Source: a bacterium (GTDB lineage: Bacteria; UBA8248; JACPRG01; G963555815). From it: a stretch of DNA of 64,000 bases. Positions 1-64,000 of this stretch are shown here, one piece after another (position 1 is the first letter of the stretch; every line of letters starts with the position of its first letter). The stretch spans positions 256,001-320,000 of the forward strand of contig CBDHDG010000005.1 of the NCBI GenBank assembly GCA_965261595.1, given 5' to 3'. Both the position numbers and the translations under genes were made by a program. The notes beneath the pieces were generated by a model. That model did no database searches. It was not told where the DNA came from and worked only from the letters and a program-made list of their open reading frames with translations.

Positions 1-66
1 TCATAAGGTGGAAGCCCCGGCGAGGCGTCCCTCGCGGCGCGGCGTCCGGCGCGTTTTTGGTTCGAG

Positions 67-1003
67 GTGTCAACGTTACTTGATTCCGGCGGGCTTGCAA
101 AGTTGATTTTTTTCTCTGCTGAGGTTCTGGCCCTTCTGACCGCTCTGGCCTTCGCCGTCAGCGACACCTTGATGGGGGCGGGAGTCCGGACCTCGACCCC
201 TTATACGGGCGCGGTCGCCCTGACCTTCCTGGTCGGGGTTTGCTACGCCGCGGCCATGCCGTGGGTCCTCCCCGGCCTGGAGTTGAACGCGGCGGGCGTC
301 TTCTGGTTCCTTCTGGTGGGCATTTCCCAGCTCGGGTTGGGGATGTTCTTCTTCTACCTCAGCATGCGCCGCGTCGGCGTCGCCCGGGCGGCGGTGATCT
401 CGGTCTCCGCGCCCGTCTTCAGCGTGGCCCTGGCCGTCCTCTTCCTGGGAGAGCGGCCCACGGTCTTCATCTACATCGGCACGGTGACGGTTGTCCTGGG
501 CGTCATGGTCTCGGCGGGGAGGAAGCAGGGAACGGGGGAGGGTCGGCGGATGAGTCCGGCGGACCTGGCGTTCCCCCTCCTCACGGCCTTCCTGTTCGGC
601 GTGAGTCCCCTCTTCCGCAAGGTCGGGCTGGGGAGCATCGCGTCCATCCCCCTGGCGTCGGCGCTTGCGGGGATGGGCGGGTTGGCGACGCTCCTGCTCT
701 TGGGCCCGGTCTTCCCCCGGCCGGAGCGGTTTGTGTTCGCGCCGAGGTCCGCGCGGCTCTTTCGCCGGGGGCCTCGTGATGGTGGGCGCGCAGGCCACCT
801 TCTTTCTGGCCCTGCAATCCGGACCGGTCTCCGTCGTGGTCCCCCTGATTTTCGTCAAGCCCGTTTTTGTCGCCGTCATTGTCTTTCTGACCGGCCGGGG
901 GAGGGAGGGGAGGGGGGGGAAGAGGAAGAAGATGGGCGCGGGCGTCTATCTCGGCGCCGCTCTGATGGCGGCCGGGGCCTGGCTGCTTTTGGGATTTCGT
1001 TAA
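67..1003 (+). CDS. EamA/DMT family transporter (apparent frameshift at T-run ~760-762)
   Basis: Hydrophobic two-repeat DMT pattern (...LAVLFLGERPT...). Frame from 67 continues into the 665..1003 ORF (FAGGLVMVGAQATFFLAL...) after one extra T. Confidence 0.75.
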
Positions 1004-1028
1004 GGGGGGGGGATTTACGGGGTCTTGC

Positions 1029-1646
1029 TCAGGGGGCCGAGGCGTCCCGTCCAAGGAGGAGACGTTTCACCCGCGCGACCACGTCCGGCCTCATCCAGTC
1101 CCGGTCGCCGAAGATCCGTTTTACGATGAGACCGTCGCGTCCGATGAGGTAGGTGACGGGGAGGCCGTGGACGGCGTATGCCCGCACCGATCGGCCAAGG
1201 GGATCGAAGACGACGGGAAAGGTGACGCCCACATCTTTCACGAACGCGGCCGCGGACCCGCTTTCCGGCTCGTCCGCGTCGATGTTGATCCCTAGGACAA
1301 CCAGCCCTTCTTGTTTGTAGACCTTGCCCAGGGCCTCCAAGGAGGGCATTTCCTTCCGGCAGGGAACGCACCAAGTCGCCCAGAAGTTCAGGATCACCGC
1401 CTTCCGGTTCCGGTAGGACGAGAGTCGCAGCGTTCCGCCTCCCCGGCGCTCCAGCTCGAAATCCGGCGCGAGGAGACCGGGGCGGGTGCCCACGTCGCCC
1501 GCCTCCCGCGCGCGCTCCTCGATGCTTTTCGGGATCTCGGGCTTCCCTTTGAACCAATCCCGCCAGCCCGCCTCGGCGCCCGATGACGCGGCCAGCGCCA
1601 GAATGCCCGAAGCCAAGAGAACGGAAAGGACCGGATTCGCATTCAC
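1029..1646 (-). CDS. TlpA/ResA-like thiol-disulfide oxidoreductase with N-terminal signal/anchor
   Basis: LNFWATWCVPCRKEMP motif, cis-Pro GLPVTY, hydrophobic N-terminus. Confidence 0.9.
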   Translation of the reverse strand: MNANPVLSVLLASGILALAASSGAEAGWRDWFKGKPEIPKSIEERAREAGDVGTRPGLLAPDFELERRGGGTLRLSSYRNRKAVILNFWATWCVPCRKEMPSLEALGKVYKQEGLVVLGINIDADEPESGSAAAFVKDVGVTFPVVFDPLGRSVRAYAVHGLPVTYLIGRDGLIVKRIFGDRDWMRPDVVARVKRLLLGRDASAP

Positions 1647-2032
1647 GGGCGGAGGTTCCCCCTTCGTGCGGGTGGGCTTGGAACAATCGCCCTGATTATA
1701 TGAAATGGATGACTTGCGATAAAGCGGGGGAGGGTGAAGGTGTGCCGGATGATCCGCAAGAACGCCGCGCCGGGTGCCGTCCGAACCGAATTATTTCTTC
1801 GAGTCCTCCGGGAATAATCTCTGAATAAAGTGGTTCTTATTTATTTACTATTGCTGTCTATGATAAGCGTTTATGGATATTTTAAGACATGTTGAATTTC
1901 GCTACAATTTAATATTGTCGAACAGATGGTTATTATCATCTGGAATAAATATGCAATAAGGCGGTTATCATCATCGAGAATGCGGAGGCGCCTCCAAAAC
2001 CCGTGTTTCTCTCAGGTAGGAGGAGTCAAGAG

Positions 2033-2488
2033 ATGAAGAAGCGGAATACGCCTGTTTGGCTTCTGGCATTGGTCGCCGCCGTTTCGCTGGCCGCGCTGAG
2101 CGCGGACGGGCTGGCCCAGTCCAAGCTGAAAGGCTTCGGCAGGACCGTCCAGATCGATGTGCTCGAAGGCTTTATGTCCGCCGAGCACATTGTGATCGAT
2201 CGCGGCACGACGGTCATCTGGCATAACGCCACGGACAAAGCGGTCAACATCGTTTTCGGCATCGGCGAGAAGGCCAAGCGCGCCTGCGTCGCCCCGACGC
2301 GGTTTGTCCTCCAGGGAGGCGAGTACTGGGCCCAGTCGATCCCCCCGGGCGGCGTGGCCAGCTTGTGCTTCGTACAGTCGGGAACGTTTGATTACTCGGT
2401 GGCCCCGGACGGCGTCCCCGGCGGCGAAGGCTCGAAACCCGCAAGAGGATTGATATCGGTCAGGAGTGGAAAACCGGCGGGCGCATAA
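2033..2488 (+). CDS. Exported cupredoxin-fold-like protein
   Basis: AGGAG RBS, signal peptide, 'IVIDRGTTVIWHN' and 'FVQSGTFDYSV' cupredoxin-like strands. Canonical C-terminal Cys/His/Met copper ligands are not evident. Confidence 0.55.
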   Translation: MKKRNTPVWLLALVAAVSLAALSADGLAQSKLKGFGRTVQIDVLEGFMSAEHIVIDRGTTVIWHNATDKAVNIVFGIGEKAKRACVAPTRFVLQGGEYWAQSIPPGGVASLCFVQSGTFDYSVAPDGVPGGEGSKPARGLISVRSGKPAGA

Positions 2489-2514
2489 GGTAAAAAGTAA
2501 AAAGAGAAATGGAG

Positions 2515-2551
2515 AAGGCCCCGCGGCGGGTGCGCCGCGGGGCCTTTTTTT
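2515..2551 (+). terminator. Rho-independent terminator
   Basis: AAGGCCCCGCGGCG-GGTG-CGCCGCGGGGCC followed by T7, between convergent genes. Confidence 0.85.
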
Positions 2552-2559
2552 CGGGTGCG

Positions 2560-3330
2560 TTAGATCAGCGAGCGGGACTGCCCGCCGTCGACGTTGAGGC
2601 AGACGCCGTTGATGAGGCTGGCCGGCGCGGACGCCAGGAAGGCCACGACGCTTCCGATCTCCTCCGGTCGGCCCATCCGGCCGTAGGGCATCTCGGCGCG
2701 GATGAAGGCGTCGACCTTCTCGGGGTCCTCCCGGCGGCGCTTCCACCAGGAGCCGCCCTCGAACATGATCGATCCGGGGGCGATGGAGTTGACGGTGATT
2801 GCGTCGTCCGTCACGGAGCGGGCGATCTGCTTGGTCAGGGCGATCATCGCGGCCTTGGAGGACATGTACGTGGCGTTGCCGCCCCACTCCCGGCCGAAGA
2901 TGGATGAGATGTTGATGATTCGGCCCCACCCGCGTTTTTTCATCCCGGGCAGCGCCAGGCGCGTCAGGGCGACCGCCGAGAAGAAGTTGATCTCGAACGC
3001 CCGCCGCCAGGTCTCGTCGTCCGCGTCGATGTTTCCGCCCGGGTTGGAGCCGCCGATGTTGTTGACGAGGATGTCCACGCGGCCGAATCGGGCCTGAGTC
3101 TCGGCGAAAAACCGATCGGTGTCCTCCTTCTTTCCCGCGTCCCCCTTAAGCGTGAGCGCCTCGACGCCCCGGGCCCCGATCTCTCTCGCGGCCGTTTTCA
3201 GATCCTCGGCGCCGCGGGCCATCGTGCTGACATGGCAGCCCTCGGCCGCCAGGGCCAGTGCGGAGGCCTTCCCGAGTCCCCGGCTTCCCCCGGTGATCAT
3301 CGCGACGCGGTCTTTGAGTTCCAGGTCCAT
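2560..3330 (-). CDS. Short-chain dehydrogenase/reductase (SDR)
   Basis: TGGSRGLG, NNIG, YMSSK (YxxxK), VDGG motifs; start MDLELKDR at 3330. Confidence 0.92.
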   Translation of the reverse strand: MDLELKDRVAMITGGSRGLGKASALALAAEGCHVSTMARGAEDLKTAAREIGARGVEALTLKGDAGKKEDTDRFFAETQARFGRVDILVNNIGGSNPGGNIDADDETWRRAFEINFFSAVALTRLALPGMKKRGWGRIINISSIFGREWGGNATYMSSKAAMIALTKQIARSVTDDAITVNSIAPGSIMFEGGSWWKRRREDPEKVDAFIRAEMPYGRMGRPEEIGSVVAFLASAPASLINGVCLNVDGGQSRSLI

Positions 3331-3522
3331 CTCATCGGCTCCTTCTGTGGCGGATTCGCGGGGTTTGCGGCCCCCGGGGTTGAAAGCCGCCGGTGTCCGG
3401 CGAGGTCGCCCGCTTGGTCGATACCGGATTTCCAATTCATGAGCTATAATAAAATTGTATTGTCGGAATGATCAATCCGGGGCGGGCGCGGTCCTGCCCG
3501 GAAGAATGAATCGGGGGAACCC

Positions 3523-5571
3523 ATGAAAACCATCCGGACCACCTGCGCGCTGGATTGCCAGGACGCCTGCGGCATCGACGCCGACGTCGAGGACGGTCGG
3601 GTCGTCCGCCTGCGCGGCGCCCAGGATCATCCCTACACCGAGGGCTTCCTGTGCATCCGCCTCAACCGGTTTCTCGACCGGCTCTACGGCCCCGAGCGGG
3701 TGACGCGCCCGAAGCGGAAGACAAAGTCCGGCTGGCAAGAGATCGCGTGGGACGACGCCCTGGACCTGGCCGCGGAGAAGTTCCGCGCCGCCGTGGACGA
3801 ATACGGCTCGACCTCGATTCTGTATTACATGGACGTGGGGTCGTTCGCGATCTCCAAGCAGTACAACATCCGCCTGTTCAACCGGTTGGGCGGGCCTACC
3901 GTCGCTTCGGGCAGTCTGTGTTTGGGCGCGGGGCTCGCCGGCATGCTCCAGAGCCTGGGCCGCGTGTCGGGACACGAGCCCTCGGACATGCTCAACAGCC
4001 GGATGGTCGTTCTGTGGGGCCGGAACCCGGCCGCGTACGCTGTCCACCTCGTGCCCCTGATCAAGAGGGCGCGGGAGCGGGGGATCGAGATCGTCCTCAT
4101 CGACCCGGTCCGGACTGAGTCGGCGAAGTTCTGCGACCGCCACTATGCCCCGAGGCCGGGGGGGGACGGATTTCTGGCGCTCGCCATCTGCAAGCACCTC
4201 CTCGATTCGGGCAAGGCCGACCGGAAATTCCTGGAGAACCGATCGGCGAACCCCGAGGCCATCGAGAAAATGGCTGAAAGCTTCTCCTGGGACCGGCTGG
4301 CGGCCGGCTGCGGGCTTCCGCCCGAGACCCTGCGGGAGATCGCCGGCCTCTTCGAGCGGAACCATCCCGCCTGCATCCTCATGGGCAAAGGCCCCCAGCA
4401 CTACCGGCAGGGGACCGAGATCACCCGCCTCATCCTGGCCGCCGCGGCGGTCTCCGGCAACATCGGGGTCCCGGGGGGCGGCTTTCAGTACTCCTCCGAT
4501 TTCTGGGCGCCCTTCGACCGGTCCTTGATGGGGGAGGCGTTCGTCGAAAATCGCCGGACCGTGCCCAAGGGGATCCTGGGCGAGGCCATCCTGAACACAG
4601 AAAATCCGCCCCTTCGGGCGGCCTTCATCAACGGCGGAAACCCTGTGACCCAGTGTCCCAACTCCAAGAAAGTGGCCAAGGCCCTCCGGTCCATCGATTT
4701 CGTGACCGTCGTCGACCAATTCATGACTGACACGGCCGAGTGCGCGGACCTGTTCCTTCCGTGCGCCATGTTTCTGGAGGAGCGCGACGTCCGGCCGGCG
4801 AGCTGGAACCCCTACGTCGGGCCGGTGATCCCGGCGGCGGCGCCCCTGGACGGCGTCAAAACGGATTGGCAGATCATCGGCGAGCTGGCGAAACGCATGG
4901 GGGTGGAAGACCCGTATCTGGGAGAGCCGGTCGAGAAGCTGCTCGAAGGGATCCTGGCGCCGATGGCGGCCCACGGCCTCGACCCCAAGCGGGCGATGAG
5001 CGAGTTCTTCCGCAAGCCCAACGCCCCGGACGTGGCCTTCGCGGAAGGGGAGGGGGGGGGAGATTTCTCGACCCGCTCGGGCAAGTTCGAGTTCCTGGAA
5101 GCGTGGACGCCGGACGGCCTCGGCGGCGTGAGCGGCGCGGACTCGCCCGCCGGTGGGACGGACCCGCCCGTCGGCGGGACGGACCGGGCTGAAGGCTCCG
5201 GCGCGCCGGATGGAGAGGATGACCCGTACCCCCTCAACCTGCTCTCTCTGAAGGACCCAAAATCCCAGGCGTCCCAGACCCTGGAGTCCACGCAGGAGCG
5301 GCGGGAGGCCAAGGCGTGGCTTCACCCCGAAACCGCCGCGCGGTTCGGGGTGAAAGAGAACGCGGAAGGGAGGCTGGTTTCCGCGTACGGATCTTACGCC
5401 GTGAGATTCGTCCTGGACGACGGCGTCCGGACCGACGTATGCGTGGCCCGGGCGGGGGGATGGCTGAAAAAGGACCGGGGGGTCAACGTCCTCACGGGCG
5501 ACGTTCTTTCGACATACGGCGAAACCCCCGGCTATTACGAGACGAAGGTCCGCGTCGTCATGGACGCCTGA
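3523..5571 (+). CDS. Molybdopterin-dependent oxidoreductase (DMSO-reductase superfamily, cytoplasmic, N-terminal 4Fe-4S)
   Basis: TCALDCQDAC...GFLC Fe-S motif, WGRNP, IDPVRT, DQFMTDTAECADLFLP, C-terminal dinucleotide-binding domain; no Tat signal. Confidence 0.9.
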   Translation: MKTIRTTCALDCQDACGIDADVEDGRVVRLRGAQDHPYTEGFLCIRLNRFLDRLYGPERVTRPKRKTKSGWQEIAWDDALDLAAEKFRAAVDEYGSTSILYYMDVGSFAISKQYNIRLFNRLGGPTVASGSLCLGAGLAGMLQSLGRVSGHEPSDMLNSRMVVLWGRNPAAYAVHLVPLIKRARERGIEIVLIDPVRTESAKFCDRHYAPRPGGDGFLALAICKHLLDSGKADRKFLENRSANPEAIEKMAESFSWDRLAAGCGLPPETLREIAGLFERNHPACILMGKGPQHYRQGTEITRLILAAAAVSGNIGVPGGGFQYSSDFWAPFDRSLMGEAFVENRRTVPKGILGEAILNTENPPLRAAFINGGNPVTQCPNSKKVAKALRSIDFVTVVDQFMTDTAECADLFLPCAMFLEERDVRPASWNPYVGPVIPAAAPLDGVKTDWQIIGELAKRMGVEDPYLGEPVEKLLEGILAPMAAHGLDPKRAMSEFFRKPNAPDVAFAEGEGGGDFSTRSGKFEFLEAWTPDGLGGVSGADSPAGGTDPPVGGTDRAEGSGAPDGEDDPYPLNLLSLKDPKSQASQTLESTQERREAKAWLHPETAARFGVKENAEGRLVSAYGSYAVRFVLDDGVRTDVCVARAGGWLKKDRGVNVLTGDVLSTYGETPGYYETKVRVVMDA

Positions 5572-5606
5572 ACCGTTGCCCCCCGGAGGGGAGCGGTCCT
5601 CGCCCG

Positions 5607-6375
5607 TTGAAAGGGCGCATTCGCGGCCCCCATCATCGACCACCATACGCACCTTCATCTCAACTACGGGCATGACGCCCGGACCGGGACCGGGGACGTC
5701 CTCACGGCCATGGAAGAGGCGGATGTCGCGCACTCGATCATCATCGACGTCTGCGGGATCTATGGCGAGGATTACCGCGAGGGGAACGACCACGCGGCCG
5801 AAGCCGTCCGGGAGCATCCCGACAAGCTGACCGGATTCGCTTATCTTCATCCCCCCTACGCCGGGATCGAAGCCTGTCTGGCGGAAGCCGACCGCTGCAT
5901 CCGGAAGCTGGGGTTCAGGGGGCTGAAGATCCACCCCGTCACCGATTACCACCCCATCAACAGCCCGGAGTTCGTCTATCCGCTGGTGGAGAAGGCCGTC
6001 GAGCACGATGTGCCCTTCTTCGTTCACACGGGCCACCCGCCCATGTCGGGCCCCATCCTGATGGCGGACCTGGCGCGCAAACACCCGAAGGCCAAGCTGA
6101 TCCTGGGCCACCTGGGGCACGCAATGTTCTCCGACGCCTGCTGGGTCGGGAAGGAATACCCCAACGTCTACGCGGACCTCTCGATGAACCAGTTCGGGGC
6201 CATCAAGAACGCCTACCGCGCCTTCGGGCCGGACCGGATGCTCTTCGGATCGGACAGCCCGACCAGCCACCCCATCGGCGCGAAGTCGTTCGTCGAGAAC
6301 CTGCCGATCCCCTCCGAAGAGAAGGAGCGGATCCTCGGCGGGAACATTGTCCGCCTTTGCGGGTTGGATCTGTAG
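5607..6375 (+). CDS. Amidohydrolase_2 family metal-dependent hydrolase (likely extra C in run 5627-5631)
   Basis: IIDHHTHL lies in frame upstream of ATG 5710; GLKIHP, HTGH, GHLG, FGSDSP motifs. TTG at 5607 is restored by removing one C. Confidence 0.85.
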
Positions 6376-6418
6376 GAATTTTCTCCCCGGCCCGTGAAGG
6401 AGGGAATCCGCGCCCGTT

Positions 6419-7165
6419 ATGATCATCGACACCTCGATCTCCTACAAGCATCCCCATCACCCGGAGACCTCTACGGCCGACGCGCTCCTGCGGAGCCTGG
6501 ACACCGCGGGGATCGACCGGGCGGTCGTCCACCACTTCGGGCCGATTGTCGACTTCCGCTTCGAGGCGGCCAACGACGAGCTTTCCCGGGTGGTCAAGGC
6601 CCACCCGGACCGGTTCATCGGCGTCGGCACGCAGAATTATTACAAGGGGACGGACGAGACCGACCGCTGCCTGAACGACCTGGGCCTGCACGGCGTCAAG
6701 CTCTTCTCGTCCTGGGGGCTTGCGCCGGGCACGGGCCTGGTGGAGAAATTCTTCTTCCCCATCGCGGAGAAGCTCCAGGCGGCCGGCTCGGCCCTGATGA
6801 TCGAGCATGAAGGCCACACCCCCATCATCGGCGGAGCGGTCTTCTGGGACAACCTGATCGCCCGCGCGTTCCCGGACCTGCCCGTCGTGATGTGCCGGTG
6901 CTGGACGTGGGCCTACTGGCCCGATTACCTGATGACCGCCGAGCTGAACCCCAACGTCCTCCTGGAGTTCACCCTCGCGCCCACGTCCTGCGTCGACCGG
7001 GCCTTGCGGGAGCTCGGGCCAGGGCGCATGGTGATGGGGAGCTGGGCGCCCGAGATGGACCCCGGCGCCGTCGTGGACGCCGTGAACCGGTTTCCCATCG
7101 ACGACGAGGGGAAACGGAAGATCCTCGGGGGCAACGCCGCGCGGATCCTGGGGCTGGAGGGTTAG
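6419..7165 (+). CDS. Amidohydrolase_2-like protein with degenerate metal ligands
   Basis: Same architecture (HPDRFIG, GVKL, KILGGNAARIL), but IIDTSIS replaces HxH and MGSW replaces FGSD. Confidence 0.75.
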   Translation: MIIDTSISYKHPHHPETSTADALLRSLDTAGIDRAVVHHFGPIVDFRFEAANDELSRVVKAHPDRFIGVGTQNYYKGTDETDRCLNDLGLHGVKLFSSWGLAPGTGLVEKFFFPIAEKLQAAGSALMIEHEGHTPIIGGAVFWDNLIARAFPDLPVVMCRCWTWAYWPDYLMTAELNPNVLLEFTLAPTSCVDRALRELGPGRMVMGSWAPEMDPGAVVDAVNRFPIDDEGKRKILGGNAARILGLEG

Positions 7166-7168
7166 TGT

Positions 7169-7250
7169 GGGGCGGGTACAGAACCCTGCCCCTACATTAT
7201 TAGTGCGTACAGGAGTTTTCCATGTAGGGGCGGGGCTCCGTACCCGCCCC
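7169..7250. repeat. GTAG-type REP doublet (REPIN-like)
   Basis: Inverted pair GGGGCGGGTACAGAACCCTGCCCCTACA (7169-7196) / TGTAGGGGCGGGGCTCCGTACCCGCCCC (7223-7250). Confidence 0.8.
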
Positions 7251-7373
7251 CGCTTCCCGGCCTAACGGTGGACCACCGTTGTATCGAAGGTGCACTACAG
7301 CTCCGGCCAAAACTTTGTGAGATATAAAGGATGAGCCCGGAATCCGGCTGCCCATTCACAATAAGGAGCCGTC

Positions 7374-7841
7374 ATGCTCGAGAACCTGCATCACGCATCG
7401 ATCACCGTCGGCGATATCGATGAATGTCTCGAACTCTACCGCGACCTCCTGGGAATGGAAGTCGCCATGGACATGGAGTTCAAGGGCGAGGGTGTCGAGA
7501 AGATCATGGCCAGGAAAGGCGTGCGCTTTCGCGTTCTCCATCTCAAGCACAAAGACGCCGTATTGGAATTGCTCCAGTTCCACGAGCCCGAGAAATCGTC
7601 CGGCAGGGCGCCGATCACGCATCCGACGCAGGTCGGCCTCACCCAGATCGCCTTCACGGTGAAGGACATTCAGTCCCTCACCGACACGCTGAGCGCGCGA
7701 GGGTACGAGTTTCTCCAGCCTCCCGTTGAAACCCCGAGCGGCAGACGGGTGAACTACTTCCGCGCCCACGACGGCGTCCTCATCGAGCTGATGCAAGACC
7801 CGCCGACGGGCGGGTCCGTCCCACCGACGGGCGGGGCCTAG
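7374..7841 (+). CDS. VOC/glyoxalase family protein
   Basis: LHHASITVGD...YRDLLG, LELLQF, QIAFTV, YFRAHDGVLIEL. Confidence 0.9.
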   Translation: MLENLHHASITVGDIDECLELYRDLLGMEVAMDMEFKGEGVEKIMARKGVRFRVLHLKHKDAVLELLQFHEPEKSSGRAPITHPTQVGLTQIAFTVKDIQSLTDTLSARGYEFLQPPVETPSGRRVNYFRAHDGVLIELMQDPPTGGSVPPTGGA

Positions 7842-7886
7842 TGTCGCGTCTCGGAGATAGCTTCACGAATTCCGAACTTCCTCAAA

Positions 7887-7927
7887 GAAGGGCGGCACTG
7901 GCGGCTTGTCCGCCAGTGCCGCCCTTC
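7887..7927. repeat. 18-bp perfect-stem palindrome between convergent genes (terminator or REP-like)
   Basis: GAAGGGCGGCACTGGCGG-CTTGT-CCGCCAGTGCCGCCCTTC. Confidence 0.7.
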
Positions 7928-7929
7928 GA

Positions 7930-9120
7930 TCAGCGTTTCACCAGGATGTACTCGTGCGCCCGCAGGGCGGCCTTGGCCCCTTCCCCGGCCGCCACGACGA
8001 CCTGTTTGTCCTTGACGTTCGTGACGTCGCCCGCGGCGAAGACCCCGGGGGCGCCGGTCCCGGTCTGGCAGTCGATGATGATCTCGCCGGTCTCGTTCAC
8101 GTCCAGGGCGTTCATCACAAAGGCGGAATTGGGCAGCAGGCCGACCTCGACGAAAACGCCGTCGACCTCGATGGCGCGCTCGGTCCCACCGGCCTTCGAG
8201 CGGATCCGCACGCCCGTCACCCCGCCTTCCCCGAGGATTTCCACCGGGACGAACTCCTGGAGGATCTCGACGTTCTTCATCCGGTGGACCCGGTCGATCA
8301 GGATGTCGTCGGCGATGAACTCGCCGCGCACGATGAGGTGGACCTTCCGGGCCATGCGGTCCAGCTCGCCCGCCGCTTCCAGGGCGGAATTGCCGGCGCC
8401 CACGACGGCGACCACTTTGTCTTTGTAAAAGGGCGCGTCGCACGTGGCGCAATAGGCCACGCCTTTTCCCATCAGCCGGTCCTCGCCGGGGATGCCCAGG
8501 GGGCGGGGGAACTTTCCGCTGGCGACGATCAGCGTGCGGCCCCGGTAGCGGTTGCCCGCCTCCGTGCGGACTGCCTTGATCTTGTCGTCGATCTCGATGT
8601 TTGTGACCGTTTCACCGATGACCCGGGTGATGTCGAAGCGGCCGACGTGTTCCTCGAAACGGTCAATCAGGTCCTGAGCCTCGATGTAGGAATACCCAGG
8701 ATAGTTCTCCAACTCGGCGGTGATGTTCAGCTGCCCGCCGACGTCCTTGGACAAGACCAGCGTCTGAAGCCCCTTCCGGGAGGCGTAGATGGCGGCGGTC
8801 ATCCCCGCCGGTCCCAGCCCGATGATCATCACGTCGTAGAGCGTTTCTTCGGCCCGATCGCTTTCGCGGCCGAGCTTCTCGTCCAGCACGCCCCGGGCGT
8901 TGAGCGTGGCAAGCTCGGTGTAACCGCCGATGATTTCCCCGCCGATGAGGATCTGGGGCGTGGTCCGGCCCCCGGTGCGCTCGATCATGGCCTCCCATTC
9001 GGGGGTGTCGCCGCTGACGAGGATCTCCTCGAATTCAATGTCCTTTTTCTTGAGCAGCCCCATGGCCCGGTGGCACCAGGGGCATTGCGCTTGCGAATAC
9101 ACCTCCACTTTGGGCGGCAT
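7930..9120 (-). CDS. Glutaredoxin-thioredoxin reductase fusion (Grx3-like domain + TrxB/AhpF-like flavoprotein)
   Basis: N-terminal CPWC...TTPQILIGG glutaredoxin domain, then GLGPAG FAD motif, CATCD redox centre, GAGNSA NAD(P)H motif, FAAGDVT. Confidence 0.9.
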   Translation of the reverse strand: MPPKVEVYSQAQCPWCHRAMGLLKKKDIEFEEILVSGDTPEWEAMIERTGGRTTPQILIGGEIIGGYTELATLNARGVLDEKLGRESDRAEETLYDVMIIGLGPAGMTAAIYASRKGLQTLVLSKDVGGQLNITAELENYPGYSYIEAQDLIDRFEEHVGRFDITRVIGETVTNIEIDDKIKAVRTEAGNRYRGRTLIVASGKFPRPLGIPGEDRLMGKGVAYCATCDAPFYKDKVVAVVGAGNSALEAAGELDRMARKVHLIVRGEFIADDILIDRVHRMKNVEILQEFVPVEILGEGGVTGVRIRSKAGGTERAIEVDGVFVEVGLLPNSAFVMNALDVNETGEIIIDCQTGTGAPGVFAAGDVTNVKDKQVVVAAGEGAKAALRAHEYILVKR

Positions 9121-9357
9121 GGATTCTCTCCTTCCGGCCTTCGTCAACCGGCGCCCCGTGAATCCATGTGAACTCCCAATCACCACCTTTTCCGAATCAT
9201 TAGATAGAAATTCGGCCGATTGGATTCATTCAGGGAAAGGTATTTCCGTGATCGTCTCCCCCCCCTCCTCCCCCTCCCGGGGATTTCGCTGATAAGATGA
9301 GCGGGTCTGAGCGGCGCCAATTTCAAGCCCTCGATATTTCGGAGTCCCGAATCCCTG

Positions 9358-10569
9358 ATGACCCGCAACCCCCCCCCCAGTACATCGGTCCCCAGCCGAT
9401 TGTTCGGCCGCGATTACACCCTCACGGTCCTGGCGACCTTTTTCTTCATGCTGAATTTTACGACGTTTTACCTCCTGCCGCTGTTCATTCAGCAGATTGG
9501 AGGCAACGAGACCGACATCGGGTTTGTTTCCGGATCCGGGTGGATCATTTCTTTCATCTGCACGCCGCTTTCGGGTGTCCTGGTGGATCGCTGGGGCGCC
9601 AAACGTCTCCTGCTCGCCGGGGCCGCGCTTTTGGGAATCGGCGCGGCGGGATACCTGTTCGTCCAGCGGGTCGGACCGTTGATTTATTTCCTCCGGGCCC
9701 TCCAGGGCGTCGGACTGGCCGCGGGCCTGACGGCCGGATACACGCTCGTGGCCGAATTGAGCCCGGCTTCCCGCCGGGGGGAGTCCTATGGTTTCTATAT
9801 GGTTTTCACCCTCTCTCCGCACGCGATCGGGCCTTGGGCCGGGGAAGGCTTGGTTTCGATCAGCGGGTTTCCGGCGTTGTTCGGGGTGACGGCCGCGTAT
9901 GCGTTCCTGTCGGTCCTTCTGGGGGCGTTCATTCGGGGCCGCGCCGATGATCCCGACCCGGCCCCAAGCTCTTCCCTTCGGGCCTTGCTGGTCCGGCGCG
10001 ATCTCTGGCCTGTGATGGGGACGGTCCTGCTGACCGGATCGAGCTTCGGGGCGGTGCTGACGTTTGTCCCCACGTACCTCAAAAGCCGGGGCTTCGAGAC
10101 CATCGGCTTCTTTTTCATCACCTACACGGTGGTCGCGGTTCTCATCCGAATCTTTCTGACGGGACTTTCGGATCAGTGGGGGCGGCGGCGGATTCTCCTG
10201 CCGAACCTGCTGGGGATGGCGGTCGTTTTGGTTCTCCTGGCCTTGGCGCGGAATGTCTGGGGATTCGCGGCGGCGGCCTTTTTCTTCGGGACGAGCCAGG
10301 GATTTGTCATGCCGACGTTGGGCGCGCTGGTCATTGACCGGGCGAACCCATCGGACCGGGGAAGGACGATGGGCCTCTTCTCAGGTTTCTTTCATTTTGG
10401 GGTGTTCCTCAATTCAGCCGCGCTGGGCGGCGTCGCCGCGCGCTTTGGCTATCCCGTGGTGTATTGGATCGCGGCCGCCATGGCCCTGGTGGGGGTGGCC
10501 TTCTTCGCCCGCTTCGACCCGTCGAGATCCCCCGACCCGGACCGGCTTGGACCCGCCGCGGCGCCTTGA
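9358..10569 (+). CDS. MFS transporter
   Basis: About 12 hydrophobic segments; motif A GVLVDRWGAK and SDQWGRRR. Confidence 0.9.
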   Translation: MTRNPPPSTSVPSRLFGRDYTLTVLATFFFMLNFTTFYLLPLFIQQIGGNETDIGFVSGSGWIISFICTPLSGVLVDRWGAKRLLLAGAALLGIGAAGYLFVQRVGPLIYFLRALQGVGLAAGLTAGYTLVAELSPASRRGESYGFYMVFTLSPHAIGPWAGEGLVSISGFPALFGVTAAYAFLSVLLGAFIRGRADDPDPAPSSSLRALLVRRDLWPVMGTVLLTGSSFGAVLTFVPTYLKSRGFETIGFFFITYTVVAVLIRIFLTGLSDQWGRRRILLPNLLGMAVVLVLLALARNVWGFAAAAFFFGTSQGFVMPTLGALVIDRANPSDRGRTMGLFSGFFHFGVFLNSAALGGVAARFGYPVVYWIAAAMALVGVAFFARFDPSRSPDPDRLGPAAAP

Positions 10570-10700
10570 CGATGGGTCGCGTTTCGGCGGAGGATCGGGA
10601 AGACGCGCCGTAAGGTCATGGTCCGCTCAAGCCCGACTTCGAGGCGGCGGGGCGCCAGGTTTTTATCCGGCCGTCCAATCTCTTGCGGAAGGGATGAGGG

Positions 10701-11621
10701 TTGAAAATTCTCGTGACCGGCGGGGCCGGATTCATCGGGTCGCACGTTGTGGACGCCTACGTGGCTGAGGGCCATGAGGTCACGGTCGTGGATGCGCTCT
10801 TCCGGGAAAGCGAAGAAAACCTGAACCCGGGAGCGGCGTTCCACCGGGCGGACCTTTGCGACGCGGCCGCCCTGCGGGCCGTCTTCGAGCGCGAGCGGCC
10901 GGACCGGGTCAACCACCATGCCGCCCACGTGGACGTCCGGCGGGCGGTGGAAGACCCCGCGTACGATGCCCGGCAAAACGTCCTGGGGACGGTCAACCTC
11001 CTGGAGCTTTGTCGGGAGTACGGGGTCGGCAAGGTCATCTTCATATCGAGCGGGGGCGCGGCCTATGGAGAGCCGGAGTCGCTTCCGGTCCGGGAGGATC
11101 ACGCCGTCCGGCCCCTTTCGCCCTACGGGCTGTCCAAGTACGTCGGAGAGAAGTACGTCGAGCTTTACGCCCGTCTTCACGGCCTCGATTACACCATCCT
11201 ACGCTACCCCAACGTGTATGGTCCCCGGCAGGACCCCTCGGGAGAGGCCGGGGTGGTGGCTATCTTCTCCGAGCGTATCCGCGCGGGACGCCGCCCGACG
11301 ATTTTCGGCGATGGGACCAAGACCCGGGATTATGTCTTTGTGGGCGACCTCGTCCGGGCCAACCTCCTCGTCACCGGGGATGCCGGAAGCCGGGAGGCGT
11401 TCAACCTGGGGTGGGGCGAGGAGGTCACCGACCGGGAGGTCTTCGAGGCCGTGCGGGACGCCCTGGGGGCGGACGTGGAGCCCGTCTACGAAGAGCGGCG
11501 CCCCGGAGAGGTCGAGCGGATCTGCCTGGACGCCTCCAAGGCGGAAAGAGAGCTGGGCTGGCGTCCGGAGGTGTCCTTCCGGGAAGGGGTCCGCCGGACG
11601 GTTTCCGCGGGCGGGAAGTAG
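10701..11621 (+). CDS. NAD-dependent epimerase/dehydratase (UDP-glucose 4-epimerase-like)
   Basis: TGGAGFIGS, YGLSK, NVYGPRQ, RDYVFV motifs. Confidence 0.92.
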   Translation: MKILVTGGAGFIGSHVVDAYVAEGHEVTVVDALFRESEENLNPGAAFHRADLCDAAALRAVFERERPDRVNHHAAHVDVRRAVEDPAYDARQNVLGTVNLLELCREYGVGKVIFISSGGAAYGEPESLPVREDHAVRPLSPYGLSKYVGEKYVELYARLHGLDYTILRYPNVYGPRQDPSGEAGVVAIFSERIRAGRRPTIFGDGTKTRDYVFVGDLVRANLLVTGDAGSREAFNLGWGEEVTDREVFEAVRDALGADVEPVYEERRPGEVERICLDASKAERELGWRPEVSFREGVRRTVSAGGK

Positions 11622-11797
11622 CCGCGGCCGGCGATCTTGAACGAATGTCGCGGGGGGGGGAGGAGGGGAGGGGGGGGATTCACCATCCTTCGTATCCGGA
11701 CCGGTGGATGGGCGGCGCTGACCGAAAGAATCGAGCGAGGATGAGCCCCGACTTCAAAAGGGATGAAGATGAATCGAAGCAACCCGGAGGCCCGCTC

Positions 11798-12489
11798 ATG
11801 ATCCGCTTCAGAAAACAATCCCATTCACGGGGTCCGATAACCATCCCGCCCAGGCGCCTTCCGGCGGGTTATGCGGCCGTTCTTCTTCTCATCGGATTGA
11901 CGGCGGCATCCGCGCGCCGACGGCGGGAAGCCTCAACGTTCGGGGAAATGCGGTTTCCGCGAAAGGCAATTACGACGAGGCCATCAGGCTCTATCGAAAA
12001 TCCCTGGCGTTGAACCCCAGGCTGCCGGCGGTCAACGCGAACCTGGGATGGGCCTATCTCCATAAGAAAAACTACGACGAGGCGGTCGTCTATCTCAAAC
12101 GGGCCTTGTCATACAAGCCCGAGTACAAGCACGCGATGCGGGGGCTCGCCCGGGCCCTGTTCCGGAAAAAGGATTACAAAGAAGCGCTTCGCTATTTCCG
12201 GCGGATCGTCGAAGCCGATCCAGGCGCGGTCGGAGATTTGGATTATCTCGGCGGGTCCCACTTGAACATCGGAAACTACGATCCGGCCATTTCCGCTTAT
12301 CGAAGGGTCCTTTCCCGAAAGCCTCGTCACCAATCCGCCCTGAACGGCCTCGGTATCAGTCTCTACAGAAAGGGAAGCTATCCCGAAGCGCTCGGGCATT
12401 TCCAGAAGTTGCTCGCGATCAAACCGAAGACGCCCCAGGCGATCTTTCGGAAATTCTCGCCCTACGTCGTCCTCATCGAAACCCGGTAG
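11798..12489 (+). CDS. Exported TPR-repeat protein (frameshift ~11911-11916; possibly C-terminally truncated)
   Basis: Signal-like segment (YAAVLLLIGLTAASA) in one frame; TPR units (GNYDEAIRLYRKSLALNP, NLGWAYL, GLARALF, NGLGISL) in the next. Confidence 0.7.
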
Positions 12490-12705
12490 TATCGTGACTC
12501 GTAAATGGCTTTACATGACGAGACCGGAATTGTCCCTTCCGGCCGGGCAAGGGGTCAACCGACCCAAACGCCCGGCCTGCCGGTTGGTGAAAGGGCGGTG
12601 TTTTTTTAAGCAGGTAGGGCGGGCATCTTGCCCGCCTTTCGCTCAATGGTTCTCTGAGAGCCTTCTTTCCAATTCGTGAAGGGTCAACTTGTCTTCGAGA
12701 CACTA
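12487..12705. mobile_element. MITE-like element with TAGT(A/G)TC ends containing a GTAG REP (12614-12636)
   Basis: Left end matches 7839-7866 at 21/28 positions. Right end reverse complement reads TAGTGTCTCG...CTTCACGAATT. Internal GTAGGGCGGGCATCTTGCCCGCC. Confidence 0.45.
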
Positions 12706-12780
12706 CGGCAGGCTGTATTGTCGGGGATGCGGTGCGCCCCGCCCCGCTCCGGGGCGATGGGCCGGCGTCCGAGGGCGGAT

Positions 12781-13896
12781 TCAGGCCCCGAGCGTCTTCG
12801 CGATCACCCCGGCGATCCGCCGGACCTGCTCTTCTTCGAGCTCCGGGTACATGGGAAGCGAGAGGACCTCCGCGGCCGCGCGCTCCGACTCGGGGAAGTC
12901 GCCCGGCCGGCCTCCCTGGTCCTCGAGGGCGGGTTGAAGGTGAAGGGGCGGGGTGTAATGGAGACCCGTTTCGATGCCTTCGCGCGTGAGCGCCTCGCGG
13001 AGGCGGTCACGCGCGGGCGTTCGTATCACGTAGAGGTGATAGACGCACCGCCGTCCTTCGGGCGCCGCGGGGAGGACGAGGGGCAGGCCTTCGAGGGCCT
13101 CGCGATACCACCGGGCCGCCCGCCGGCGCTCCTCCGTCCACGCCTCCAGGTGTTTCAGCTTCACCGCCAGGACGGCGGCCTGGAGGGCGTCCAGGCGGTC
13201 GTTGGTCCCGATCTCTCCGTGGAGGTATTTCGCGCTCCGGCCGTGGTTGCTGGTCTTGCGCATCCGGTCCGCCGCTTCTTCGTTTCCCGTGACGACGGCG
13301 CCGGCGTCTCCGACCGCGCCCAGGTTTTTGCTGGGAAAGAAGCTGAAGCATCCCGCGTCTCCCAGGGATCCCGCGCGTTTTCCGAGAACCTCCGCCCCGT
13401 GGGCCTGGGCGGCGTCCTCGATGACGAGCAGGTCCTCGCGCTTGGCGATCTCCAAAATGGCGGGCATGTCGGCGGGCAGGCCGAACAGGTGAACCGGCAT
13501 CACGGCCCGGGTCGCGGGGGTCAGGGCGTTTTGGATCCCTTCGGGATCGATGCACATCGTCTCGGGATCGATATCCACGAAGACAGGCTTCGCCCCCACG
13601 TGCCGGATAGAAGCCGCCGTGGCGATGAAGGTGAAGACCGGCGTCACGACTTCGTCGCCGGGTCCGACGCCCAGGCACCGAAGGGCGTGGATGAGCGCCG
13701 CGGTTCCCGACGAGACGCCCACACAGAACGGGGCGCCGCAGAATTGAGCGAAGCGCGTTTCAAAGTCAAGAACGGCCGGACCGCCGATATAGCGTCCGGA
13801 GGGGAGAACGGCGTGGACGGCTTCTTCGATCTCCCCCTGAATCCTTCGGTATTGGGCTTGAACGTCACACAGCGGAATGGCTTCCGGCGAGATCAC
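12781..13896 (-). CDS. DegT/DnrJ/EryC1/StrS family PLP-dependent aminotransferase
   Basis: SSGTAAL, PVHLFG, EDAAQAHG, SFFPSKNLGAVGDAG, LSLPMYP. Confidence 0.95.
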   Translation of the reverse strand: MISPEAIPLCDVQAQYRRIQGEIEEAVHAVLPSGRYIGGPAVLDFETRFAQFCGAPFCVGVSSGTAALIHALRCLGVGPGDEVVTPVFTFIATAASIRHVGAKPVFVDIDPETMCIDPEGIQNALTPATRAVMPVHLFGLPADMPAILEIAKREDLLVIEDAAQAHGAEVLGKRAGSLGDAGCFSFFPSKNLGAVGDAGAVVTGNEEAADRMRKTSNHGRSAKYLHGEIGTNDRLDALQAAVLAVKLKHLEAWTEERRRAARWYREALEGLPLVLPAAPEGRRCVYHLYVIRTPARDRLREALTREGIETGLHYTPPLHLQPALEDQGGRPGDFPESERAAAEVLSLPMYPELEEEQVRRIAGVIAKTLGA

Positions 13897-14083
13897 GGCT
13901 GAATCTCCCGGGAAGAATGAGGAAGGGGCGGGGTTGACGAACCGGTTTGATCCTCCTGTTCCGGATATCCCCCCGGAACCGTCGAGGCGCTCGTTTGTTT
14001 CAAGGCGGGGGACATGGAAGGAGACCCGGGAACGAGAAGGCCGCGCAAGGTTTTCGCGAAGGGCAAGACAACGGGCGGACGGA

Positions 14084-15346
14084 CTAAAAGCGAACCCCCA
14101 ACCCGCCCAAGTACATGAACGGTCCGAGGTTCAATGAGTCGTCACTGGTGTTGGTGTTCGTACCGAGCTTGGCGTAAAAGCCGCGGAACTCGCCCAACAG
14201 AAAGACCCTCGAGCTGATGTTGAACGCGACGCCGCCAACCCCGTGGTAGCCCACGGTGGCAAAATTCCGATCTTCATTGGCCTGAATGGCGACCTGCGGG
14301 ACGCTGTTGGTCAGCTTCACCTCGCGATTGAGGACGTACCACCCGACCCCGAGGCCCGCGTAGAAGTCGAACCGCTTGATCGGCCAATGCGCTTTCGCGG
14401 TGACGAGGCCGTAGAAGGTCTTGAATTTCACATCCCCGTCGAGCAGGATCCCCGTGGTGGTCGTCTTGTTGAGATTGGTTTGCTGGCCGCCGAAGTATCC
14501 GAATGATCCGGAGAAGCTGAAGTGCTTGTAGAACCGGTAGGACGCCTCGCCCTCGTAAGCGACGGAGTTGAAATCCTTCGCGTCGAAGGCGCCGATGGCG
14601 GCTGTCGAGTCGAAATATTCGCTGCCGACTCGCCGATCCACATAGCCGCCCTTGACGGCGAGGGAAAGGCCGATCAGGTCCGCGCCTGGGGCGGGGCGGA
14701 CCTGGAGGATCTGCCGGCGGAATAACCGCAAGGACCGCTGTTCCCCGGGATCTTTGTACTGGGCCAGCGCGCGGTCCACCGAACGCAGGGCGTCATCCCA
14801 TTTGGCCTGCTGGTATTGGGCGAGGGCCAAGTTGGAGAGTGCCCGCAATTTCGGGTTCGAGACCCTCCGGAAGATTTTTTCGGCCTCCGCGAACTGGTTC
14901 TGCATCAGCAGGATCACCCCCCGGTTCAGGATGGCGTCCTGGAAGTCGGGTCGAAGGCGCAGGGCGGTTTGAACGGACTCCAGGGCTTGTTTCATCTTTC
15001 GCCGCCGGATGAGGGCGCTTCCGAGGTTGTTGTGATAAATCGCTTCGCCGGGATCCAGCTTCGACGCGGTTGTGAACTCCCGCGAAGCCCGGGCCAGCCT
15101 GCCCTGGAAATAATAAGCGGTCCCCAGATCGGAATGAATGGCGGCCGAGTCGGGTATGGCCTGGACCGCCCGCTCCATGAGCCGGACCGCCCGAGCGAGT
15201 TTGCCCGCCTTCAGGGCGTCGAAACCATCGAAGTATTCTTTCGGGAAGAGCTCGGAGACGGCCGGCCGCGCCGGAATCAGGGTCAGCAACAGAAGAAGCG
15301 CAAGAATGCCTCCGGCCAAACTCCGCCGCGCCAATCCAATTCGCAT
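14084..15346 (-). CDS. TPR-repeat protein fused to C-terminal outer-membrane beta-barrel
   Basis: Signal peptide, several TPR units, then amphipathic strands (FYAGLGVGWY, GYHGVGGVAF) ending YLGGLGVRF. Confidence 0.7.
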   Translation of the reverse strand: MRIGLARRSLAGGILALLLLLTLIPARPAVSELFPKEYFDGFDALKAGKLARAVRLMERAVQAIPDSAAIHSDLGTAYYFQGRLARASREFTTASKLDPGEAIYHNNLGSALIRRRKMKQALESVQTALRLRPDFQDAILNRGVILLMQNQFAEAEKIFRRVSNPKLRALSNLALAQYQQAKWDDALRSVDRALAQYKDPGEQRSLRLFRRQILQVRPAPGADLIGLSLAVKGGYVDRRVGSEYFDSTAAIGAFDAKDFNSVAYEGEASYRFYKHFSFSGSFGYFGGQQTNLNKTTTTGILLDGDVKFKTFYGLVTAKAHWPIKRFDFYAGLGVGWYVLNREVKLTNSVPQVAIQANEDRNFATVGYHGVGGVAFNISSRVFLLGEFRGFYAKLGTNTNTSDDSLNLGPFMYLGGLGVRF

Positions 15347-15611
15347 TCCACTTCCTCTGGTTGAAGGAATCAGGGTCGAATTCCTTGATGTTCTATGCAA
15401 CACCACCCATTTGGATAATATATCTGGATTTCACCTAATTTCAAGGCAATTATTCATAATCCTATGAGACTGAACGGCTTGCCGGATTAAGCGGTTTAGT
15501 TTTCCGGGCTGCGAACCTGCAATCCGTGTGATGACAACCCCTTCCCGTGGCGTCTCCGGGGGGGGGCAAACGGCCGTTGCGGGCCTCCCGGGATTTTTCT
15601 CTGTCCGGCCC

Positions 15612-16355
15612 TTAAATCAACAGCAGCTTCAAGGAGCCCGTGAGGGCGATGATCAGAATGACCGAATTGAACACGCGGTTGGAAACCGCCTTGTGGGCTT
15701 GGTAACCCAGATAGGCCCCGATCGCGAGGAGGGGGACGGTGTAAGCGGCCCACAGAATGATCTGCGGGTCGGTGATGTCCGCATACAGGTACGTCCCCAG
15801 CTTGAAGACGTTCGTAATGCCGAACAAGCCGAACCCCGTTGCGACCACGGCCCCCTTCTTGAGTCCGCTGGAGATGAAATAGGGCGTCGTAATCACCCCG
15901 CCCGAATGCGCCGCCGTCGTGCTGAATCCCGCCAGCATCCCGACCAGGTGTCCGGCGGTTCGGGTCGGCGGGACATAGGTGATTTCGGACCGTCGAATCA
16001 GCTTGATGATGTGGTAGAGGGAATAGAAGAACGCGAAACCGCCGATCATGCGGCGGATGCCGGCGTCGGAGAGGTAGGACAGCAGCGCCGTCCCCACAAT
16101 GGTTCCGACCACCATGCTGGGGAGGAGGGCCAGGACGAACTTGCCGTCCCATTTCTTCCAGAAGAAGTAAACCACCAGCAGGTCGCCCAGGACCATCAGC
16201 GGGGCGATGATCCCCATCGCCATCCTGGCCGAGACCAACAGCGTCAGGATGGGGGCGATGACCATCCCGATGCCGCCGCCGAAGCTGGTTTTGAAGAACC
16301 CCGTCAGAAAGCTCGCCAGCACGAACGCCAGCAGGGTGTCGAAGGTTGCTTCCAT
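15612..16355 (-). CDS. TSUP (TauE/SafE) family membrane transporter
   Basis: GFFKTSFGGGIG, AGFSTTAAHSGG motifs; multi-TM. Confidence 0.88.
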   Translation of the reverse strand: MEATFDTLLAFVLASFLTGFFKTSFGGGIGMVIAPILTLLVSARMAMGIIAPLMVLGDLLVVYFFWKKWDGKFVLALLPSMVVGTIVGTALLSYLSDAGIRRMIGGFAFFYSLYHIIKLIRRSEITYVPPTRTAGHLVGMLAGFSTTAAHSGGVITTPYFISSGLKKGAVVATGFGLFGITNVFKLGTYLYADITDPQIILWAAYTVPLLAIGAYLGYQAHKAVSNRVFNSVILIIALTGSLKLLLI

Positions 16356-16385
16356 CTTGGAACCGGTCCGTCCTGTTTTGAGCGA

Positions 16386-17126
16386 TCAGAAAAAAAGCTT
16401 GAGCGCCCCCCCCACGGCCAGCGCGAGGGCGACGCGGTTGAACATCTCGCGGGAGACCGTCCGGTTCACCCACCGTCCGATGAACCCGCCCAGGACCGCG
16501 ATCGGGAGCACGGTGATCGTCCACCGGATGATCTCCCAGTTCACCATCCCGACCCCCACATAGGAGCCCAGCTTGATCCAGTTGCAGACCGCGAAGAGCG
16601 CGAAGTTCGTGGCCACGACACCCTCTTTGGAAAGCCCGCTGGCGACGAAATAGGGTACGGTGATGACGCCGCCGGAATGCGCGGCCGAAGAGCTGAACCC
16701 CCCGAGAAATCCCATCAATGCCCCGAATCCTTTTTTGGGCGGCACGTAAATGGGCGCCCCCCGGCGGTACAGGGTCAGGAGTTGAAAACCCGTGAACACC
16801 AGCACCAGGACGCCGATGGCTATCCGCGCCTGCTGGTTCGACAGCCGGCTCACGAGCAGCGTCCCCAAAACGACGCCGACCGCCATGGTCGGCAGCATCA
16901 CGAAGAAGAACTTGGAGTCCCACTTCCGCCACAGAAAGTAGACCACGGCCAGATCCCCGATGATCATCATGGGCGACAGGATTCCCAGGACGTATCGCGG
17001 GGCCAGATAGATGCTCAGGATCGGCGTCAAGATCAACCCGACGCCCGTGCCGAAGCTGGTCTTGGACAGGCCGACGGCGAACGCGGAGATGGCGAAGGCG
17101 GAAAATTCGACCCAGGTGATGCTCAT
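16386..17126 (-). CDS. TSUP (TauE/SafE) family membrane transporter, paralog
   Basis: Start MSITWVEF at 17126; GLSKTSFGTGVG, GGFSSSAAHSGG; ATGA overlap with the upstream gene. Confidence 0.88.
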   Translation of the reverse strand: MSITWVEFSAFAISAFAVGLSKTSFGTGVGLILTPILSIYLAPRYVLGILSPMMIIGDLAVVYFLWRKWDSKFFFVMLPTMAVGVVLGTLLVSRLSNQQARIAIGVLVLVFTGFQLLTLYRRGAPIYVPPKKGFGALMGFLGGFSSSAAHSGGVITVPYFVASGLSKEGVVATNFALFAVCNWIKLGSYVGVGMVNWEIIRWTITVLPIAVLGGFIGRWVNRTVSREMFNRVALALAVGGALKLFF

Positions 17127-18487
17127 ATTCTCGACAGCCCGTCCAAGAGGAGTCCGGCGGTCTGGATGCCCCGGTGGACGCACTCCAGCGGCATACGCTC
17201 GTTGGGAGAATGCGTGCGATCGTCGTGTCCGCCGAACGGGACCAGGAGGCTGTCCAGGCCGAGGACGTCCTGAATGGCGCCCACGACGGGAATCGTGCCT
17301 CCCTCCCGGACGAGGACCGGGGCGCGCCCGAACCCTTTCTCCAAAGCGGCGCTCGCGGCCTCGACCCCTTTGCTCTTGGCATCCACCAGAACGGCCCGGC
17401 TCCCCCAGTGCCGGGAGATTTCGACCCGGACGGTGTTGGGCAGGCGCTCCCGAATCGTCGCCTCGATAAGATCGTTGATTCGGTCCGGATCCTGGCGGGG
17501 CACGAGGCGCATGCTCACCTTCGCGGCCGCCCGCGAGGGGATGATGGTCTTGGCCCCGGGCCCCTGATAGCCGCCGTAAATCCCGTTGATGTCCAGCGTG
17601 GGCCGCCCCCACCGGCGCTCCAGCGTGGAGAATCCCTTCTCCCCGAACAGGGCCGGCGCGCCGATGCTTCGCTGATACTCGGCCTCGTCGAAGGGCAGGG
17701 CCGCGAAGGCCGCGCGCTCCCAGTCCTCCAGGGGGAGGACATCGTCGTAAAACCCCGGAACCGTCACGATTCCGTTCTCGTCCTGTAAAGTGGCCAGCAC
17801 CCGGACGAGGATGTTCGCCGGGTTGTCCACCGAGCCGCCGTACCCTCCCGAATGCAGGTCGTGATCGGGGCCCGTGAGAACGACTTCCAGATAGGAGAGT
17901 CCCCGAAGGCCGTACATGAGGGCGGGGACGCCTTCGGCGAACATCGAGGTGTCGGACACAACGGCGTAATCCGCCTTGAGCATTTCGGCGTTTGCACGCA
18001 TGAACCCTTCGAGGTTCGGGCTGCCGATTTCCTCTTCCCCTTCGATCATGAACTTCACGTTGAGCGGCAGCCGGCCCCGGACCCGGTGGAAGGTCTCCAC
18101 CGCCTTCAGGTGGCAGAAGTTTTGGCCCTTGTTGTCGTGTGCGCCTCGGGCGAAGACGTACCCGTCCCGGACGATCGGCTCGAAGGGGTCCGTCTCCCAG
18201 AGGTCGATGGGGTCGGGAGGCTGGACGTCGTAGTGGCCGTAGATGAGGACCGTCGGCAGGGCGGGGTCCTCTATCCGCTCCGCAAAGACGACGGGGTGGC
18301 GCGCGGTCGGGTGGATCTCGGCCGTGAATCCCGCCGCGCGCAGCAGTCCGGCCACGTACTCCGCGCAACGCCCGACCTCCCCGGCGAATTCCGGGTCGGT
18401 GCTCACGCTGGGGAAGCGGAGATAGGCCTTCAGCTCCTCCAGCGAGGCGTCTCGCTGAGATTCGATGGCGTCGAGGATGTCTTGCAT
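17123..18487 (-). CDS. M20/M25/M40 family metallo-dipeptidase
   Basis: YGHYDVQP, RGAHDNKGQ, EGEEEIGS, HDLHSG, HSPNE motifs. Confidence 0.92.
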   Translation of the reverse strand: MQDILDAIESQRDASLEELKAYLRFPSVSTDPEFAGEVGRCAEYVAGLLRAAGFTAEIHPTARHPVVFAERIEDPALPTVLIYGHYDVQPPDPIDLWETDPFEPIVRDGYVFARGAHDNKGQNFCHLKAVETFHRVRGRLPLNVKFMIEGEEEIGSPNLEGFMRANAEMLKADYAVVSDTSMFAEGVPALMYGLRGLSYLEVVLTGPDHDLHSGGYGGSVDNPANILVRVLATLQDENGIVTVPGFYDDVLPLEDWERAAFAALPFDEAEYQRSIGAPALFGEKGFSTLERRWGRPTLDINGIYGGYQGPGAKTIIPSRAAAKVSMRLVPRQDPDRINDLIEATIRERLPNTVRVEISRHWGSRAVLVDAKSKGVEAASAALEKGFGRAPVLVREGGTIPVVGAIQDVLGLDSLLVPFGGHDDRTHSPNERMPLECVHRGIQTAGLLLDGLSRI

Positions 18488-18645
18488 GAATCGGGTCTCC
18501 AAAGAATTCCGGGGATTGCCGGACAAACGAGAACCGTGGAATTATACGCGGATGGCGGCGTCGGCGTCACGATGGGCCGCGAGGGGCGGGGGTTTGAGGC
18601 TGAGGCCCTCCCATGTAAGGATTCTTATCGTTTCGAGGGGGAATC

Positions 18646-18975
18646 ATGGTCATCGCGGGGAAATCCATTTCCTTATTCCTGTTGGCGGGACTCCTGGAGA
18701 TCGGCGGGGGCTATCTCGTCTGGCAATGGTGGAGGAACGGAGCCCATTGGGGAATGGGGGCGCTGGGGGCGCTGACCCTGATCCTTTACGGAATCGTCCC
18801 GACCTATCAGCCCGCTCACTTCGGCCGTGTGTACGCGGCTTATGGAGGATGGTTTGTGGTCCTCTCGATCTTGTGGGGTTGGGGCGTGGATCATATCCCG
18901 CCGGACCGCTATGATCTCATCGGGGGCGCCGTCTGTCTGATGGGCATCGCCGTCATCATGCACTGGCCCCGGTAG
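18646..18975 (+). CDS. ynfA: YnfA/UPF0060 family membrane protein
   Basis: [31 protein letters not shown] motifs. Confidence 0.92.
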
Positions 18976-19246
18976 TCAGGATTTCACACAAGGAAGGACG
19001 GTTCAGCGGTTTCGATTCAAGAAATTCTTTGAAGATCCACCGATTGGCCGGGAGATGGAAACCCAGGCGACTGGAACACCCTGTCCTTCAGGGGGACGGG
19101 TGCGGAGCCCCGCCCCTACATCGGATTTGGTGGTAGGGGGTCTGAAATGTAGGGGCGGGGCTCCGTACCCGCCCCGATGCGTTGGCCAACAATCCAATGG
19201 CCGATCTTGCACGGGCCTGTAACGGAATCGTTGTGAGAAATGCAGG
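18976..19246. mobile_element. MITE-like element (imperfect 16-bp TIRs) carrying a GTAG REP doublet (19092-19175)
   Basis: TCAGGATTTCACACAA / TTGTGAGAAATGCAGG ends (12/16 complementary). Internal TGTAGGGGCGGGGCTCCGTACCCGCCCC is identical to 7223-7250. Confidence 0.6.
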
Positions 19247-19349
19247 CTTATCAAGGGAGAACACGAGGTCTTCAGGGGGGGAGGGGGGGAGGGGGAGCGC
19301 GCGTCATCCTCGGCCCGGGACTCCTCCTTCTCAAGAAAGGATCTGAGCG

Positions 19350-20360
19350 ATGAAATTCGTTCGGGATTTGGAGCCGGAAGACCAAATCATGGGATATTTC
19401 CGCGTGTCTTCGAAGCAGGTGCGGGAGACCCGAAACGGGAAGTCCTATCTGGACCTTCGCCTCGCCGACAAGACCGGTGAGATCCCCGCCAAGATGTGGG
19501 AAGACCCGGAGGGGCGGTGGGACGACTTTGTGCGCGGCGATATCGTCAAGGTGCAGGGGCGCGTCGAGGAGTACGACAACAAGCCCCAGATGGTCGTTCT
19601 GCGGATTCGGACCGTGACGCCCGAAGACGAGGGGTCCGAATTCGATCCGTCCAGGTTCGTCGAGTCCACCGAATACGACATCGACGCCATGTGGGAGGAG
19701 ATGCTTGCCCTGGCGGGAAGCATCGAGCCTCCGCTGGATTCCCTGGTTCTGGCCGTTCTGGAGGACCACCGGGAGGCGTTCCGCCTGGGTCCGGCGGCCG
19801 CTCACCTCCACCATCCCTACCTGGGGGGGCTCCTCGAGCACACCCTCAGCGTCGTCCGGACGTGCGAATACTTCGCGGGCAAATACCCCGTCCGGCGCGA
19901 CATCCTCCTGGCCGGCGCCATCCTGCACGACATCGGAAAGGTGGAAGAGATCCGCCCCTACCCCGATCAGGAGTACACGACGCCGGGCAAGCTCATCGGC
20001 CACATCGTCCAGGGCTGGGGGATCGTCCGGGGCAAGGCGCACGAGCTGGGGACGGTGGACGAGGAGACGTTGACGCTGGTGGGGCACCTCATCCTCAGCC
20101 ATCAGGGCCGGCCCGAGTGGAGCTCCCCCCGCGTTCCCCAGACGCTTGAGGCCCTGGTCCTTCATTACGCCGATGACATGGACGCCAAGGTCCAGATCTT
20201 CTGCCGCTCGGTGGACCGGGACAAGCAGGAGGGGGAGTTCACGGCCTGGAGCCGGTCCATGGCCCGGGATTTCTATAAGCCGACGTACGAGGCCCTTCGC
20301 GAAGAGGTCCGCGAGGCTTCCCCCACCCCGCCCGAGCCGGCGGAGCCCGATCCGTCCTGA
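19350..20360 (+). CDS. yhaM: OB-fold + HD-domain 3'-5' exoribonuclease YhaM/Cbf1 family
   Basis: DLRLADKTGEIPAKMW OB fold; HHPYLGGLLEH, LHDIGK, SHQG, HYADDMDAK. Confidence 0.88.
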   Translation: MKFVRDLEPEDQIMGYFRVSSKQVRETRNGKSYLDLRLADKTGEIPAKMWEDPEGRWDDFVRGDIVKVQGRVEEYDNKPQMVVLRIRTVTPEDEGSEFDPSRFVESTEYDIDAMWEEMLALAGSIEPPLDSLVLAVLEDHREAFRLGPAAAHLHHPYLGGLLEHTLSVVRTCEYFAGKYPVRRDILLAGAILHDIGKVEEIRPYPDQEYTTPGKLIGHIVQGWGIVRGKAHELGTVDEETLTLVGHLILSHQGRPEWSSPRVPQTLEALVLHYADDMDAKVQIFCRSVDRDKQEGEFTAWSRSMARDFYKPTYEALREEVREASPTPPEPAEPDPS

Positions 20361-20460
20361 TCCCCTTCGGTCGAACGGGGGGGGCCGGCGGCGGCGAATT
20401 CCCCTTGCTCACCCTTGATTCCGCCTTTTTTTATCCAACCCGGTGGGCGGTCTTCCGGCG

Positions 20461-20720
20461 TGGGGGGAAATCCCCCCAGTGTGGGGTGTTTCCCCCCCAC
20501 GCACCTTCGATCCCTGTATTTAAAGGCGTTTTTGAGAATATCCCGCCTCCGGTCCGCCTTATCCCGGGGGGAAATCCCCCCACCCCCGGGTTCCATTTTC
20601 GCCGGGTCGGCGGGACTTCCACGCAAAAACGCGACCTTTTAATGGCTATCGAATCAGTGAGTTACCTGACTTTAAAGCTCCGAGATCCGTGGGATTCCGA
20701 CTTTGGCACACCTCTTGAGA
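20461..20720 (+). promoter_or_regulatory. Sigma54-like promoter with IHF site and upstream palindromic activator sites (copy 1)
   Basis: TGGCAC-N5-TTGA at 20704-20718 (non-canonical -12); AATCAGTGAGTTA at 20652-20664 fits WATCARNNNNTTR; three G-run/C-run palindromes at 20461-20582. Confidence 0.6.
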
Positions 20721-20807
20721 TATATAAGCGCGACTCCTCGGCATGGGGGGTCGAGGAAAACAACGGAACACCGACACTCAGTTACACGAAGTCGAGGAGA
20801 TAAGAAA

Positions 20808-21455
20808 ATGACTAGCGGAATCGGAGTCGCACCTATCGTAACGGGCGCCACGAAGATCAACCCCTCAAAGATGAGGGCCATGATCAAGAACCTCGAAGAG
20901 AAGAGGATGGAAGAGAAGGGGAAGAAGGCAAAAGGCGCGCCGCCCACCGATATGGTGAGCCTGAGCATGGAAGGAAAGGAAGCCGGGAAAAAGGGCAAAG
21001 CGAAAGCCGAGGCTACTCCTCATGAGAAGGGGCCCAAGGGTGTGAAAGGCCACCATGAGAAGGGGCCCAAGGGTGTAAAAGGCCACCATGAGAAGGGGCC
21101 CAAGGGTGTGAATGGCCACCGGAAGCGGATCACCGACGCCTATGAATTGATCAAGAAGCACGCGGCGGAAAATAAAAGCGAAGCTCCCAAGGCCGACTTG
21201 GCCTCGAACGTCTCCGCGAACATCAGTTTGAACGGGACGGCCACAGGGAAGGTCGAGGAGAAGACCCCGGCCGCGACAGAGACCTACACCCCCAAGGCCG
21301 CTCTTCCTGAGAACGACATCCTCAAAAGTTTGAACAACTTTGATAACTCTCTGAACCAGCTACTGAGCGGAAACAACGGCCTGGGCGCCGGCTCTCTGTT
21401 CAACAATCTGGATAACCTCGCGTCCAGTCTCGGCGCGCTGGGCAACATTTTCTAG
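20808..21455 (+). CDS. Hypothetical low-complexity protein A (FlgM-like D-x-V-x-L-S motif, His/Lys repeat)
   Basis: GAGGAG RBS then ATG 20808; TDMVSLSMEG; shares N-terminus and ADL..NVSAN motif with neighbouring paralogs. Confidence 0.7.
   Translation: MTSGIGVAPIVTGATKINPSKMRAMIKNLEEKRMEEKGKKAKGAPPTDMVSLSMEGKEAGKKGKAKAEATPHEKGPKGVKGHHEKGPKGVKGHHEKGPKGVNGHRKRITDAYELIKKHAAENKSEAPKADLASNVSANISLNGTATGKVEEKTPAATETYTPKAALPENDILKSLNNFDNSLNQLLSGNNGLGAGSLFNNLDNLASSLGALGNIF
21021..21119 (+). repeat. 3 x 33-bp coding tandem repeat (HEKGPKGVKGH)
   Basis: CATGAGAAGGGGCCCAAGGGTGTGAAAGGCCAC repeated three times with single substitutions. Confidence 0.95.
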
Positions 21456-21499
21456 AACCTCACGAATTCGGAAACCCCTCGGATAGAGGAGAAAAGACA

Positions 21500-22753
21500 A
21501 TGGAAATCGAACCCATCGAATCGAGCACCACGACCACGGAAATCTCGACGGTGGAGACCACGACCACGACCACGACCCTCGAAGAGACGGCGATAGTAGA
21601 GGAGACAGCCGAGGCCACCGATACGGTGACCCTGAGCGCGGAGGCATTGGAAGCCGCGGAAGCGAATGAGCCACTCTCGATCGAGGCGCTGGGCGAGAAG
21701 CTCTTAGCCGCCACGGGTCAGTTGCAGGCCCTCACCCAGGAATTGCAGGACCTGGGGGCGGACGAGACGGCCGTCGGAAACACGCTCAGCGAGGAAACTC
21801 AGGCGTTGAACGAAAAGGTGACGAAAACGAATGAGCAGGCAGTAACGGATTACCTATCGGGCAATATCAACGATGAGGAATACGTAACCATCCGTCTCCA
21901 ATCCGCCATCGAGCAGGTGGAGGGTATCAACTCCGTCCTGGGGAAAATTCGGGACGACCTGAAAGCGAGCGCTGAGGCGAGCGCCCCGGTCGAGATCGAA
22001 GCCCCCGAGGCCGACCTGACTGAGAATGTCTCCGCGAACATCAACGGAAACGGCGTGGCCAATGGGAAGGTCGAGGAGAAGGCCGAGGAGACGGGCGGGT
22101 ACTATTCCGCGAAGGCCGCGGCCCTTGCCAGGGCGGCCGAGGAAAAGGACAACGAGAAGTCTTTCGAGAAGGTGGAATCCAACGGCGTCGGTCCCGGGAA
22201 AGTGGGCCTCGGCATCCTCAAGAAGTTTGAGGACATCGAGGACTCTCTGGCCAAGCTGGTCGGCAAGAGAGGCCAGGGCAGCTTCGGCAACGGCGGCCAG
22301 GGCAACGGCTCATTGTTCGGTGCCCTGAATAAGTTCTCGGGCAACCTCGAACGCCTGGAAACCATTCTGGAAAAGGCCATGGAGGACAAGAAAAACGCTG
22401 AGAGCAGAGGTTTGAAGCTTAGTTTCACCGCCGAGGAGCTGCTCGAAAGAGCCCTGGGCGACGACCAGCGCAAAAAAGAGCTGGGCACCGTTATCCAACG
22501 AACCGGTTTCGGATATGGCGTGGCCGGGTTTGGCGGCGCCGCACCAGCGGGCGGGCCGGTGATCCATTCGCGGAACGAATCAGACGGTGAGCGTTCCGGG
22601 ATCCTGGCCGGCTCGGCCAGCGGCATCGGGATGGGCCAATTCACCGGGCGGGCGAATAAGGATGCGAACACCCCTTCGCTGATGAGCGCGTTCGGCGGGG
22701 TCCGCAACATCAGCGGCGCGGTGTCGCGCTCCAAGCTCAGCGTGGTGGCATAA
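21500..22753 (+). CDS. Hypothetical protein B (Thr/Glu-rich N-terminus, D-x-V-x-L-S motif, Gly-rich C-terminus ...SKLSVVA)
   Basis: GAGGAG RBS; 417-aa ORF; clear paralogy with 23785-25101. Confidence 0.75.
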   Translation: MEIEPIESSTTTTEISTVETTTTTTTLEETAIVEETAEATDTVTLSAEALEAAEANEPLSIEALGEKLLAATGQLQALTQELQDLGADETAVGNTLSEETQALNEKVTKTNEQAVTDYLSGNINDEEYVTIRLQSAIEQVEGINSVLGKIRDDLKASAEASAPVEIEAPEADLTENVSANINGNGVANGKVEEKAEETGGYYSAKAAALARAAEEKDNEKSFEKVESNGVGPGKVGLGILKKFEDIEDSLAKLVGKRGQGSFGNGGQGNGSLFGALNKFSGNLERLETILEKAMEDKKNAESRGLKLSFTAEELLERALGDDQRKKELGTVIQRTGFGYGVAGFGGAAPAGGPVIHSRNESDGERSGILAGSASGIGMGQFTGRANKDANTPSLMSAFGGVRNISGAVSRSKLSVVA

Positions 22754-22788
22754 CCCGGTTCACGAAAGGCTGACGGAGACAGCGCACC

Positions 22789-22926
22789 ATGGCGACAGTA
22801 TCCGACATCCTGGCCGCAACCTTCCAGCACCGGATGCGGCTCCAGGACCTGAAGGCCAAAGAGGCGGAAGGGGCCGCCGGGTGGTTCGAGAAGAATCGAA
22901 CCGCTCGGGCGGCCCGCCCGCTTTAA
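22789..22926 (+). pseudogene. Truncated remnant paralog of 25137-26099
   Basis: MATVSDILAATFQHRMRLQDLKAKEAEG vs MATVSDILAVNFQHRVRLQDLKVKEAEG; internal deletion shifts frame to TAA at 22924-22926. Confidence 0.8.
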
Positions 22927-22994
22927 AAAACCGGCCGCGGCGAGTATCCGCACCTTCAACGCCTCAAACCCTCCGATATCCATCCCTTCGCCAA

Positions 22995-23285
22995 CCGGCA
23001 TTTCTCACAAAGATAATCAGCCGGCCTTTTTTCACGCGGTCAACTCATCGTGGTTCAACCCGTTTCCGGAAACAAGGATTTTGAATGGGTGCGGACAGGG
23101 TGTTCCCCCGAGGGTTTGTCGGGGGCGGGTGCGGCGCCCCGCCCTTACCTTGGTGTGATCGTGAGGGCTTTGGCGTGTAGGGGCCGGGCGCGAGGCGGTT
23201 GACTCCCGCACCGGCCCCCTGTTGCCGGCGCATGAGCCGTGAGCGGGTGACACGGCCCCCACAGAATATTTGTGAGAAATTCAGC
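22995..23285. mobile_element. MITE-like element (same TIR family as 18976-19246) with internal REP variants
   Basis: CGGCATTTCTCACAAA / TTTGTGAGAAATTCAG ends (14/16 complementary); REP-like sequences at 23121-23148 and 23176-23220. Confidence 0.6.
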
Positions 23286-23439
23286 CTAAAGCTTAGGGTT
23301 TGCGACCCTTTCCGCGCTCCACCGCCTTCGCGGCTGGGTGAACCCGCTTTTGGACATCGGCTCCCCGCCGCCCCTTGAATCCCGCTTGATACCGCAGATT
23401 CCGCCTTTTTTCAGCCAACCCTCCGGGGGCCTTCGGGCA

Positions 23440-23697
23440 TGGGGGGAACCCCCCCCAGTGGGGGGTGTTTACCCCCACCCAAATCAACCCATTTAAAATC
23501 AAAGGGTTATTGAGAATATCCTGCTTTCGGCCCGATTTATATGGGGGGGATTCCCCCCACCCCCGAAGTCCATTTTGGGCGGGCCGGGGGGGCTTCCGCG
23601 CAAAAGCGAAATCTTTTAATCGTTGTTGAATCAGTATGTTACAGTTGTTTCAAGCCTCTCGATCCGGCCAATTCCGACTTTGGCACACCTCTTGAGA
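23440..23697 (+). promoter_or_regulatory. Sigma54-like promoter with IHF site(s) and upstream palindromes (copy 2)
   Basis: Identical TTCCGACTTTGGCACACCTCTTGAGATATATAA core (TGGCAC at 23681); AATCAGTATGTTA at 23629-23641; palindromes at 23440-23559. Confidence 0.6.
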
Positions 23698-23784
23698 TAT
23701 ATAACCGCGACTCCTCGACGTGGGGGGTCGAGGAAAACAACGGAAACCGACACTCAGTCAACCCAAAGTCGAGGAGAAAAGAAA

Positions 23785-25101
23785 GTGGCTAACGGAATCG
23801 GAGTCGCCCCCGTCGCATCGGACAGCACGGACAGAAACCTCTCGGTCATGCAGGCATCGAAACAGAACCTCGAAGAGAAGATGGTAGGAGAGAATCAGAA
23901 CAATGGAAACGGCTCGCAGGCCGCCGACAAGGTGGTTCTGAGCCCTGAAGCCAAAGCGGCATCGGCTTCCTCGCAGGCTGGGACGACTCCTGAAGTCACG
24001 CCCGCGGCCGATTCGGCCCCGGCGGCTGCTCCCCGGGACATGTAGGCGATCAAAAAAGACATAGACACCGTCGTTCATGAGCTGAAGAGCCTCAATGTCT
24101 CCGAAAAGGACGTGTCGAAGGCCCTGACAGAAGCCGCCGTCGACCTCAAGAAGAAAACGGCGAAATCCATCCAGAAGGCCGTCAGTGACCACAAGACGGG
24201 GATCACCAACGAGACGAAATTCGCCAAGGCGCTGGACAAGATCGCCGCCGATCAGGCGGAGGGCGTCCTCGACGCGCTCAAGGGCCTCCGGGACCAGGCC
24301 GCCAAGCCCGCCGATAACGCGGCGACGCCGACTGCCAAGCCCGAAGTCGAGACCCCCAAGGCCGACCTGGCTGAGAACGTCTCCGCGAACGTGAGCAAGG
24401 ACGGCTCGGCCAATGGGAAGGTCGATGAGAAGACCCCGGCCCAGCCGGCCGCCAAGGTCGCCGAGAAAATCGAGAAGGCCGAGGACAACGATGGTGGGCG
24501 GTTCGTCGGAACAGCCTCCGCCCCGGGACTTTCGGGCTCCAACGGGTCCAACGGGTTCAGCAGGCTCAGCGGGATCAGCGCCTTCGCCGACAAGCAGTTG
24601 GAGAAGATAACGGAGCGGCTGAGTTTTCTCCAGAATGCCGTTTCAGCGCTGAAGCTGGGCGTGAATTCCAAAGACTCCGGGGGCTCCGCGTTCGACGCCC
24701 TGAGAATGTTTACGAGTCAATTGGACCGGGCCGATCGCTCTGTCGCCCGGGCGGACCTTTCAGGTGCCACGTTGAAGATGGAAGACCTGGAAGGCGCCCT
24801 GGGTTCTCTGGTGAAGAAGGCCCGGGAAGATAAAGCCGTAACGCGCAGCAGCGGCACGTTCCTGCAAGGCGGATTCGGAGTCGGGTTCGGCAGCGGAGGC
24901 AGCGGCTCCGGCGGCCCGGCGGTCCATACGCGGGAAGATTCGGACAACGAGCGTTCCGGGTTCATGGTCGGCTCGGCCGGCGGCATCGGCATGGGCCAAT
25001 TCACCGGGCGGGCGAAGCAGGATTCGCTCCTGACCTCGTTCGGCGGCATCCACAGCATCGGCGGCGCGGTGTCGGGCTCCAAGCTCAGCGTGGTGGCGTA
25101 A
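23785..25101 (+). CDS. Hypothetical protein C (A-like N-terminus + B-like body) interrupted by in-frame TAG at 24043-24045
   Basis: GAGGAG RBS, GTG 23785; ADKVVLSPEA motif. Frame continues past the TAG into the 24112 ORF with homology to protein B. Confidence 0.7.
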
Positions 25102-25136
25102 CCCGGTTCACGAAAGGCTGATGGAGACGTAGGACC

Positions 25137-26099
25137 ATGGCAACGGTATCGGACATCCTGGCCGTGAACTTTCAGCACCGGGTGCGGCTCCAGGACCTGA
25201 AGGTCAAAGAGGCGGAAGGCGCCGGCTCGGCGAAGAAGGCCGAGTCGGCGGGCCGCCGGGCGGTTCGAGAAGACTCGATCCGCTCGGGCGGCCAGCCCGC
25301 TTCCAAGGCCTTCGTCGTCTCCCTCAGCGACGCGGCCCGCGACATTGCCGGAAAGACAACCAAGCGCCCGGCGGATTCCAAGGACGACGCCCCCCGAAAA
25401 GCGGGGACGGCCGCCGGGGGACCGAAGAGGGCCACCCGGACCGGGGGTCCGCAAGGCGCGGCCCCGGGGCATGAAGCCCGGGAGCTTCACGCCCTGTCCG
25501 CCGGCCTGGAGGAGCTGGGCGGCGGAATCGACGCCGTCCGGGCCATCATTCGGCGCGCGGCGAAGAAGGCGGAAACGCCCGAGAGACAACACCTTGAGCT
25601 GGATGTCGAGGCATTGCGGGCCGGCGAGACGGACGGCCGGACCGTCCTGGACCGCCACTATGCGGCGTCCTTCAGACAGAGCAAGACCTTCATATCGAGC
25701 CTGCGGGTGATTCGCTCGCGCCTGAAGGAGCGCTCGGCCGACGTGACGGGGACGGCCCCGGCCGGCGGGACGCCCGAAAGCCGGACACCGGACGCCCGGC
25801 GCGCGGCGGCGGCGAAAGCGTACGCTGAGGCCCCGCGAACCGGTGCCTCAGAGGTGGTGGCGAGATCCGTTCAGAGCCTCGACGGGTATCAGCGGGCTTT
25901 CGGCCGGGTCATCCATTCCGACGGGGACGTCTTCGAGGACCTGAGCCGGCTCGGCGGGAAGCTCGAAGACCTGGCGGAAACGCGCTCGGACTATCTGTCG
26001 GCGAAACGGACGGAGCGGGCCGAGGCCGCGCGCGCCAAACCCTCAGCCGTCCAATCGCCCCTCGCCGCGGGTCTCATCAGAGAGTTCGCCGCCGGGTAG
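25137..26099 (+). CDS. Hypothetical protein D (Ala/Arg-rich, FVVSLSDAA motif)
   Basis: 320-aa ORF; its N-terminus is duplicated at 22789. Confidence 0.65.
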   Translation: MATVSDILAVNFQHRVRLQDLKVKEAEGAGSAKKAESAGRRAVREDSIRSGGQPASKAFVVSLSDAARDIAGKTTKRPADSKDDAPRKAGTAAGGPKRATRTGGPQGAAPGHEARELHALSAGLEELGGGIDAVRAIIRRAAKKAETPERQHLELDVEALRAGETDGRTVLDRHYAASFRQSKTFISSLRVIRSRLKERSADVTGTAPAGGTPESRTPDARRAAAAKAYAEAPRTGASEVVARSVQSLDGYQRAFGRVIHSDGDVFEDLSRLGGKLEDLAETRSDYLSAKRTERAEAARAKPSAVQSPLAAGLIREFAAG

Positions 26100-26274
26100 G
26101 GCCGGACTCGCCCACCAGACAGGATTTCTCAGCAAGATGATGGTTTCCCGCATCGCCCTGCTCCCGCGGTCTTTTTCTTCGATGGTGAGAATTTCGCTGA
26201 ACAAAAAAACCTCCCCTTCCGGTCGAAAGGCCCGGAAGAGGAGGTTTCGCGCGAAGAAAGAGATTTTCGCCGAT

Positions 26275-26499
26275 TCAGGATTCGGCCATGAGCACCTTTT
26301 CGGCTTCCGCCTCGAGAAGGGTCCAATCTCCCGAGCTGATCTCCAGCTTGGTGCTGCGCGCCCGGTTGGCGATGATCACCGGGTCCAGAATCTCGCCGCA
26401 ACATAAACAGTGCCAACCGTAAAACGTGCCGGCCAAGTCCGTCCCGAAGCCGTAATGCTTGAAGTAGGTCATGAAACCCGTGCATTTCGGACATTTCAT
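26275..26499 (-). CDS. Small CxxC...CxxC zinc-ribbon protein
   Basis: MKCPKCTGFM...GWHCLCCGEILDPVIIANR; GGAGG RBS upstream. Confidence 0.7.
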   Translation of the reverse strand: MKCPKCTGFMTYFKHYGFGTDLAGTFYGWHCLCCGEILDPVIIANRARSTKLEISSGDWTLLEAEAEKVLMAES

Positions 26500-26524
26500 C
26501 AATGGTGTCCTCCCTTCCGGGCCA

Positions 26525-26720
26525 TGAGCCGAAGCCGGCTCAGGCGGCGGGAAAAAGGTTTGCACACTCCTTGAAGCGGGACGGCGGCGCGGATTCAGGT
26601 CACGTCTATGACCCCATCCGATTCGGGTGTCGTAATCGGAACGCCTGATGAGTGTCTCATCCTCCTATCCCACTTCAAGGGTTCTGGCGATGGCCGCCAC
26701 CCCGATTCACCGGTCGGTTG
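26525..26720 (-). ncRNA. Candidate multi-stem structured RNA (unassigned)
   Basis: 13-bp closing stem (26569-26581/26668-26680) enclosing three hairpins; mismatches become G-U pairs only on the minus strand. Confidence 0.45.
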
Positions 26721-26733
26721 TTGAAGCCGGATC

Positions 26734-27186
26734 TTATCCGGAAAATTCCCCGACGACGCGCTCCTCGGAGGCCTGGCTGACCAGTTGGGCCAGCTCGCTC
26801 ACCGTCCGTCCGGACAGGGCGTTGTCGATGGCCTCCTGGATGTCTCGCCAGATGGGGATCTGGTAACAGCAATCGGCCCTTCCACAGGCACCCTCGAAAG
26901 GGATGCACTCGTGGACCACGATGGGGCCGTCCACCGCTTCAATCACCTCTTTCAAGGTGATCTCATCGGGATCGCTCCCCAGACAGTAACCGCCCTCGGG
27001 GCCGTAAGAAACCTTGACGAAACCGCGGTGGACCAATGGGCGAAGGAGCGTTTCGAGAAAATTTCCCGGTACGCGCTCTCTCTCCGCGATCTCCGCCAGG
27101 GGGGCGACCTTGCCGCCCGGGAGCGTCGCCAGGTATCCGATCGCCCTCAGGGCGAAATCCGCCTTTCGGCTGATCTGCATCTGCAT
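26734..27186 (-). CDS. Rrf2 family transcriptional regulator (IscR/NsrR-like, Cys-rich)
   Basis: ISRKADFALRA, GPEGGYCL, ITLKEVIEAVDG, ECIPFEGACGRADCC. Confidence 0.92.
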   Translation of the reverse strand: MQMQISRKADFALRAIGYLATLPGGKVAPLAEIAERERVPGNFLETLLRPLVHRGFVKVSYGPEGGYCLGSDPDEITLKEVIEAVDGPIVVHECIPFEGACGRADCCYQIPIWRDIQEAIDNALSGRTVSELAQLVSQASEERVVGEFSG

Positions 27187-27238
27187 GAGCGGTTCCTTAT
27201 ATCAGTCATGTCTAAAGGAGACTAAATTTTTCGCATTT

Positions 27239-27267
27239 AAAGTAAGTCGTCTTTTTCACCCTGTCAA
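27239..27267 (-). promoter_or_regulatory. Sigma70-type promoter of the Rrf2 gene
   Basis: TTGACA-N17-TACTTT on the minus strand. Confidence 0.6.
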
Positions 27268-27325
27268 GCCGAATTGAAAAATTTTCGGGGAATGAAAAAC
27301 CGGCCGGGGCGGAGCCGGATCGCGT

Positions 27326-28588
27326 TCAGCCTCGCGGTGCGGGGAGTAGATCGGAGGCCTTGTACAAGGCCGATTGGAGCGAGGAGAGGGCTTGGGCCTT
27401 CCCGGGGGCCACGCCTTTGTGCTGGATGAGGACTTTCAACGCGCCCCCCAGCCCGCCGGGGAGGAGAAGGTTCTTGATGGACAGATTCCGGTGAAGGGCC
27501 CGGATGGCTTCCTCGCCTTCCCCCGGTGGAACGCTCCGGATCTCTTCGGCCACGCCCAGTCCGACCAGGGCGTGGTGTTGGTCGGTGAAGCCGGCGGGCG
27601 CCAGCCCCTCCTCCCGGCCGGCCATCGCCAGCGCCGTGAAGTCCACGTGGGCCGTCAAGTCCTGTTCTCCCACGTGGATGTACGGGTCCGCATGCGCCCG
27701 GTGGCGGTGGTAGCACATCAACGTTCCTCCGTTCGAGAGACGGTGAGGCGCGTAGAGATCCGAAGCGGGGAGTCCATAATCCAACGTCAGGACGAAGCCC
27801 CGCAGCAGCTTTTGGCCGATTGTCCTCATCCAATCCATGGCTTTCAGGTTGATTTCGGTCCTCGCCTTCTCGTCCTCGCCGGCGGGGACGGGACCGAGGG
27901 TCTCGAAGTGGGCGGCCAGGGCCGGCGTGGAGGGATCGCCCAACTCCTCGTAGAATCCCCCCCTCTTCCCCCCCCCTCCCTCCTCTCCTCCGGCGGCGGC
28001 GCGGACGTAGACCTCAGACACCCCGTCCACTCGGGGGTGGACCCGATGAACGGGAAGGGCGTCGAAAAACTCGTTGGAAAAGACCACGCCCGTCATGCCG
28101 GAGGGAACTTCCTCCATGGAGTCCACCCACACAACGCGGCCGCGCCAGGCGTCGCCCGCGGAATCCAGCCCCTCCTCCAGGTCCCGGCGCCGCCCGGGGC
28201 TTCTTTCGACGGCCACGTAATCTGTGCGGGAGAGGCAGTCGGGCGCGTCCCGTTCCAGGGCGCGGCAGATGTCCCGGCAGAGCAGGCCCCGGCCCGCTCC
28301 CAGCTCGACGATCCGAAACCGGGGCGGTTCATCCAGGGCCCGCCACATTTCCGCGAGCTGGCGGGCCAGACACCTGCCGAAGATCTCGCTGACATCCGGA
28401 CTGGTGTAGTAATCCCGTTTTCGGACCTCCGGCGGCAGCCTCTTCATGTAGTAGCCCCCCTCCGGGTCGTAGAGGGCCCGTTCCATGAAGCGCGCGAAAG
28501 GGATCCGCCCCTCCCCGATATCTCGGGCGATTCTCAGCGCAAGGGGGGTGGGGGGGGGGTGGGGGGAGGGGAGGGGGGCTGAGTCCAT
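27326..28588 (-). CDS. MidA/NDUFAF7 family SAM-dependent methyltransferase
   Basis: FARFMERALYDPEGGYY, DYYTSP, VELGAGRG, SNEFFDALP, LDYG, QDLTAHVDF. Confidence 0.92.
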   Translation of the reverse strand: MDSAPLPSPHPPPTPLALRIARDIGEGRIPFARFMERALYDPEGGYYMKRLPPEVRKRDYYTSPDVSEIFGRCLARQLAEMWRALDEPPRFRIVELGAGRGLLCRDICRALERDAPDCLSRTDYVAVERSPGRRRDLEEGLDSAGDAWRGRVVWVDSMEEVPSGMTGVVFSNEFFDALPVHRVHPRVDGVSEVYVRAAAGGEEGGGGKRGGFYEELGDPSTPALAAHFETLGPVPAGEDEKARTEINLKAMDWMRTIGQKLLRGFVLTLDYGLPASDLYAPHRLSNGGTLMCYHRHRAHADPYIHVGEQDLTAHVDFTALAMAGREEGLAPAGFTDQHHALVGLGVAEEIRSVPPGEGEEAIRALHRNLSIKNLLLPGGLGGALKVLIQHKGVAPGKAQALSSLQSALYKASDLLPAPRG

Positions 28589-28627
28589 GGCGGCGTCGGG
28601 AAGGTTCTCGTTGAAAGGCGCAGGGGC

Positions 28628-29803
28628 CTACTTTTTCCAGAACATCAGCCGGTCGAGCCAGGTCTTCTTCTGGACGGCCTCCGCCGCCAGCAGGGGCGTG
28701 GAGGCCAGGACCCGGCCCCGGACGATCACCTCAATCTTCCCCACCTCCCGCCCCTTCCGGACCGGGGCCGAGATGGGGTTCCTCTTCAGGGTGATTCGGG
28801 TCTTGACTTTGGGGACGTGGATCCGCTTGACAAGAACCGAGATGGGCTTGGCCGCGACGATGGTTATGGTTTTTTTCTTCCCCTGAGCCACGGCGACGGG
28901 TTTGCCGATCGGCCTCCCGTCGGTGAAGAAGGAGACCTTTTTGTAAACGCGGAATCCCCGCGTCAGGAGTTTCCTGGTTTCCCGCACCCGGCCTTTCTGC
29001 GTGGGGGCCCCCAGGACCACCGAGATCAGCCGGAATCCGCTCCGCGTCGCGGTCGTGCAAAGGTTGAACCTCGCCTTTTTGTAGTAGCCCGTTTTGATTC
29101 CGTCCATTCCGGGGAAGCGGCGCAGGAGCTTGTTCGTGTTGTAGAGCTTGAATTTTCCGTTGCGGAAGGTGTCCTCCACCGTGGCCCCCCACTTGAGGAG
29201 GAGCGGGTGGCGGACGATTTGCCGGGCAATGATCGAGATGTCCCGGGCCGAGGTGTAGTCCTGGGGCTGGCCGGGGGCCGGCGGAAGGCCGTGGACGTTG
29301 GTGTACACCGTCCGGGTCAGTCCAAGATCGCGGGCGCGCTCGTTCATCAACTGGACCATCGCCTCGGGGGCGCCGGCGATGTGCTCGGCGATGGCGTAGG
29401 CGGCGTCGTTAGCCGAGGCGATGACGACCGCTTTGAGCAGCTCGCCCAGCGTGAAGACCTCCCCCTCCTTCAGGTAGACCTGCGATCCCCCGATGCGGCT
29501 GGCGGCCCGCGAGATGTGCACCTTCTGGTCAAGCGAGAAGGCGCCCTCTTTGACCGATTCCACCACGATGAGCATGAGCATCATCTTGACGAGGGAGGCG
29601 GGTATGAGCTTTCTGTCCGCCTGATCCTCGATGAGAACCTGGCCCGTCCCGGCTTCGATGAGGAGGGCGGCCCGGTAGCGCGGCGGTTTGTCCGCTTTGG
29701 GCTTGGCCCGCTTCGCGGCGGAGACCGGGAGCGCGGAAAGGCAGAACGCAAGGGCAATGAACGCGGCGATGGATCGGATGCATGGGGAGTGTCTGAATCG
29801 CAT
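28628..29803 (-). CDS. dacA: D-alanyl-D-alanine carboxypeptidase (peptidase S11, PBP5/6-like)
   Basis: PASLVK (SxxK), SANDA (SxN), GIKTG, C-terminal PBP5 domain, signal peptide. Confidence 0.9.
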   Translation of the reverse strand: MRFRHSPCIRSIAAFIALAFCLSALPVSAAKRAKPKADKPPRYRAALLIEAGTGQVLIEDQADRKLIPASLVKMMLMLIVVESVKEGAFSLDQKVHISRAASRIGGSQVYLKEGEVFTLGELLKAVVIASANDAAYAIAEHIAGAPEAMVQLMNERARDLGLTRTVYTNVHGLPPAPGQPQDYTSARDISIIARQIVRHPLLLKWGATVEDTFRNGKFKLYNTNKLLRRFPGMDGIKTGYYKKARFNLCTTATRSGFRLISVVLGAPTQKGRVRETRKLLTRGFRVYKKVSFFTDGRPIGKPVAVAQGKKKTITIVAAKPISVLVKRIHVPKVKTRITLKRNPISAPVRKGREVGKIEVIVRGRVLASTPLLAAEAVQKKTWLDRLMFWKK

Positions 29804-30013
29804 AGGGAATCTCTCGGATTGGGACCGCCCGGCGGGAGAGGCCTGCCCGTGCACCTCGCCCCGAATCTAGACCGGTCGGGGACGGGTGTCAAGATGCGGG
29901 AGGCGTCCAAGGTTTTGAAAATAGAGATTGCCGGGTTTGCGGACGACATGAAAGCGCCGCGCGGACTTCCGTGAGCGCTTGCGTTCCAGCGCGGAGTCCG
30001 GCGAATCCCATGA

Positions 30014-30029
30014 TGCAAGCAGGGTGCCA
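30014..30029 (-). promoter_or_regulatory. Canonical sigma54 -24/-12 promoter upstream of dacA-like gene
   Basis: TGGCAC-CCTGC-TTGCA on the minus strand, about 210 bp upstream of the start. Confidence 0.6.
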
Positions 30030-30152
30030 TTCGCCGCTCCTTGACACCCCCCGGCGGGGCGGTGGAAAATGGAACGTTTGGGCCTGTATTTTCTATGCCC
30101 GGGCAGGTGAATTTCGTTTCCCGGTCTTGAAATGTTCGGTGCGGAGGGCCGC

Positions 30153-33104
30153 ATGCTCGACACCATCTCCATCCGGGGGGCGCGCGAGCACAACCTCAAG
30201 GGGATCGACCTCGACCTCCCCCGGGGGAAGTTCATCGTGATCACCGGCCTCAGCGGGTCGGGGAAATCCTCCCTCGCCTTCGATACGCTTTACGCCGAGG
30301 GCCACCGCCGCTACGTCGAGTCCATGTCCACCTACGCCCGCCAGTTCCTCGAGCGGGTGGACAAGCCCGACGTGGACTACATCGAGGGCGTCTCCCCGGC
30401 CATCGCCATCGAGCAGCGCAACCCCGTCAAGCACTCCCGATCCACCGTCGGAACGGCGACGGAGGTCTACGATTATCTCCGCCTCCTTTTTGCCAAGGTC
30501 GGCGAGACCGTGTGCCCCGCCTGCGCGGCGCCGGTCCGTCCCGATACGGTCGAGGGCGCGGTGGACCGGCTGCTGTCCGGCCGCGCGGGCGACCGCGCTT
30601 ATGTGACCTTCCCGGTCGAGACGGCCCCGGCGGACCCGCCCAAGAAGGGAAGGGGGGGGAAGGGAAAGAAGGGCCCGGGAAAAGACGGCCGGAAGGAGCG
30701 CCTGTCGAACCTCCTCGATCATCTCCTCGCCCGGGGCTTCCTGCGGGTCTGGATCGGCGAGGAGCTGTTCAACCTGTCCGAGAAGGAGGAAATGGCCGAG
30801 GCGGCGAGTACGGAGTCGGACGACATTCAGGCCGTCGTGGACCGGCTGCGGCTCGGGAAGAATGTCCGCTCCCGCCTGGACGATTCACTCGAGATCGCCT
30901 TCCGTGAAGGAGGCGGCAAGGCCGAGGCCCGGATCGCCGATGGCCCGCGTCTTCCCTTTTCCCGGGGGTTTGTCTGCTCCTCGTGCGGGAGGGGGTTCGA
31001 GCCGCCGACGCCGCTGTTCTTCTCCTTCAACAATCCCCAAGGGGCCTGTTCGGAATGCGGCGGCTTCGGCAACAAGCTGGACCTGGACCTGGACCTCGCC
31101 ATCCCGAACCGGACGAAGACCCTCGCCGGGGGGGCCGTGGATCCCTGGACCCGCCCCCGGCACAAAAGCCATTTTCAGGAAGAGATCCGAAAGCTGTCCC
31201 GCACAGAGGGCGTGGACCTGAATGTCCCGTTTGAGTCTCTCCCCAAAAAACATCAGCGGATGGTCATCGAAGGGACGAAGGCGTTTCAGGGCGTCCGGCC
31301 CTTTTTCGAGCGGCTCAACCGGAAGAAGTACAAGATCTGGGTGCGGATGTTCCTGCGGCGGTACCTGGGGACGTTTCCTTGCCCCCGGTGCCGGGGGGCG
31401 CGCCTGCGCGAGGACGCCCTGTACGTGCAAATCGACGGCCGGAACATATCCGAGGTCTCGGCGCTATCGGTCCGCGACCTGAGGGGCTTCCTGGACGCGA
31501 TCGACTTTTCCCCCGGACAGGCCGACGTGGCCGGGGATATCCTGGCTCAGCTCCGGTCGCGGCTGGACTTCCTCGCGCACGTCGGCGTGGATTACCTCAC
31601 CCTCGGCCGCTTGACCCGGACGCTGTCGGGCGGAGAGGCCCAGCGCATCAACCTGGCCAACCAGCTGGGGGCGCAGCTCGCCGGGACCCTCTATATCCTC
31701 GATGAGCCTACGGTCGGACTGCACCCGAGCGACAACGCGAAGCTCCTGCAGATCCTCAAGGGGCTGACCGGCGCGGGAAACACGGTGGTGATCGTCGAAC
31801 ACGACCGGGACGTCATCCGGGAGGCGGATTTCCTGGTGGACCTCGGTCCCGGGGCCGGGGAGCGGGGCGGGGAGGTGGTGTTCGCCGGGCCCGCGGGGGA
31901 TATCCTCTCGTGCGAAGATTCGGTCACGGCGTCTTACCTCCGGGGAGAGCGGAAGATCCCCCTGCCCGAGCGGAGGCGGCCGGTGGGCGATCCGCCGGCC
32001 GTGAAGACCCGGCGCGGGAAACCCGCTCGGCCCGGCGAGATCCCGTTCGCGATCGCGGCCGAACCCGGGACGGTCTTCCTCTCCCTTCTGGGGGCCTGTG
32101 AGAACAACCTGAAGAATGTTGATTTCCACCTCCCCCTCGGGACGTTCACGTGCGTGACGGGGGTCTCCGGATCGGGAAAGAGCACCCTGGTGCACGATAC
32201 GCTTTATCAGGCCCTCCACCGGGTCTTCCACGGCGGCTCGACGCCGATGGGCCGGTTCCGGGAGGTCCGGGGGGTGGAGGCGCTCGGAGGGATCGTCCTG
32301 TTGGATCAGGCCCCCATCGGCCGCACCCCGAGGTCGAACCCGGTGACCTACATCAAGGCCTACGACGCCATCCGGCGGCTCTTTGCCGAGACCCCCGCCG
32401 CCCGCCTCCTGCGCTACGGCCCCGGGCATTTCTCCTTCAACGTCGCCGGCGGGCGGTGCGAGCGGTGCAAGGGAGACGGCCACGAGAAGATCGAGATGCA
32501 CTTCATGGCCGACCTGTTCGTGCGCTGCCCGGAGTGCGAGGGGAAGCGGTTCCGGCCCTCGACGCTGGAGGTGAAGCGCCGGGGCAAGAACATCCACGAC
32601 GTTCTCTCCCTGACGGTGGACGGCGCCTTGCGGTTTTTCGCCGGCGAGCCGTCCCTGGTGCGGCGGCTGGAGGCCCTCTCCCGCGTGGGGTTGGGATACA
32701 TCCGTCTGGGACAGCCGGCGACGACCCTCTCGGGCGGAGAGGCGCAGCGGTTGAAGATCGCCGTCCATCTCTCCGGGAAAGACCCGTCGCGCATGCTCTA
32801 CATCCTGGATGAGCCGACGACGGGCCTTCATTTTCACGACGTGGAGGTCCTGTTGCGCGCCTTGCACCGGCTGGTGGCTCTCGGCAACACGGTCCTCGTC
32901 ATCGAGCACAACCTGGATGTGGTCAAGACGGCCGATCACATCGTGGACCTGGGTCCCGGCGGGGGCGACGCGGGCGGGCGGATCGTCGCGCGGGGGACGC
33001 CCGAAGAAATCGCCGATTGTCCCGAGTCCCTCACGGGCCGATACCTCCGCCCGCTCCTCGAAGTCCGCCCGCGCGATGAGGCCGTGATGGGGTCAGGGGT
33101 TTAG
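30153..33104 (+). CDS. uvrA: Excinuclease ABC subunit A
   Basis: GAREHNLK, two Walker A motifs (GLSGSGKS, GVSGSGKS), two LSGGEAQR signatures, CxxC zinc fingers. Confidence 0.96.
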   Translation: MLDTISIRGAREHNLKGIDLDLPRGKFIVITGLSGSGKSSLAFDTLYAEGHRRYVESMSTYARQFLERVDKPDVDYIEGVSPAIAIEQRNPVKHSRSTVGTATEVYDYLRLLFAKVGETVCPACAAPVRPDTVEGAVDRLLSGRAGDRAYVTFPVETAPADPPKKGRGGKGKKGPGKDGRKERLSNLLDHLLARGFLRVWIGEELFNLSEKEEMAEAASTESDDIQAVVDRLRLGKNVRSRLDDSLEIAFREGGGKAEARIADGPRLPFSRGFVCSSCGRGFEPPTPLFFSFNNPQGACSECGGFGNKLDLDLDLAIPNRTKTLAGGAVDPWTRPRHKSHFQEEIRKLSRTEGVDLNVPFESLPKKHQRMVIEGTKAFQGVRPFFERLNRKKYKIWVRMFLRRYLGTFPCPRCRGARLREDALYVQIDGRNISEVSALSVRDLRGFLDAIDFSPGQADVAGDILAQLRSRLDFLAHVGVDYLTLGRLTRTLSGGEAQRINLANQLGAQLAGTLYILDEPTVGLHPSDNAKLLQILKGLTGAGNTVVIVEHDRDVIREADFLVDLGPGAGERGGEVVFAGPAGDILSCEDSVTASYLRGERKIPLPERRRPVGDPPAVKTRRGKPARPGEIPFAIAAEPGTVFLSLLGACENNLKNVDFHLPLGTFTCVTGVSGSGKSTLVHDTLYQALHRVFHGGSTPMGRFREVRGVEALGGIVLLDQAPIGRTPRSNPVTYIKAYDAIRRLFAETPAARLLRYGPGHFSFNVAGGRCERCKGDGHEKIEMHFMADLFVRCPECEGKRFRPSTLEVKRRGKNIHDVLSLTVDGALRFFAGEPSLVRRLEALSRVGLGYIRLGQPATTLSGGEAQRLKIAVHLSGKDPSRMLYILDEPTTGLHFHDVEVLLRALHRLVALGNTVLVIEHNLDVVKTADHIVDLGPGGGDAGGRIVARGTPEEIADCPESLTGRYLRPLLEVRPRDEAVMGSGV

Positions 33105-33314
33105 TTTTGGTTTTTGATTTCCATGTTCTTCCGGTTGCATCCAATCAGATTCATCCGGCCTCATATCCCCCTCCCGAGCACACGAGAAAGTCACCAGTGG
33201 AAGCGATTCATCCGTGACACCCTTGTTCCGAATCCGTTCCTGGAAGAAAATGTAGACGATCCCCTTTTCCCGTTAGATTAGATTATTTTTTTGACTCTTT
33301 CCCCGACGACGGCG

Positions 33315-34481
33315 ATGCGCAAACCTCTCTTATATTTCGCTTCCGCTCTCATCCTCCTGCCCGCCCTGTGGGCGTTCGCCTCGCGCCCCGCCGTCAGCCT
33401 CCTGGCCGCCATCGACATTCTTTCCGATCAGGGAGGTCCGCTTGCCCGGATCCACCCGGAGGTGAAGAAAGAGGGCGTGCGGATCCCCGTAGGGGGAAAG
33501 ACGCTCGAAGCGGACTTCTACCGCCGGACCGGTCCGGGCGGGTCCGTCAAGCGCCCCGGCCTGTTGCTCATTCACGGTCTCGCCGAGGCGGGGAAGGACG
33601 ATCCAAAGCTCGTCCGCTTCGCAACAACGATGGCCCGGGCGGGGTTCGCCGTCCTGGTTCCGGATTTCACAGGCCTGAAGTCGTTCCGCGTCCGGCGGGA
33701 CTCGGTGGACGAGGCGGCCGCCGCGTTCGATCATCTGGCGGCGAAGGCCCCGGGCGTCCAGCCCGGAAAAAACGGCATCCTGGGAATCAGCTTCGGCGGG
33801 GGAATCGGCCTGCTGGCGGCGGTGGACGCCGGTATCCGCGAGCGAGTCGCGTATGTCGTCTCCTTCGGCGGGTACTACGACCTGTCCAATGTGATCCGGT
33901 ACTACACCACCGGGGGCTATGCCTACGGCCCCGAGCGCGGCATCGGCAATCCGGTCCCCTGGGCCAAGTGGCATCTCATCCTGAAAAACCTGGATTTCCT
34001 GGAGGACCCCGCCGACCGGACGGCGTTCGACGCCCTGGCCCGGCGGAAGCTGCGTGAGGAGACGGCCGACGTTTCCGGATGGGCGCGGAGACTCTCCCCC
34101 CGGGGCCGGGCGCTCTATGCCGTCTTGGCGGAAGAGGATTTCTCCCGCTTCCCGCCGCTCTACGCGAAGGTGTCGCCGCGCGTGCGGGATTTGCTGAGGG
34201 CGCTCTCGCTTCCGGAAAAAATCCGCGACGTGAAGGCGGACGTGATCCTCTCCCACAGCATCCCCGACCCGCTCATCCCCCACACGGAGACGCTCCGCCT
34301 GGCCGACGCCTTGAAGGAGAGCGGACGGCCGGACGTGAGCGTGACGCTCCTGAGGCTCTTCCGCCACGTGGACCCCGCCCGGCCCGCCGGGACGGAATCC
34401 CTGGGATGGCTCGAAAAGGTCCAAGAGGGCTGGAAGTTCTTCCGTCTGGTGGACCGCATCCGCGCAAAGGCGGGACTTTAG
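33315..34481 (+). CDS. Alpha/beta-fold hydrolase, N-terminally anchored
   Basis: LLLIHG, GISFGG nucleophile elbow, DPLIP, terminal HVD. Confidence 0.75.
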   Translation: MRKPLLYFASALILLPALWAFASRPAVSLLAAIDILSDQGGPLARIHPEVKKEGVRIPVGGKTLEADFYRRTGPGGSVKRPGLLLIHGLAEAGKDDPKLVRFATTMARAGFAVLVPDFTGLKSFRVRRDSVDEAAAAFDHLAAKAPGVQPGKNGILGISFGGGIGLLAAVDAGIRERVAYVVSFGGYYDLSNVIRYYTTGGYAYGPERGIGNPVPWAKWHLILKNLDFLEDPADRTAFDALARRKLREETADVSGWARRLSPRGRALYAVLAEEDFSRFPPLYAKVSPRVRDLLRALSLPEKIRDVKADVILSHSIPDPLIPHTETLRLADALKESGRPDVSVTLLRLFRHVDPARPAGTESLGWLEKVQEGWKFFRLVDRIRAKAGL

Positions 34482-34497
34482 GAGAGGTGAAAACCTT

Positions 34498-34596
34498 GTG
34501 GGGGGCGCTTTTTGAAAGGCGCCCCCCCACGCCCCCCCGCAAAACTTTTGTTTCGCGACAAGGGGCGGCTCCCTTGGGGAGCCGCCCCTTGTCGCA
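34498..34596. repeat. Cluster of palindromes downstream of the hydrolase gene
   Basis: GTGGGGGGCGCTTTT-TGA-AAGGCGCCCCCCCAC and GCGACAAGGGGCGGCTCCC-TTG-GGGAGCCGCCCCTTGTCGC. Confidence 0.7.
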
Positions 34597-34847
34597 AGTG
34601 CTTCCTTAAAATCCATTTATCTGTCATTTCGGTTAATCTGTTATTCCGAGCACAGCGAGGAATCGCGCCTTCCCCTCCCCGTTGGATATCCACCCCCCGC
34701 TCAGCCTTCGGATCACAGCGGACTTGAAACCGGCGTAGCGACTGTCTACCTCGTCAAGGGTGAATCGCTTTGGGCTGCCATGGTTGCCCGGTTCGGACCA
34801 TTGGACCGCCCCTGGGTTATTGGACACTCGGGTGAGGGTATTCGACC

Positions 34848-35752
34848 TCATGCGGCCTCCGCAACTTGAGCGAGTTTTTCCTGCCTTGCCTGGGCCGGCG
34901 TTCGGTAGCCGTAGCCCTCGAGAATCCAATGATGGTTGTACAGGTTCTTGAACTCAAGCAGCGCCCACCGCAGTTCCTCTACGGTGGCGAAAGAGCGCAC
35001 CCACAGGAGATTCTCCTTCAAGATGCGGATAAACCACTCACAGTAGCCATTTCCCTCGGGCGCCCGCACGAAGCTGGGCGAACTGGTCATGCCCAGGTAG
35101 GCGATCTCCCGCTGAAAGTCATCGGACAGATAGGCGGGGCCGTGGTCGTGACGAACTTTAAGCCCCTCGGCGACGTCCGCCTCCAAGCCGGCGAAGCGCT
35201 CGGCGACCCCCTGCCGGATCGGCTCCAGGGCCTCGAAGCGGTTGCCGCTCTTGGCCGCATGGATCCCCACGCAGTCCACCGAGCAGTGATCCACCGCCAC
35301 GAACACCGAGGCCACCCCCTCCTCGGTGGTCACCGTCGTCGTCATGTCCGTGCCCCACATTCGGTCGGGCCGCTCGGTGCGGATGGTCCCGTTGTGGGCC
35401 TTGGGACCTCGGGGTTTGCCCACCCGGTGGGGGGCCTGAAGCCCCGCCTCCCGCATCAGGCGACGCATCCGCTCCTTGCTGGTGCGGATGCCCGCGAAGC
35501 GCAGCCTCGCCCACACCTTGCGGTAGCCCTCGCCATGGAAGGGAGAGTCCTCCAGGACCTGCCGGATGTGGCCGAGGAGTTCCGCATCGGTGCACGGGCC
35601 CACAGGGCCGCGCTTATTGGGCGTGGGGCGTTCATGAACGGGGACCGCCTCTCGCCGCCGTTGCGCGTAGACCGTGGAGCGCGCCAAGCCCCAAAGGGCG
35701 CACACCCGCTTCAGGCCGTAGGCTCTGCCCGTGGAGGTGAAGCGGGCCTGAC

Positions 35753-35765
<13 letters not shown>
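34848..35765 (-). CDS. IS3-family transposase OrfB (DDE integrase core)
   Basis: GYRKVWARL, WGTDMT, RHDHG, PEGNGYCE motifs. Confidence 0.9.
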
Positions 35766-37058
<1,293 letters not shown>

Positions 37059-37100
37059 TCAATGCCGACATAGACTTCCTGGGTGTTCATGAAATGGGTC

Positions 37101-37260
37101 TCCCTTCCTTGCGAATCCGGGCTCAAGATGGCCCTAGCGACTGTTCGGGATTCGACTTCCAAATGGATGGGGAGCCTCGCTACGAAACGGTCTCTAAGGA
37201 CCTGGGGCCGGTGCGGTCTCCCGTCCACGTTCTTCCCCTCACCCTCGGGGATAGACCTCC
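37101..37260 (-). ncRNA. IS110 bridge RNA (5' hairpin, target-binding loop, donor-binding loop)
   Basis: Guides ACCGGCCCC (37204-37212) and CGTAG (37180-37184) match the flanks; ACAGTCGCT (37136-37144) and GCAAG (37108-37112) match the element ends; enclosing stems present. Confidence 0.85.
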
Positions 37261-37456
37261 TCATTGTCATGCCCAAAAAAGGCCGCGACAAGGCTTTGTC
37301 CATCAATGCCAAGATTACAAGGGGCCGGTCTCCGTACCGGCCCGTCACACGCCCGCGTGGAGAACGGGGTGTTTCAGCCAGGCGACTCCCTTGCATCGGG
37401 CAATCTATTGAAAGGCAACCAGTTCACCGGCCCATCCGAATGAGGCGGAAAAAGAC

Positions 37457-37488
37457 AAAAAAAAGACCGCGCCATGACGGCGCGGCCC
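37457..37488 (-). terminator. Rho-independent terminator
   Basis: GGCCGCGCC-GTCAT-GGCGCGGTC followed by T8 on the minus strand. Confidence 0.8.
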
Positions 37489-37531
37489 TTGCGGATTCAA
37501 TACACTCGGCTCGGGAGGAAAACGCCCGGTC

Positions 37532-38101
37532 CTACGGAACGTTGCTTCCGTCGCTGATGGGCGGGACGATCCTCCCCTCGATGACGCCGAAATTCCTGGC
37601 GAATGTCAGGTTGGATTTCGGCGGCGGGAACTTCTTGGGCGCGAGGATATCCAGGGTGACGTCAAACGACCCCACCCGGCTGATCCGGCCCTCCACGTCC
37701 CGCGCCCAGATCTTGATGTAGACGTACAGGTCCTGCGTGTTCGAGAGCGTCCCGCTGTGGATGGCGTCGAACGTGCTCAACGTGAAGTGGCCGGAGACCT
37801 CCTTCTCCTCGCCCGGCTTGATCCGGTAATTGCCGAAGGAGACTTCCGCGTAGGGCGGGCTCTCGAAGCTCCAGACGATCTCCTTGAGATCGGCCGCGCC
37901 CGCCTTGACCGAGACGTAGACCGGCAGGTCGTTGGGCGGGACGATCCGCTTCGGCGCGTGCATCAGGACGAGCTTCGGGCCATCGGGCGAGATGATTCGA
38001 CCCTTCCGGATCGTCGTCTGCGCCATCGCGCCCGTTGCGGCGATGGTTATCCAGAGAAAGAAAACCCCCAGCGTAAACGCCCAAGCTTTCCGAGTCGCCA
38101 T
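37532..38101 (-). CDS. Hypothetical exported protein (beta-rich)
   Basis: Signal peptide ending AMA-Q, high-GC3 codon usage, downstream terminator. Confidence 0.65.
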   Translation of the reverse strand: MATRKAWAFTLGVFFLWITIAATGAMAQTTIRKGRIISPDGPKLVLMHAPKRIVPPNDLPVYVSVKAGAADLKEIVWSFESPPYAEVSFGNYRIKPGEEKEVSGHFTLSTFDAIHSGTLSNTQDLYVYIKIWARDVEGRISRVGSFDVTLDILAPKKFPPPKSNLTFARNFGVIEGRIVPPISDGSNVP

Positions 38102-38261
38102 CTTTCCATCTCCCGGTGGTTCAGCACCCTAACCTGCGCGACGTTCGGCCTGTGCGGGAGGTCCCACCCCGGGGGTCCGAAGCCCACATCACAATATATT
38201 CGGATCAACGCACCCCGGTGACACATATTCCCGGACGAATCCCCCCCTCCCCCTCCCCCCC

Positions 38262-39107
38262 TCAACCGCTCACGCCGCGGAGCTCCCGCAGCTTCTCCGC
38301 CGGATCGTCCGCGCGCATCAGGGCCTCGCCGACCAGGAAGCAGTGGAAATCGCCCCGCTGAAGCCGCTCGATGTCGGCGCGGGAGTGAATCCCGCTCTCG
38401 GCCACCTTCACGCACCCCTCCGGAATCCCCGCCGCCAGCTCAAGGGACGTCCCGGTGTCCGTATGAAAGTTGGCCAGGTTTCGGTTGTTCACCCCGATGA
38501 TGTCCGCCCCGCAGGCCGCCGCCCGTTCGACCTCCTCCGCCGTGTGCGCCTCGACCAGCGCCGCCATCCCGAGATCCTGGGCGAGGGCCTGAAGGTCGCG
38601 GATCTCCTCGTCCCGAAGGCATCGGGCGATGAGGAGAATGGCGTCCGCGCCCGCGGCCCGGGCCTGATAGACCTGATAGGGGGTCACCATGAAGTCCTTG
38701 CGGAGGACGGGGATCGAAACCGACTCCCGCACCGCGGACAGGTGGTCGAGGCGGCCCTGAAAGTACCGGGGCTCGGTCAGGACGGAGAGGGCGGCCGCGC
38801 CGCCGCTTTCGTACCGGCGGCTCAGGCCGACCGGGTCGTAGGGGTTCGCGATGAGGCCGGCCGAAGGCGACGCCCGCTTGGCCTCGGCGATGATCCGGAC
38901 CTCTCCCCCGTTTCCCCCGCCGCTCCCGCCCGCCAGAGCCCCTTTGAAATCGCGCGGCGCGGGGGCGGCCCCGGCCCGCCGGCGGATCTCCGCCTCCGGA
39001 ACGCGCCGAATCTCGTCTTCCAGCGCCGCCCGGACGGATTCGACGATCTCCTCGAGGACGGTCCGCCGGGCGGAGGATCCATGGGAGGATGTTCGGTTCT
39101 CAGCCAT
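38262..39107 (-). CDS. trpC: Indole-3-glycerol phosphate synthase
   Basis: IAEAKRASPSAG, LSVLTE, LRKDF, GVNNRNL, AESGI, LVGEALM. Confidence 0.96.
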   Translation of the reverse strand: MAENRTSSHGSSARRTVLEEIVESVRAALEDEIRRVPEAEIRRRAGAAPAPRDFKGALAGGSGGGNGGEVRIIAEAKRASPSAGLIANPYDPVGLSRRYESGGAAALSVLTEPRYFQGRLDHLSAVRESVSIPVLRKDFMVTPYQVYQARAAGADAILLIARCLRDEEIRDLQALAQDLGMAALVEAHTAEEVERAAACGADIIGVNNRNLANFHTDTGTSLELAAGIPEGCVKVAESGIHSRADIERLQRGDFHCFLVGEALMRADDPAEKLRELRGVSG

Positions 39108-40137
39108 CGGATTTCGCGGATGGGTCTGGACGGCGGGTGAACGCCTTGACGGCTTCCAGCTTGGCCAGGGCGGCGCCGGAATCGATGGATTCGACGGCCG
39201 GGGCGACCGCGTCTTTCATCGAGTCGGTGATCCCGCCGACGTAAATCGCCGCGGCCGCGTTGAGGAGAACGATGTCCCGGGCGGGACCGGTCCGGCCGTT
39301 GAGGACCATCAGCGTTGTCCGGACGTTGTCTTCCAGGGTCGCCACCTGGCAGGCGTCGATGGGATGGGCGGTGAGTCCCAGGTCCTCCGGGGAAAGGTCG
39401 AAGGTGCGGACTTTGCCTTCCCGGACCTCGGAGACCCGGGTTTTCCCGGCCAGGGTGATCTCGTCCAGCCCGTCCGAGCCGTGGACGACCAGGGCCCGGT
39501 AAACCCCCAGGTTGTTGAGGACGCTGGCCATCAGTTCGGTCAAGGAGGCGTCGTAGACCCCGATGATCTGCCCCTGGGACCCCGCCGGGTTCGTCAGGGG
39601 ACCCATGACGTTGAAGATGCTACGCAGGCCGGTCTCCCGCCTGGGGCCGACGGCGTACTTCATCGAGGCGTGCAGGGCGGGAGCGAACAGGAACGCGAAG
39701 CCGACTTCGTCGAGACAGGCGCCGACGCGCTCGGGGGAGATCTCGATGTCGACCCCGAGCGCCCCCAGGACGTCCGCGCTTCCGCAATGGCTGGAGACGG
39801 CCCGGTTCCCGTGCTTGGCCATGGGCGCGCCCGCCCCGGCGGCCACCAGGGCGGCGGTGGTCGAAATGTTGAACGTATGCGAGCCGTCGCCTCCCGTTCC
39901 GGCGGTGTCCACCACAAGGTCGTGCCTCGTCTCGATCTTCGTGGCCTTGGCGCGCATGGTGCGCGCGCTTCCGGTGATCTCCTCGACGGTCTCCCCCTTC
40001 ATGCGGAGGGCCGTCATGTAGGCGGCGATCTGGGCCGGCGTGCACAGCCCGCTCATGATCTCGTTCATGACCTCCTCGGCCTCATCCACCGAGAGGTGGT
40101 TTCCCGCAACGATTTTTGTCAGGGCTTCTTTGATCAT
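39100..40137 (-). CDS. trpD: Anthranilate phosphoribosyltransferase
   Basis: DTAGTGGDG, FNIST, KHGNRAVSS, GSADVL, GPLTNPA, DGLDE. Confidence 0.97.
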   Translation of the reverse strand: MIKEALTKIVAGNHLSVDEAEEVMNEIMSGLCTPAQIAAYMTALRMKGETVEEITGSARTMRAKATKIETRHDLVVDTAGTGGDGSHTFNISTTAALVAAGAGAPMAKHGNRAVSSHCGSADVLGALGVDIEISPERVGACLDEVGFAFLFAPALHASMKYAVGPRRETGLRSIFNVMGPLTNPAGSQGQIIGVYDASLTELMASVLNNLGVYRALVVHGSDGLDEITLAGKTRVSEVREGKVRTFDLSPEDLGLTAHPIDACQVATLEDNVRTTLMVLNGRTGPARDIVLLNAAAAIYVGGITDSMKDAVAPAVESIDSGAALAKLEAVKAFTRRPDPSAKSDG

Positions 40138-40150
40138 GGGTCTCGACGCT

Positions 40151-41104
40151 TCATGAGCCTTCCGGGGAAGGCGTGACCAACGGGAGGGCCTCAACCTTTT
40201 GAATTCTGAGGGGGAGGTAATAAAGCTTCGTCCTGAACCTGAATTCTTCCCCCGCCCTCAGGCTTTCATCCCCGTAGTAGAAGCCCCTTTCATCGCTGTA
40301 CGCGCACAGGCATTCCAGTTTCAGCCTGATACTCCGCCTTTTGGGTATCGGCCAATAGTTATCGCCTATTTTCGGAATCTCTTGCCGGGACCCGGGGGGC
40401 GGCCGGAAGACACGGCTGAGCTTCAACCACAGGAATCGGCCCTCGGGAGCATTCGGGGCGGGCAACGCCCGGTCTCCCCGCCGGGGCATGTCGGCCACAG
40501 CCTCTTCAATCAAATCCGTGCGCGCCCAAATCCGCAACCTCCTCCTCACGGGTAAATACTGGATGATGAAGGTGTCATCCAGCCGGAGGGCTTCGCCCAC
40601 GAGAACGTACTCCGGTGTCACGAACGTGTAGGACTTTCCGCGGATGAACGGTTGCTGTTTGTAGTAGAAGGTTTTTCCCTCCATCCGCCCGTAGATCTTC
40701 ATCCTGACGCGAACCATCCTTTTCTCTCCCGGGACGGTGGCCAGGACCTTTCTCTTGCCCATGTTCACGACGTTGAGTTGCGGGTCGTTCCCCAGGACCT
40801 CCAGGATCTCGGCCGTTCTGTCCGGATGCGCGGTGTCCCGATTTCCGGGACGGATCCGGGCGGCCAGGGTCGGGTCCAGATCCCGAAAGACGAACTGGAC
40901 GTCCCGGATGACCACGGGCGACCCCTTCGGTCCTTTCCGGGTGTTTGTCCCGGGACCGGACGCGGCCGAGCTTGTGTCCGTCGGGATCATCGCGGGCGTC
41001 GAGAACCCGTAGTACCCGACCAGTAAGGCGGCCGCGAGGATCGCCGAGAGGTCGAACAGGTTCACCCAGCCGCCGATTCTTCCTTTTTCGTCCACCCACT
41101 TCAA
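40151..41104 (-). CDS. DUF4330-like membrane-anchored protein (two internal repeats)
   Basis: N-terminus VDEKGRIGGWVNLFDL plus TM; repeated ...FYY...G..F.F.T..Y tail motif. Confidence 0.6.
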   Translation of the reverse strand: MKWVDEKGRIGGWVNLFDLSAILAAALLVGYYGFSTPAMIPTDTSSAASGPGTNTRKGPKGSPVVIRDVQFVFRDLDPTLAARIRPGNRDTAHPDRTAEILEVLGNDPQLNVVNMGKRKVLATVPGEKRMVRVRMKIYGRMEGKTFYYKQQPFIRGKSYTFVTPEYVLVGEALRLDDTFIIQYLPVRRRLRIWARTDLIEEAVADMPRRGDRALPAPNAPEGRFLWLKLSRVFRPPPGSRQEIPKIGDNYWPIPKRRSIRLKLECLCAYSDERGFYYGDESLRAGEEFRFRTKLYYLPLRIQKVEALPLVTPSPEGS

Positions 41105-41305
41105 TCGCTGATCGCTCCGCCGGGTTTCCGTGGCCCGGTCGCTCCGAATGCCGCCGGAATTTCCGAATGAGGCCCATTCACTACCACACCCCCCGCCGAA
41201 TGGGCAAATCCTCTATTTTGGGCGGGTGTCGCCGCACTTCACTCTCCCCGGCCTGCCGGGACGCCGCGATCCAGCCGTTTTTTCTTTCTGGCGCCCAATT
41301 TTCCC

Positions 41306-41333
41306 TTGACAGCACATCCCGGAGGCCTATCTT
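41306..41333 (+). promoter_or_regulatory. Sigma70-type promoter upstream of the PxxKW gene
   Basis: TTGACA-N16-TATCTT. Confidence 0.45.
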
Positions 41334-41478
41334 TCTTGGGATTTTCCCGCGCCGCTTGGTTGAGTATTGAGGTCCGGCATCCGATGAAACCAATTTGGCG
41401 CGGGAATTTTTTGTTTTCGTGGATTTTTTCCGGCCGCCAGCGGACATCCCGTCGCCGGCCGGTAAAGGAGATTCGAAG

Positions 41479-41763
41479 ATGATTTGCACGACGATTCGGG
41501 AAGACGTGGAGTGCGCATTTATGACGAAGGAGGGGTGCGGGTTCAACGGAGGACAGTGCCACACCATCGTCGAGCAGTGTGAAGGCTGCAAATCCGTGGT
41601 GGATTTCCCGTCCGGGAAATATTGCCGGGTCTCTCCCGATCCCGGGGGCAAGTGGGCGTTCGGCCCCTGCAACCTCGCGAGCCATCTGGATCGAAAGAAG
41701 GTCGTCGCCGACCGGAAAATCAACCCGCTCAAGGCTTCCAAACGAGCCCAAAAAGCCGGATGA
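41479..41763 (+). CDS. PxxKW family cysteine-rich protein
   Basis: AAGGAG RBS; eight Cys; PDPGGKW; CNLASH; KINPLKASKR tail. Confidence 0.85.
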   Translation: MICTTIREDVECAFMTKEGCGFNGGQCHTIVEQCEGCKSVVDFPSGKYCRVSPDPGGKWAFGPCNLASHLDRKKVVADRKINPLKASKRAQKAG

Positions 41764-41886
41764 GCCCTCCCCCCCCCTCCCGGCTTCTTCGCCCCGGGGG
41801 GTCTCAGACCCCCCGGGTCCCAGACCCCGAGAGTCCCAGACCCCGGGGGTCTGATGGGCGGGAGTCGGGGCGTGATAGAGGGCCGT

Positions 41887-42456
41887 TTACCCGGCCATTC
41901 GCAGAACGTTGCCGAGCAGGTTCTTCCCCTCTTCCGTCAAGATCGATTCCGGGTGGAACTGAACCCCCTCCACCATCCCGTCTTCGCTTCGAACGCCCAT
42001 GATCTCGTCGCGGTCCGTCCGGGCGCTGACCCGCAGGTCCGGCGGAAGGCTTTCCGGGTCCAGCAGGAGGGAGTGGTACCGGGTCGCGACGACCGGGTCT
42101 GAAAGACCGGCGAAGACCCCCCGGCTGTCATGAAGCACCTCCGACGTTTTTCCGTGCATGATCCGGCCGGCGCGGACGACCTTTGCGCCGAAGGCGACGC
42201 CCACGGCCTGGTGGCCGAGGCAGACCCCGAAGATGGGGATCTCCCCCCGGAGATCCCGGACAAGCTCCACGCAGATCCCCGCCTTCTCCGGTCGGCCGGG
42301 TCCCGGCGAGATCACGATGAGCTCCGGATTCAGCGCCCGGGCCTCCTCGACCGTCAAGGTGTCGTTCCTCCGCACGTCCACTTCGCCCCCCAGCTCGGAC
42401 AGATACTGAACCAGGTTGTACGTGAACGAATCGTAGTTGTCGATCATCAGGATCAT
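41887..42456 (-). CDS. trpG: Anthranilate/aminodeoxychorismate synthase component II (glutamine amidotransferase)
   Basis: IDNYDSFTYNL, SPGPG, GVCLGHQ, RYHSL, QFHPES. Confidence 0.93.
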   Translation of the reverse strand: MILMIDNYDSFTYNLVQYLSELGGEVDVRRNDTLTVEEARALNPELIVISPGPGRPEKAGICVELVRDLRGEIPIFGVCLGHQAVGVAFGAKVVRAGRIMHGKTSEVLHDSRGVFAGLSDPVVATRYHSLLLDPESLPPDLRVSARTDRDEIMGVRSEDGMVEGVQFHPESILTEEGKNLLGNVLRMAG

Positions 42457-45167
42457 GGATGGCTCCCGTCGACTTTCCCGGGCGTCACGATCCCCAGGAC
42501 GGGGGTGTCCAGCCGGATGTACTTCCGCGCGGCGCGCAGGACATCCTCCGCGGTGAGCGCGTTGATCCGCTCCGGGAATCGCATGAACTCATCCCAGCCC
42601 AGGCCGTACCGCTCGTTGAAGGACATGTCCGCCGCCTGCGCCCCGTTCCGCTGGAGGTCGATCTCATACCCGCCGATGATGTACTTCTTGGCCCGCTCCA
42701 GCTCCTTGGAAGAGATCGGCGTGGACAGCAGATCCTGAAGCTCCCGCCGGATCCCTTCGAGCGCGGTTTCCACCTTTTCCGGCGTGGTGGCGATGTACAC
42801 GCCCAAGGCACCCGGGTCCATTCCCTCGAAATGAAAGGACGAGACCGCGTAGGCCAGACTCTGCTTGTCCCGCAGCTCCAGGAAGAGGCGGCCGCCTTGA
42901 CTCGACAGGACGGCGTTCAGGATCTCCAAGGGGTGGCGGTCCGCGTCATCCAGGGTCGCGCCCAGGAAACCGAACGTGATGTGGGCCTGCTTCTTCTCCC
43001 GGTGGACCACCTTCCGCACCGGGCTCTCCGGCGGGCGCGCGGGCGTTGGGACCGGAAGCGAGAACTTTTCCCCGCCTGTGCGGCCGAACGCCTCTTTCAT
43101 CCGGCGGACGACGGTTTCGGTCCGGATGTCTCCGACCACGGCCAGGACCAGGTTGTCGGGCGTGGTCACGCTCCGGTAGTAGGCCAGAAGGTCCTCGCGC
43201 CGTATCGACCGGACCGAGTCGGCCGTCCCGTTCACCGGCAGGGCGTACGGATGTTGCCCGTAGAGCGTGCGGAAAAAAAGCTTGAAGGCGGATTGTGACA
43301 GGTTGTCCTCCTCGCGCTTGATCTCGGCCAGGATGTCGCGGCGTGATTTCTCGACTTCCTCGGGATCGAACGCCGGATGAAGCATCGCCTCGGTGAGCAG
43401 GTCGATCAGGGGGTCGAAGAATCGGGCCAGGGATTCCGCCGCGACGCCCAGACTGTTCCGCCCGGAAAAGCCGGAGATGCCGGCCGCCAGGGAATCCACC
43501 CGCGTCGCGAACTCGGTGGCGGTGTGGCGCTCGGTCCCCCGGGTCAGGAGGTCGGCGATGAAGTTGTTGATGCCGTTGCGCTTTGCGTCCTCGAAGCGGG
43601 TCCCCCCCAGGTAAACGGCCCGGACGGCCACGGTCGGAATCGACGGGTTCTCTTTGACCAGGAGGGTGACGCCGTTGGGGAGAATCTCCCGGTGAACCCC
43701 GGTGCCGGGGCGGCCTCCGGGGGACGGGCCGGCCGGGGCGGAGACGGAATGCCCGTTGGGAGCAGGGCCCGCGCCCGATGGGGTCCGCGCCTCCGCGGCG
43801 GGGTTCGCCGCCTCCTCGGCCGCCGCGCGGATCTCGCCCTCGTCCGCGAATGCGGCTTGCGCCTTCGGCGTGAGGACCGCGACGGTCAGGTTATCATTTT
43901 TTAAATATTTCCGCGCCGCTTCCCGGATGGCCTCCGGCGTCAGGGCCCGGATGCGCTCCACGTAATCCTTCTCGAAATCCAGGTTCCCCGCCACGGTTTC
44001 GAAGTATCCCAGACCCTGCGCCTGGCCCTGGACGGTTTCCCGGCGGAAGATGAAGTCCGCCTCGATGTTGAGCTTGGCCTTCTCGAGCTCGGCGTCCGAC
44101 GGGGGGTCGTCCTTGAGCGCGTAAATCTCCCGCAGGATGGCTTGAAGGGCGGCGGCCAGCTTCTCCGGCTCCAGAACAGCCCCCGCCACCCACACGCCCG
44201 GGTCCTTCGGCGTGTACGCGGACGATGAGACGGAATGGACGAGCCCGAGCTCATCCTTCACCCGGCGGTGCAGCCGGCTGCTCTCTCCCTGCCCGGCCAC
44301 GAGCGAGAGCACGTCCAGGGCGTAGACATCCTCGTGATTCAGCGCGGGGATGTGAAAGGCCGTATCGAGGTGGGCTTCCTGGACGTTGTCCTCGAGGGTG
44401 ACGACGCGCATTCCGGTCTGTTCGGGCTCGGGGGGCCGGGGCCGCTCCGGGACCGGCCGGGAGGCCCAATCCTCGAAGGCCTCACGGATTCGGGGCAGGG
44501 CCTCATCGGCCTGAAAATCCCCCGCCACCACGAGGGCGATGTTTTCGGGGACGTACCACTTCCTGAAGAAATCGACGATGGCGGGCCGCCTGAAGGTGCG
44601 CAGAAGCCGGGTGGTTCCGATGACGGGCCGGCGGTATGAATGGACCCGGTAGGTTTCTTGAAACAGCGCTTGGGACAAGCGGCGCGAGGGGATGTCCTCG
44701 CCCCGTTTCACCTCCTCGAGGACCACCTCGAGCTCTTTCTTCAGCTCCTCCGGGTCGAAGGCCGAGTTCCGGACGACGTCGGCCACGATGTCGAGACCGG
44801 TGTCGAAAAACCGGCTGGCGAGGACGATGTGATACACCGTCTGATCGAAAGATGTGAACGCGTTGATGTCGCCGCCCGCGCTCTCCACTTCCTGGGCGAT
44901 CTGACCGACCTGCCGCCGCTGGGTCCCTTTGAACATCATGTGTTCGAGAACGTGGGCGAGGCCGGATTCCGCGTCGGTTTCGTCCCCGCTTCCCACCTTG
45001 ACCCAGACGTTGAAGGCCACCACGGGGGAAGCGTGGTTTTCCTGCAAGATCACCGTCAGGCCGTTTCGCAGGGTGTGGCGGTTCAGGCGGGGTTCGCCTT
45101 CGATGGCCCCCGGAGCGCGTCCGCCCGCAAGCGAGGCTCCCAAGGAGGTGAGATCCATGGATGACAT
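42453..45167 (-). CDS. M16 family zinc peptidase (pitrilysin-like, two-lobed); start uncertain
   Basis: AHVLEHMMFKG (HxxEH), NAFTS, second inactive M16 lobe with GGRLF..LRDKQSLAY. Confidence 0.92.
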   Translation of the reverse strand: MSSMDLTSLGASLAGGRAPGAIEGEPRLNRHTLRNGLTVILQENHASPVVAFNVWVKVGSGDETDAESGLAHVLEHMMFKGTQRRQVGQIAQEVESAGGDINAFTSFDQTVYHIVLASRFFDTGLDIVADVVRNSAFDPEELKKELEVVLEEVKRGEDIPSRRLSQALFQETYRVHSYRRPVIGTTRLLRTFRRPAIVDFFRKWYVPENIALVVAGDFQADEALPRIREAFEDWASRPVPERPRPPEPEQTGMRVVTLEDNVQEAHLDTAFHIPALNHEDVYALDVLSLVAGQGESSRLHRRVKDELGLVHSVSSSAYTPKDPGVWVAGAVLEPEKLAAALQAILREIYALKDDPPSDAELEKAKLNIEADFIFRRETVQGQAQGLGYFETVAGNLDFEKDYVERIRALTPEAIREAARKYLKNDNLTVAVLTPKAQAAFADEGEIRAAAEEAANPAAEARTPSGAGPAPNGHSVSAPAGPSPGGRPGTGVHREILPNGVTLLVKENPSIPTVAVRAVYLGGTRFEDAKRNGINNFIADLLTRGTERHTATEFATRVDSLAAGISGFSGRNSLGVAAESLARFFDPLIDLLTEAMLHPAFDPEEVEKSRRDILAEIKREEDNLSQSAFKLFFRTLYGQHPYALPVNGTADSVRSIRREDLLAYYRSVTTPDNLVLAVVGDIRTETVVRRMKEAFGRTGGEKFSLPVPTPARPPESPVRKVVHREKKQAHITFGFLGATLDDADRHPLEILNAVLSSQGGRLFLELRDKQSLAYAVSSFHFEGMDPGALGVYIATTPEKVETALEGIRRELQDLLSTPISSKELERAKKYIIGGYEIDLQRNGAQAADMSFNERYGLGWDEFMRFPERINALTAEDVLRAARKYIRLDTPVLGIVTPGKVDGSHP

Positions 45168-45413
45168 CCAGCCGATTCCTTTCATTGGTTTGCGCTGTTC
45201 GAGGCCCCGCCGCCTGTATCCCTCCTTGCGCTTTTGCCTCATGACTGTCAAGGGGGAGGGCGCCATGATTTCTATCCATTTTCCGCCGAGGCGCGGTATT
45301 CTTACATCCGGACATATTCGGAGAGGGTTTCCGGCTTTCCTCCCATCCCCGAATCGGAGAGGGAGGGAGAGGCGTTCCAGGCGGCGGGCGTCCTGAGCCC
45401 ATGGAGTCGGACG

Positions 45414-46189
45414 ATGCGGTATGCGCGAATCTGTTTCATTTCGGTCGCGGTGATCGCGGCCCTTTTCAGTCGGACGGTCCGGGCCGGGGGGGGGGAGCCG
45501 TTTCGGGGGAAGACGTTGAAGGAGGTCCGAAAAGGACTTCCCGTGAAGGAAATCGAGGGGGTCATCCGCGAGTATCTCCTGCGAACCCCGAGGTCGTCGA
45601 GGAAGCCTTGCGGCGTCTCCGGGAAAAGAGGCGAAGGGCCAAGGCGGCGGCGGTGAAACGGGTAATTGCCAGGCGGGCGCGGGACCTGTTCCGCGATCCG
45701 GAATCGCCCGTCGGCGGCAATCCCGATGGAGACGTCACGCTGGTCGAGTTCTTTGATTACCGGTGCGTCCATTGTCGGCGAATCGCGCCGATGATGATCA
45801 AAGCCGAGCAAGGCGACCCGAACCTCCGGATTGTCTACAAAGAGTTTCCCATACTGGGGCCCGAATCCTCTTTGGCCTCGCGGGCGGCGCTGGCTTCGCG
45901 GCGGCAGGGAAAATACCTTGTCTTCCACAAGGCGCTGATGCGGACGAAAAACCCCTTCACCGAGGAGGGCATTCTCCGGACCGCCGCCTCTGTCGGGATC
46001 GACACGGCGCGGCTTCGGAAAGACATGGAGGCCCCGGGCGCCTTCCGGGCGATTCGGCGGAACTACGCACTGGCCCGGGCGCTCGGGATCGATGGGACCC
46101 CGGCCTTCGTCGTGGGGGATGAGCTGATCCCGGGCGCCGTCGATCTGGAGGCGCTCAAGGCGCTGATCGCGCGGTCGAGGTCCAGGTAG
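45414..46189 (+). CDS. DsbA-like (Com1/BdbD-type) oxidoreductase (frameshift ~45580)
   Basis: Signal peptide and IREYLL in one frame; NPEV..EAL, EFFDYRCVHC, KEFPILG, GTPAF in the next. Confidence 0.85.
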
Positions 46190-46316
46190 CGGCCGCGCGG
46201 GAACAACCGGCCGCTGACCCGCGTCATCGCCGATTGATCGGGGGGAGGGAGAGGGGAGGGGGAAGGGGAGAGCGGGGATTGAGCTTCGGCCGGGAATCTC
46301 GCGGTTGCCGCCCGGC

Positions 46317-47312
46317 TCAGAGCCCGAGCTTCTCAAGGACCTTCGGGTTGACCACATGGAGCGGGCGCTCGCCCCGCAGAAACCGCGCCGCCTCGGCCGG
46401 CGCGCCCTCGTGCAGACCCTCCAGGGCTTCTTCGGAATACCAGGCCGAATGCGGCGTGACGATGTTCCGGGGAAAGCTCAGCAGCGGATGGTCCGGGGAC
46501 AGGGGAGATGGGTCCTCCACCACGTCCAGGCCCGCCGCCGCGATCCATCCCTCCGACAGGGCCTTCACCAGGGCCTCGTTGTCCACGATGGGGCCGCGCG
46601 CGCAGTTGATCAGGCAGGCCGTCGGTTTCATCCGCCGGAGCTGCGCTTCGCCGATCATGTGACGGGTGTCCGGAAGCAGGGGGGTGTGGACGGTCAGAAA
46701 ATCCGACTCCTCGAGCAGCTTGTCCAGCGACGCCGCCTCCAGCCCCTCCTTCTCGCCCGCCTCCGCCGGCACGTACGGGTCGTGATACAGGACCCGCATC
46801 TCGAACGCCCGCGCCCGCGCGGCCACCTTCCGGGCGATGCTCCCGAGGCCCAGGACCCCGAGGGTTTTGCCGGCGATCCGGCGCATGGGCTTGGCCGCCT
46901 CCACGTCCCAGACGCCCCGGCGGACGTCCCGGTCGTAGACGGTGATGTTCCGGGCCATGGCCAGAAGGAGCGCCAGGGTGTGCTCGGCCACCTCATCGAG
47001 GCAGTACGTGGGATTGTTCGTCACGATGATGCCGTGATCGGTGGCGGCTTCCAGGTCGATGGTGTCCACCCCGATTCCGTAGCGGGCGATCATCTTCAGC
47101 GAAGGCAGGGCCTCGAAGAGCGCCCGGTCCAGGGGGACGAAATAGGTGTTCAGCAGCACCCGGGCGCCCCGGGCCGTCTCCACCAGCTCCTCGGCGCTTT
47201 TGCACTGGATGGCGATGAACTCGACGCCCAGAGAGCCGAAGAGCGCCTCTTCCGGCTCAAGGGAATCCCACACGTAGTCGGTCAGGACGACCTTGATCGG
47301 GTCCGAAGCCAT
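46317..47312 (-). CDS. D-isomer-specific 2-hydroxyacid dehydrogenase (CtBP-like)
   Basis: RYGIGVD, EVAEH, GLGSIA, INCARG, AGLDV, TPHSAWYS. Confidence 0.92.
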   Translation of the reverse strand: MASDPIKVVLTDYVWDSLEPEEALFGSLGVEFIAIQCKSAEELVETARGARVLLNTYFVPLDRALFEALPSLKMIARYGIGVDTIDLEAATDHGIIVTNNPTYCLDEVAEHTLALLLAMARNITVYDRDVRRGVWDVEAAKPMRRIAGKTLGVLGLGSIARKVAARARAFEMRVLYHDPYVPAEAGEKEGLEAASLDKLLEESDFLTVHTPLLPDTRHMIGEAQLRRMKPTACLINCARGPIVDNEALVKALSEGWIAAAGLDVVEDPSPLSPDHPLLSFPRNIVTPHSAWYSEEALEGLHEGAPAEAARFLRGERPLHVVNPKVLEKLGL

Positions 47313-47500
47313 CTGGTTCCGCCTCCGTGGAATGGGTGTGGCCGAAGCGGGCCTCGGCAACGGGTTCTGAAGTGGTTTTCGCAACGAGGCTCCGATCCTA
47401 CGAAATCGGTCCCGTAGGAGTCAACCGGAGTCTTGCGGGCTTGAGAGAAAAAATCCCCTTGTGGTAAGATTCGACGTAACGCCTTGAGACTTTTGGCGTT

Positions 47501-48121
47501 TTGGTCCATCGAACAATCCCTCCGGAAGAGAGGAGAGCCGAAGTGGCGGATGGCGGGGGCGGCGGCTCACGGGTCCGGTTGGCGGCTGACAGGACGGCGC
47601 TGGTCGTGGTGGATATGCAGGAGCGCCTGATGGCCGCCATGCCCGAGGAAGCCCGCGGCCGAACCGTCCGCAACGTCGGGATCCTCCTGAGCCTGTCCGG
47701 GCGGATGGGTCTCCCCGCCGTGGCGACCGAGCAATATCCCAAGGGGTTGGGCCGCACCATCCCCGAGGTCCGGGACGCCGTCGCCGATTTTCGCCCGGTG
47801 GAGAAGATCGCCTTCAGCTCCTGCGGGGCCGCGGGGTTCATGGACCGGATCACGGCGAATCGGACCCGGGCCGTGGTGGTCGCCGGGACCGAGACCCACG
47901 TTTGCGTCTTCCAGACCGTCTGCGATCTGCTGGACTCGGGATTGAACGTTCACGTGCCTTCGGACGCCGTCTGCTCTCGGACCGCTTCCAATTGGGAGGT
48001 CGGCCTGCGGCTGATGGAAAGGGCCGGGGCGGTCATTACCTCCACGGAGACCGTCGTCTTCGATGTCCTCCGCGTCGCCGGGACGGATGATTTCAAATTC
48101 ATGGCCCCCCTCCTGAAGTAG
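47501..48121 (+). CDS. Isochorismatase-like cysteine hydrolase (start may be GTG 47543)
   Basis: VVDMQERL, TEQYPKGLG, EKIAFS, ETHVCVFQT. Confidence 0.9.
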   Translation: MVHRTIPPEERRAEVADGGGGGSRVRLAADRTALVVVDMQERLMAAMPEEARGRTVRNVGILLSLSGRMGLPAVATEQYPKGLGRTIPEVRDAVADFRPVEKIAFSSCGAAGFMDRITANRTRAVVVAGTETHVCVFQTVCDLLDSGLNVHVPSDAVCSRTASNWEVGLRLMERAGAVITSTETVVFDVLRVAGTDDFKFMAPLLK

Positions 48122-48155
48122 CGCCCGAGCGGGACGCCTGGAAAGGAAAAGAATC

Positions 48156-48926
48156 ATGGCCCATCATCGACTGAAGGCGCGCCTGAACGCGGGAGAAACG
48201 GTGTTCGGCGTATTTCTGGGCATCCCCGCTCCGCCCATGGCGGAGATCGCCGGCTGGGCCGGCTTCGACTTTGTCTTCGCGGACACCGAGCACGGGCCCG
48301 GACATTCGGAGAGCGTGGTGGGGATGGTCCGGGCCGCCGAAGCGGGCGGGACCGAGGCCCTCGTCCGGGTGACCTCCTCGGAGCGGACGAACATCCTGCG
48401 CGCCCTGGACGCCGGCGCCTCGGGGGTCCTCGTGCCCCAGGTGAACTCCAAAGAGGAGGCCGAGCGGGCCGGCGCCGCCGCCCACTATCCGCCCGACGGC
48501 GTCCGCGGGATCGCCTTCTCCATCCGCGCGGCGCGGTACGGCCTCAGAAAGCCCGCCGAATACCTGGCCGCCGCCAAGGAAGAAACCCTCGTGTGCGTTC
48601 AGGTGGAGTCCGGGCGGGCGGTGGAGCGGGTGGCGGAAATCGCCTCGGTCCCGCTGATCGATGTCCTGTTCGTCGGCCCCACCGACCTGAGCATGAACCT
48701 GGGACACCCCGGAGATCCGACCCACCCGGAGGTGGAAGAGGCCATCGACCGGATATTCGAGGCGGCCCTGGCTTCCGGCAAGGTCCCCGCCATCCTGGCC
48801 AACGATGTTCCCACGGCTGAAAAATGGATGGCCAAGGGCGCGAGGATGCTCGCGGCCAACGGGACGGGCATCCTCTCCAAGGGCATGGCCGATCTCCAGT
48901 CCGGTTTCCGAAGTCTGACAGGATGA
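48156..48926 (+). CDS. HpcH/HpaI aldolase family protein
   Basis: GFDFVFADTEH, LDAGASGVLVPQV, QVES, FVGPTDLS. Confidence 0.92.
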   Translation: MAHHRLKARLNAGETVFGVFLGIPAPPMAEIAGWAGFDFVFADTEHGPGHSESVVGMVRAAEAGGTEALVRVTSSERTNILRALDAGASGVLVPQVNSKEEAERAGAAAHYPPDGVRGIAFSIRAARYGLRKPAEYLAAAKEETLVCVQVESGRAVERVAEIASVPLIDVLFVGPTDLSMNLGHPGDPTHPEVEEAIDRIFEAALASGKVPAILANDVPTAEKWMAKGARMLAANGTGILSKGMADLQSGFRSLTG

Positions 48927-50050
48927 GCCGGACTGTCCGACGGGTTGCGCTCCTGTTCGGGGGCCGGTCGGCCGAGCACCGGGTGTCGCTGGCCTCGGCG
49001 GTCTCGGTCGCCCGATCCGCCGATCCGGAAGACCTGCTGATTCTGCCCGTTTTGATCGGGACCGACGGGGCGTGGACCCTCCTGGAGTTGCCGGAGGCCC
49101 TCCCCCCCCCTTCAGCGCGGGGCGTTCGCGTCACCCTGAGGCCCGAGCCCGGCCCTCCCGCGCTGGTGGAGATCCCGGGCGGGACGGCCCATCCGTTCGA
49201 CGTGGCCTTTCCCGTCATACACGGCCCGGGCGGTGAAGACGGGTCCCTCCAGGGAATTTTGGAGTGGGCCGAGGTCCCGTTCGTCGGCGCGGGCGTGGCG
49301 GCGTCGGCGGCCGGGATGGACAAGGAATTGACCAAGATCATCTGCCGCTCGGCGGGCGTGCCGGTGGTCGATTGGGCGACGCTGCGGTGGGAGGTCCACC
49401 GGGACGATCCGAAGGCGGTGCGAAGGGCGCTCGAAGAACGGGATCTCGAGCCGCCGCTCTTCGTCAAGCCGGTCGCCCTGGGGAGCAGCGTGGGCATCAG
49501 CCGAGTGGACCGCGAAGGGGACCTGGACGAGGCGGTGGCCGCGGCGTTCCGTTTCCACAACCGCGTGGTTGTGGAAAGGGCCGTCGAGGGCCGCGAGATC
49601 GAGTGCGCCGTGTTGGGGAACACGACCGGAGGGGAGGGGGATGACGCCCCGGCGGCGTCCGTGGCGCTGGCGGAAATCCTGCCCCGGGGAGGCTGGTACG
49701 ACTACGAGCGGAAATACACCGATGGGGCGACGGAAATCGTCATCCCGGCCTCGGTCGAAGAACCTCTCGCCGATCAGATCCGGACCTTGGCCCTGCGGGC
49801 TTACACGGCCCTGGGCGTGGACGGAATGGCCCGGGTGGATTTTCTGGTCGAGGACCCCTCCGGGCGCCCCACGGCGCTCCTGAACGAGTTGAACACCATC
49901 CCCGGCTTTACGGCGACCAGCGTCTACGCGAAGCTGTGGGAGGCGGGCGGGCTCCCGTATCCGGGGTTAATCAGCCGCTTGGTTGATCTGGGTCTCGCCA
50001 GACGCCGGTTCCTGGACCGGTTCGCGGCGGCGCGCGGCATCGACGACTGA
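48923..50050 (+). CDS. ddl: D-alanine--D-alanine ligase
   Basis: LFGGRSAEH.VS, HGPGGEDG, FVKP..GSSVG, YDYERKY, NELNTIPGFT. Confidence 0.96.
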   Translation: MSRTVRRVALLFGGRSAEHRVSLASAVSVARSADPEDLLILPVLIGTDGAWTLLELPEALPPPSARGVRVTLRPEPGPPALVEIPGGTAHPFDVAFPVIHGPGGEDGSLQGILEWAEVPFVGAGVAASAAGMDKELTKIICRSAGVPVVDWATLRWEVHRDDPKAVRRALEERDLEPPLFVKPVALGSSVGISRVDREGDLDEAVAAAFRFHNRVVVERAVEGREIECAVLGNTTGGEGDDAPAASVALAEILPRGGWYDYERKYTDGATEIVIPASVEEPLADQIRTLALRAYTALGVDGMARVDFLVEDPSGRPTALLNELNTIPGFTATSVYAKLWEAGGLPYPGLISRLVDLGLARRRFLDRFAAARGIDD

Positions 50051-50162
50051 CCCGGTTGGCGGGGGAGGGGGGGGGGCGTCACAGCGGAATTGCGAAGATC
50101 CGGGTTTCGGGATCAGGAGGTTCCATGAAGACTGAAGACGCGCCCAAAGGGAGCGGCCGCCG

Positions 50163-51002
50163 ATGACCCTCGCGGCTTTGATCCTCCTGGCCTATGTCGG
50201 GTTGACCTACGCCTTTCGTCTCTATGAAAAAGGGAAGGATCCCGACTTCTCGCGGCGCTTTTACCGGATCTCGTGGCGAGGGATCGGGGGCGTTCTCGTC
50301 GAGACGATGTGCACGGCCGTCCTGATTGTCCTTTGGATTGCGGATTGGGTCTGGACGCTGGCGCGCCGCCTGCTCCGGATGGAGAGGAAGGCGCGGGCTT
50401 CCTTCCGGCCCGGGGATCGGCCCGTGGTCCTGTGCCACGGATATCACATGCGGGGCCTGACGTTAGGGGTTCTGGCTTTTCGGCTGCGGAGGATGGGCCG
50501 ATCGGTGATCACCCTGCCCAACTTCGGACCCGGCACGGCGGGAATCCGGCGCTACGCCGACCAGTTGAGCGACCACATCCGCGAGGTCCTTCAGGAAACG
50601 GGGGCCGACGCCGTAGACCTCGTCGGACACAGCATGGGGGGGCTCGTCGCGAGGGCCTGCGCGGCAAACGCCCGCCGCTCGGCCTCCGACGATCTCCGTA
50701 TCGCCCATCTCGTGACGCTCGGGACTCCGCACCGGGGGAGCGGTTTCTGGGTGTTCACATGGGGCGAGTGCGGGCTGGACATGAGGCCGGGGAGCCCGTT
50801 CCTCGCGTGGCTGGAGGAAGACCCCCCGGACGTTGACGGGACGGCGGTTTATTCACCCTTCGACGCCTTTATTCCCGAGGATTCCGCCTCGGGATGGAGC
50901 GCCCCGGCCGTCCGGAAGGTTCGCGTCGACGGCGTTGGCCACATCGCGCTGAGCATGCTCGCAGAACCCGCCCGGCGGGTCATCGAGGCGCTGAAAGATT
51001 GA
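50163..51002 (+). CDS. Membrane-anchored alpha/beta hydrolase (lipase-like)
   Basis: VVLCHG, LVGHSMGG, TLGTPHRG, GVGH. Confidence 0.85.
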   Translation: MTLAALILLAYVGLTYAFRLYEKGKDPDFSRRFYRISWRGIGGVLVETMCTAVLIVLWIADWVWTLARRLLRMERKARASFRPGDRPVVLCHGYHMRGLTLGVLAFRLRRMGRSVITLPNFGPGTAGIRRYADQLSDHIREVLQETGADAVDLVGHSMGGLVARACAANARRSASDDLRIAHLVTLGTPHRGSGFWVFTWGECGLDMRPGSPFLAWLEEDPPDVDGTAVYSPFDAFIPEDSASGWSAPAVRKVRVDGVGHIALSMLAEPARRVIEALKD

Positions 51003-51123
51003 ATCGTCCGGGAATCGCCCCCGGGAGATAAGGGGGCGCTCTTCCCGGCGGGGCCGAATCCGGCCCTTTCGGGTGGGTCCTTCGTGATCCACCTTCCTCC
51101 GAGCTCGCTCCCGGACAGGTGGG

Positions 51124-52069
51124 GTGATGCGCGTCTTGATCATCGGCAACCCGATCGCCGGCGTGGGCAGGGCGGGCCGGCGCGTCGGAGAGCTGGCCCG
51201 GCTTCTTCGAGACCGGGGGTGCGAGGTGACAACGCGCCTGACGCGCGGCCCGGGGGACGCGCGCGCGTTCGCCGAAGGCGTCGGCGGAGACGTGGACTGC
51301 CTGGTGATCGCGGGCGGCGACGGCACGATCCATGAGGCGATCAACGGCTTGGCCGATCCGTCCGGCGCGCCGATCGCGATCCTCGGAGTCGGAACCGCCA
51401 ACCTGTTGGCGCGCGACCTGGATCTGCCCCGCACCCCGCAAGGCGTGGCCGACTTGATCCATCACGGCCGGACGCGGATGCTCGACCTGGGGCTGATCGG
51501 CGGAGAGCGGCGATTTTTCGCGCTGGTCAGCGCCGGGTTGGACGCGATGGTCATTCGCGCCCTGCACGGGACGCGCCGGGGCGCCCTCGGGTTCGGGGGC
51601 TATCCGCTCCCGATTCTCAAGGCGATTTCCCGTTACCGGGCGCCGAGGCTCCGCGTGAGTGTGGAGGGGGGGCGGCCGATCGAGGGCGCGTGGGTTGTTG
51701 TGGCCAACACGTTCACGTACGCGGGATTCCTGAGCGTGGCCGACCGCGCCCGGTGCGATTCGGGTCACCTGGACGTGGTGGTTTTTCCGCGGGGATCGCT
51801 CCCCGCGCTGGCCCGTTACGCCTGGGCGGGCTGGCGGAGCCGGGTTTCGAGCCTGCCCGGTGTTTCCTACATCAACCGGTGCGTCCGTCCGGATTGATTC
51901 GTCCGATCCCGTGGATGTCGAAGTGGACGGCGAGCACTACGGCGTCACGCCGATCGACATCACGCTGCAAACCGCGGCGGCGCGAGTGCTGACGCCGGTT
52001 TTGCCTGGCTCGGCGGCCCGCCCCGGGTCTCTCGGCGGCGCGTTTGACAGGGCGCGGGATACGCAATAG
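51124..52069 (+). CDS. Diacylglycerol/lipid kinase family protein (frameshift ~51874)
   Basis: NPIAG, AGGDGTIHE, GTANLLA; C-terminal VEVDGE continues in the 51860 frame. Confidence 0.85.
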
Positions 52070-52072
52070 ATT
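52044..52072 (+). promoter_or_regulatory. Sigma70-type promoter of mgtE
   Basis: TTGACA-N17-TAGATT. Confidence 0.55.
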
Positions 52073-52129
52073 TCCATCCTGGCAATCGAGCGGGATTGCG
52101 TCGCGGCGGGCCCGCGGGGGGAGATCGGG

Positions 52130-53487
52130 ATGGTCCAGAGCCAGGAACAAAGACTCCACCTTACGCAGGATTCCTTCCGGCGGCTGATGCGGCGGGGCGC
52201 GACCGCGCACGCCCAAAACCTGCTTGAGAAGCTTCACGCGGCGGACCTGGCGGAAATCCTCCGACACATGGCCGAGGAAGAGAAGCGGTCGACCTTCGGG
52301 TTGATCGAGGATCGGGTGCGGGCGGCTCGGGTCCTCAGCGAATGCGACGAGCAGACGGCCAAAGAGCTCCTCGAGCCCATGGAGCCGAAGGACGCGGCGG
52401 CGCTCTTTCAGGAAATCGACGCCGACGACGTGACCGACCTCATCAACCTGCTGCCGGATGAGGAGGCCAAGGCGGTTCTGGACATCCTCCAGGCCCGGTG
52501 GCCGAGCCGGTGACCGACCTGCTCCAGTACGGGGAGGAGACCGCCGGCGGGATCATGACGCCCCACTGTCTGGCGCTGCACGAGGCCATGACGGCCGGCG
52601 AGGCCATCACCCGCGTCCGGAAGGAAAGTGAGGCCGAAACGGTTTTCTACATTTACGTGATGGACGAAGACAACCACCTGGAAGGCGTGATCTCCCTGCG
52701 CCAGCTCCTCCTGGCCCCCCCGGAAGCCACCCTCAAGGGCATGAGCCGGGAGGATGTCTATCGGGTGTCCACCGACACGGACCAGGAGGAGGTCGCGCGG
52801 CTCGTCGAGAGGTATGACCTGCTGGCGGTCCCGGTTGTGGACCACGAGAACCATCTGGTCGGGATCGTCACGGTGGACGACGTCATCGATGTCCTCCGGG
52901 CCGAGGCCACGGAGGACATTCTCAAGATGGCCGGCACCCACGACGAGGAGATCCTGACCCGGTCGGCCTTCCGCGTGGCGCGCTACCGTCTCCCCTGGCT
53001 TTTGGTCGGTCTGGCCGTGGGGATGGTGACCGCCCAAGTCATCGCCCGTTTCTCAGGGCTCATCTCGGACCGGGTCTACCTGGCGGCCTTTATGCCGTTG
53101 ATCCTGGGGATGGGGGGGATTGTGGGCAACCAGTCGGTGACTGTCCTGGTCCGGGGGCTCGCCACCGGGCGGCTGAATCCCGCGCAGTGGGCGCAGATCA
53201 TCTGGAAGCAGTTCCAAGTGGGGGTCCTGCTGGGGCTCGCCATCGCCATCCTCCTGGGCGGGATCACCGCCTTGCTCTACACGGAAACGCCGTGGCTCGG
53301 CCCGACGGTCGGTCTGGCCATCCTGATCGGAATCGTGGTCGCGGCGGTGTGGTCCGTCCTGGTCCCGTTGGCCTTCACCTGGCTCCGAATCGATCCGGCC
53401 GTGGCGACGCAGCCCTTCGTTTCCACGACCATCGACATCGTCAGCGCGCTGATCTACTTTACGATGGCCTCCGTCCTGCTCATCTGA
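52130..53487 (+). CDS. mgtE: Magnesium transporter MgtE (frameshift at C-run 52494-52496)
   Basis: LHAADLA N-domain, TAGGIM, CBS pair (DQEEVA..YDLLAVPVVD), RLPWL, GNQS, IDPAVA. Confidence 0.92.
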
Positions 53488-53526
53488 GGGAGCCGGCCGC
53501 TTTGTCCCCCCACGTATCCGAGGTCG

Positions 53527-53910
53527 TTGGCCGAAACCGATTCAATGGGCTTGGCCCACCACGCGGTTTATTGGATTGGGTTCGAGGCGCCCCGAACGGA
53601 CCTGCTCCGGAAGCTGGGATTTTCGTACCGGAGGCTGGAGGAAGAGGGTTGCCGGATGCCGGTCGCGGAGGCGGGCTGCCGGTATCGGGCGGCCGCCCGG
53701 TGCGAGGACCGGGTTTCCATCGAGGCCCGGGTGGGCGAGGTCGGCCGGGCCCGCGTCCGGATCGACTACACGGCGCGGAACGAAGAGGGCAAGGCGCTGG
53801 CCGAGGGCTTCACGGTCCACGCCTTTCTGACCCCCGATATGCGCCCTGTGCGCTTCCCGCCGGAGTTGGCCGCGGCCATGCGCGCGGACCTGGCGGAGAC
53901 CGCCTCCTGA
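53527..53910 (+). CDS. YbgC/FcbC-like acyl-CoA thioesterase, N-terminus damaged or missing
   Basis: AETDSMGLAHHAVY..FEAPRT resembles the ETDxMGxxxHxxY motif; no clean start. Confidence 0.7.
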   Translation: MAETDSMGLAHHAVYWIGFEAPRTDLLRKLGFSYRRLEEEGCRMPVAEAGCRYRAAARCEDRVSIEARVGEVGRARVRIDYTARNEEGKALAEGFTVHAFLTPDMRPVRFPPELAAAMRADLAETAS

Positions 53911-53956
53911 CGCCGCCGCGCCGTTTTCTCGACGATTTCGAGCGCCCGGCGGAGAG

Positions 53957-54229
53957 TCACCGGGTGAAATAGAGATACAACGCAACGCCCAGGACCGCCG
54001 CGCCGCCCCAGGCCAGCCGCCCCTCGATCCGCTTCGCCCGCCTCCAATCCGCCGGATTTTCGTACCCCGCGAAGGGTTTCCCTTCCTCGGCAGCGGGGGC
54101 CTGGGACCTTTCCGACCAGTTCCGAAGGGCGAGGTACAGGGCCGCCCCGAACAGGTAGATCAAAGCCCCCGGTTTCTTCCCGATGGCCGCGCTGATGAGC
54201 AGGCCGATGAGGATGAGGCAACCGATCAT
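53957..54229 (-). CDS. Small hypothetical membrane protein
   Basis: Three hydrophobic segments; co-oriented with upstream genes. Confidence 0.5.
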   Translation of the reverse strand: MIGCLILIGLLISAAIGKKPGALIYLFGAALYLALRNWSERSQAPAAEEGKPFAGYENPADWRRAKRIEGRLAWGGAAVLGVALYLYFTR

Positions 54230-54433
54230 GGGCCGAAGACCCTCATGGGCCGAAGACCCTCGGGGTCGCAGACCCTCAGGGCCGCAGACCCCGGGGCCGG
54301 TCTCGCCCCGGACCTGTGGCAGGCCTGGACGCCTCGCGGTTGAAAGGGAGTCGAGAGAACCGTCAAAGCTGGATGATTGCCTTTGGCGAGAAAGGGTTGC
54401 GGAGGCGCCGCCCGCCGAAAAAAGCCGCCGGGC

Positions 54434-54733
54434 CTACGCTGAATCAAGGTCTTCCGGGGGCCGGGCGGGAGAGGCCGCCTCTTTCGACGCGAACCGCGGA
54501 CGTCGCGCGCCTCCCCCCCCTCCCCTCCTCCTCCCGCCGATGACGTGGCCGTGGGCCTTGAGACCCGCCTTGATGAGGCACAGGGCAAGGAGGGCGTCTC
54601 CCAAAAGCTCGACCGGGCCGATTCCGGACGCGATGAAGGCCACGGAGAGCAATGTCAAAAGGCCCCAGACGATGTGACCGGCCTTCAGCCTCTTTCCCTG
54701 TTTGGGTCCCATTGGAAGGCTTCCGGCGCTCAC
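54434..54733 (-). CDS. Small hypothetical membrane protein (C-terminus uncertain, G-run)
   Basis: GTGA overlap with the upstream gene; two TM-like segments. Confidence 0.4.
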   Translation of the reverse strand: MSAGSLPMGPKQGKRLKAGHIVWGLLTLLSVAFIASGIGPVELLGDALLALCLIKAGLKAHGHVIGGRRRGGGGGARRPRFASKEAASPARPPEDLDSA

Positions 54734-55161
54734 CGCTTAACGGGCTCGACGGGTCCGGGCGATAAGGACGGGCGGAGCGGTCTGCCCTTCTGCTTGTAAT
54801 AGAGCCGGATGAGGATCGACGCGATCTGCGTGGACAGGACAGGATAGAGCCAGACCTGGATCCAGAGCCAAAGCCCCGTGCCGGAACGAAGCCTCACGGC
54901 GTCCCAGAACCCGATCCCCTTTACAACGGCCACGTTGCGCATCCCGTAATAAATCCCCGCCCCGCACAGGAGGGTCCAGCAGATGCCGAAGACCGTGAAG
55001 AGCATCACGTAAAACCCCCCGCCCTGGAACCGCGTCCAGGGAGAGAGCGGCGCGTAGACGCTCGGCTCGCCGACGTAGGGCCACTCGCCGGTCCGATCGC
55101 CGTCGGCTCGGGTGCCCGCGTCTTCGCGCGCCGGGCGGTCGTTGGCGGGATTGGACACCAA
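54730..55161 (-). CDS. Hypothetical membrane protein
   Basis: Two TM segments; abuts the MBL hydrolase stop. Confidence 0.55.
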   Translation of the reverse strand: MVSNPANDRPAREDAGTRADGDRTGEWPYVGEPSVYAPLSPWTRFQGGGFYVMLFTVFGICWTLLCGAGIYYGMRNVAVVKGIGFWDAVRLRSGTGLWLWIQVWLYPVLSTQIASILIRLYYKQKGRPLRPSLSPGPVEPVKR

Positions 55162-55803
55162 TCACTCCGACCAGAGAACGTCGCCGTAGACGGGGCTGGT
55201 GCGCTCTTTCGAGGCGAAGACGGCGTACTCTTTTTTCGAATCGCCCACGGTCGTGTTGTCGCCGTGTCCGGGATAGAGGACCGTCTCCTCAGGCAGCGTG
55301 TACACCCGCTTTTGGACGTTGTCCACGAGGACCTTGAAGTCTTCCGGGCTGTTGGTCCGCCCCGGCCCCCCGGGAAAGACCGCGTCTCCGACGATGCAGT
55401 GTCCGCCGGGCAGGAGGAAGGCCGTGCCCGCGGGGGAATGCCCCGGACCGGACAGGAAGGCCCCGACCTCGCACTCTCCGAACCGGATCGTGTCGCCGTC
55501 GTTGATGTCGAAGTCGCCCTGGATGCCGAAGTGAGCGGCCTCCACGGGGGGGATGCCCACCGGAACGCCCGTCGCCGCTTTCAGCTCATCCAGCGCCTGG
55601 ACGTGGTCGGTGTGGCAGTGCGTCATCAGGATGTAACGGACGTTCGTCCCCTCGGCGGCGGCCAGGATCTTGTCGGCCTCGAAGGAGGCGTCCACGATGA
55701 CGCTGTCGTTTGTCTTCTTGCAGACCAGGACGTAGATGTTGTTTCCGAAATCTCCGACGCGGACCTTCTTGATGAGGGCCGCGCCGGTGTCCGTCGTTTC
55801 CAT
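55162..55803 (-). CDS. MBL-fold metallo-hydrolase (glyoxalase II-like)
   Basis: THCHTDH (HxHxDH), GHSP, GDAVF, YPGHG. Confidence 0.92.
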   Translation of the reverse strand: METTDTGAALIKKVRVGDFGNNIYVLVCKKTNDSVIVDASFEADKILAAAEGTNVRYILMTHCHTDHVQALDELKAATGVPVGIPPVEAAHFGIQGDFDINDGDTIRFGECEVGAFLSGPGHSPAGTAFLLPGGHCIVGDAVFPGGPGRTNSPEDFKVLVDNVQKRVYTLPEETVLYPGHGDNTTVGDSKKEYAVFASKERTSPVYGDVLWSE

Positions 55804-55935
55804 GAGTTTGCTTTCTCCCCGCGCGGGTTTCACAACTGATTGGATTTCAACGCTTAATCTCATGCTAACACCGGCCCGACGCGCACGCAAGAAAGGGGGT
55901 TGGGGGGGGGGCGGCCGGGACTCCCGCCGGCTGGC

Positions 55936-56583
55936 TTAATCCACCGCCGCGCGCTCCCCCTCTCCTCCCCCGCCGGTCTTTTCTTCGATGGCCACCTCGG
56001 CCAGCGTCTCGTAGACCGCCCCCTGGGGATGGAGACGGCTTTCCATCAACTCGATGCCCCGGATGGGGAAATCCGCTTCAAGCCCGCTCTCGGTTTCACG
56101 GAGGGCCTCCGCCACCCGGCCCGGTTCGACGTTTTCCCGGATGCGCCCCAGCGTGAGGTGGGGGTGAAAGGGCCGGTCCTCTTTCTCGAAACCCAGCAGG
56201 TGGAGGGCTTCCTGGACGTGAAAATGGACGGCGCGGAAATCGGCCGGAACGGCTTCCGGGTCCGATCCCCACCACAGGACGCGGGGCCGATTGGCGTTGG
56301 GGAAGACACCGAGGCGGTCCAGCCGGATTTGCGTGGGCCGGCATCCTTGCGACACGATGGAGAGTTGTTGGGCGATGTAGGAAATGTCTTCGGCCGGCAC
56401 GTCCCCGAGGAATTTCAATGTGATGTGAAAGGCGTCGGGTTTCAACCACCGGATTCCGGACAGCTCCCGGCGCCCCTGGAGCGCGGCTTGGATGTCCGCC
56501 GCTTGGCCGCGGACGGCCTGCGGGGCCGTTACGGCGACGAAGCACCGTATTGTGTTTTCCCGGCCGGGGGCGTCTCCGTCCAC
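55936..56583 (-). CDS. thpR: RNA 2',3'-cyclic phosphodiesterase (2H family)
   Basis: RCFVAV, HITLKFLG and PHLTLGR 2H motifs. Confidence 0.92.
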   Translation of the reverse strand: MDGDAPGRENTIRCFVAVTAPQAVRGQAADIQAALQGRRELSGIRWLKPDAFHITLKFLGDVPAEDISYIAQQLSIVSQGCRPTQIRLDRLGVFPNANRPRVLWWGSDPEAVPADFRAVHFHVQEALHLLGFEKEDRPFHPHLTLGRIRENVEPGRVAEALRETESGLEADFPIRGIELMESRLHPQGAVYETLAEVAIEEKTGGGGEGERAAVD

Positions 56584-56590
56584 GATCGCC

Positions 56591-57151
56591 TCATTCCTCC
56601 TTCGGCCCGGCCGCGGCGCTTTTCTCCGCCGCCGGCGCGAGACCAAGCAAATGGTCCCGCAGCAACGCCAGGGCGGCGTCCCGGCTCTGGTTTCTCACCG
56701 ATTCACGGCCGCCGGAAAACATGAAATGGCGGACGGTCTCCCCTTCGTCGGAGGAAACGCCGATGTAGACCGTCCCGACGGGTTTCTCCTCGGTCCCGCC
56801 GCCGGGGCCGGCGACGCCGGTCACGGACAGGCCGACCGAGGCCTTCCTTCCTCCCGCCACTTGTCGCGCCCCGCGGGCCATCTCCGCCGCTGTTTGCGCG
56901 CTCACCGCGCCGTGGGTCTCGAGCGTCTCCTCGGAAACCCCCAGCCGGTCCCGCTTGACGTCGTTGTGATAGGCGATGACGCCGCCCCGGTAATACGCCG
57001 AGCTTCCCGAAACCGCCGTCACCCGGGCGCCGATGCCTCCGCCGGTGCAGGATTCCGCGGTGGCCAGCATCCAGCCTCGCCGCCGGAGCAGGGGGGCGAT
57101 CTCCTCCTCCACGGGAGGAGGGGAAGGACGGGGGCGATCCGTTTCACGCAT
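56591..57151 (-). CDS. cinA: CinA C-terminal domain / NMN deamidase (PncC-like)
   Basis: ATAESCTGG, GSSAYY, HGAVS, TGVAGPGGG...KPVGTV. Confidence 0.92.
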   Translation of the reverse strand: MRETDRPRPSPPPVEEEIAPLLRRRGWMLATAESCTGGGIGARVTAVSGSSAYYRGGVIAYHNDVKRDRLGVSEETLETHGAVSAQTAAEMARGARQVAGGRKASVGLSVTGVAGPGGGTEEKPVGTVYIGVSSDEGETVRHFMFSGGRESVRNQSRDAALALLRDHLLGLAPAAEKSAAAGPKEE

Positions 57152-57170
57152 AGAGGGCCTCTTTTCCGGC

Positions 57171-57683
57171 TCACAGAAAAGCCCCGGCCAGCCACAGGGC
57201 GATGTGCAGGCAGATATTGGCGGCGACGCCGGCCAACAAGTCATCGAGCATGATTCCGAAGCCCCGCGAACCCGGCTCGCCGAAGGGCTTCCAGATGTCG
57301 AAGACCCGAAACAGGACAAACGCCGCCAGAATAAAAGACACATTCGGCGGCATGGCGTACAAGGCCACCCACATTCCGATCATTTCGTCCCAGACGATCC
57401 GGGGGTCGTCCCGTCTCCCCGATCGCCCTTCCGCCCAAGCGCTCAGCGGAATTCCCAGCAGGAACAGGGCGAGGACGGCCGTCAGGTAGACCGCGTCTCC
57501 CGGGCGGGGAACCGCCAGGTAAATCCCCAGGGCGAGCAGGCTCCCGGCCGTTCCGGGCGCCTTGGGGATGAAACCGGCGCCGCCCCCCGCGGCGAACGCC
57601 CAGCCGATCCCCCGTCCCAGGGCGGTCCAAGGCCCGGGCCCCCGGGGGTTCGCCGTTGCGGGCTCAGCTCCGTCCGGCGCCAT
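57171..57683 (-). CDS. pgpA: Phosphatidylglycerophosphatase A
   Basis: KAPGTAGS, DDPRIVWDE, LFRVFDIWKP, GIMLDDLLAG. Confidence 0.93.
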   Translation of the reverse strand: MAPDGAEPATANPRGPGPWTALGRGIGWAFAAGGGAGFIPKAPGTAGSLLALGIYLAVPRPGDAVYLTAVLALFLLGIPLSAWAEGRSGRRDDPRIVWDEMIGMWVALYAMPPNVSFILAAFVLFRVFDIWKPFGEPGSRGFGIMLDDLLAGVAANICLHIALWLAGAFL

Positions 57684-58860
57684 TCCACCGCGCCAGCACC
57701 GCCGCCGCCTCCTCGCGCGCCCACCCGTCCGCACGCTGGATGGTCTCCAGATCGATGTTGCGTTCGGGCCGGTGGGCCTCCATGCTCCGCTCGATCAGCT
57801 CCGGGATCCGGATGAAGGGAATCGACCCTTGCAGAAAATACTCGACGGCCATCTCGTTGGCCGCGTTCATCACGGCGGGCATCGTCTCGCCGACCCGCAG
57901 GGCCTCCCGGGCCAGGGAGAGACTGGGGAACCGTTCCGGATCGGGGGCGGAGAAAGACAGCCGGCCGACCTCGGTCAAGTCGAGCGGGGGGAAGTGGGCC
58001 TCGATCCGCTTGGGGTGCCGCAGGGCGTAAGAGATCGGAATCCGCATGTCCGGCAGGCCCAACTGGCCGATGAAGGAGCCGTCCACGTATTCGACCAGCG
58101 AATGGACGATGCTCTCGCGGTGGATCAGGACCTCGATGTGATCGCCGGGGACGCCGAAGAGCCAGTGCGCCTCGATGATCTCGAGCCCTTTGTTCATCAT
58201 CGTGGCCGAGTCGATCGTGACCTTGGGGCCCATGTCCCAGTTGGGATGGCGAAGGGCCTCCTCCCGGGTGACGGTCCGCATCTCCTCTTTGGAGAGATCC
58301 CGGAAGGGTCCGCCCGAGGCGGTGAGGATGAGCCGGCGGACGTCTTCGGGCCGATGCCCTTTGAGGGCCTGGTAGATGGCGTTGTGCTCGCTGTCGACGG
58401 GCAGGAGCAGAGCCCCACGCTCGGCCGCCCGGGCGATCAGCAACTCGCCGGCCGCGACCAGGGGCTCCTTGTTGGCCAGGGCGACGACCTTTCCGGCCTC
58501 GACGGCGGCGAGCGTGGGGACGAGTCCGGCCACGCCCTCTACGGCGGTCAAGACCACATCCGCCTCCGCCAGCCGGCCCATCCGCTCCTGGCCTTCCGGT
58601 CCGGACCAGACCTCCACTTTCAGGTCGCCGAGCCGCTCCTGAAGCTTCCGGGCCGCGTCCCGCTCGTACACCGCGACCACCGGCGGCCGGAACTCCCGCA
58701 CCTGCGCCTCCAGACGGTCGATGTTCCGGCGCCCGGCCAGGCCCGCAATCTCCAGCTCGTCCCGGTTGTGCCGGACGATATCGAGGGCGCTGGTCCCGAT
58801 GGACCCCGTCGCCCCGAGGATGACGATCCGGTTCCGGCCGGCATGCGCCTCAACGCTCAT
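57664..58860 (-). CDS. dxr: 1-deoxy-D-xylulose-5-phosphate reductoisomerase
   Basis: LGATGSIG, ANKE, PVDSEH, TASGGPF, HPNWDMG, NKGLE, NAANE. Confidence 0.97.
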   Translation of the reverse strand: MSVEAHAGRNRIVILGATGSIGTSALDIVRHNRDELEIAGLAGRRNIDRLEAQVREFRPPVVAVYERDAARKLQERLGDLKVEVWSGPEGQERMGRLAEADVVLTAVEGVAGLVPTLAAVEAGKVVALANKEPLVAAGELLIARAAERGALLLPVDSEHNAIYQALKGHRPEDVRRLILTASGGPFRDLSKEEMRTVTREEALRHPNWDMGPKVTIDSATMMNKGLEIIEAHWLFGVPGDHIEVLIHRESIVHSLVEYVDGSFIGQLGLPDMRIPISYALRHPKRIEAHFPPLDLTEVGRLSFSAPDPERFPSLSLAREALRVGETMPAVMNAANEMAVEYFLQGSIPFIRIPELIERSMEAHRPERNIDLETIQRADGWAREEAAAVLARWNGAGRS

Positions 58861-58931
58861 ATCGATTGATTCTCATTCAGGAGGCGAGGGACGGGCGGTG
58901 GCGACGACGCCCCCGCTTTAAGCCGCCGCCG

Positions 58932-59753
58932 CTACGGGAACCCCCGCATCCATAATATCGCATAAAGAACGGGACCCGCGAACATCAGGGCGTCCAGGCG
59001 ATCCAGCATCCCGCCGTGGCCGGGGATGAGCGCGCCGGCGTCCTTGACCCCGGCCGATCGCTTGATCGCCGACTCGGCCAGGTCCCCCGCCTGACCGGCG
59101 GCGCCCAGAAGCAGGGCCGCCGTTCCCGCCGCGATCCATCCCCATTCGGGGCGCGCGGGCAGGAACCACGCCCACGCGAGGATCCCGGCCGCCAGGCTCG
59201 CCCCCAAACCGGCCAAGGCGCCCTGGACGGTTTTCTTCGGGCTCAGCCGGGCGTGCAAAGGGCGGCTGCCCCACGCCCGGCCCCCGTAATAAGCGCCGGT
59301 GTCCCCCCCCCAGACGACGATCCACAGAAAGAAGATCCACCGCCACCCCTCGGCCCCGTCTCCTCCCTCCGGGAAGCTCCGCAACAGGGTCATGGACCCG
59401 AGAGTGAATCCCACGAACAGGGCGCCGAGGATCCCGCCGGGGATTCCCTTCGGGGCGGGCCAGACGCGCGGGGGCAGGCAGAGCGCCGAAGAGAAGAATA
59501 ACAGAAGCGCCGGCCAGACGGCCAGCACGGCGGCGGGCGGGAAATTCGGGCTCCCGAAGGCCAGCGCGGCCCCGGCGGCGGCGCCCAGCCCCAGGGCGAT
59601 CCGGTTTCCGAAAAATCCTGTCAGGCGGAGGAATTCCCACGTGCCGACGGCCGCCGCGGCCGCGACGAGGAGGGAGAAGGAGAGCGGACTGCCGTAACGG
59701 ACGAAGGGGATCAGGACCAAGAGCGCGATCCCGGCGCTGAGAACGCGGGTCAC
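58932..59753 (-). CDS. cdsA: Phosphatidate cytidylyltransferase
   Basis: DTGAY, SPKKT, GDLAESAIKR..VKD...PGHGGMLDRLD. Confidence 0.95.
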   Translation of the reverse strand: MTRVLSAGIALLVLIPFVRYGSPLSFSLLVAAAAAVGTWEFLRLTGFFGNRIALGLGAAAGAALAFGSPNFPPAAVLAVWPALLLFFSSALCLPPRVWPAPKGIPGGILGALFVGFTLGSMTLLRSFPEGGDGAEGWRWIFFLWIVVWGGDTGAYYGGRAWGSRPLHARLSPKKTVQGALAGLGASLAAGILAWAWFLPARPEWGWIAAGTAALLLGAAGQAGDLAESAIKRSAGVKDAGALIPGHGGMLDRLDALMFAGPVLYAILWMRGFP

Positions 59754-59756
59754 GTC

Positions 59757-60575
59757 TTATCCCTTTTTTTGGGTGACTTGATCTTGGGTCCGGCCGAAGC
59801 GCCGCTCCCGGTTCTGGAACTCGAGGATCGCCCGGTAGAGCTCGGGCTTGCGGAAATCCGGCCACAGGACGTCGGTGAAGTAAAGCTCCGTGTAGGCCAG
59901 CTGCCACAGGAGAAAGTTGCTGATCCGGATCTCTCCGCTCGTGCGGATGAGCAGATCCGGGTCGGGCAGGTCGGCCGTGTACAGGTATTGGTCGAAGAGC
60001 CGCGGGATGTCCTCGGGTTTCATTTCGTCCCGTCTCACCGCCTCGGCCATCGCCTGGGCCGCCCGGATGATCTCCTGCCGGGACCCGTAACTCAGGGCCA
60101 GGGTGAGCACCATGCCGTCGTTCTCGGCCGTCCGGCTTTCGGATTCCTCGATGATCCGCTGAGCGCCCTTGGGGAGGTTTTCCACCGCGCCGATGGTCTT
60201 GAAACGGATGTTCTCGCGCATCATCCGGTCGATCTCTTTCCGGAGGAACTCCCGCAGGATCTCCCACAGGGCCCGGATTTCCAGGGAGGGGCGGCTCCAG
60301 TTTTCTTCGGAGAAGGCGTACAGCGTGAGCGCGCCGACGCCGATTTCCCGGCAGGTGGTGACGATCTCATCGACAGATCGGACGCCTTCGCGGTGTCCGG
60401 CGATTCTCGGCAGGCGGCGGCCCCGGGCCCAGCGGCCGTTGCCGTCCATGATGACGGCGATGTGGCGGGGAAGTTTCCGGAGGTCGATCTGTGCCGGAAG
60501 GTCATCGGCGGACACGGGTGGAATTCCTTCGGATGCGGTGGAAGAGAAGACGGATCGGGCGCCCCGGGCGGTCAC
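59757..60575 (-). CDS. uppS: Undecaprenyl diphosphate synthase
   Basis: HIAVIMDGNGRWA, YAFSEENW, IRTSGE.RISNFLLWQ. Confidence 0.97.
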   Translation of the reverse strand: MTARGARSVFSSTASEGIPPVSADDLPAQIDLRKLPRHIAVIMDGNGRWARGRRLPRIAGHREGVRSVDEIVTTCREIGVGALTLYAFSEENWSRPSLEIRALWEILREFLRKEIDRMMRENIRFKTIGAVENLPKGAQRIIEESESRTAENDGMVLTLALSYGSRQEIIRAAQAMAEAVRRDEMKPEDIPRLFDQYLYTADLPDPDLLIRTSGEIRISNFLLWQLAYTELYFTDVLWPDFRKPELYRAILEFQNRERRFGRTQDQVTQKKG

Positions 60576-61129
60576 TCCTCCATGACTTCTTTCTCTTTTT
60601 TCGCCGTGACCTCGTCCACTTTCCGGATGAACTCGTCCGTCAGCTTCTGGATCCGCTCCTGGGCGCGGCGGTTATCGTCTTCGCTGATCTCTTTGTCTTT
60701 TTCCATCTGCTTGAGCAGGTCGTTGCCGTCGCGCCGGACGTTCCGGACGGAGACCCGCCGGTCCTCGGCTTTTTTCTTGACGACCTTGACCAGGTCCCGC
60801 CTGCGCTCTTCGGTCAGGGGCGGGACGGGGATCCGGAGGATCTTTCCGTCGCTGACGGGGTTCAGGCCGAGGTTGGAGCGCTGGATGGCTTTCTCCACTT
60901 CGGGGACCACCGACTTGTCCCAAGGCTGGATGACGATGAGGCGGCTCTCGGGGACCGAAATGGTGGCCAACTGCTTCAACTGCGTCTGGACGCCGAAGTA
61001 GTCCACCAGGATTCCGTCGACCAGGGCGGTGGTGGCCCTTCCCGTCCGCACGCCGGCGAACTCCTTGACCAGCGAATCCAGGGTCGATTGCATGCCGTCT
61101 TTCACTTCCTGGTGGATTTCTTCGATCAT
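60572..61129 (-). CDS. frr: Ribosome recycling factor
   Basis: [30 protein letters not shown]; start MIEEIH at 61129. Confidence 0.97.
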
Positions 61130-61887
61130 TCGTCCAGGTCCTTCACCATGGATCCGATCCCCTCGCCCAGAACCAGCCGCTTGAGGTTCCCCCGTTTTCG
61201 CAGGTCGAAGACGGCGATCGGGAGATGGTTCTCCATGCACAGCGAAACGGCGGTGGCGTCCATCACCCGGAGCCCACGCTGCAAAACCTCCTTGTAGCTG
61301 AGCAGCGTCAGCTTTTTCGCATCCGGGGTGGTTTCCGGGTCGCCGGTGTAGATGCCGTCCACCTTGGTGGCCTTGATGATGACGTCCGCGCCGATCTCCA
61401 CCGCCCGGAGGGCGGCCGTTGTGTCGGTCGTGAAATAAGGGTTGCCCGTCCCCCCGACGAAGATCAGGATCCGGCCCTTCTCCAGGTGGCGCAGGGCCCG
61501 GCGCCGGATGTAGGGTTCGGTGAACTGATGAACCGAAATGGCCGACATGACCCGGGTGACGAGGCCCGAGGACTCCAGCGCGTCCTGGAGCGCCAGTCCG
61601 TTCATGATCGTGGCCAGCATCCCGATTTGGTCCGCGGTGACGCGGTCCATGCCCTTTTCCGCCCCCGCGACGCCGCGAAAGAGGTTCCCGCCTCCGATGA
61701 CGATGGCGACCTCGATCTCCAGGCGCTGGATCTCCTTGAGCTGCTCGGCGATGTCCTGGAGAACGGTGGATTCGATGCCCAACGGGCGTTTGCCCATCAG
61801 GGCCTCCCCGCTGAGCTTCAGCAGGATCCGATGGTAGGCGGACGCTGTCGACCGGATCGGCTTGACGGGTTCAACCGGCCGACTCAC
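61126..61887 (-). CDS. pyrH: Uridylate kinase
   Basis: [31 protein letters not shown]. Confidence 0.97.
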
Positions 61888-61944
61888 ATTCGTTCTCCGT
61901 GTTCGGGCATCCAGAAAAGAAACCCTGCGGCCGGGGGGGGTGGA

Positions 61945-62604
61945 TTAGGCGTTGGCAATCTGCTGTTGAACTTCTTCGGCGAGGTTCTTTTCTTCGTGCT
62001 CCAGGCCCTCTCCCACCTGAAAGCGGGAAAACCGGCGGATGGAGATGTTCTCGCCCAACTCGACGATCTTTTCCTTCAACAAGGTTTGGATGTCCTTGTC
62101 CGGGTCCTTGATGAAGGCCTGTTCCAGCATCACCACCTCGCGGTAGAACTTGTCGATTTTTCCATCGACGATCTTGTTAAGGATGTTTTCGGGCTTCCCG
62201 GTTTCCCGGGCTTGTCCGGCGTAGACCTCCCGCTCCCGCGCGATGACCTCGGGCGGCAGGTCCTCCCGCCGGACGCAAAGGGGGCTGGCGGCGGCCACCT
62301 GCATGGCCACGTCTTTGACGAATTCCTGGAACTGCGGGGTCAGGGCCACGAAGTCCGTTTCGCAATTGACCTCGAGCAGGACGCCGATCTTTCCGCCCGC
62401 GTGTATGTAGGCGTAGACCAGCCCCTCGGTGGCGGTCCTTCCGGCCTTGTTGGCCGCGTCGGCGAGCCCTTTCTGCCGGAGGTGGTCCAGGGCCTTTTCC
62501 AGATCGCCTTCCATTTCAACCAGGGCGTTCTTGCAATCCATCATGCCCGCGCCCGATTTCTCCCGGAGGGTTTTCACCAGCGAGGCGGGGATGTCCATGC
62601 TCAT
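61945..62604 (-). CDS. tsf: Elongation factor Ts (short form)
   Basis: LREKSGAGMMDCK, EVNCETDFVA, GENISIRRF. Confidence 0.97.
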   Translation of the reverse strand: MSMDIPASLVKTLREKSGAGMMDCKNALVEMEGDLEKALDHLRQKGLADAANKAGRTATEGLVYAYIHAGGKIGVLLEVNCETDFVALTPQFQEFVKDVAMQVAAASPLCVRREDLPPEVIAREREVYAGQARETGKPENILNKIVDGKIDKFYREVVMLEQAFIKDPDKDIQTLLKEKIVELGENISIRRFSRFQVGEGLEHEEKNLAEEVQQQIANA

Positions 62605-62679
62605 TCTTCCTCTTGGTTTTTCGATTCCGAAATTCCGCTCCGCGCGTGTCCGGACGGCTCAGCCGGGCCGGCCGGGGCG

Positions 62680-63588
62680 CTATGCCTTCGGCGGCTCCGC
62701 CGGCGGAGTGGGGTTTGCCGGGGCGGGGTCGGGCTTCACGGCCTCCGCGGGGGCGGGGGCCGTGGTTTTTTCAGGAGCAGCCGTTGCCGGCGCGGCCGCC
62801 TTGGTCTCGGCCGCCGCTTTTGCTTTGTCCGCTTTGTCGCGGCTTTCCTGCTCGGCCTTGAAAGCCTCGGCGAGCTCCTCCTCGTCCTTTTTCCTGGCCT
62901 TCCCCTTGATGATCGCGTCGGCCACCACGGAGGAAAACAGACGGATCGCCCGGATGGCGTCGTCGTTGCCCGGCAGGATGGTGTCCACCCCGTCCGGGTT
63001 GCAGTTGGTGTCTACGACGGCGATGATGTGGACGCCCATCTTCCGGGCTTCCCGGATGGCGATGGATTCTTTGTTGGGGTCCACGACGAAAAGGGCCCGG
63101 GGGATCTTGTCCATGTCCCGGATGCCCTGAAAGTATTTTTCCAGGCGCGTGCGCTCCCGGCTGAGCTGCAGGACTTCCTTCTTGGTTTTGCCCTGGGTGA
63201 GCTGGGCGCCGGGTCCTTCGCCGTTGTCCATCTGCTGGAGCTCTTTCAGGCGGTTCACACGGAGCTTGATGGTCGTGAAATTCGTCAACGTTCCGCCGAG
63301 CCACCGCTTTGTCACGTAGGGCATCTCGCAGCGTTGGGCCTCTTCCTCGATTGCGGTTTGGGCCTGGCGCTTCGTTCCCACAAACAGGACCTTTCCCGGG
63401 CCGGCCCCCAGCTCCTGCAGGAACTCATCGGCTTCGCTGATTTTTTCCAGGGTTTTCAGCAGGTCGATGATGTAGATGCCGTTGCGGGAGCCGAAGATGT
63501 ACGGCTTCATCTTCGGATTCCACCGTTTGGTCTGGTGGCCGAAGTGGGATCCCGCCTCCAGTAGACTTTTCAGGCTCACTTCCGCCAA
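62680..63588 (-). CDS. rpsB: 30S ribosomal protein S2 with Ala/Pro-rich tail
   Basis: LLEAGSHFGHQ..WNPKM, RWLGGTLTNF, DTNC, PGNDDAIRA; TTG start. Confidence 0.98.
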   Translation of the reverse strand: MAEVSLKSLLEAGSHFGHQTKRWNPKMKPYIFGSRNGIYIIDLLKTLEKISEADEFLQELGAGPGKVLFVGTKRQAQTAIEEEAQRCEMPYVTKRWLGGTLTNFTTIKLRVNRLKELQQMDNGEGPGAQLTQGKTKKEVLQLSRERTRLEKYFQGIRDMDKIPRALFVVDPNKESIAIREARKMGVHIIAVVDTNCNPDGVDTILPGNDDAIRAIRLFSSVVADAIIKGKARKKDEEELAEAFKAEQESRDKADKAKAAAETKAAAPATAAPEKTTAPAPAEAVKPDPAPANPTPPAEPPKA

Positions 63589-63673
63589 ATTTCGGTCACC
63601 TCCGTTGAATCAAGAATCGAAAATCAGACCTCAACCCCCACCCGCTTTCGCGACTTGTCCGGCTATTCTCTGC

Positions 63674-63703
63674 ATTATAGGCGCGGCGGATGCCTTTGGG
63701 CAA
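63674..63703 (-). promoter_or_regulatory. Sigma70-type promoter of the rpsB-tsf operon
   Basis: TTGCCC-N18-TATAAT on the minus strand. Confidence 0.55.
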
Positions 63704-63760
63704 CCCAAAATTGAGCGGGCGGTCCGCACAAGCCGGGCGATCCTCCCCGCGGGCCGTGTC

Positions 63761-64000
63761 TCAAGTGTGATACTCCGCGTTGATTCGGACGTATTCATAG
63801 CTGAGATCGGAGGTCCAGACCGTTGCGGTCCCGTCCGCCACCCCCAGGTCGATCTCGATCTCCACCTCCGGACCGTCCAGCGGTTTCGCCCCTTCGGGGT
63901 GGGCCCTTCCGCCGCCGAACGTCTCCGCCCCGTTGAGCTTGACCCGGAGCGTTTCGGGACGCACCTCCACGCCGCTGGCCCCCGCCGCCGAGACGATCCG
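63761..64000 (-). CDS. argJ: Ornithine acetyltransferase, 3' end (truncated by window edge)
   Basis: C-terminal WTSDLSYEYVRINAEYHT signature. Confidence 0.9.
   Translation of the reverse strand, partial: RIVSAAGASGVEVRPETLRVKLNGAETFGGGRAHPEGAKPLDGPEVEIEIDLGVADGTATVWTSDLSYEYVRINAEYHT

Follow-up and report, generated by a model that had tools for sequence, protein, structure and literature searches.

Organization of the locus

The window, i.e. the whole 64,000-nucleotide stretch of DNA that was analyzed, contains two tandem cassettes (at about 20400-22926 and 23380-26099), each opening with approximately 430 bp of conserved control DNA that is followed by genes of one family. The control DNA of each cassette comprises two G6-N4-C6 palindromes, a TGGCAC-N5-TTGA sigma-54-type element and an 80-nt leader. 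The features are as follows.

20462..20477, forward strand: distal palindrome of cassette 1, GGGGGGAAATCCCCCC, an exact palindrome and candidate enhancer site
20566..20581, forward strand: proximal palindrome of cassette 1, 104 bp from the distal one
20703..20727, forward strand: sigma-54-type element of cassette 1, TTGGCACACCTCTTGAGATATATAA (TGGCAC-N5-TTGA)
20728..20807, forward strand: conserved leader of cassette 1, 80 nt
20808..21455, forward strand: gene A, 215 aa, pI 9.7
21021..21120, forward strand: 33-bp tandem repeat in A (HEKGPKGVKGH three times), with a variable number of units
21500..22753, forward strand: gene B, 417 aa, pI 4.5, with its own GAGGAG ribosome site
22789..22926, forward strand: stump of a D-type gene, 45 codons, 3' of B
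23037..23290, no strand assigned: dispersed repeat element in the inter-cassette spacer
23441..23456, forward strand: distal palindrome of cassette 2, GGGGGGAACCCCCCCC
23543..23558, forward strand: proximal palindrome of cassette 2, GGGGGGGATTCCCCCC
23680..23704, forward strand: sigma-54-type element of cassette 2, a 25-mer identical to that of cassette 1
23705..23784, forward strand: leader of cassette 2
23785..25101, forward strand: gene C, 438 codons, GTG start, full-length family architecture
24043..24045, forward strand: in-frame TAG in C, in this assembly
25137..26099, forward strand: gene D, 320 aa, pI 10, Ala/Arg-rich
26207..26247, no strand assigned: GC-rich terminator-like hairpin between D and a convergent Zn-ribbon ORF

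The upstream and N-terminal blocks shared by the cassettes are spaced by 2977-2979 bp (20427-20497 vs. 23406-23476, 76%; 20566-20768 vs. 23543-23745, 81%; 20784-20973 vs. 23761-23950, 72%). A second repeat block (22550-22923 vs. 24910-25302, 84-92%) runs from the C-terminal tail across the intergenic DNA into the start of D. The two-copy arrangement proposed in the first-pass annotation is retained, whereas the length of the shared upstream and N-terminal sequence, given there as about 480 bp, is approximately 550 bp in the repeat comparison. The dispersed repeat element in the spacer has 21 further blastn matches in the genome, and contig depth peaks at 23074-23264 in three runs. The genome also holds a third cassette, which is interrupted by an IS3-type element, and at both loci the neighbours are housekeeping genes.

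Architecture of the protein family

Genes A, B, C and D and the D-type stump form one lineage-restricted paralogous family. Its layout consists of a conserved N-terminus, the xVxLSxEA motif, a three-helix module and zero to three ADL..NVSAN motifs, after which come a stretch of low complexity, the second helical module and, at the end, a tail rich in Gly, the members being collinear mosaics of these parts. The motifs noticed earlier were all recovered, namely the four xVxLSxxA motifs, one in each of the ORFs A-D, the E.P.ADL..NVSAN..G.A.GKV motif common to A, B and C (three DNA copies, 71-72%), and the Gly-rich tail of B and C. The reported lack of a Sec signal is also borne out, as A-D have no hydrophobic signal or membrane segment, the maximum 19-residue Kyte-Doolittle mean being below 1.0.

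In gene B, a Thr-rich start is followed by xVxLSxEA, the three-helix module, the ADL motif, the second helical module and the Gly-rich tail. Gene A combines the N-terminus of the family with a single ADL..NVSAN motif and the second helical motif, and has neither the three-helix module nor the Gly tail. The architecture of C recurs in P0007, P0010 and P0037, and the earlier suggestion that C is the N-terminus of A joined to the body of B does not hold; C represents the ancestral, full-length form, from which A and B derive by loss of parts. D aligns with the family with an hhalign probability of 91.2% (E 1e-6) and is a divergent collinear paralogue lacking the Gly tail, while the stump is 71% identical to D residues 1-35. 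At all three loci with a C-type gene (the window, L083 and L082), this gene is adjacent to a D gene.

In the AF2 models, C has helical modules at residues 86-173 (pLDDT 82-93) and 262-355, and D has the same two modules at 112-203 and 237-299. Outside these modules pLDDT is below 50 in both models. In C, 240 of the 438 residues have such values, and over half of the protein is predicted to be disordered. In the long forms the ends are the best kept, with M-A-N-G-I-G/A-V-A-P-I at the N-terminus and GSKLSV[VM][AV] at the C-terminus. Cys is absent from all nine proteins tested and Trp from seven of them (two residues each in P0019 and P0022), A-D having neither. The proteins are rich in Ala, Glu, Lys and Ser, with Gly at 7-12% among the proteins listed and GRAVY from -0.19 to -0.72. 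Apolipoprotein-type amphipathic repeats were found in two of 15 members (P0007 and P0019; E 1.6e-4, below the cut-off).

Searches of Pfam, NCBIfam, PHROGs, PADLOC, PDB sequences and folds yielded no matches for the family, and the original description of it as unrecognised is upheld, since neither profile nor fold libraries match it. With 19 representatives among 1.84 billion, the family is very rare; it is hypothetical or unnamed in every source, and in the phylum survey occurs in two of 51 genomes, the present one (G000) and G001. In a language-model search with B, the Cj0814 and SipD clusters ranked 5 and 6 among the best named, at chance-level scores; with C residues 80-360 they were the best named (ranks 1-3), again at chance level (0.80-0.85), as, by the figures of the tool itself, shuffled proteins reach such scores one third of the time and the whole range of 0.80-0.87 corresponds to chance.

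Selection and copy turnover

In the same pair, C had a dN/dS of 0.98 and D one of 0.60-0.66, as compared with 0.18-0.20 for the two flanking genes. All modules of C had values of about 1 (0.79-1.66). In a neutral simulation, the C frames were still open in 1.6% of cases at half the observed divergence and in none at the full divergence. All between-strain indels (33, 6 and 9 nt) were in frame, 10 of the 14 between-strain coding differences changed the protein, and D had no gaps across 320 codons. Between species, identity was 80% for the control DNA and 89% for the promoter with the leader, vs. 74% for the C coding sequence.

The TAG in C varies between sequencing runs. At position 24043, the contigs of runs X5, X6 and X9 have C, yielding CAG (Gln), and T was observed solely in run X1, the closest to this assembly, at a depth of 2.8; the sister-strain protein P0008 has Q at the same position. 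The tandem repeat in A is one unit shorter in the contigs of three of the four runs and has two units in P0011. The G001 copy is cut at 177 aa, three database members (P0013, P0016 and P0020) are frame-broken fragments, and the entire locus is missing in G001 and G003.

Candidate regulatory elements

The sigma-54-type 25-mer is the same in all three copies in the genome, with no other matches at up to four mismatches, and is invariant in five of five aligned copies from three species. The sigma-54 consensus is TGGCAC-N5-TTGC, with the -24 GG and the -12 GC ten bases apart, and the GC is near-universal. The cassette element TGGCAC-N5-TTGA agrees with it in nine of the ten core letters, the -12 C being replaced by A in all five copies. 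From base composition, a 430-bp stretch would contain TGGCAC-N5-TTG by chance with a probability of about 0.002; genome-wide, 27 occurrences were found vs. 44.8 expected, that is, without enrichment. RpoN is encoded in the genome (Sigma54_DBD, 208 bits), and five of the nine Sigma54_activat matches listed have E-values of 5e-46 or better, none of the activator genes found in this search of the genome lying near either locus.

The palindromes are located approximately 135 and 240 bp 5' of the promoter element, within the range of about 100-250 bp upstream expected for activator sites of sigma-54 promoters, and are kept in five of five copies. For the distal one, the column block is kept in all five aligned cassette copies, and exact copies of GGGGGGAAATCCCCCC genome-wide are confined to cassette 1. 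The G6-N4-C6 palindrome is not known to resemble any activator site. The control region of cassette 2 also contains the IHF-like word AATCAAAGGGTTA. The leader combines a strong ribosome site with a hairpin at its 5' end, and in that of cassette 1, CUCCUCGGC can pair either with the proximal GUCGAGGA or with the Shine-Dalgarno sequence GUCGAGGAG.

The flagellar and type III export reading

The first-pass annotation had compared the proteins to FlgM and suggested flagellar or type III export. This would agree with the xVxLSxEA motif, which resembles that of FlgM, with the start MLAINTNQ of the distant member P0019, reminiscent of the flagellin N-terminus, and with the leads to Cj0814 and SipD at 0.80-0.85, the chance level. 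Like FlgM (PF04316), the family proteins are largely disordered and have no signal peptide but a short V-x-L-S-x-x-A motif; they differ from it in their length (215-438 aa vs. about 100 aa in FlgM) and in their control region, which is sigma-54-like, not sigma-28-like. The short-motif resemblance stands, whereas a FlgM-like role is not supported: when A, B, the two parts of C, and D were run through hmmscan with E up to 1, no FlgM profile of Pfam (PF04316) or NCBIfam and no flagellin profile matched, FlgM was absent from the 25 families listed for 15 members, and neither FlgM nor flagellin profiles matched P0019, P0023, P0022, P0017 or P0007 at E up to 10.

In G000 (96.7% complete, seven contigs), FHIPEP (FlhA/SctV), FliP and Flagellin_N had no matches, the controls being positive in 4/14. 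FHIPEP is present in nine of the 51 phylum genomes and in none of the seven from the family-level group of this genome. G000 and G001, the sole carriers of the protein family in the phylum, both lack FHIPEP, and the nine FHIPEP-positive genomes all lack the family. Absence of flagellar genes from homologue-bearing genomes had been set beforehand as refuting, and those examined are without FHIPEP. The flagellar or type III reading fails because the family-bearing genomes examined have no export gate; it is refuted for this genome, and that the proteins are FlgM-like or other substrates of such export is barely credible. Of the proposal of a co-regulated, exported set diversifying by duplication and modules, the export part is lost, while the shared control region, duplication, module loss and change in repeat number agree with the remainder.

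Comparison with other known systems

In the psp operon of Escherichia coli, PspA is controlled by PspF and sigma-54. The cassettes resemble it in having a sigma-54-type promoter with two candidate upstream activator sites, products that are soluble, helical and free of a signal peptide and, in cassette 2, the IHF-like word. The differences are that sigma-54 dependence is here predicted, no activator gene is nearby, and the palindrome has no known likeness among activator sites; PspA/IM30 (PF04012) did not match A-D at E up to 1, nor was it among the 25 families listed for 15 members.

Hydrophilins are characterized by Gly above 6% and a hydrophilicity index above 1. The family resembles hydrophilins and LEA proteins in its high content of Gly, Ala, Ser, Thr and charged residues, in the 11-residue repeats of A and the amphipathic repeats of P0007 and P0019, and in its mostly disordered models. 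Hydrophilins are described as lacking Cys and Trp (PMC3691520). The family proteins agree with this composition in Gly content and absence of Cys, and P0019 and P0022 keep Trp. Unlike hydrophilins, they are not highly hydrophilic by GRAVY, and they contain short motifs that are sharply kept as well as two helical modules modelled with confidence; no LEA profile was among the Pfam matches listed.

The proteins share with type I (RTX) substrates the lack of an N-terminal signal and of Cys, the Gly-rich C-terminal region and the conserved hydrophobic extreme C-terminus, but the RTX nonapeptide GGxGxDxUx was found in none of eight proteins, the best type-I HlyD match (TIGR01843) in the genome reached 57 bits, the cut-off being 208.65, and the locus has no transporter genes nearby. 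The likeness to the Cj0814 family (PF28266) and to the SipD needle tip is confined to language-model features with chance-level scores, and secretion of Cj0814 is flagellar-dependent, whereas the host genome here has no flagellum.

Possible functions

We tentatively favour, at somewhat below an even chance, the reading that the cassettes encode sigma-54 enhancer-dependent, inducible, largely disordered helical-bundle proteins with an intracellular protective or scaffold role. The cassettes would be switched on by RNA polymerase carrying sigma-54, helped by a single dedicated enhancer-binding activator whose gene lies elsewhere, and such control would make the genes inducible rather than constitutive. 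The products would remain in the cell, abundant and tolerant of sequence change, and serve there for protection or as scaffolds, in a mode similar to that of hydrophilins or of PspA as controlled by PspF. The long form C would probably act together with the basic short paralogue D, in each case encoded directly downstream. Residues would drift under a selection that preserves the open frames and the control DNA, and copies would be readily gained, cut down and lost.

Several observations speak for this intracellular role, namely that no export signal or machine was found, the hydrophilin-like composition, the conserved control DNA and the open frames. Others count against it: the -12 GA, the lack of genome-wide enrichment of TGGCAC-N5-TTG and of an activator gene nearby; GRAVY values less hydrophilic than in classical hydrophilins and no PspA or LEA match among those listed; the MANGIGVAP and SKLSVVA ends, whose strong conservation is more readily accounted for by a role in recognition or export; the dN/dS of about 1 with copy turnover, which is also a signature of arms-race surface or secreted proteins; and the chance-level leads to the flagellar-secreted Cj0814 and to SipD.

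The main rival, which we hold to be nearly as likely, is that the proteins are exported or surface-exposed without a Sec/Tat signal or type III machinery, the conserved termini serving as the signal. Exposure to a host, a competitor or phages would then account for their fast evolution, in line with dN/dS near 1 over all C modules in an open frame, with the preponderance of protein-changing differences between strains, and with copies having been gained, truncated, disrupted by an IS or changed in repeat number. The absence of Cys and the rarity of Trp, the well-kept ends of the long forms and the weak language-model leads to secreted helical proteins fit as well, although the last are at chance level (0.80-0.87), no machinery is linked to the locus, FHIPEP, FliP and above-cut-off type-I HlyD were not found in the genome, RTX repeats are absent from all eight proteins, and both loci have housekeeping neighbours. 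It is rather improbable that these are decaying leftover genes, e.g. from a regulon that disappeared together with the flagellum, having little or no present function. The dN/dS of C, its TAG, the cassette broken by the IS3-type element, the truncated G001 copy, the frame-broken fragments, the missing loci and the presence of FlhA elsewhere in the phylum (9/51 genomes) would be compatible with decay; against it, the frames are far longer than neutrality permits, indels are in frame, the control region is better kept than the coding sequence, D is ungapped with dN/dS of 0.6, and three of the four runs lack the TAG. We give similarly little credence to a joint reading, in which an unrecognised Sec- and type III-independent export would proceed via MANGIGVAP and/or SKLSVVA, the family would originate from flagellar-type secreted helical proteins kept after flagellum loss, and it would move about inside a genome and from one genome to another as a compact mobile unit, made up of enhancer, sigma-54 promoter, leader switch and gene, landing at TTTCTCAC-type sites beside housekeeping or tRNA genes.

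As a practical lesson, a FlgM-like motif by itself is no evidence of flagellar biology. The cassettes provide a natural example of a frame and control DNA under selection with residues changing almost freely, of a complete enhancer-promoter-leader-gene unit copied in one piece, and of a predicted sigma-54 regulon of seemingly only three promoters. Export of the proteins, if it occurs, would imply that an uncultured lineage without flagella uses a route not yet described; as protectants inside the cell, they would instead extend the bacterial hydrophilins by a type that is partly folded and partly disordered.

Organization of the tandem cassettes

The pair of tandem cassettes described in the first-pass annotation was also recovered by the repeat finder, and this observation stands, with corrections. 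The window is C5:256001-320000 of the source genome assembly (G000, 6.17 Mb in 7 contigs, rated 96.7% complete). For the cassettes, ORF listing and translation gave five reading frames: A, B and the stump of a D-type gene in cassette 1, C and D in cassette 2.

Reading frames of the two cassettes (window coordinates)
20808-21455, + strand: A, 215 aa
21500-22753, + strand: B, 417 aa, with a GAGGAG ribosome site of its own 8 nt before the ATG
22789-22926, + strand: D-type gene stump, 45 codons
23785-25101, + strand: C, 438 codons, GTG start, in-frame TAG at 24043-24045
25137-26099, + strand: D, 320 aa, preceded by GGAG

Codon-position G+C backs A, B and D as coding, along with the long 3' stretch of C. 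The upstream DNA and N-terminal codons recur 2977-2979 bp further on, in three blocks (71, 203 and 190 nt, 72-81% match). A second repeat, with a spacing of 2348-2379 bp and 84-92% match, spans the C-terminal tail, intergenic DNA and the first D codons. Given these shared blocks and the ribosome sites of B and D, A-B and C-D look like two-gene units with one control region each. Rfam and tRNA scans yielded no match within the window.

Control region and leader

We aligned five copies of the control region: the two in the window, one at C7:1077859-1078122 of G000, one from G001 (same genus) and one from the metagenome contig L083. Common to all five copies (mean column identity 80%) are a pair of G/C palindromes of the GGGGGGAAATCCCCCC type, approximately 104 bp apart, the invariant word TTGGCACACCTCTTGAGATATATAA, and the leader's first 15-20 nt. 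In the four copies not cut by an insertion sequence, the remainder of the leader reaches the start codon. In genome-wide searches of G000 the exact palindrome was found in cassette 1 only, and all three matches of the sigma-54-type 25-mer (up to 4 mismatches allowed) were the three cassettes.

The sigma-54 consensus is TGGCAC-N5-TTGC. The word in the control regions, TGGCAC-N5-TTGA, has nine of the ten core letters, A replacing the -12 C. Because TGGCAC-N5-TTG is not enriched genome-wide in G000 (27 observed vs 44.8 expected from base composition), the case for sigma-54 rests on the invariance of the word, its position approximately 90 nt upstream of the start codon, the pair of palindromes further upstream, and the chance of about 0.002 of meeting TGGCAC-N5-TTG within a given 430-bp stretch. 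No sigma-70-like site fits the position of this word. G000 encodes RpoN, and five of the nine Sigma54_activat matches listed in it are strong, none of the matches being near either cassette locus. Sigma-54 transcription of the three cassettes would be switched on by a dedicated activator binding both palindromes, and the cassette regulon appears to hold nothing else.

A full-consensus sigma-54 word, TGGCACCCTGCTTGCA, lies at 30014-30029 (- strand) of the window, approximately 160 bp upstream of a D-Ala-D-Ala carboxypeptidase gene (28628-29854, - strand). At G000:C2:232486-232987 (- strand) the AAA+ profile matches a sigma-54 activator gene as two adjacent segments that differ in frame (positions 1-119 and 117-167), possibly due to a frameshift or an assembly error.

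The 5' end of the leader contains CUCCUCGAC, for which there are two possible partners, the proximal GUCGAGGA or the Shine-Dalgarno word GUCGAGGAG. In the two window leaders the minimum-energy folds use the Shine-Dalgarno pairing (z -1.6 and -2.9); the remaining two copies form the proximal hairpin, and the L083 leader has an uncompensated mismatch in the stem. The leaders at 20728-20807 and 23705-23784 may be an RNA switch, in which one anti-Shine-Dalgarno word has two alternative partners; we regard this as a lead and not as a finding. CsrA was considered as the reader of the two GGA-bearing leader words and rejected, as G000 has no CsrA.

Architecture of the protein family

A, B and C can be aligned with each other and with database members (alignments A1 and A2). 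Full-length members, namely C, P0007 (600 aa), P0010 and P0037 (436-437 aa), comprise seven parts: (1) the N-terminus M-A-N-G-I-G/A-V-A-P-I; (2) xVxLSxEA; (3) the first helical module; (4) the motif E.PKADL.ENVSAN..G.A.GKVE, in one to three copies but missing from P0010 and P0037; (5) a stretch of low complexity; (6) the second helical module, around GSxFxxL; and (7) a Gly-rich tail with terminal GSKLSVVA. A retains parts 1, 2, 4 and 6, and B is without part 1. As the full-length layout is common to C, P0007, P0010 and P0037, and A and B are without some of the parts, the architecture of C is ancestral, A and B being cut-down forms. This turns round the first-pass view of C as the N-terminus of A joined to the body of B. 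The sequons N-X-S/T, considered as an explanation of the NVSAN motif, are just mildly over expectation (e.g., 7 vs 3.1 and 9 vs 3.9), and this idea was dropped.

D is a divergent collinear paralogue. In a profile-profile comparison it matched the family with a probability of 91.2% (E 1e-6, D residues 114-282), and in the joint alignment the D N-terminus, FVVSLSDAA and a degenerate TPDARRAAA also line up. In the AlphaFold2 model of C built with A2 (mean pLDDT 54.5), residues 86-173 form a three-helix module predicted with confidence (block means 82-93) and residues 262-355 another helical region, all else, the conserved tail included, being below 50. The model of D built with the joint alignment A6 (mean pLDDT 59.3) has the same two modules at 112-203 and 237-299. 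The earlier suggestion of diversification by duplication and shuffling is supported.

Locus history and other copies

L083 has the same neighbours as the window (TauE, M20 peptidase, YnfA and HD/OB protein), and after them come a single control region, a C-type gene (437 aa) and one D; a second metagenome contig, L082, has a C-type gene, its frame broken there, and D. G001 and G003, the latter of a different genus, have no cassette at this site: immediately after the HD/OB gene come the Zn-ribbon ORF, Rrf2, methyltransferase and carboxypeptidase. Given this cassette-free order, the cassette unit has been inserted in some species only, with the A-B-stump cassette as a further tandem copy.

The third control region of G000 (within G000:C7:1077859-1079400, positions 7860-9400 of the C7 stretch L012) has lost its family gene, and its leader is interrupted:

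L012 8152-9326, - strand: IS3-type orfA/orfB, interrupting the leader of the third control region

This locus is flanked by tuf/tRNA genes and a NagZ-like gene; the G001 copy is in the same setting, syntenic with the C7 locus, and is truncated at 177 aa. Another IS3-type transposase pair (HTH_Tnp_1, then HTH_21/rve) is located in the window at 34848-36166 (- strand).

The spacer between the cassettes holds a dispersed repeat of approximately 100-250 bp (window 23037-23290), with 21 further blastn matches elsewhere in G000, including one on C7 at 7 kb from the third cassette; the contig depth at 23074-23264 is up 5-8 fold in three runs. At the cassette edges (20400-20425, 22983-23010 and 26124-26148) we observed related words, the left edges having CTCACCCTTGATTCCGCC and the right edges ATTTCTCA[CG].AAGAT.AT, and at the cassette-free G001 site (the L094 gap) TTTCTCACAAAGCTGATGGTTTC occurs twice, flanking a 330-bp insert. 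The edge words may mark insertion or deletion junctions. Another word, TGGCACTTCTATTG, lies within 13 kb of six G000 contig ends (C3:812, C4:6717, C5:8048, C5:1107211, C6:1812262 and C7:1370492), which suggests that a repeated element, e.g., an rRNA operon or an insertion sequence, breaks the assembly there.

Strain variation and selection

The tandem arrangement is bridged by contigs of four runs from four studies. At position 24043 three of the four runs have C rather than T, yielding CAG (Gln), in agreement with the sister protein P0008; T, and hence the TAG in C, is seen only in the run nearest to this assembly, at a depth of 2.8. The same three runs skip one 33-bp unit of the A repeat, and single runs also show deletions of 6 and 9 nt in B and C, all in frame. 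Ten of the 14 coding differences between strains are protein-changing.

Nei-Gojobori dN/dS, window vs L083
C: 0.98 (dS 0.34)
D: 0.66 (0.60 vs L082)
HD/OB, flanking: 0.18
M20, flanking: 0.20

Each module of C has dN/dS within 0.79-1.66. In 2000 simulations per rate, C-like frames were still open in 1.6% of cases at half the observed divergence and in none at the full one. Thus, as nearly all simulated frames were broken, the C frame is not neutral, and pure decay of the locus is improbable. The identity of the control DNA is 80%, and that of the promoter with the leader 89%, vs 74% for the C coding sequence. Taken with the non-neutral open frame, the better preservation of the control DNA points to selection on having the protein and on the timing of its production far more than on its residues.

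Rarity of the family and database searches

The family is unrecognised by any library searched. No family reached the cut-off in Pfam, NCBIfam, PHROGs or PADLOC: the best family-library match was Apolipoprotein (E 1.6e-4, 22 bits vs the cut-off of 90), and the PADLOC match to Cas11b (E 0.0027) lay in the low-complexity segment of P0007. Among PDB sequences the best match of profile A2 was a designed coiled coil (E 5e-4), and profile A5 had none. Foldseek with the C and D models gave no PDB match at E <= 0.001, and the wide VIA-align search with C returned only generic helical bundles, the best Z of 5.8 being under the tool-stated chance level for such bundles.

The word-indexed search found five proteins for B and four for D. 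Of the 1.84 billion covered by the exhaustive profile search, 19 representatives matched at E <= 0.001, and several of these are fragments. Profile A2 added one 'hypothetical protein [Nitrospinota bacterium]'; where names are given for D or A2 matches they read 'hypothetical protein', and the members of the ten clusters that we checked are all without a name. The genome-contig scan with A1 gave 67 pattern matches, none confirmed, and the metagenome scan with A3 gave two loci (A2 is too diverse for the scan). The stretch itself is contained in 20 runs from 7 studies at 73-99% of sampled words, with no RNA run among those listed.

The nearest relatives of the neighbouring UvrA-like gene (window 30132-33104, 990 aa) are uncultured MAGs, one labelled Nitrospinota. 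It has 73-95% identity only to a few of these, all other matches being at approximately 34-52%, and it may be a divergent UvrA paralogue.

Possible roles of the products

If the products were flagellar or type III export substrates, as the first-pass annotation had proposed from FlgM-like motifs, the family should co-occur with the export machinery. FlgM and flagellin profiles gave no match to the family, and G000 has no FHIPEP (FlhA/SctV), FliP or Flagellin_N, each search being positive in 4 of 14 control genomes. Among 51 species genomes of the phylum, FHIPEP is present in nine (in none of the seven from the family-level group of G000) and the A-D family in two, G000 and G001; the two sets do not overlap. 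Thus, by the criterion that the first-pass annotation itself set, the flagellar/type III reading is refuted for every genome examined and is, overall, highly improbable. The type I route was likewise unsupported: the RTX nonapeptide was found in 0 of 8 proteins, and the best type-I HlyD had 57 bits vs the cut-off of 208.65.

Two alternatives then carry most of the weight. The products could be internal, abundant, sequence-tolerant protective or scaffold proteins, which we favour tentatively, since we found no export signal and no matching machine, the composition is hydrophilin-like, and members contain amphipathic, apolipoprotein-type repeats. The regulatory logic of the cassette, which we take to resemble that of psp, was counted in the same direction. 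Cys is absent from all nine proteins checked and Trp from seven of the nine, and Gly, Ala, Ser, Glu and Lys are abundant; the comparison is with hydrophilins as described in PMC3691520. Alternatively, the products could be exported or displayed on the surface via an unrecognised route. We rate this only slightly below the internal role; it better accounts for the strong conservation of the extreme termini, for a substitution pattern ranging from near-neutral to diversifying, and for the copy turnover, and it agrees with the language-model leads Cj0814 and SipD, themselves at chance level. Under the internal role, D, which is basic (pI 10) and directly downstream of C in all three loci, may be a partner of the long form, joined to it by the predicted shared helical modules.

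The locus is best described as a lineage-specific, fast-evolving, low-complexity paralogue cluster of an uncultured bacterium, behind a putative sigma-54-type promoter, and its regulatory cassette and selection pattern make a neat and testable case.

Follow-up and report, generated by a model that had tools for sequence, protein, structure and literature searches.

The left end of a broken IS110-family element in an uncultured, IS-laden bacterium very probably encodes a bridge RNA of the IS621 type; its architecture is the published one of IS110/IS621, the copy has decayed, and RNA-guided recombination would have inserted it. This assignment follows from the covariation of the fold, taken together with guides that track their flanks, a promoter predicted at the junction of the two ends and the pattern of the handshake guides. 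The element (37321-34737, minus strand) is seated in a REP-like palindrome within the window, i.e. the whole stretch of 64,000 nucleotides that was analysed. The bridge recombinase and bridge RNA of IS621 from E. coli are the subject of Durrant et al. (2024; PMC11208160) and Hiraizumi et al. (2024, PMC11208158; 2026, PMC13626964), and a bridge RNA has been predicted for 85.7 % of IS110 elements in the first of these accounts (PMC11208160). With the element this system described in 2024 gains one more member, a clear but ordinary one and with no new mechanism, and it or its relatives may already be among the predicted bridge RNAs catalogued with PMC11208160. As IS621-type were counted 5′ loop strands of 8-9 nt that read like the top strand of the left target or left donor plus core, and 3′ loop strands of 4-7 nt complementary to the core plus the right target or right donor.

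The element and its recombinase gene

A coordinate check found the CT core at both boundaries on the minus strand, on which all features of the element named here lie. Its left copy (37320..37321) stands before TGTAT in 71 or more relatives, and the right copy follows the right end ACAGTCG (together 34737..34745, by sequence match). The first letters of the element are TGTAATCTTGG, from 37319, and the last ...GTAGACAGTCGCT, to 34737; outside follows ACGCCGG, the ACG of which (34734..34736) is the right target according to the sequence and to uninterrupted repeat copies. The left end (37319-37090) is non-coding and about 230 nt long (229-231), the right end extends about 17-20 nt beyond the stop codon, and long subterminal inverted repeats are absent, a layout typical of the IS110 group. 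All strings that an earlier sequence-only reading of this DNA had placed on the minus strand were recovered at their positions. An Rfam 15 scan of 34500-37600 with E up to 1 gave no relevant family; the sole two matches, Noro_CRE and P10, were set aside as chance hits.

The recombinase gene starts at 37089. Its 5′ part (36206..37089) comprises the DEDD domain within the first 158 residues (PF01548, E 2.4e-15) and, in a second frame, the Transposase_20 domain (PF02371, E 3.5e-18), as seen from Pfam and from comparison with an intact copy. This copy, L009, is located on a public contig of 1778 nt, is 94.5 % identical to the window copy and retains an uninterrupted frame of 316 aa, which is absent in the window. 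Compared with L009, the window gene has suffered a 16-nt deletion near 36757, resulting in a frameshift, and lacks 6 nt in the region of the LEATG motif, in which G is changed to E. Furthermore, an IS3-family element of 1404 bp with orfA and orfB (34802..36205), flanked by the 4-bp duplication ATGG, is inserted within the last codons of the gene and splits off its C-terminus; the final codons (…VRTGQPWQPKAIHP, stop) are found at 34754..34801. The L009 protein scores 235.8 bits against NF033542 'IS110 family RNA-guided transposase' (cut-off 140) and matches the solved transposases IS621 (E 1.1e-39) and ISCro4 (E 1.1e-41) over its full length.

The nested IS3 element is itself abundant. It is present in 178 full-length copies of 99.0-100 % identity with 4-bp target duplications, which amount to about 4 % of the 6.17-Mb genome, and in the DNA run X3 its depth is about 1650, compared with 10 for the neighbouring DNA. 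This copy number looks like the result of a recent, massive IS burst.

Other copies and related genes

A scan of the genome contigs for relatives yielded only four loci. In a protein search of the window's genome no intact cognate recombinase was found; the search returned the window copy and one paralog with two stops. This paralog on contig 7 (L002, G000:C7:423388-426526) is 65-70 % identical, carries in-frame TGA and TAG stops and is flanked upstream by the gene of an IS1595/ISXO2-like transposase and downstream by an orfA of the IS3 type. A different IS110-family transposase is also present in the genome in four copies (C6:1023477-1024088, C6:1336460-1337071, C6:1548272-1548883 and C3:35019-35630), which share only about 30 % identity with the C-terminal part of the window recombinase. 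With this C-terminal part as query, an order-level search of six other genomes gave no match at E <= 1e-30.

The contig of L009 is labelled as part of a Dehalococcoidia MAG. Since a 172-nt flank is shared at 98 % identity with the window's genome (C7:267258-267429), the contig either stems from an organism closely related to that of the window or was wrongly binned. A clean orthologous empty site of L009 was not found in the window's genome: only the distal right flank matches, at this same place, because the whole repeat block is missing there.

Structure of the left end

The metagenome scan returned 568 relatives, from which 80 loci were kept, and 86 loci were examined including those of the genome. 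A candidate start of the left end (CTTGT..) occurred once in 71 of them, twice in 5 and not at all in 10. The 76 left ends were reduced to 64 by removing near-duplicates and to 63 by dropping a truncated row (L060), and these were aligned over a 134-nt core. On this alignment the result of RNAalifold is consistent with a hand-adjusted structure, which has 26 pairs in four helices. In the 63 non-redundant relatives 94.0 % of the 1622 cells are paired, against 75.7 % in shuffles; compensatory changes occur in 21 of the 26 pairs, and none of 500 shuffles reached any of the measures. Sliding the partners by one to three columns lowers the pairing to 31-51 %. A covariance model built from the alignment recovered seven relatives that had been kept out of it, with 58.7-112 bits. 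The model R1, which was built with the window sequence included, finds in the window's genome the window copy with 98 bits and the contig-7 paralog with 99.5 bits. A weak match of R1 at C6:1576999-1577088 (29.7 bits) was dismissed, as no IS110 gene lies beside it.

The bridge RNA would be about 200 nt long. Judged by this covariation, a region of 5′ hairpins is followed by two loops, the first target-binding and the second donor-binding. The presumed 5′ part (37233..37311) contains a hairpin at 37291-37262 with a U-run in its loop and a CCCC/GGGG hairpin at 37250-37235, both of which appear only in the window copy's own minimum free energy (MFE) structure; it shows no covariation because it is not conserved in the relatives. 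The extra hairpin at 37262-37291 (GCGGCC-UUUUUU-GGGC, with a U6 loop or run) is missing in most of them, and their left ends are 170-200 nt long. The target-binding loop is closed by helix 1 (5′ strand 37215..37228, 3′ strand 37163..37176; compensatory changes in 12 of 13 pairs, 95 % paired). Within it lies the apical hairpin GGTC-CTTAGA-GACC (37189..37202; helix 2, three of four pairs compensatory). The donor-binding loop has a basal stem, helix 3 of the alignment, made of TCCCG (37146..37150) and AGGGA (37101..37105), and an apical hairpin GGGC...GCCC (37119..37134; helix 4, 97 % paired). Thus the 5′ hairpin, the TCCC/GGGA stem and the apical hairpins GGTC/GACC and GGGC/GCCC of the sequence-only reading are present. 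The stem it had drawn around the first loop exists as well, yet it is longer than proposed (37228-37215 with 37176-37163), and its innermost GC/GC pairs find no support in the alignment. One pair of this stem, 37223/37168, is a C.A mismatch in the window; the A at 37168 is replaced by G in L009 and in the contig of the DNA run X3, which belongs to another study.

Folded as a single sequence, the left end reaches an MFE of -76.5 kcal/mol (z = 0.40) and is no better than shuffles, of which 129 out of 200 do equally well. This result, together with the missing Rfam match, would fit the view that the left end were a mere leader or promoter of the transposase gene and its four matches had arisen by chance or as left-over terminal repeats without any guide role. 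The covariation across the 63 relatives speaks against such a leader. The evidence for the structure is comparative, and the single-sequence fold gives no support alone; in this respect the check by folding that had been proposed lent no support, while the relatives uphold the fold. For the 134-nt core the MFE is -40.7 kcal/mol, compared with -32.4 for the comparative structure. The core MFE retains the closing stem of the first loop and its hairpin, and in it the left and the right target guide pair with each other over three bases. Guides buried in stems had been named as an argument against a bridge RNA; these three bases point in that direction, whereas in the comparative structure the loops are enclosed by stems.

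Guide sequences

The four guides of the window copy have lengths of 9, 5, 9 and 4+4 nt (left target, right target, left donor and right donor). The left target guide (37203..37212) consists of ACCGGCCCC plus an A at the second core position. ACCGGCCCC (37212-37204) is identical to the left flank plus the first core base (37329-37321), so that all 7 non-core positions match and the identity run of 9 is the maximum of the family. This 9/9 identity had been noticed before; the A, where U would be expected, had not. The right target guide UUUCGUAG (37180..37187) contains CGTAG (37184-37180), the reverse complement of CTACG at 34738-34734, and as CGUAG it pairs with the core and ACG. The left donor guide ACAGTCGCT (37144-37136) equals the right end plus core (34745-34737). 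The right donor guide GATT-CG-CAAG (37108..37117) pairs discontinuously with CT-TG-T-AATC of the left end. Its GCAAG (37112-37108) pairs with CTTGT with one G-T, as had been recognized, whereas the pairing as a whole is broken up into GATT..CAAG, in the way published for IS621. The 5′ strands of the loops read like the top strand and would therefore form pairs with the left target's and left donor's bottom strand; the 3′ strands are complementary to the core plus the right target and right donor, with which they would pair.

In composition-preserving shuffles of the 229-nt left end both 9-mers never occurred together (0 of 200000), while the first alone was met 255 times and the second alone 173 times. 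The short strings alone are not significant, with 0.26 (CGTAG) and 0.9 (CAAG) occurrences expected by chance, which would also suit a mere leader; they carry weight only through their position and through comparative data. These data are clearest for the right target guide. Among the 55 loci with a right end, the five positions past the core match the locus' own flank fully in 40, at four positions in 10 and at three or fewer in 5, compared with full matches in 20 of 2930 mismatched pairings. This covariation of guide and flank, proposed earlier as a check, bears out the order of a target loop followed by a donor loop around a CT core, as does the fold of the relatives. Beyond the core, the window site itself matches at 3 of 5 positions and L009 at 4 of 5: the window guide can read up to ACGAAA, of which its site fits ACG only. 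For the left target guide the mean match is 4.98 of 7 in 60 loci, against 3.45 in mismatched pairings, the score being the best of three registers in both sets. Full matches occur in 4 of the 60 loci, including the window copy, and in 6 of 3540 mismatched pairings; 18 of the 60 score 4 or less. The left-target signal in the relatives is modest, weaker than that of the right-target guide. In 40 of 49 loci the left donor guide is identical to the final 7 bases of the element, the right end having been located independently by means of the -35 box, which was found in 49 of 63. The right donor guide of the relatives, (C/T)AT..GCAAG, faces a near-invariant CT-TGTAT, and the donor ACAGTCG-CT-TGTAA that had been read from the window holds.

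In the contig-7 paralog the right target guide matches its own right flank at 7 of 7 positions, and the right donor guide and the left end have changed together (GTAAAAG with CTTTTAC). Its left target guide mismatches the present left flank, which is another IS; the lost fit is probably due to the IS graveyard in which the paralog lies. The joint absence of the 9-mers from the shuffles and the change of guides with their flanks in the relatives both contradict a mere leader, as does the fact that the homologous proteins IS621 and ISCro4 have been solved as bridge-RNA recombinases. The leader was already disfavoured and is hardly credible.

The bridge RNA thus remains the preferred reading, with one peculiarity in its pairing with the core. 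Three guides of the window copy cover CT, and the left target guide covers the first base only. In the relatives the core letters of this guide are CT in 46 loci, CA in 8 (as in the window copy), CG in 4 and CC in 2 (60 loci), and the core of the left donor guide is CC in 32 of 63. For IS621, pairing with both core bases is described as strongly preferred (PMC11208160). According to the 63-sequence alignment, natural guides often mismatch the second core base, and the loop of the window element was used in at least two insertions despite its CA.

The target in a REP-like palindrome

The left flank of the element is a 25-nt palindrome, ACGGGCCGGTACGGAGACCGGCCCC, followed by T on the minus strand. 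This REP-like palindrome (37321..37345) makes up the left target, ACGGGCCGGTACGGAGACCGGCCC plus the core C at 37321, and is part of a repeat unit of about 110 nt. Five uninterrupted copies of the palindrome exist in four loci; the next letters are AC in all five and ACG in three. They read ...CC(G/C)GCCCCT followed by ACAAC, ACGGC, ACGAA, ACATG or ACGAG. Uninterrupted copies of the flank repeat in the genome have the form ...CCGGCCCCT-AC(G/A). With a loose REP pattern 71 copies were found genome-wide, at least 54 of which are followed by AC, and the exact 12-mer CCGGCCCCTACG has 14 genomic sites. L009 sits in a different copy of the repeat, with the same motif as its insertion site (...ACCGGCCCCT|...|CT ACGATG), so that the search for an intact copy suggested earlier was answered. 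The uninterrupted repeat copies and the L009 site therefore point to CCGGCCC-CT-ACG as the target of the element, as had been proposed, and at least two independent insertions used it. The insertion site would lie at the tip of the palindrome.

Copies of the repeat unit (about 110 nt, 86-91 % identical) are located at C7:1179842-1179955, C3:216005-216117 and C6:1041518-1041630 and in the window at 37321-37440. The palindrome is often trailed, some 20-30 nt on, by a second, inverted one (GGGGCGGGTCTCCGTACCCGCCC), an arrangement resembling a BIME-type array.

Occurrences of CCGGCCCCT followed by GATCT, TAACC or TGAGA (39, 34 and 25 copies) were rejected as insertion sites, as they lie inside other multicopy IS elements. 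At least three such mobile elements with these copy numbers and identical 130-nt stretches (on contigs C1-C7, e.g. C2:134385, C2:44604 and C2:274556) surfaced by accident because they contain this 9-mer.

Handshake guides and junction promoter

A dinucleotide just 3′ of each core-binding AG has been described for IS621 as a handshake guide whose partners are positions 7-6 on the incoming top strand (PMC13626964, published in 2026). The sequence-only reading had overlooked these guides; the pattern is present in the window. In the target loop the handshake guide CG (37178..37179) is complementary to donor positions 6-7 (CG), following the concept in PMC13626964, and in the donor loop the G of the guide GA (37106..37107) pairs with target position 7 (C). 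The first handshake base is C in the target loop and finds its partner in donor G7 in 61 of 63 relatives; in the donor loop it is G, with target C7 as the partner in 55 of 60 and two more as A-T. Over 60 loci the mean number of Watson-Crick handshake pairs is 0.50 before and 2.42 after the exchange. The window copy has one pair before top-strand exchange and three after it, the numbers also given for wild-type IS621 (PMC13626964). Such a change from one to three pairs would bias the reaction towards insertion.

A sigma-70 promoter, split over the junction of right end and left end, is predicted and conserved. Its -10 hexamer is TAATCT (37312..37317); TATCTT, TATCTC and TATGTT occur at this position in 24, 15 and 10 of the 63 relatives. 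The -35 hexamer TTGACG (34752..34757) belongs to the right end; joining of the ends places it 17 nt from the -10. The -35 consensus CTTGACa was seen in 55 relatives at a fixed distance, and the box was located in 49 of 63. A junction promoter is known for IS621 (PMC11208160). An excised circle would join the right and left ends and thereby create the promoter TTGACG-17 nt-TAATCT, in which the -10 would depend on the right end for its -35; transcription of the RNA from it may be expected. By analogy to IS621, a tetramer of the DEDD/serine recombinase would then exchange the strands at the CT core. Over 34600-37500, the contigs of three metatranscriptome runs cover the IS3 element only (34802-36206) and a bit of the REP flank and are uninformative on expression of the left end. 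No contig of one DNA run and the three RNA runs joins the right end to the left end over this range; a circle junction was thus not observed, which counts neither for nor against one.

The core mismatch of the left target guide may adjust strand exchange or directionality alongside the handshake guides. That it is such a natural tuning device, or that bottom-strand recognition is looser than in IS621, is rather unlikely, and so, separately, is a guidance of REP-to-REP rearrangements by the RNA of the dead element together with a recombinase supplied in trans.

Decay of the window copy

The recombinase is frameshifted and split by the IS3 element, a pair in the target-loop stem is mutated and the genome yielded no intact cognate recombinase. 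For these reasons the window copy is dead and no longer able to move by itself. The earlier description as a natural RNA-guided recombinase variant is thus right as to the IS621-type system and wrong as to a live element, in view of the 16-nt frameshifting deletion and the nested IS3.

The RNA gene might nevertheless still be in use, a read-through bridge RNA serving a recombinase supplied in trans or being employed by the host for REP-directed rearrangements. Its better preservation would agree with this, with one stem mismatch against the two deletions and the IS3 insertion of the gene; by size alone, however, lesions should be fewer in a short RNA target than in a gene of 950 nt. Another study's DNA run contains the window locus too, with 3 differences over 1154 nt, and read-through transcription is described as sufficient to give a functional bridge RNA for IS621 (PMC13626964). 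A use in trans is opposed by the outcome of the protein search, in which the other IS110-family matches were those of about 30 % identity, and by the R1 model, which finds the window and paralog loci plus one weak match without context only. Continued use is therefore very improbable, and the RNA is best regarded as part of a decayed element.

Comparison with known systems

The element resembles IS621 in its recombinase with DEDD and Tnp domains, a full-length homolog, and, as far as the published accounts describe IS621, in the long left end, the short right end, the CT core and the REP-type target ending in ...CCTACG; the wild-type target of IS621 is the REP end ATCAGGCCTAC (PMC11208160). 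The promoter predicted across the junction, the order of a 5′ hairpin, a target loop that varies and a donor loop that is conserved, the top-strand-like 5′ guides, the complementary 3′ guides with discontinuous right-donor pairing and the one and three handshake pairs before and after exchange likewise agree with the published architecture. In contrast to IS621, the window recombinase is only a distant homolog, its nearest named relative being the ISMno7 family (53 %), the left end, of 231 nt, exceeds that of IS621 in length and has two 5′ hairpins, the left target guide has CA instead of CU, the right target guide has potentially 6+2 nt and the copy is inactive.

The ISMno7-family and unnamed IS110-group elements from soil and aquatic metagenomes, which make up the 63-sequence set, share the RNA architecture (98 bits to R1, a model that contains the window copy). 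They also share the donor ACAGTYG-CT-TGTATCT, the predicted junction promoter and a conserved C before the core in their targets, and are 52-68 % identical to the window protein over the N-terminal 108 residues. The window copy differs from this set in its own target guides, in one extra base of the left-target strand and in TGTAATC for TGTATC.

ISPpu9 and ISPpu10 of Pseudomonas putida, also of the IS110 family, are reported to insert into REPs or into a single conserved intergenic repeat (PMC12288879; bioRxiv 10.64898/2026.03.19.712850). Their hosts and sequences are different, and the likeness is one of description only. Members of the IS1111 group share the recombinase family and the guide principle, their guide being a seekRNA or right-end bridge RNA; according to PMC11208160 it is the right end that carries the RNA, and the subterminal inverted repeats are long, unlike in the window element with its RNA in the left end and a right end of about 20 nt.

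The logic of a bridge RNA could here be read from raw sequence alone, and one more natural guide set is added, with the target CCGGCCC-CT-ACG(AA) and the donor ACAGTCG-CT-TGTAT(C). In a branch that is distant from IS621, the published rules for guides and handshakes gain independent support from comparison across the 63-sequence alignment. L009 is an intact orthologue that could be tested without repair.
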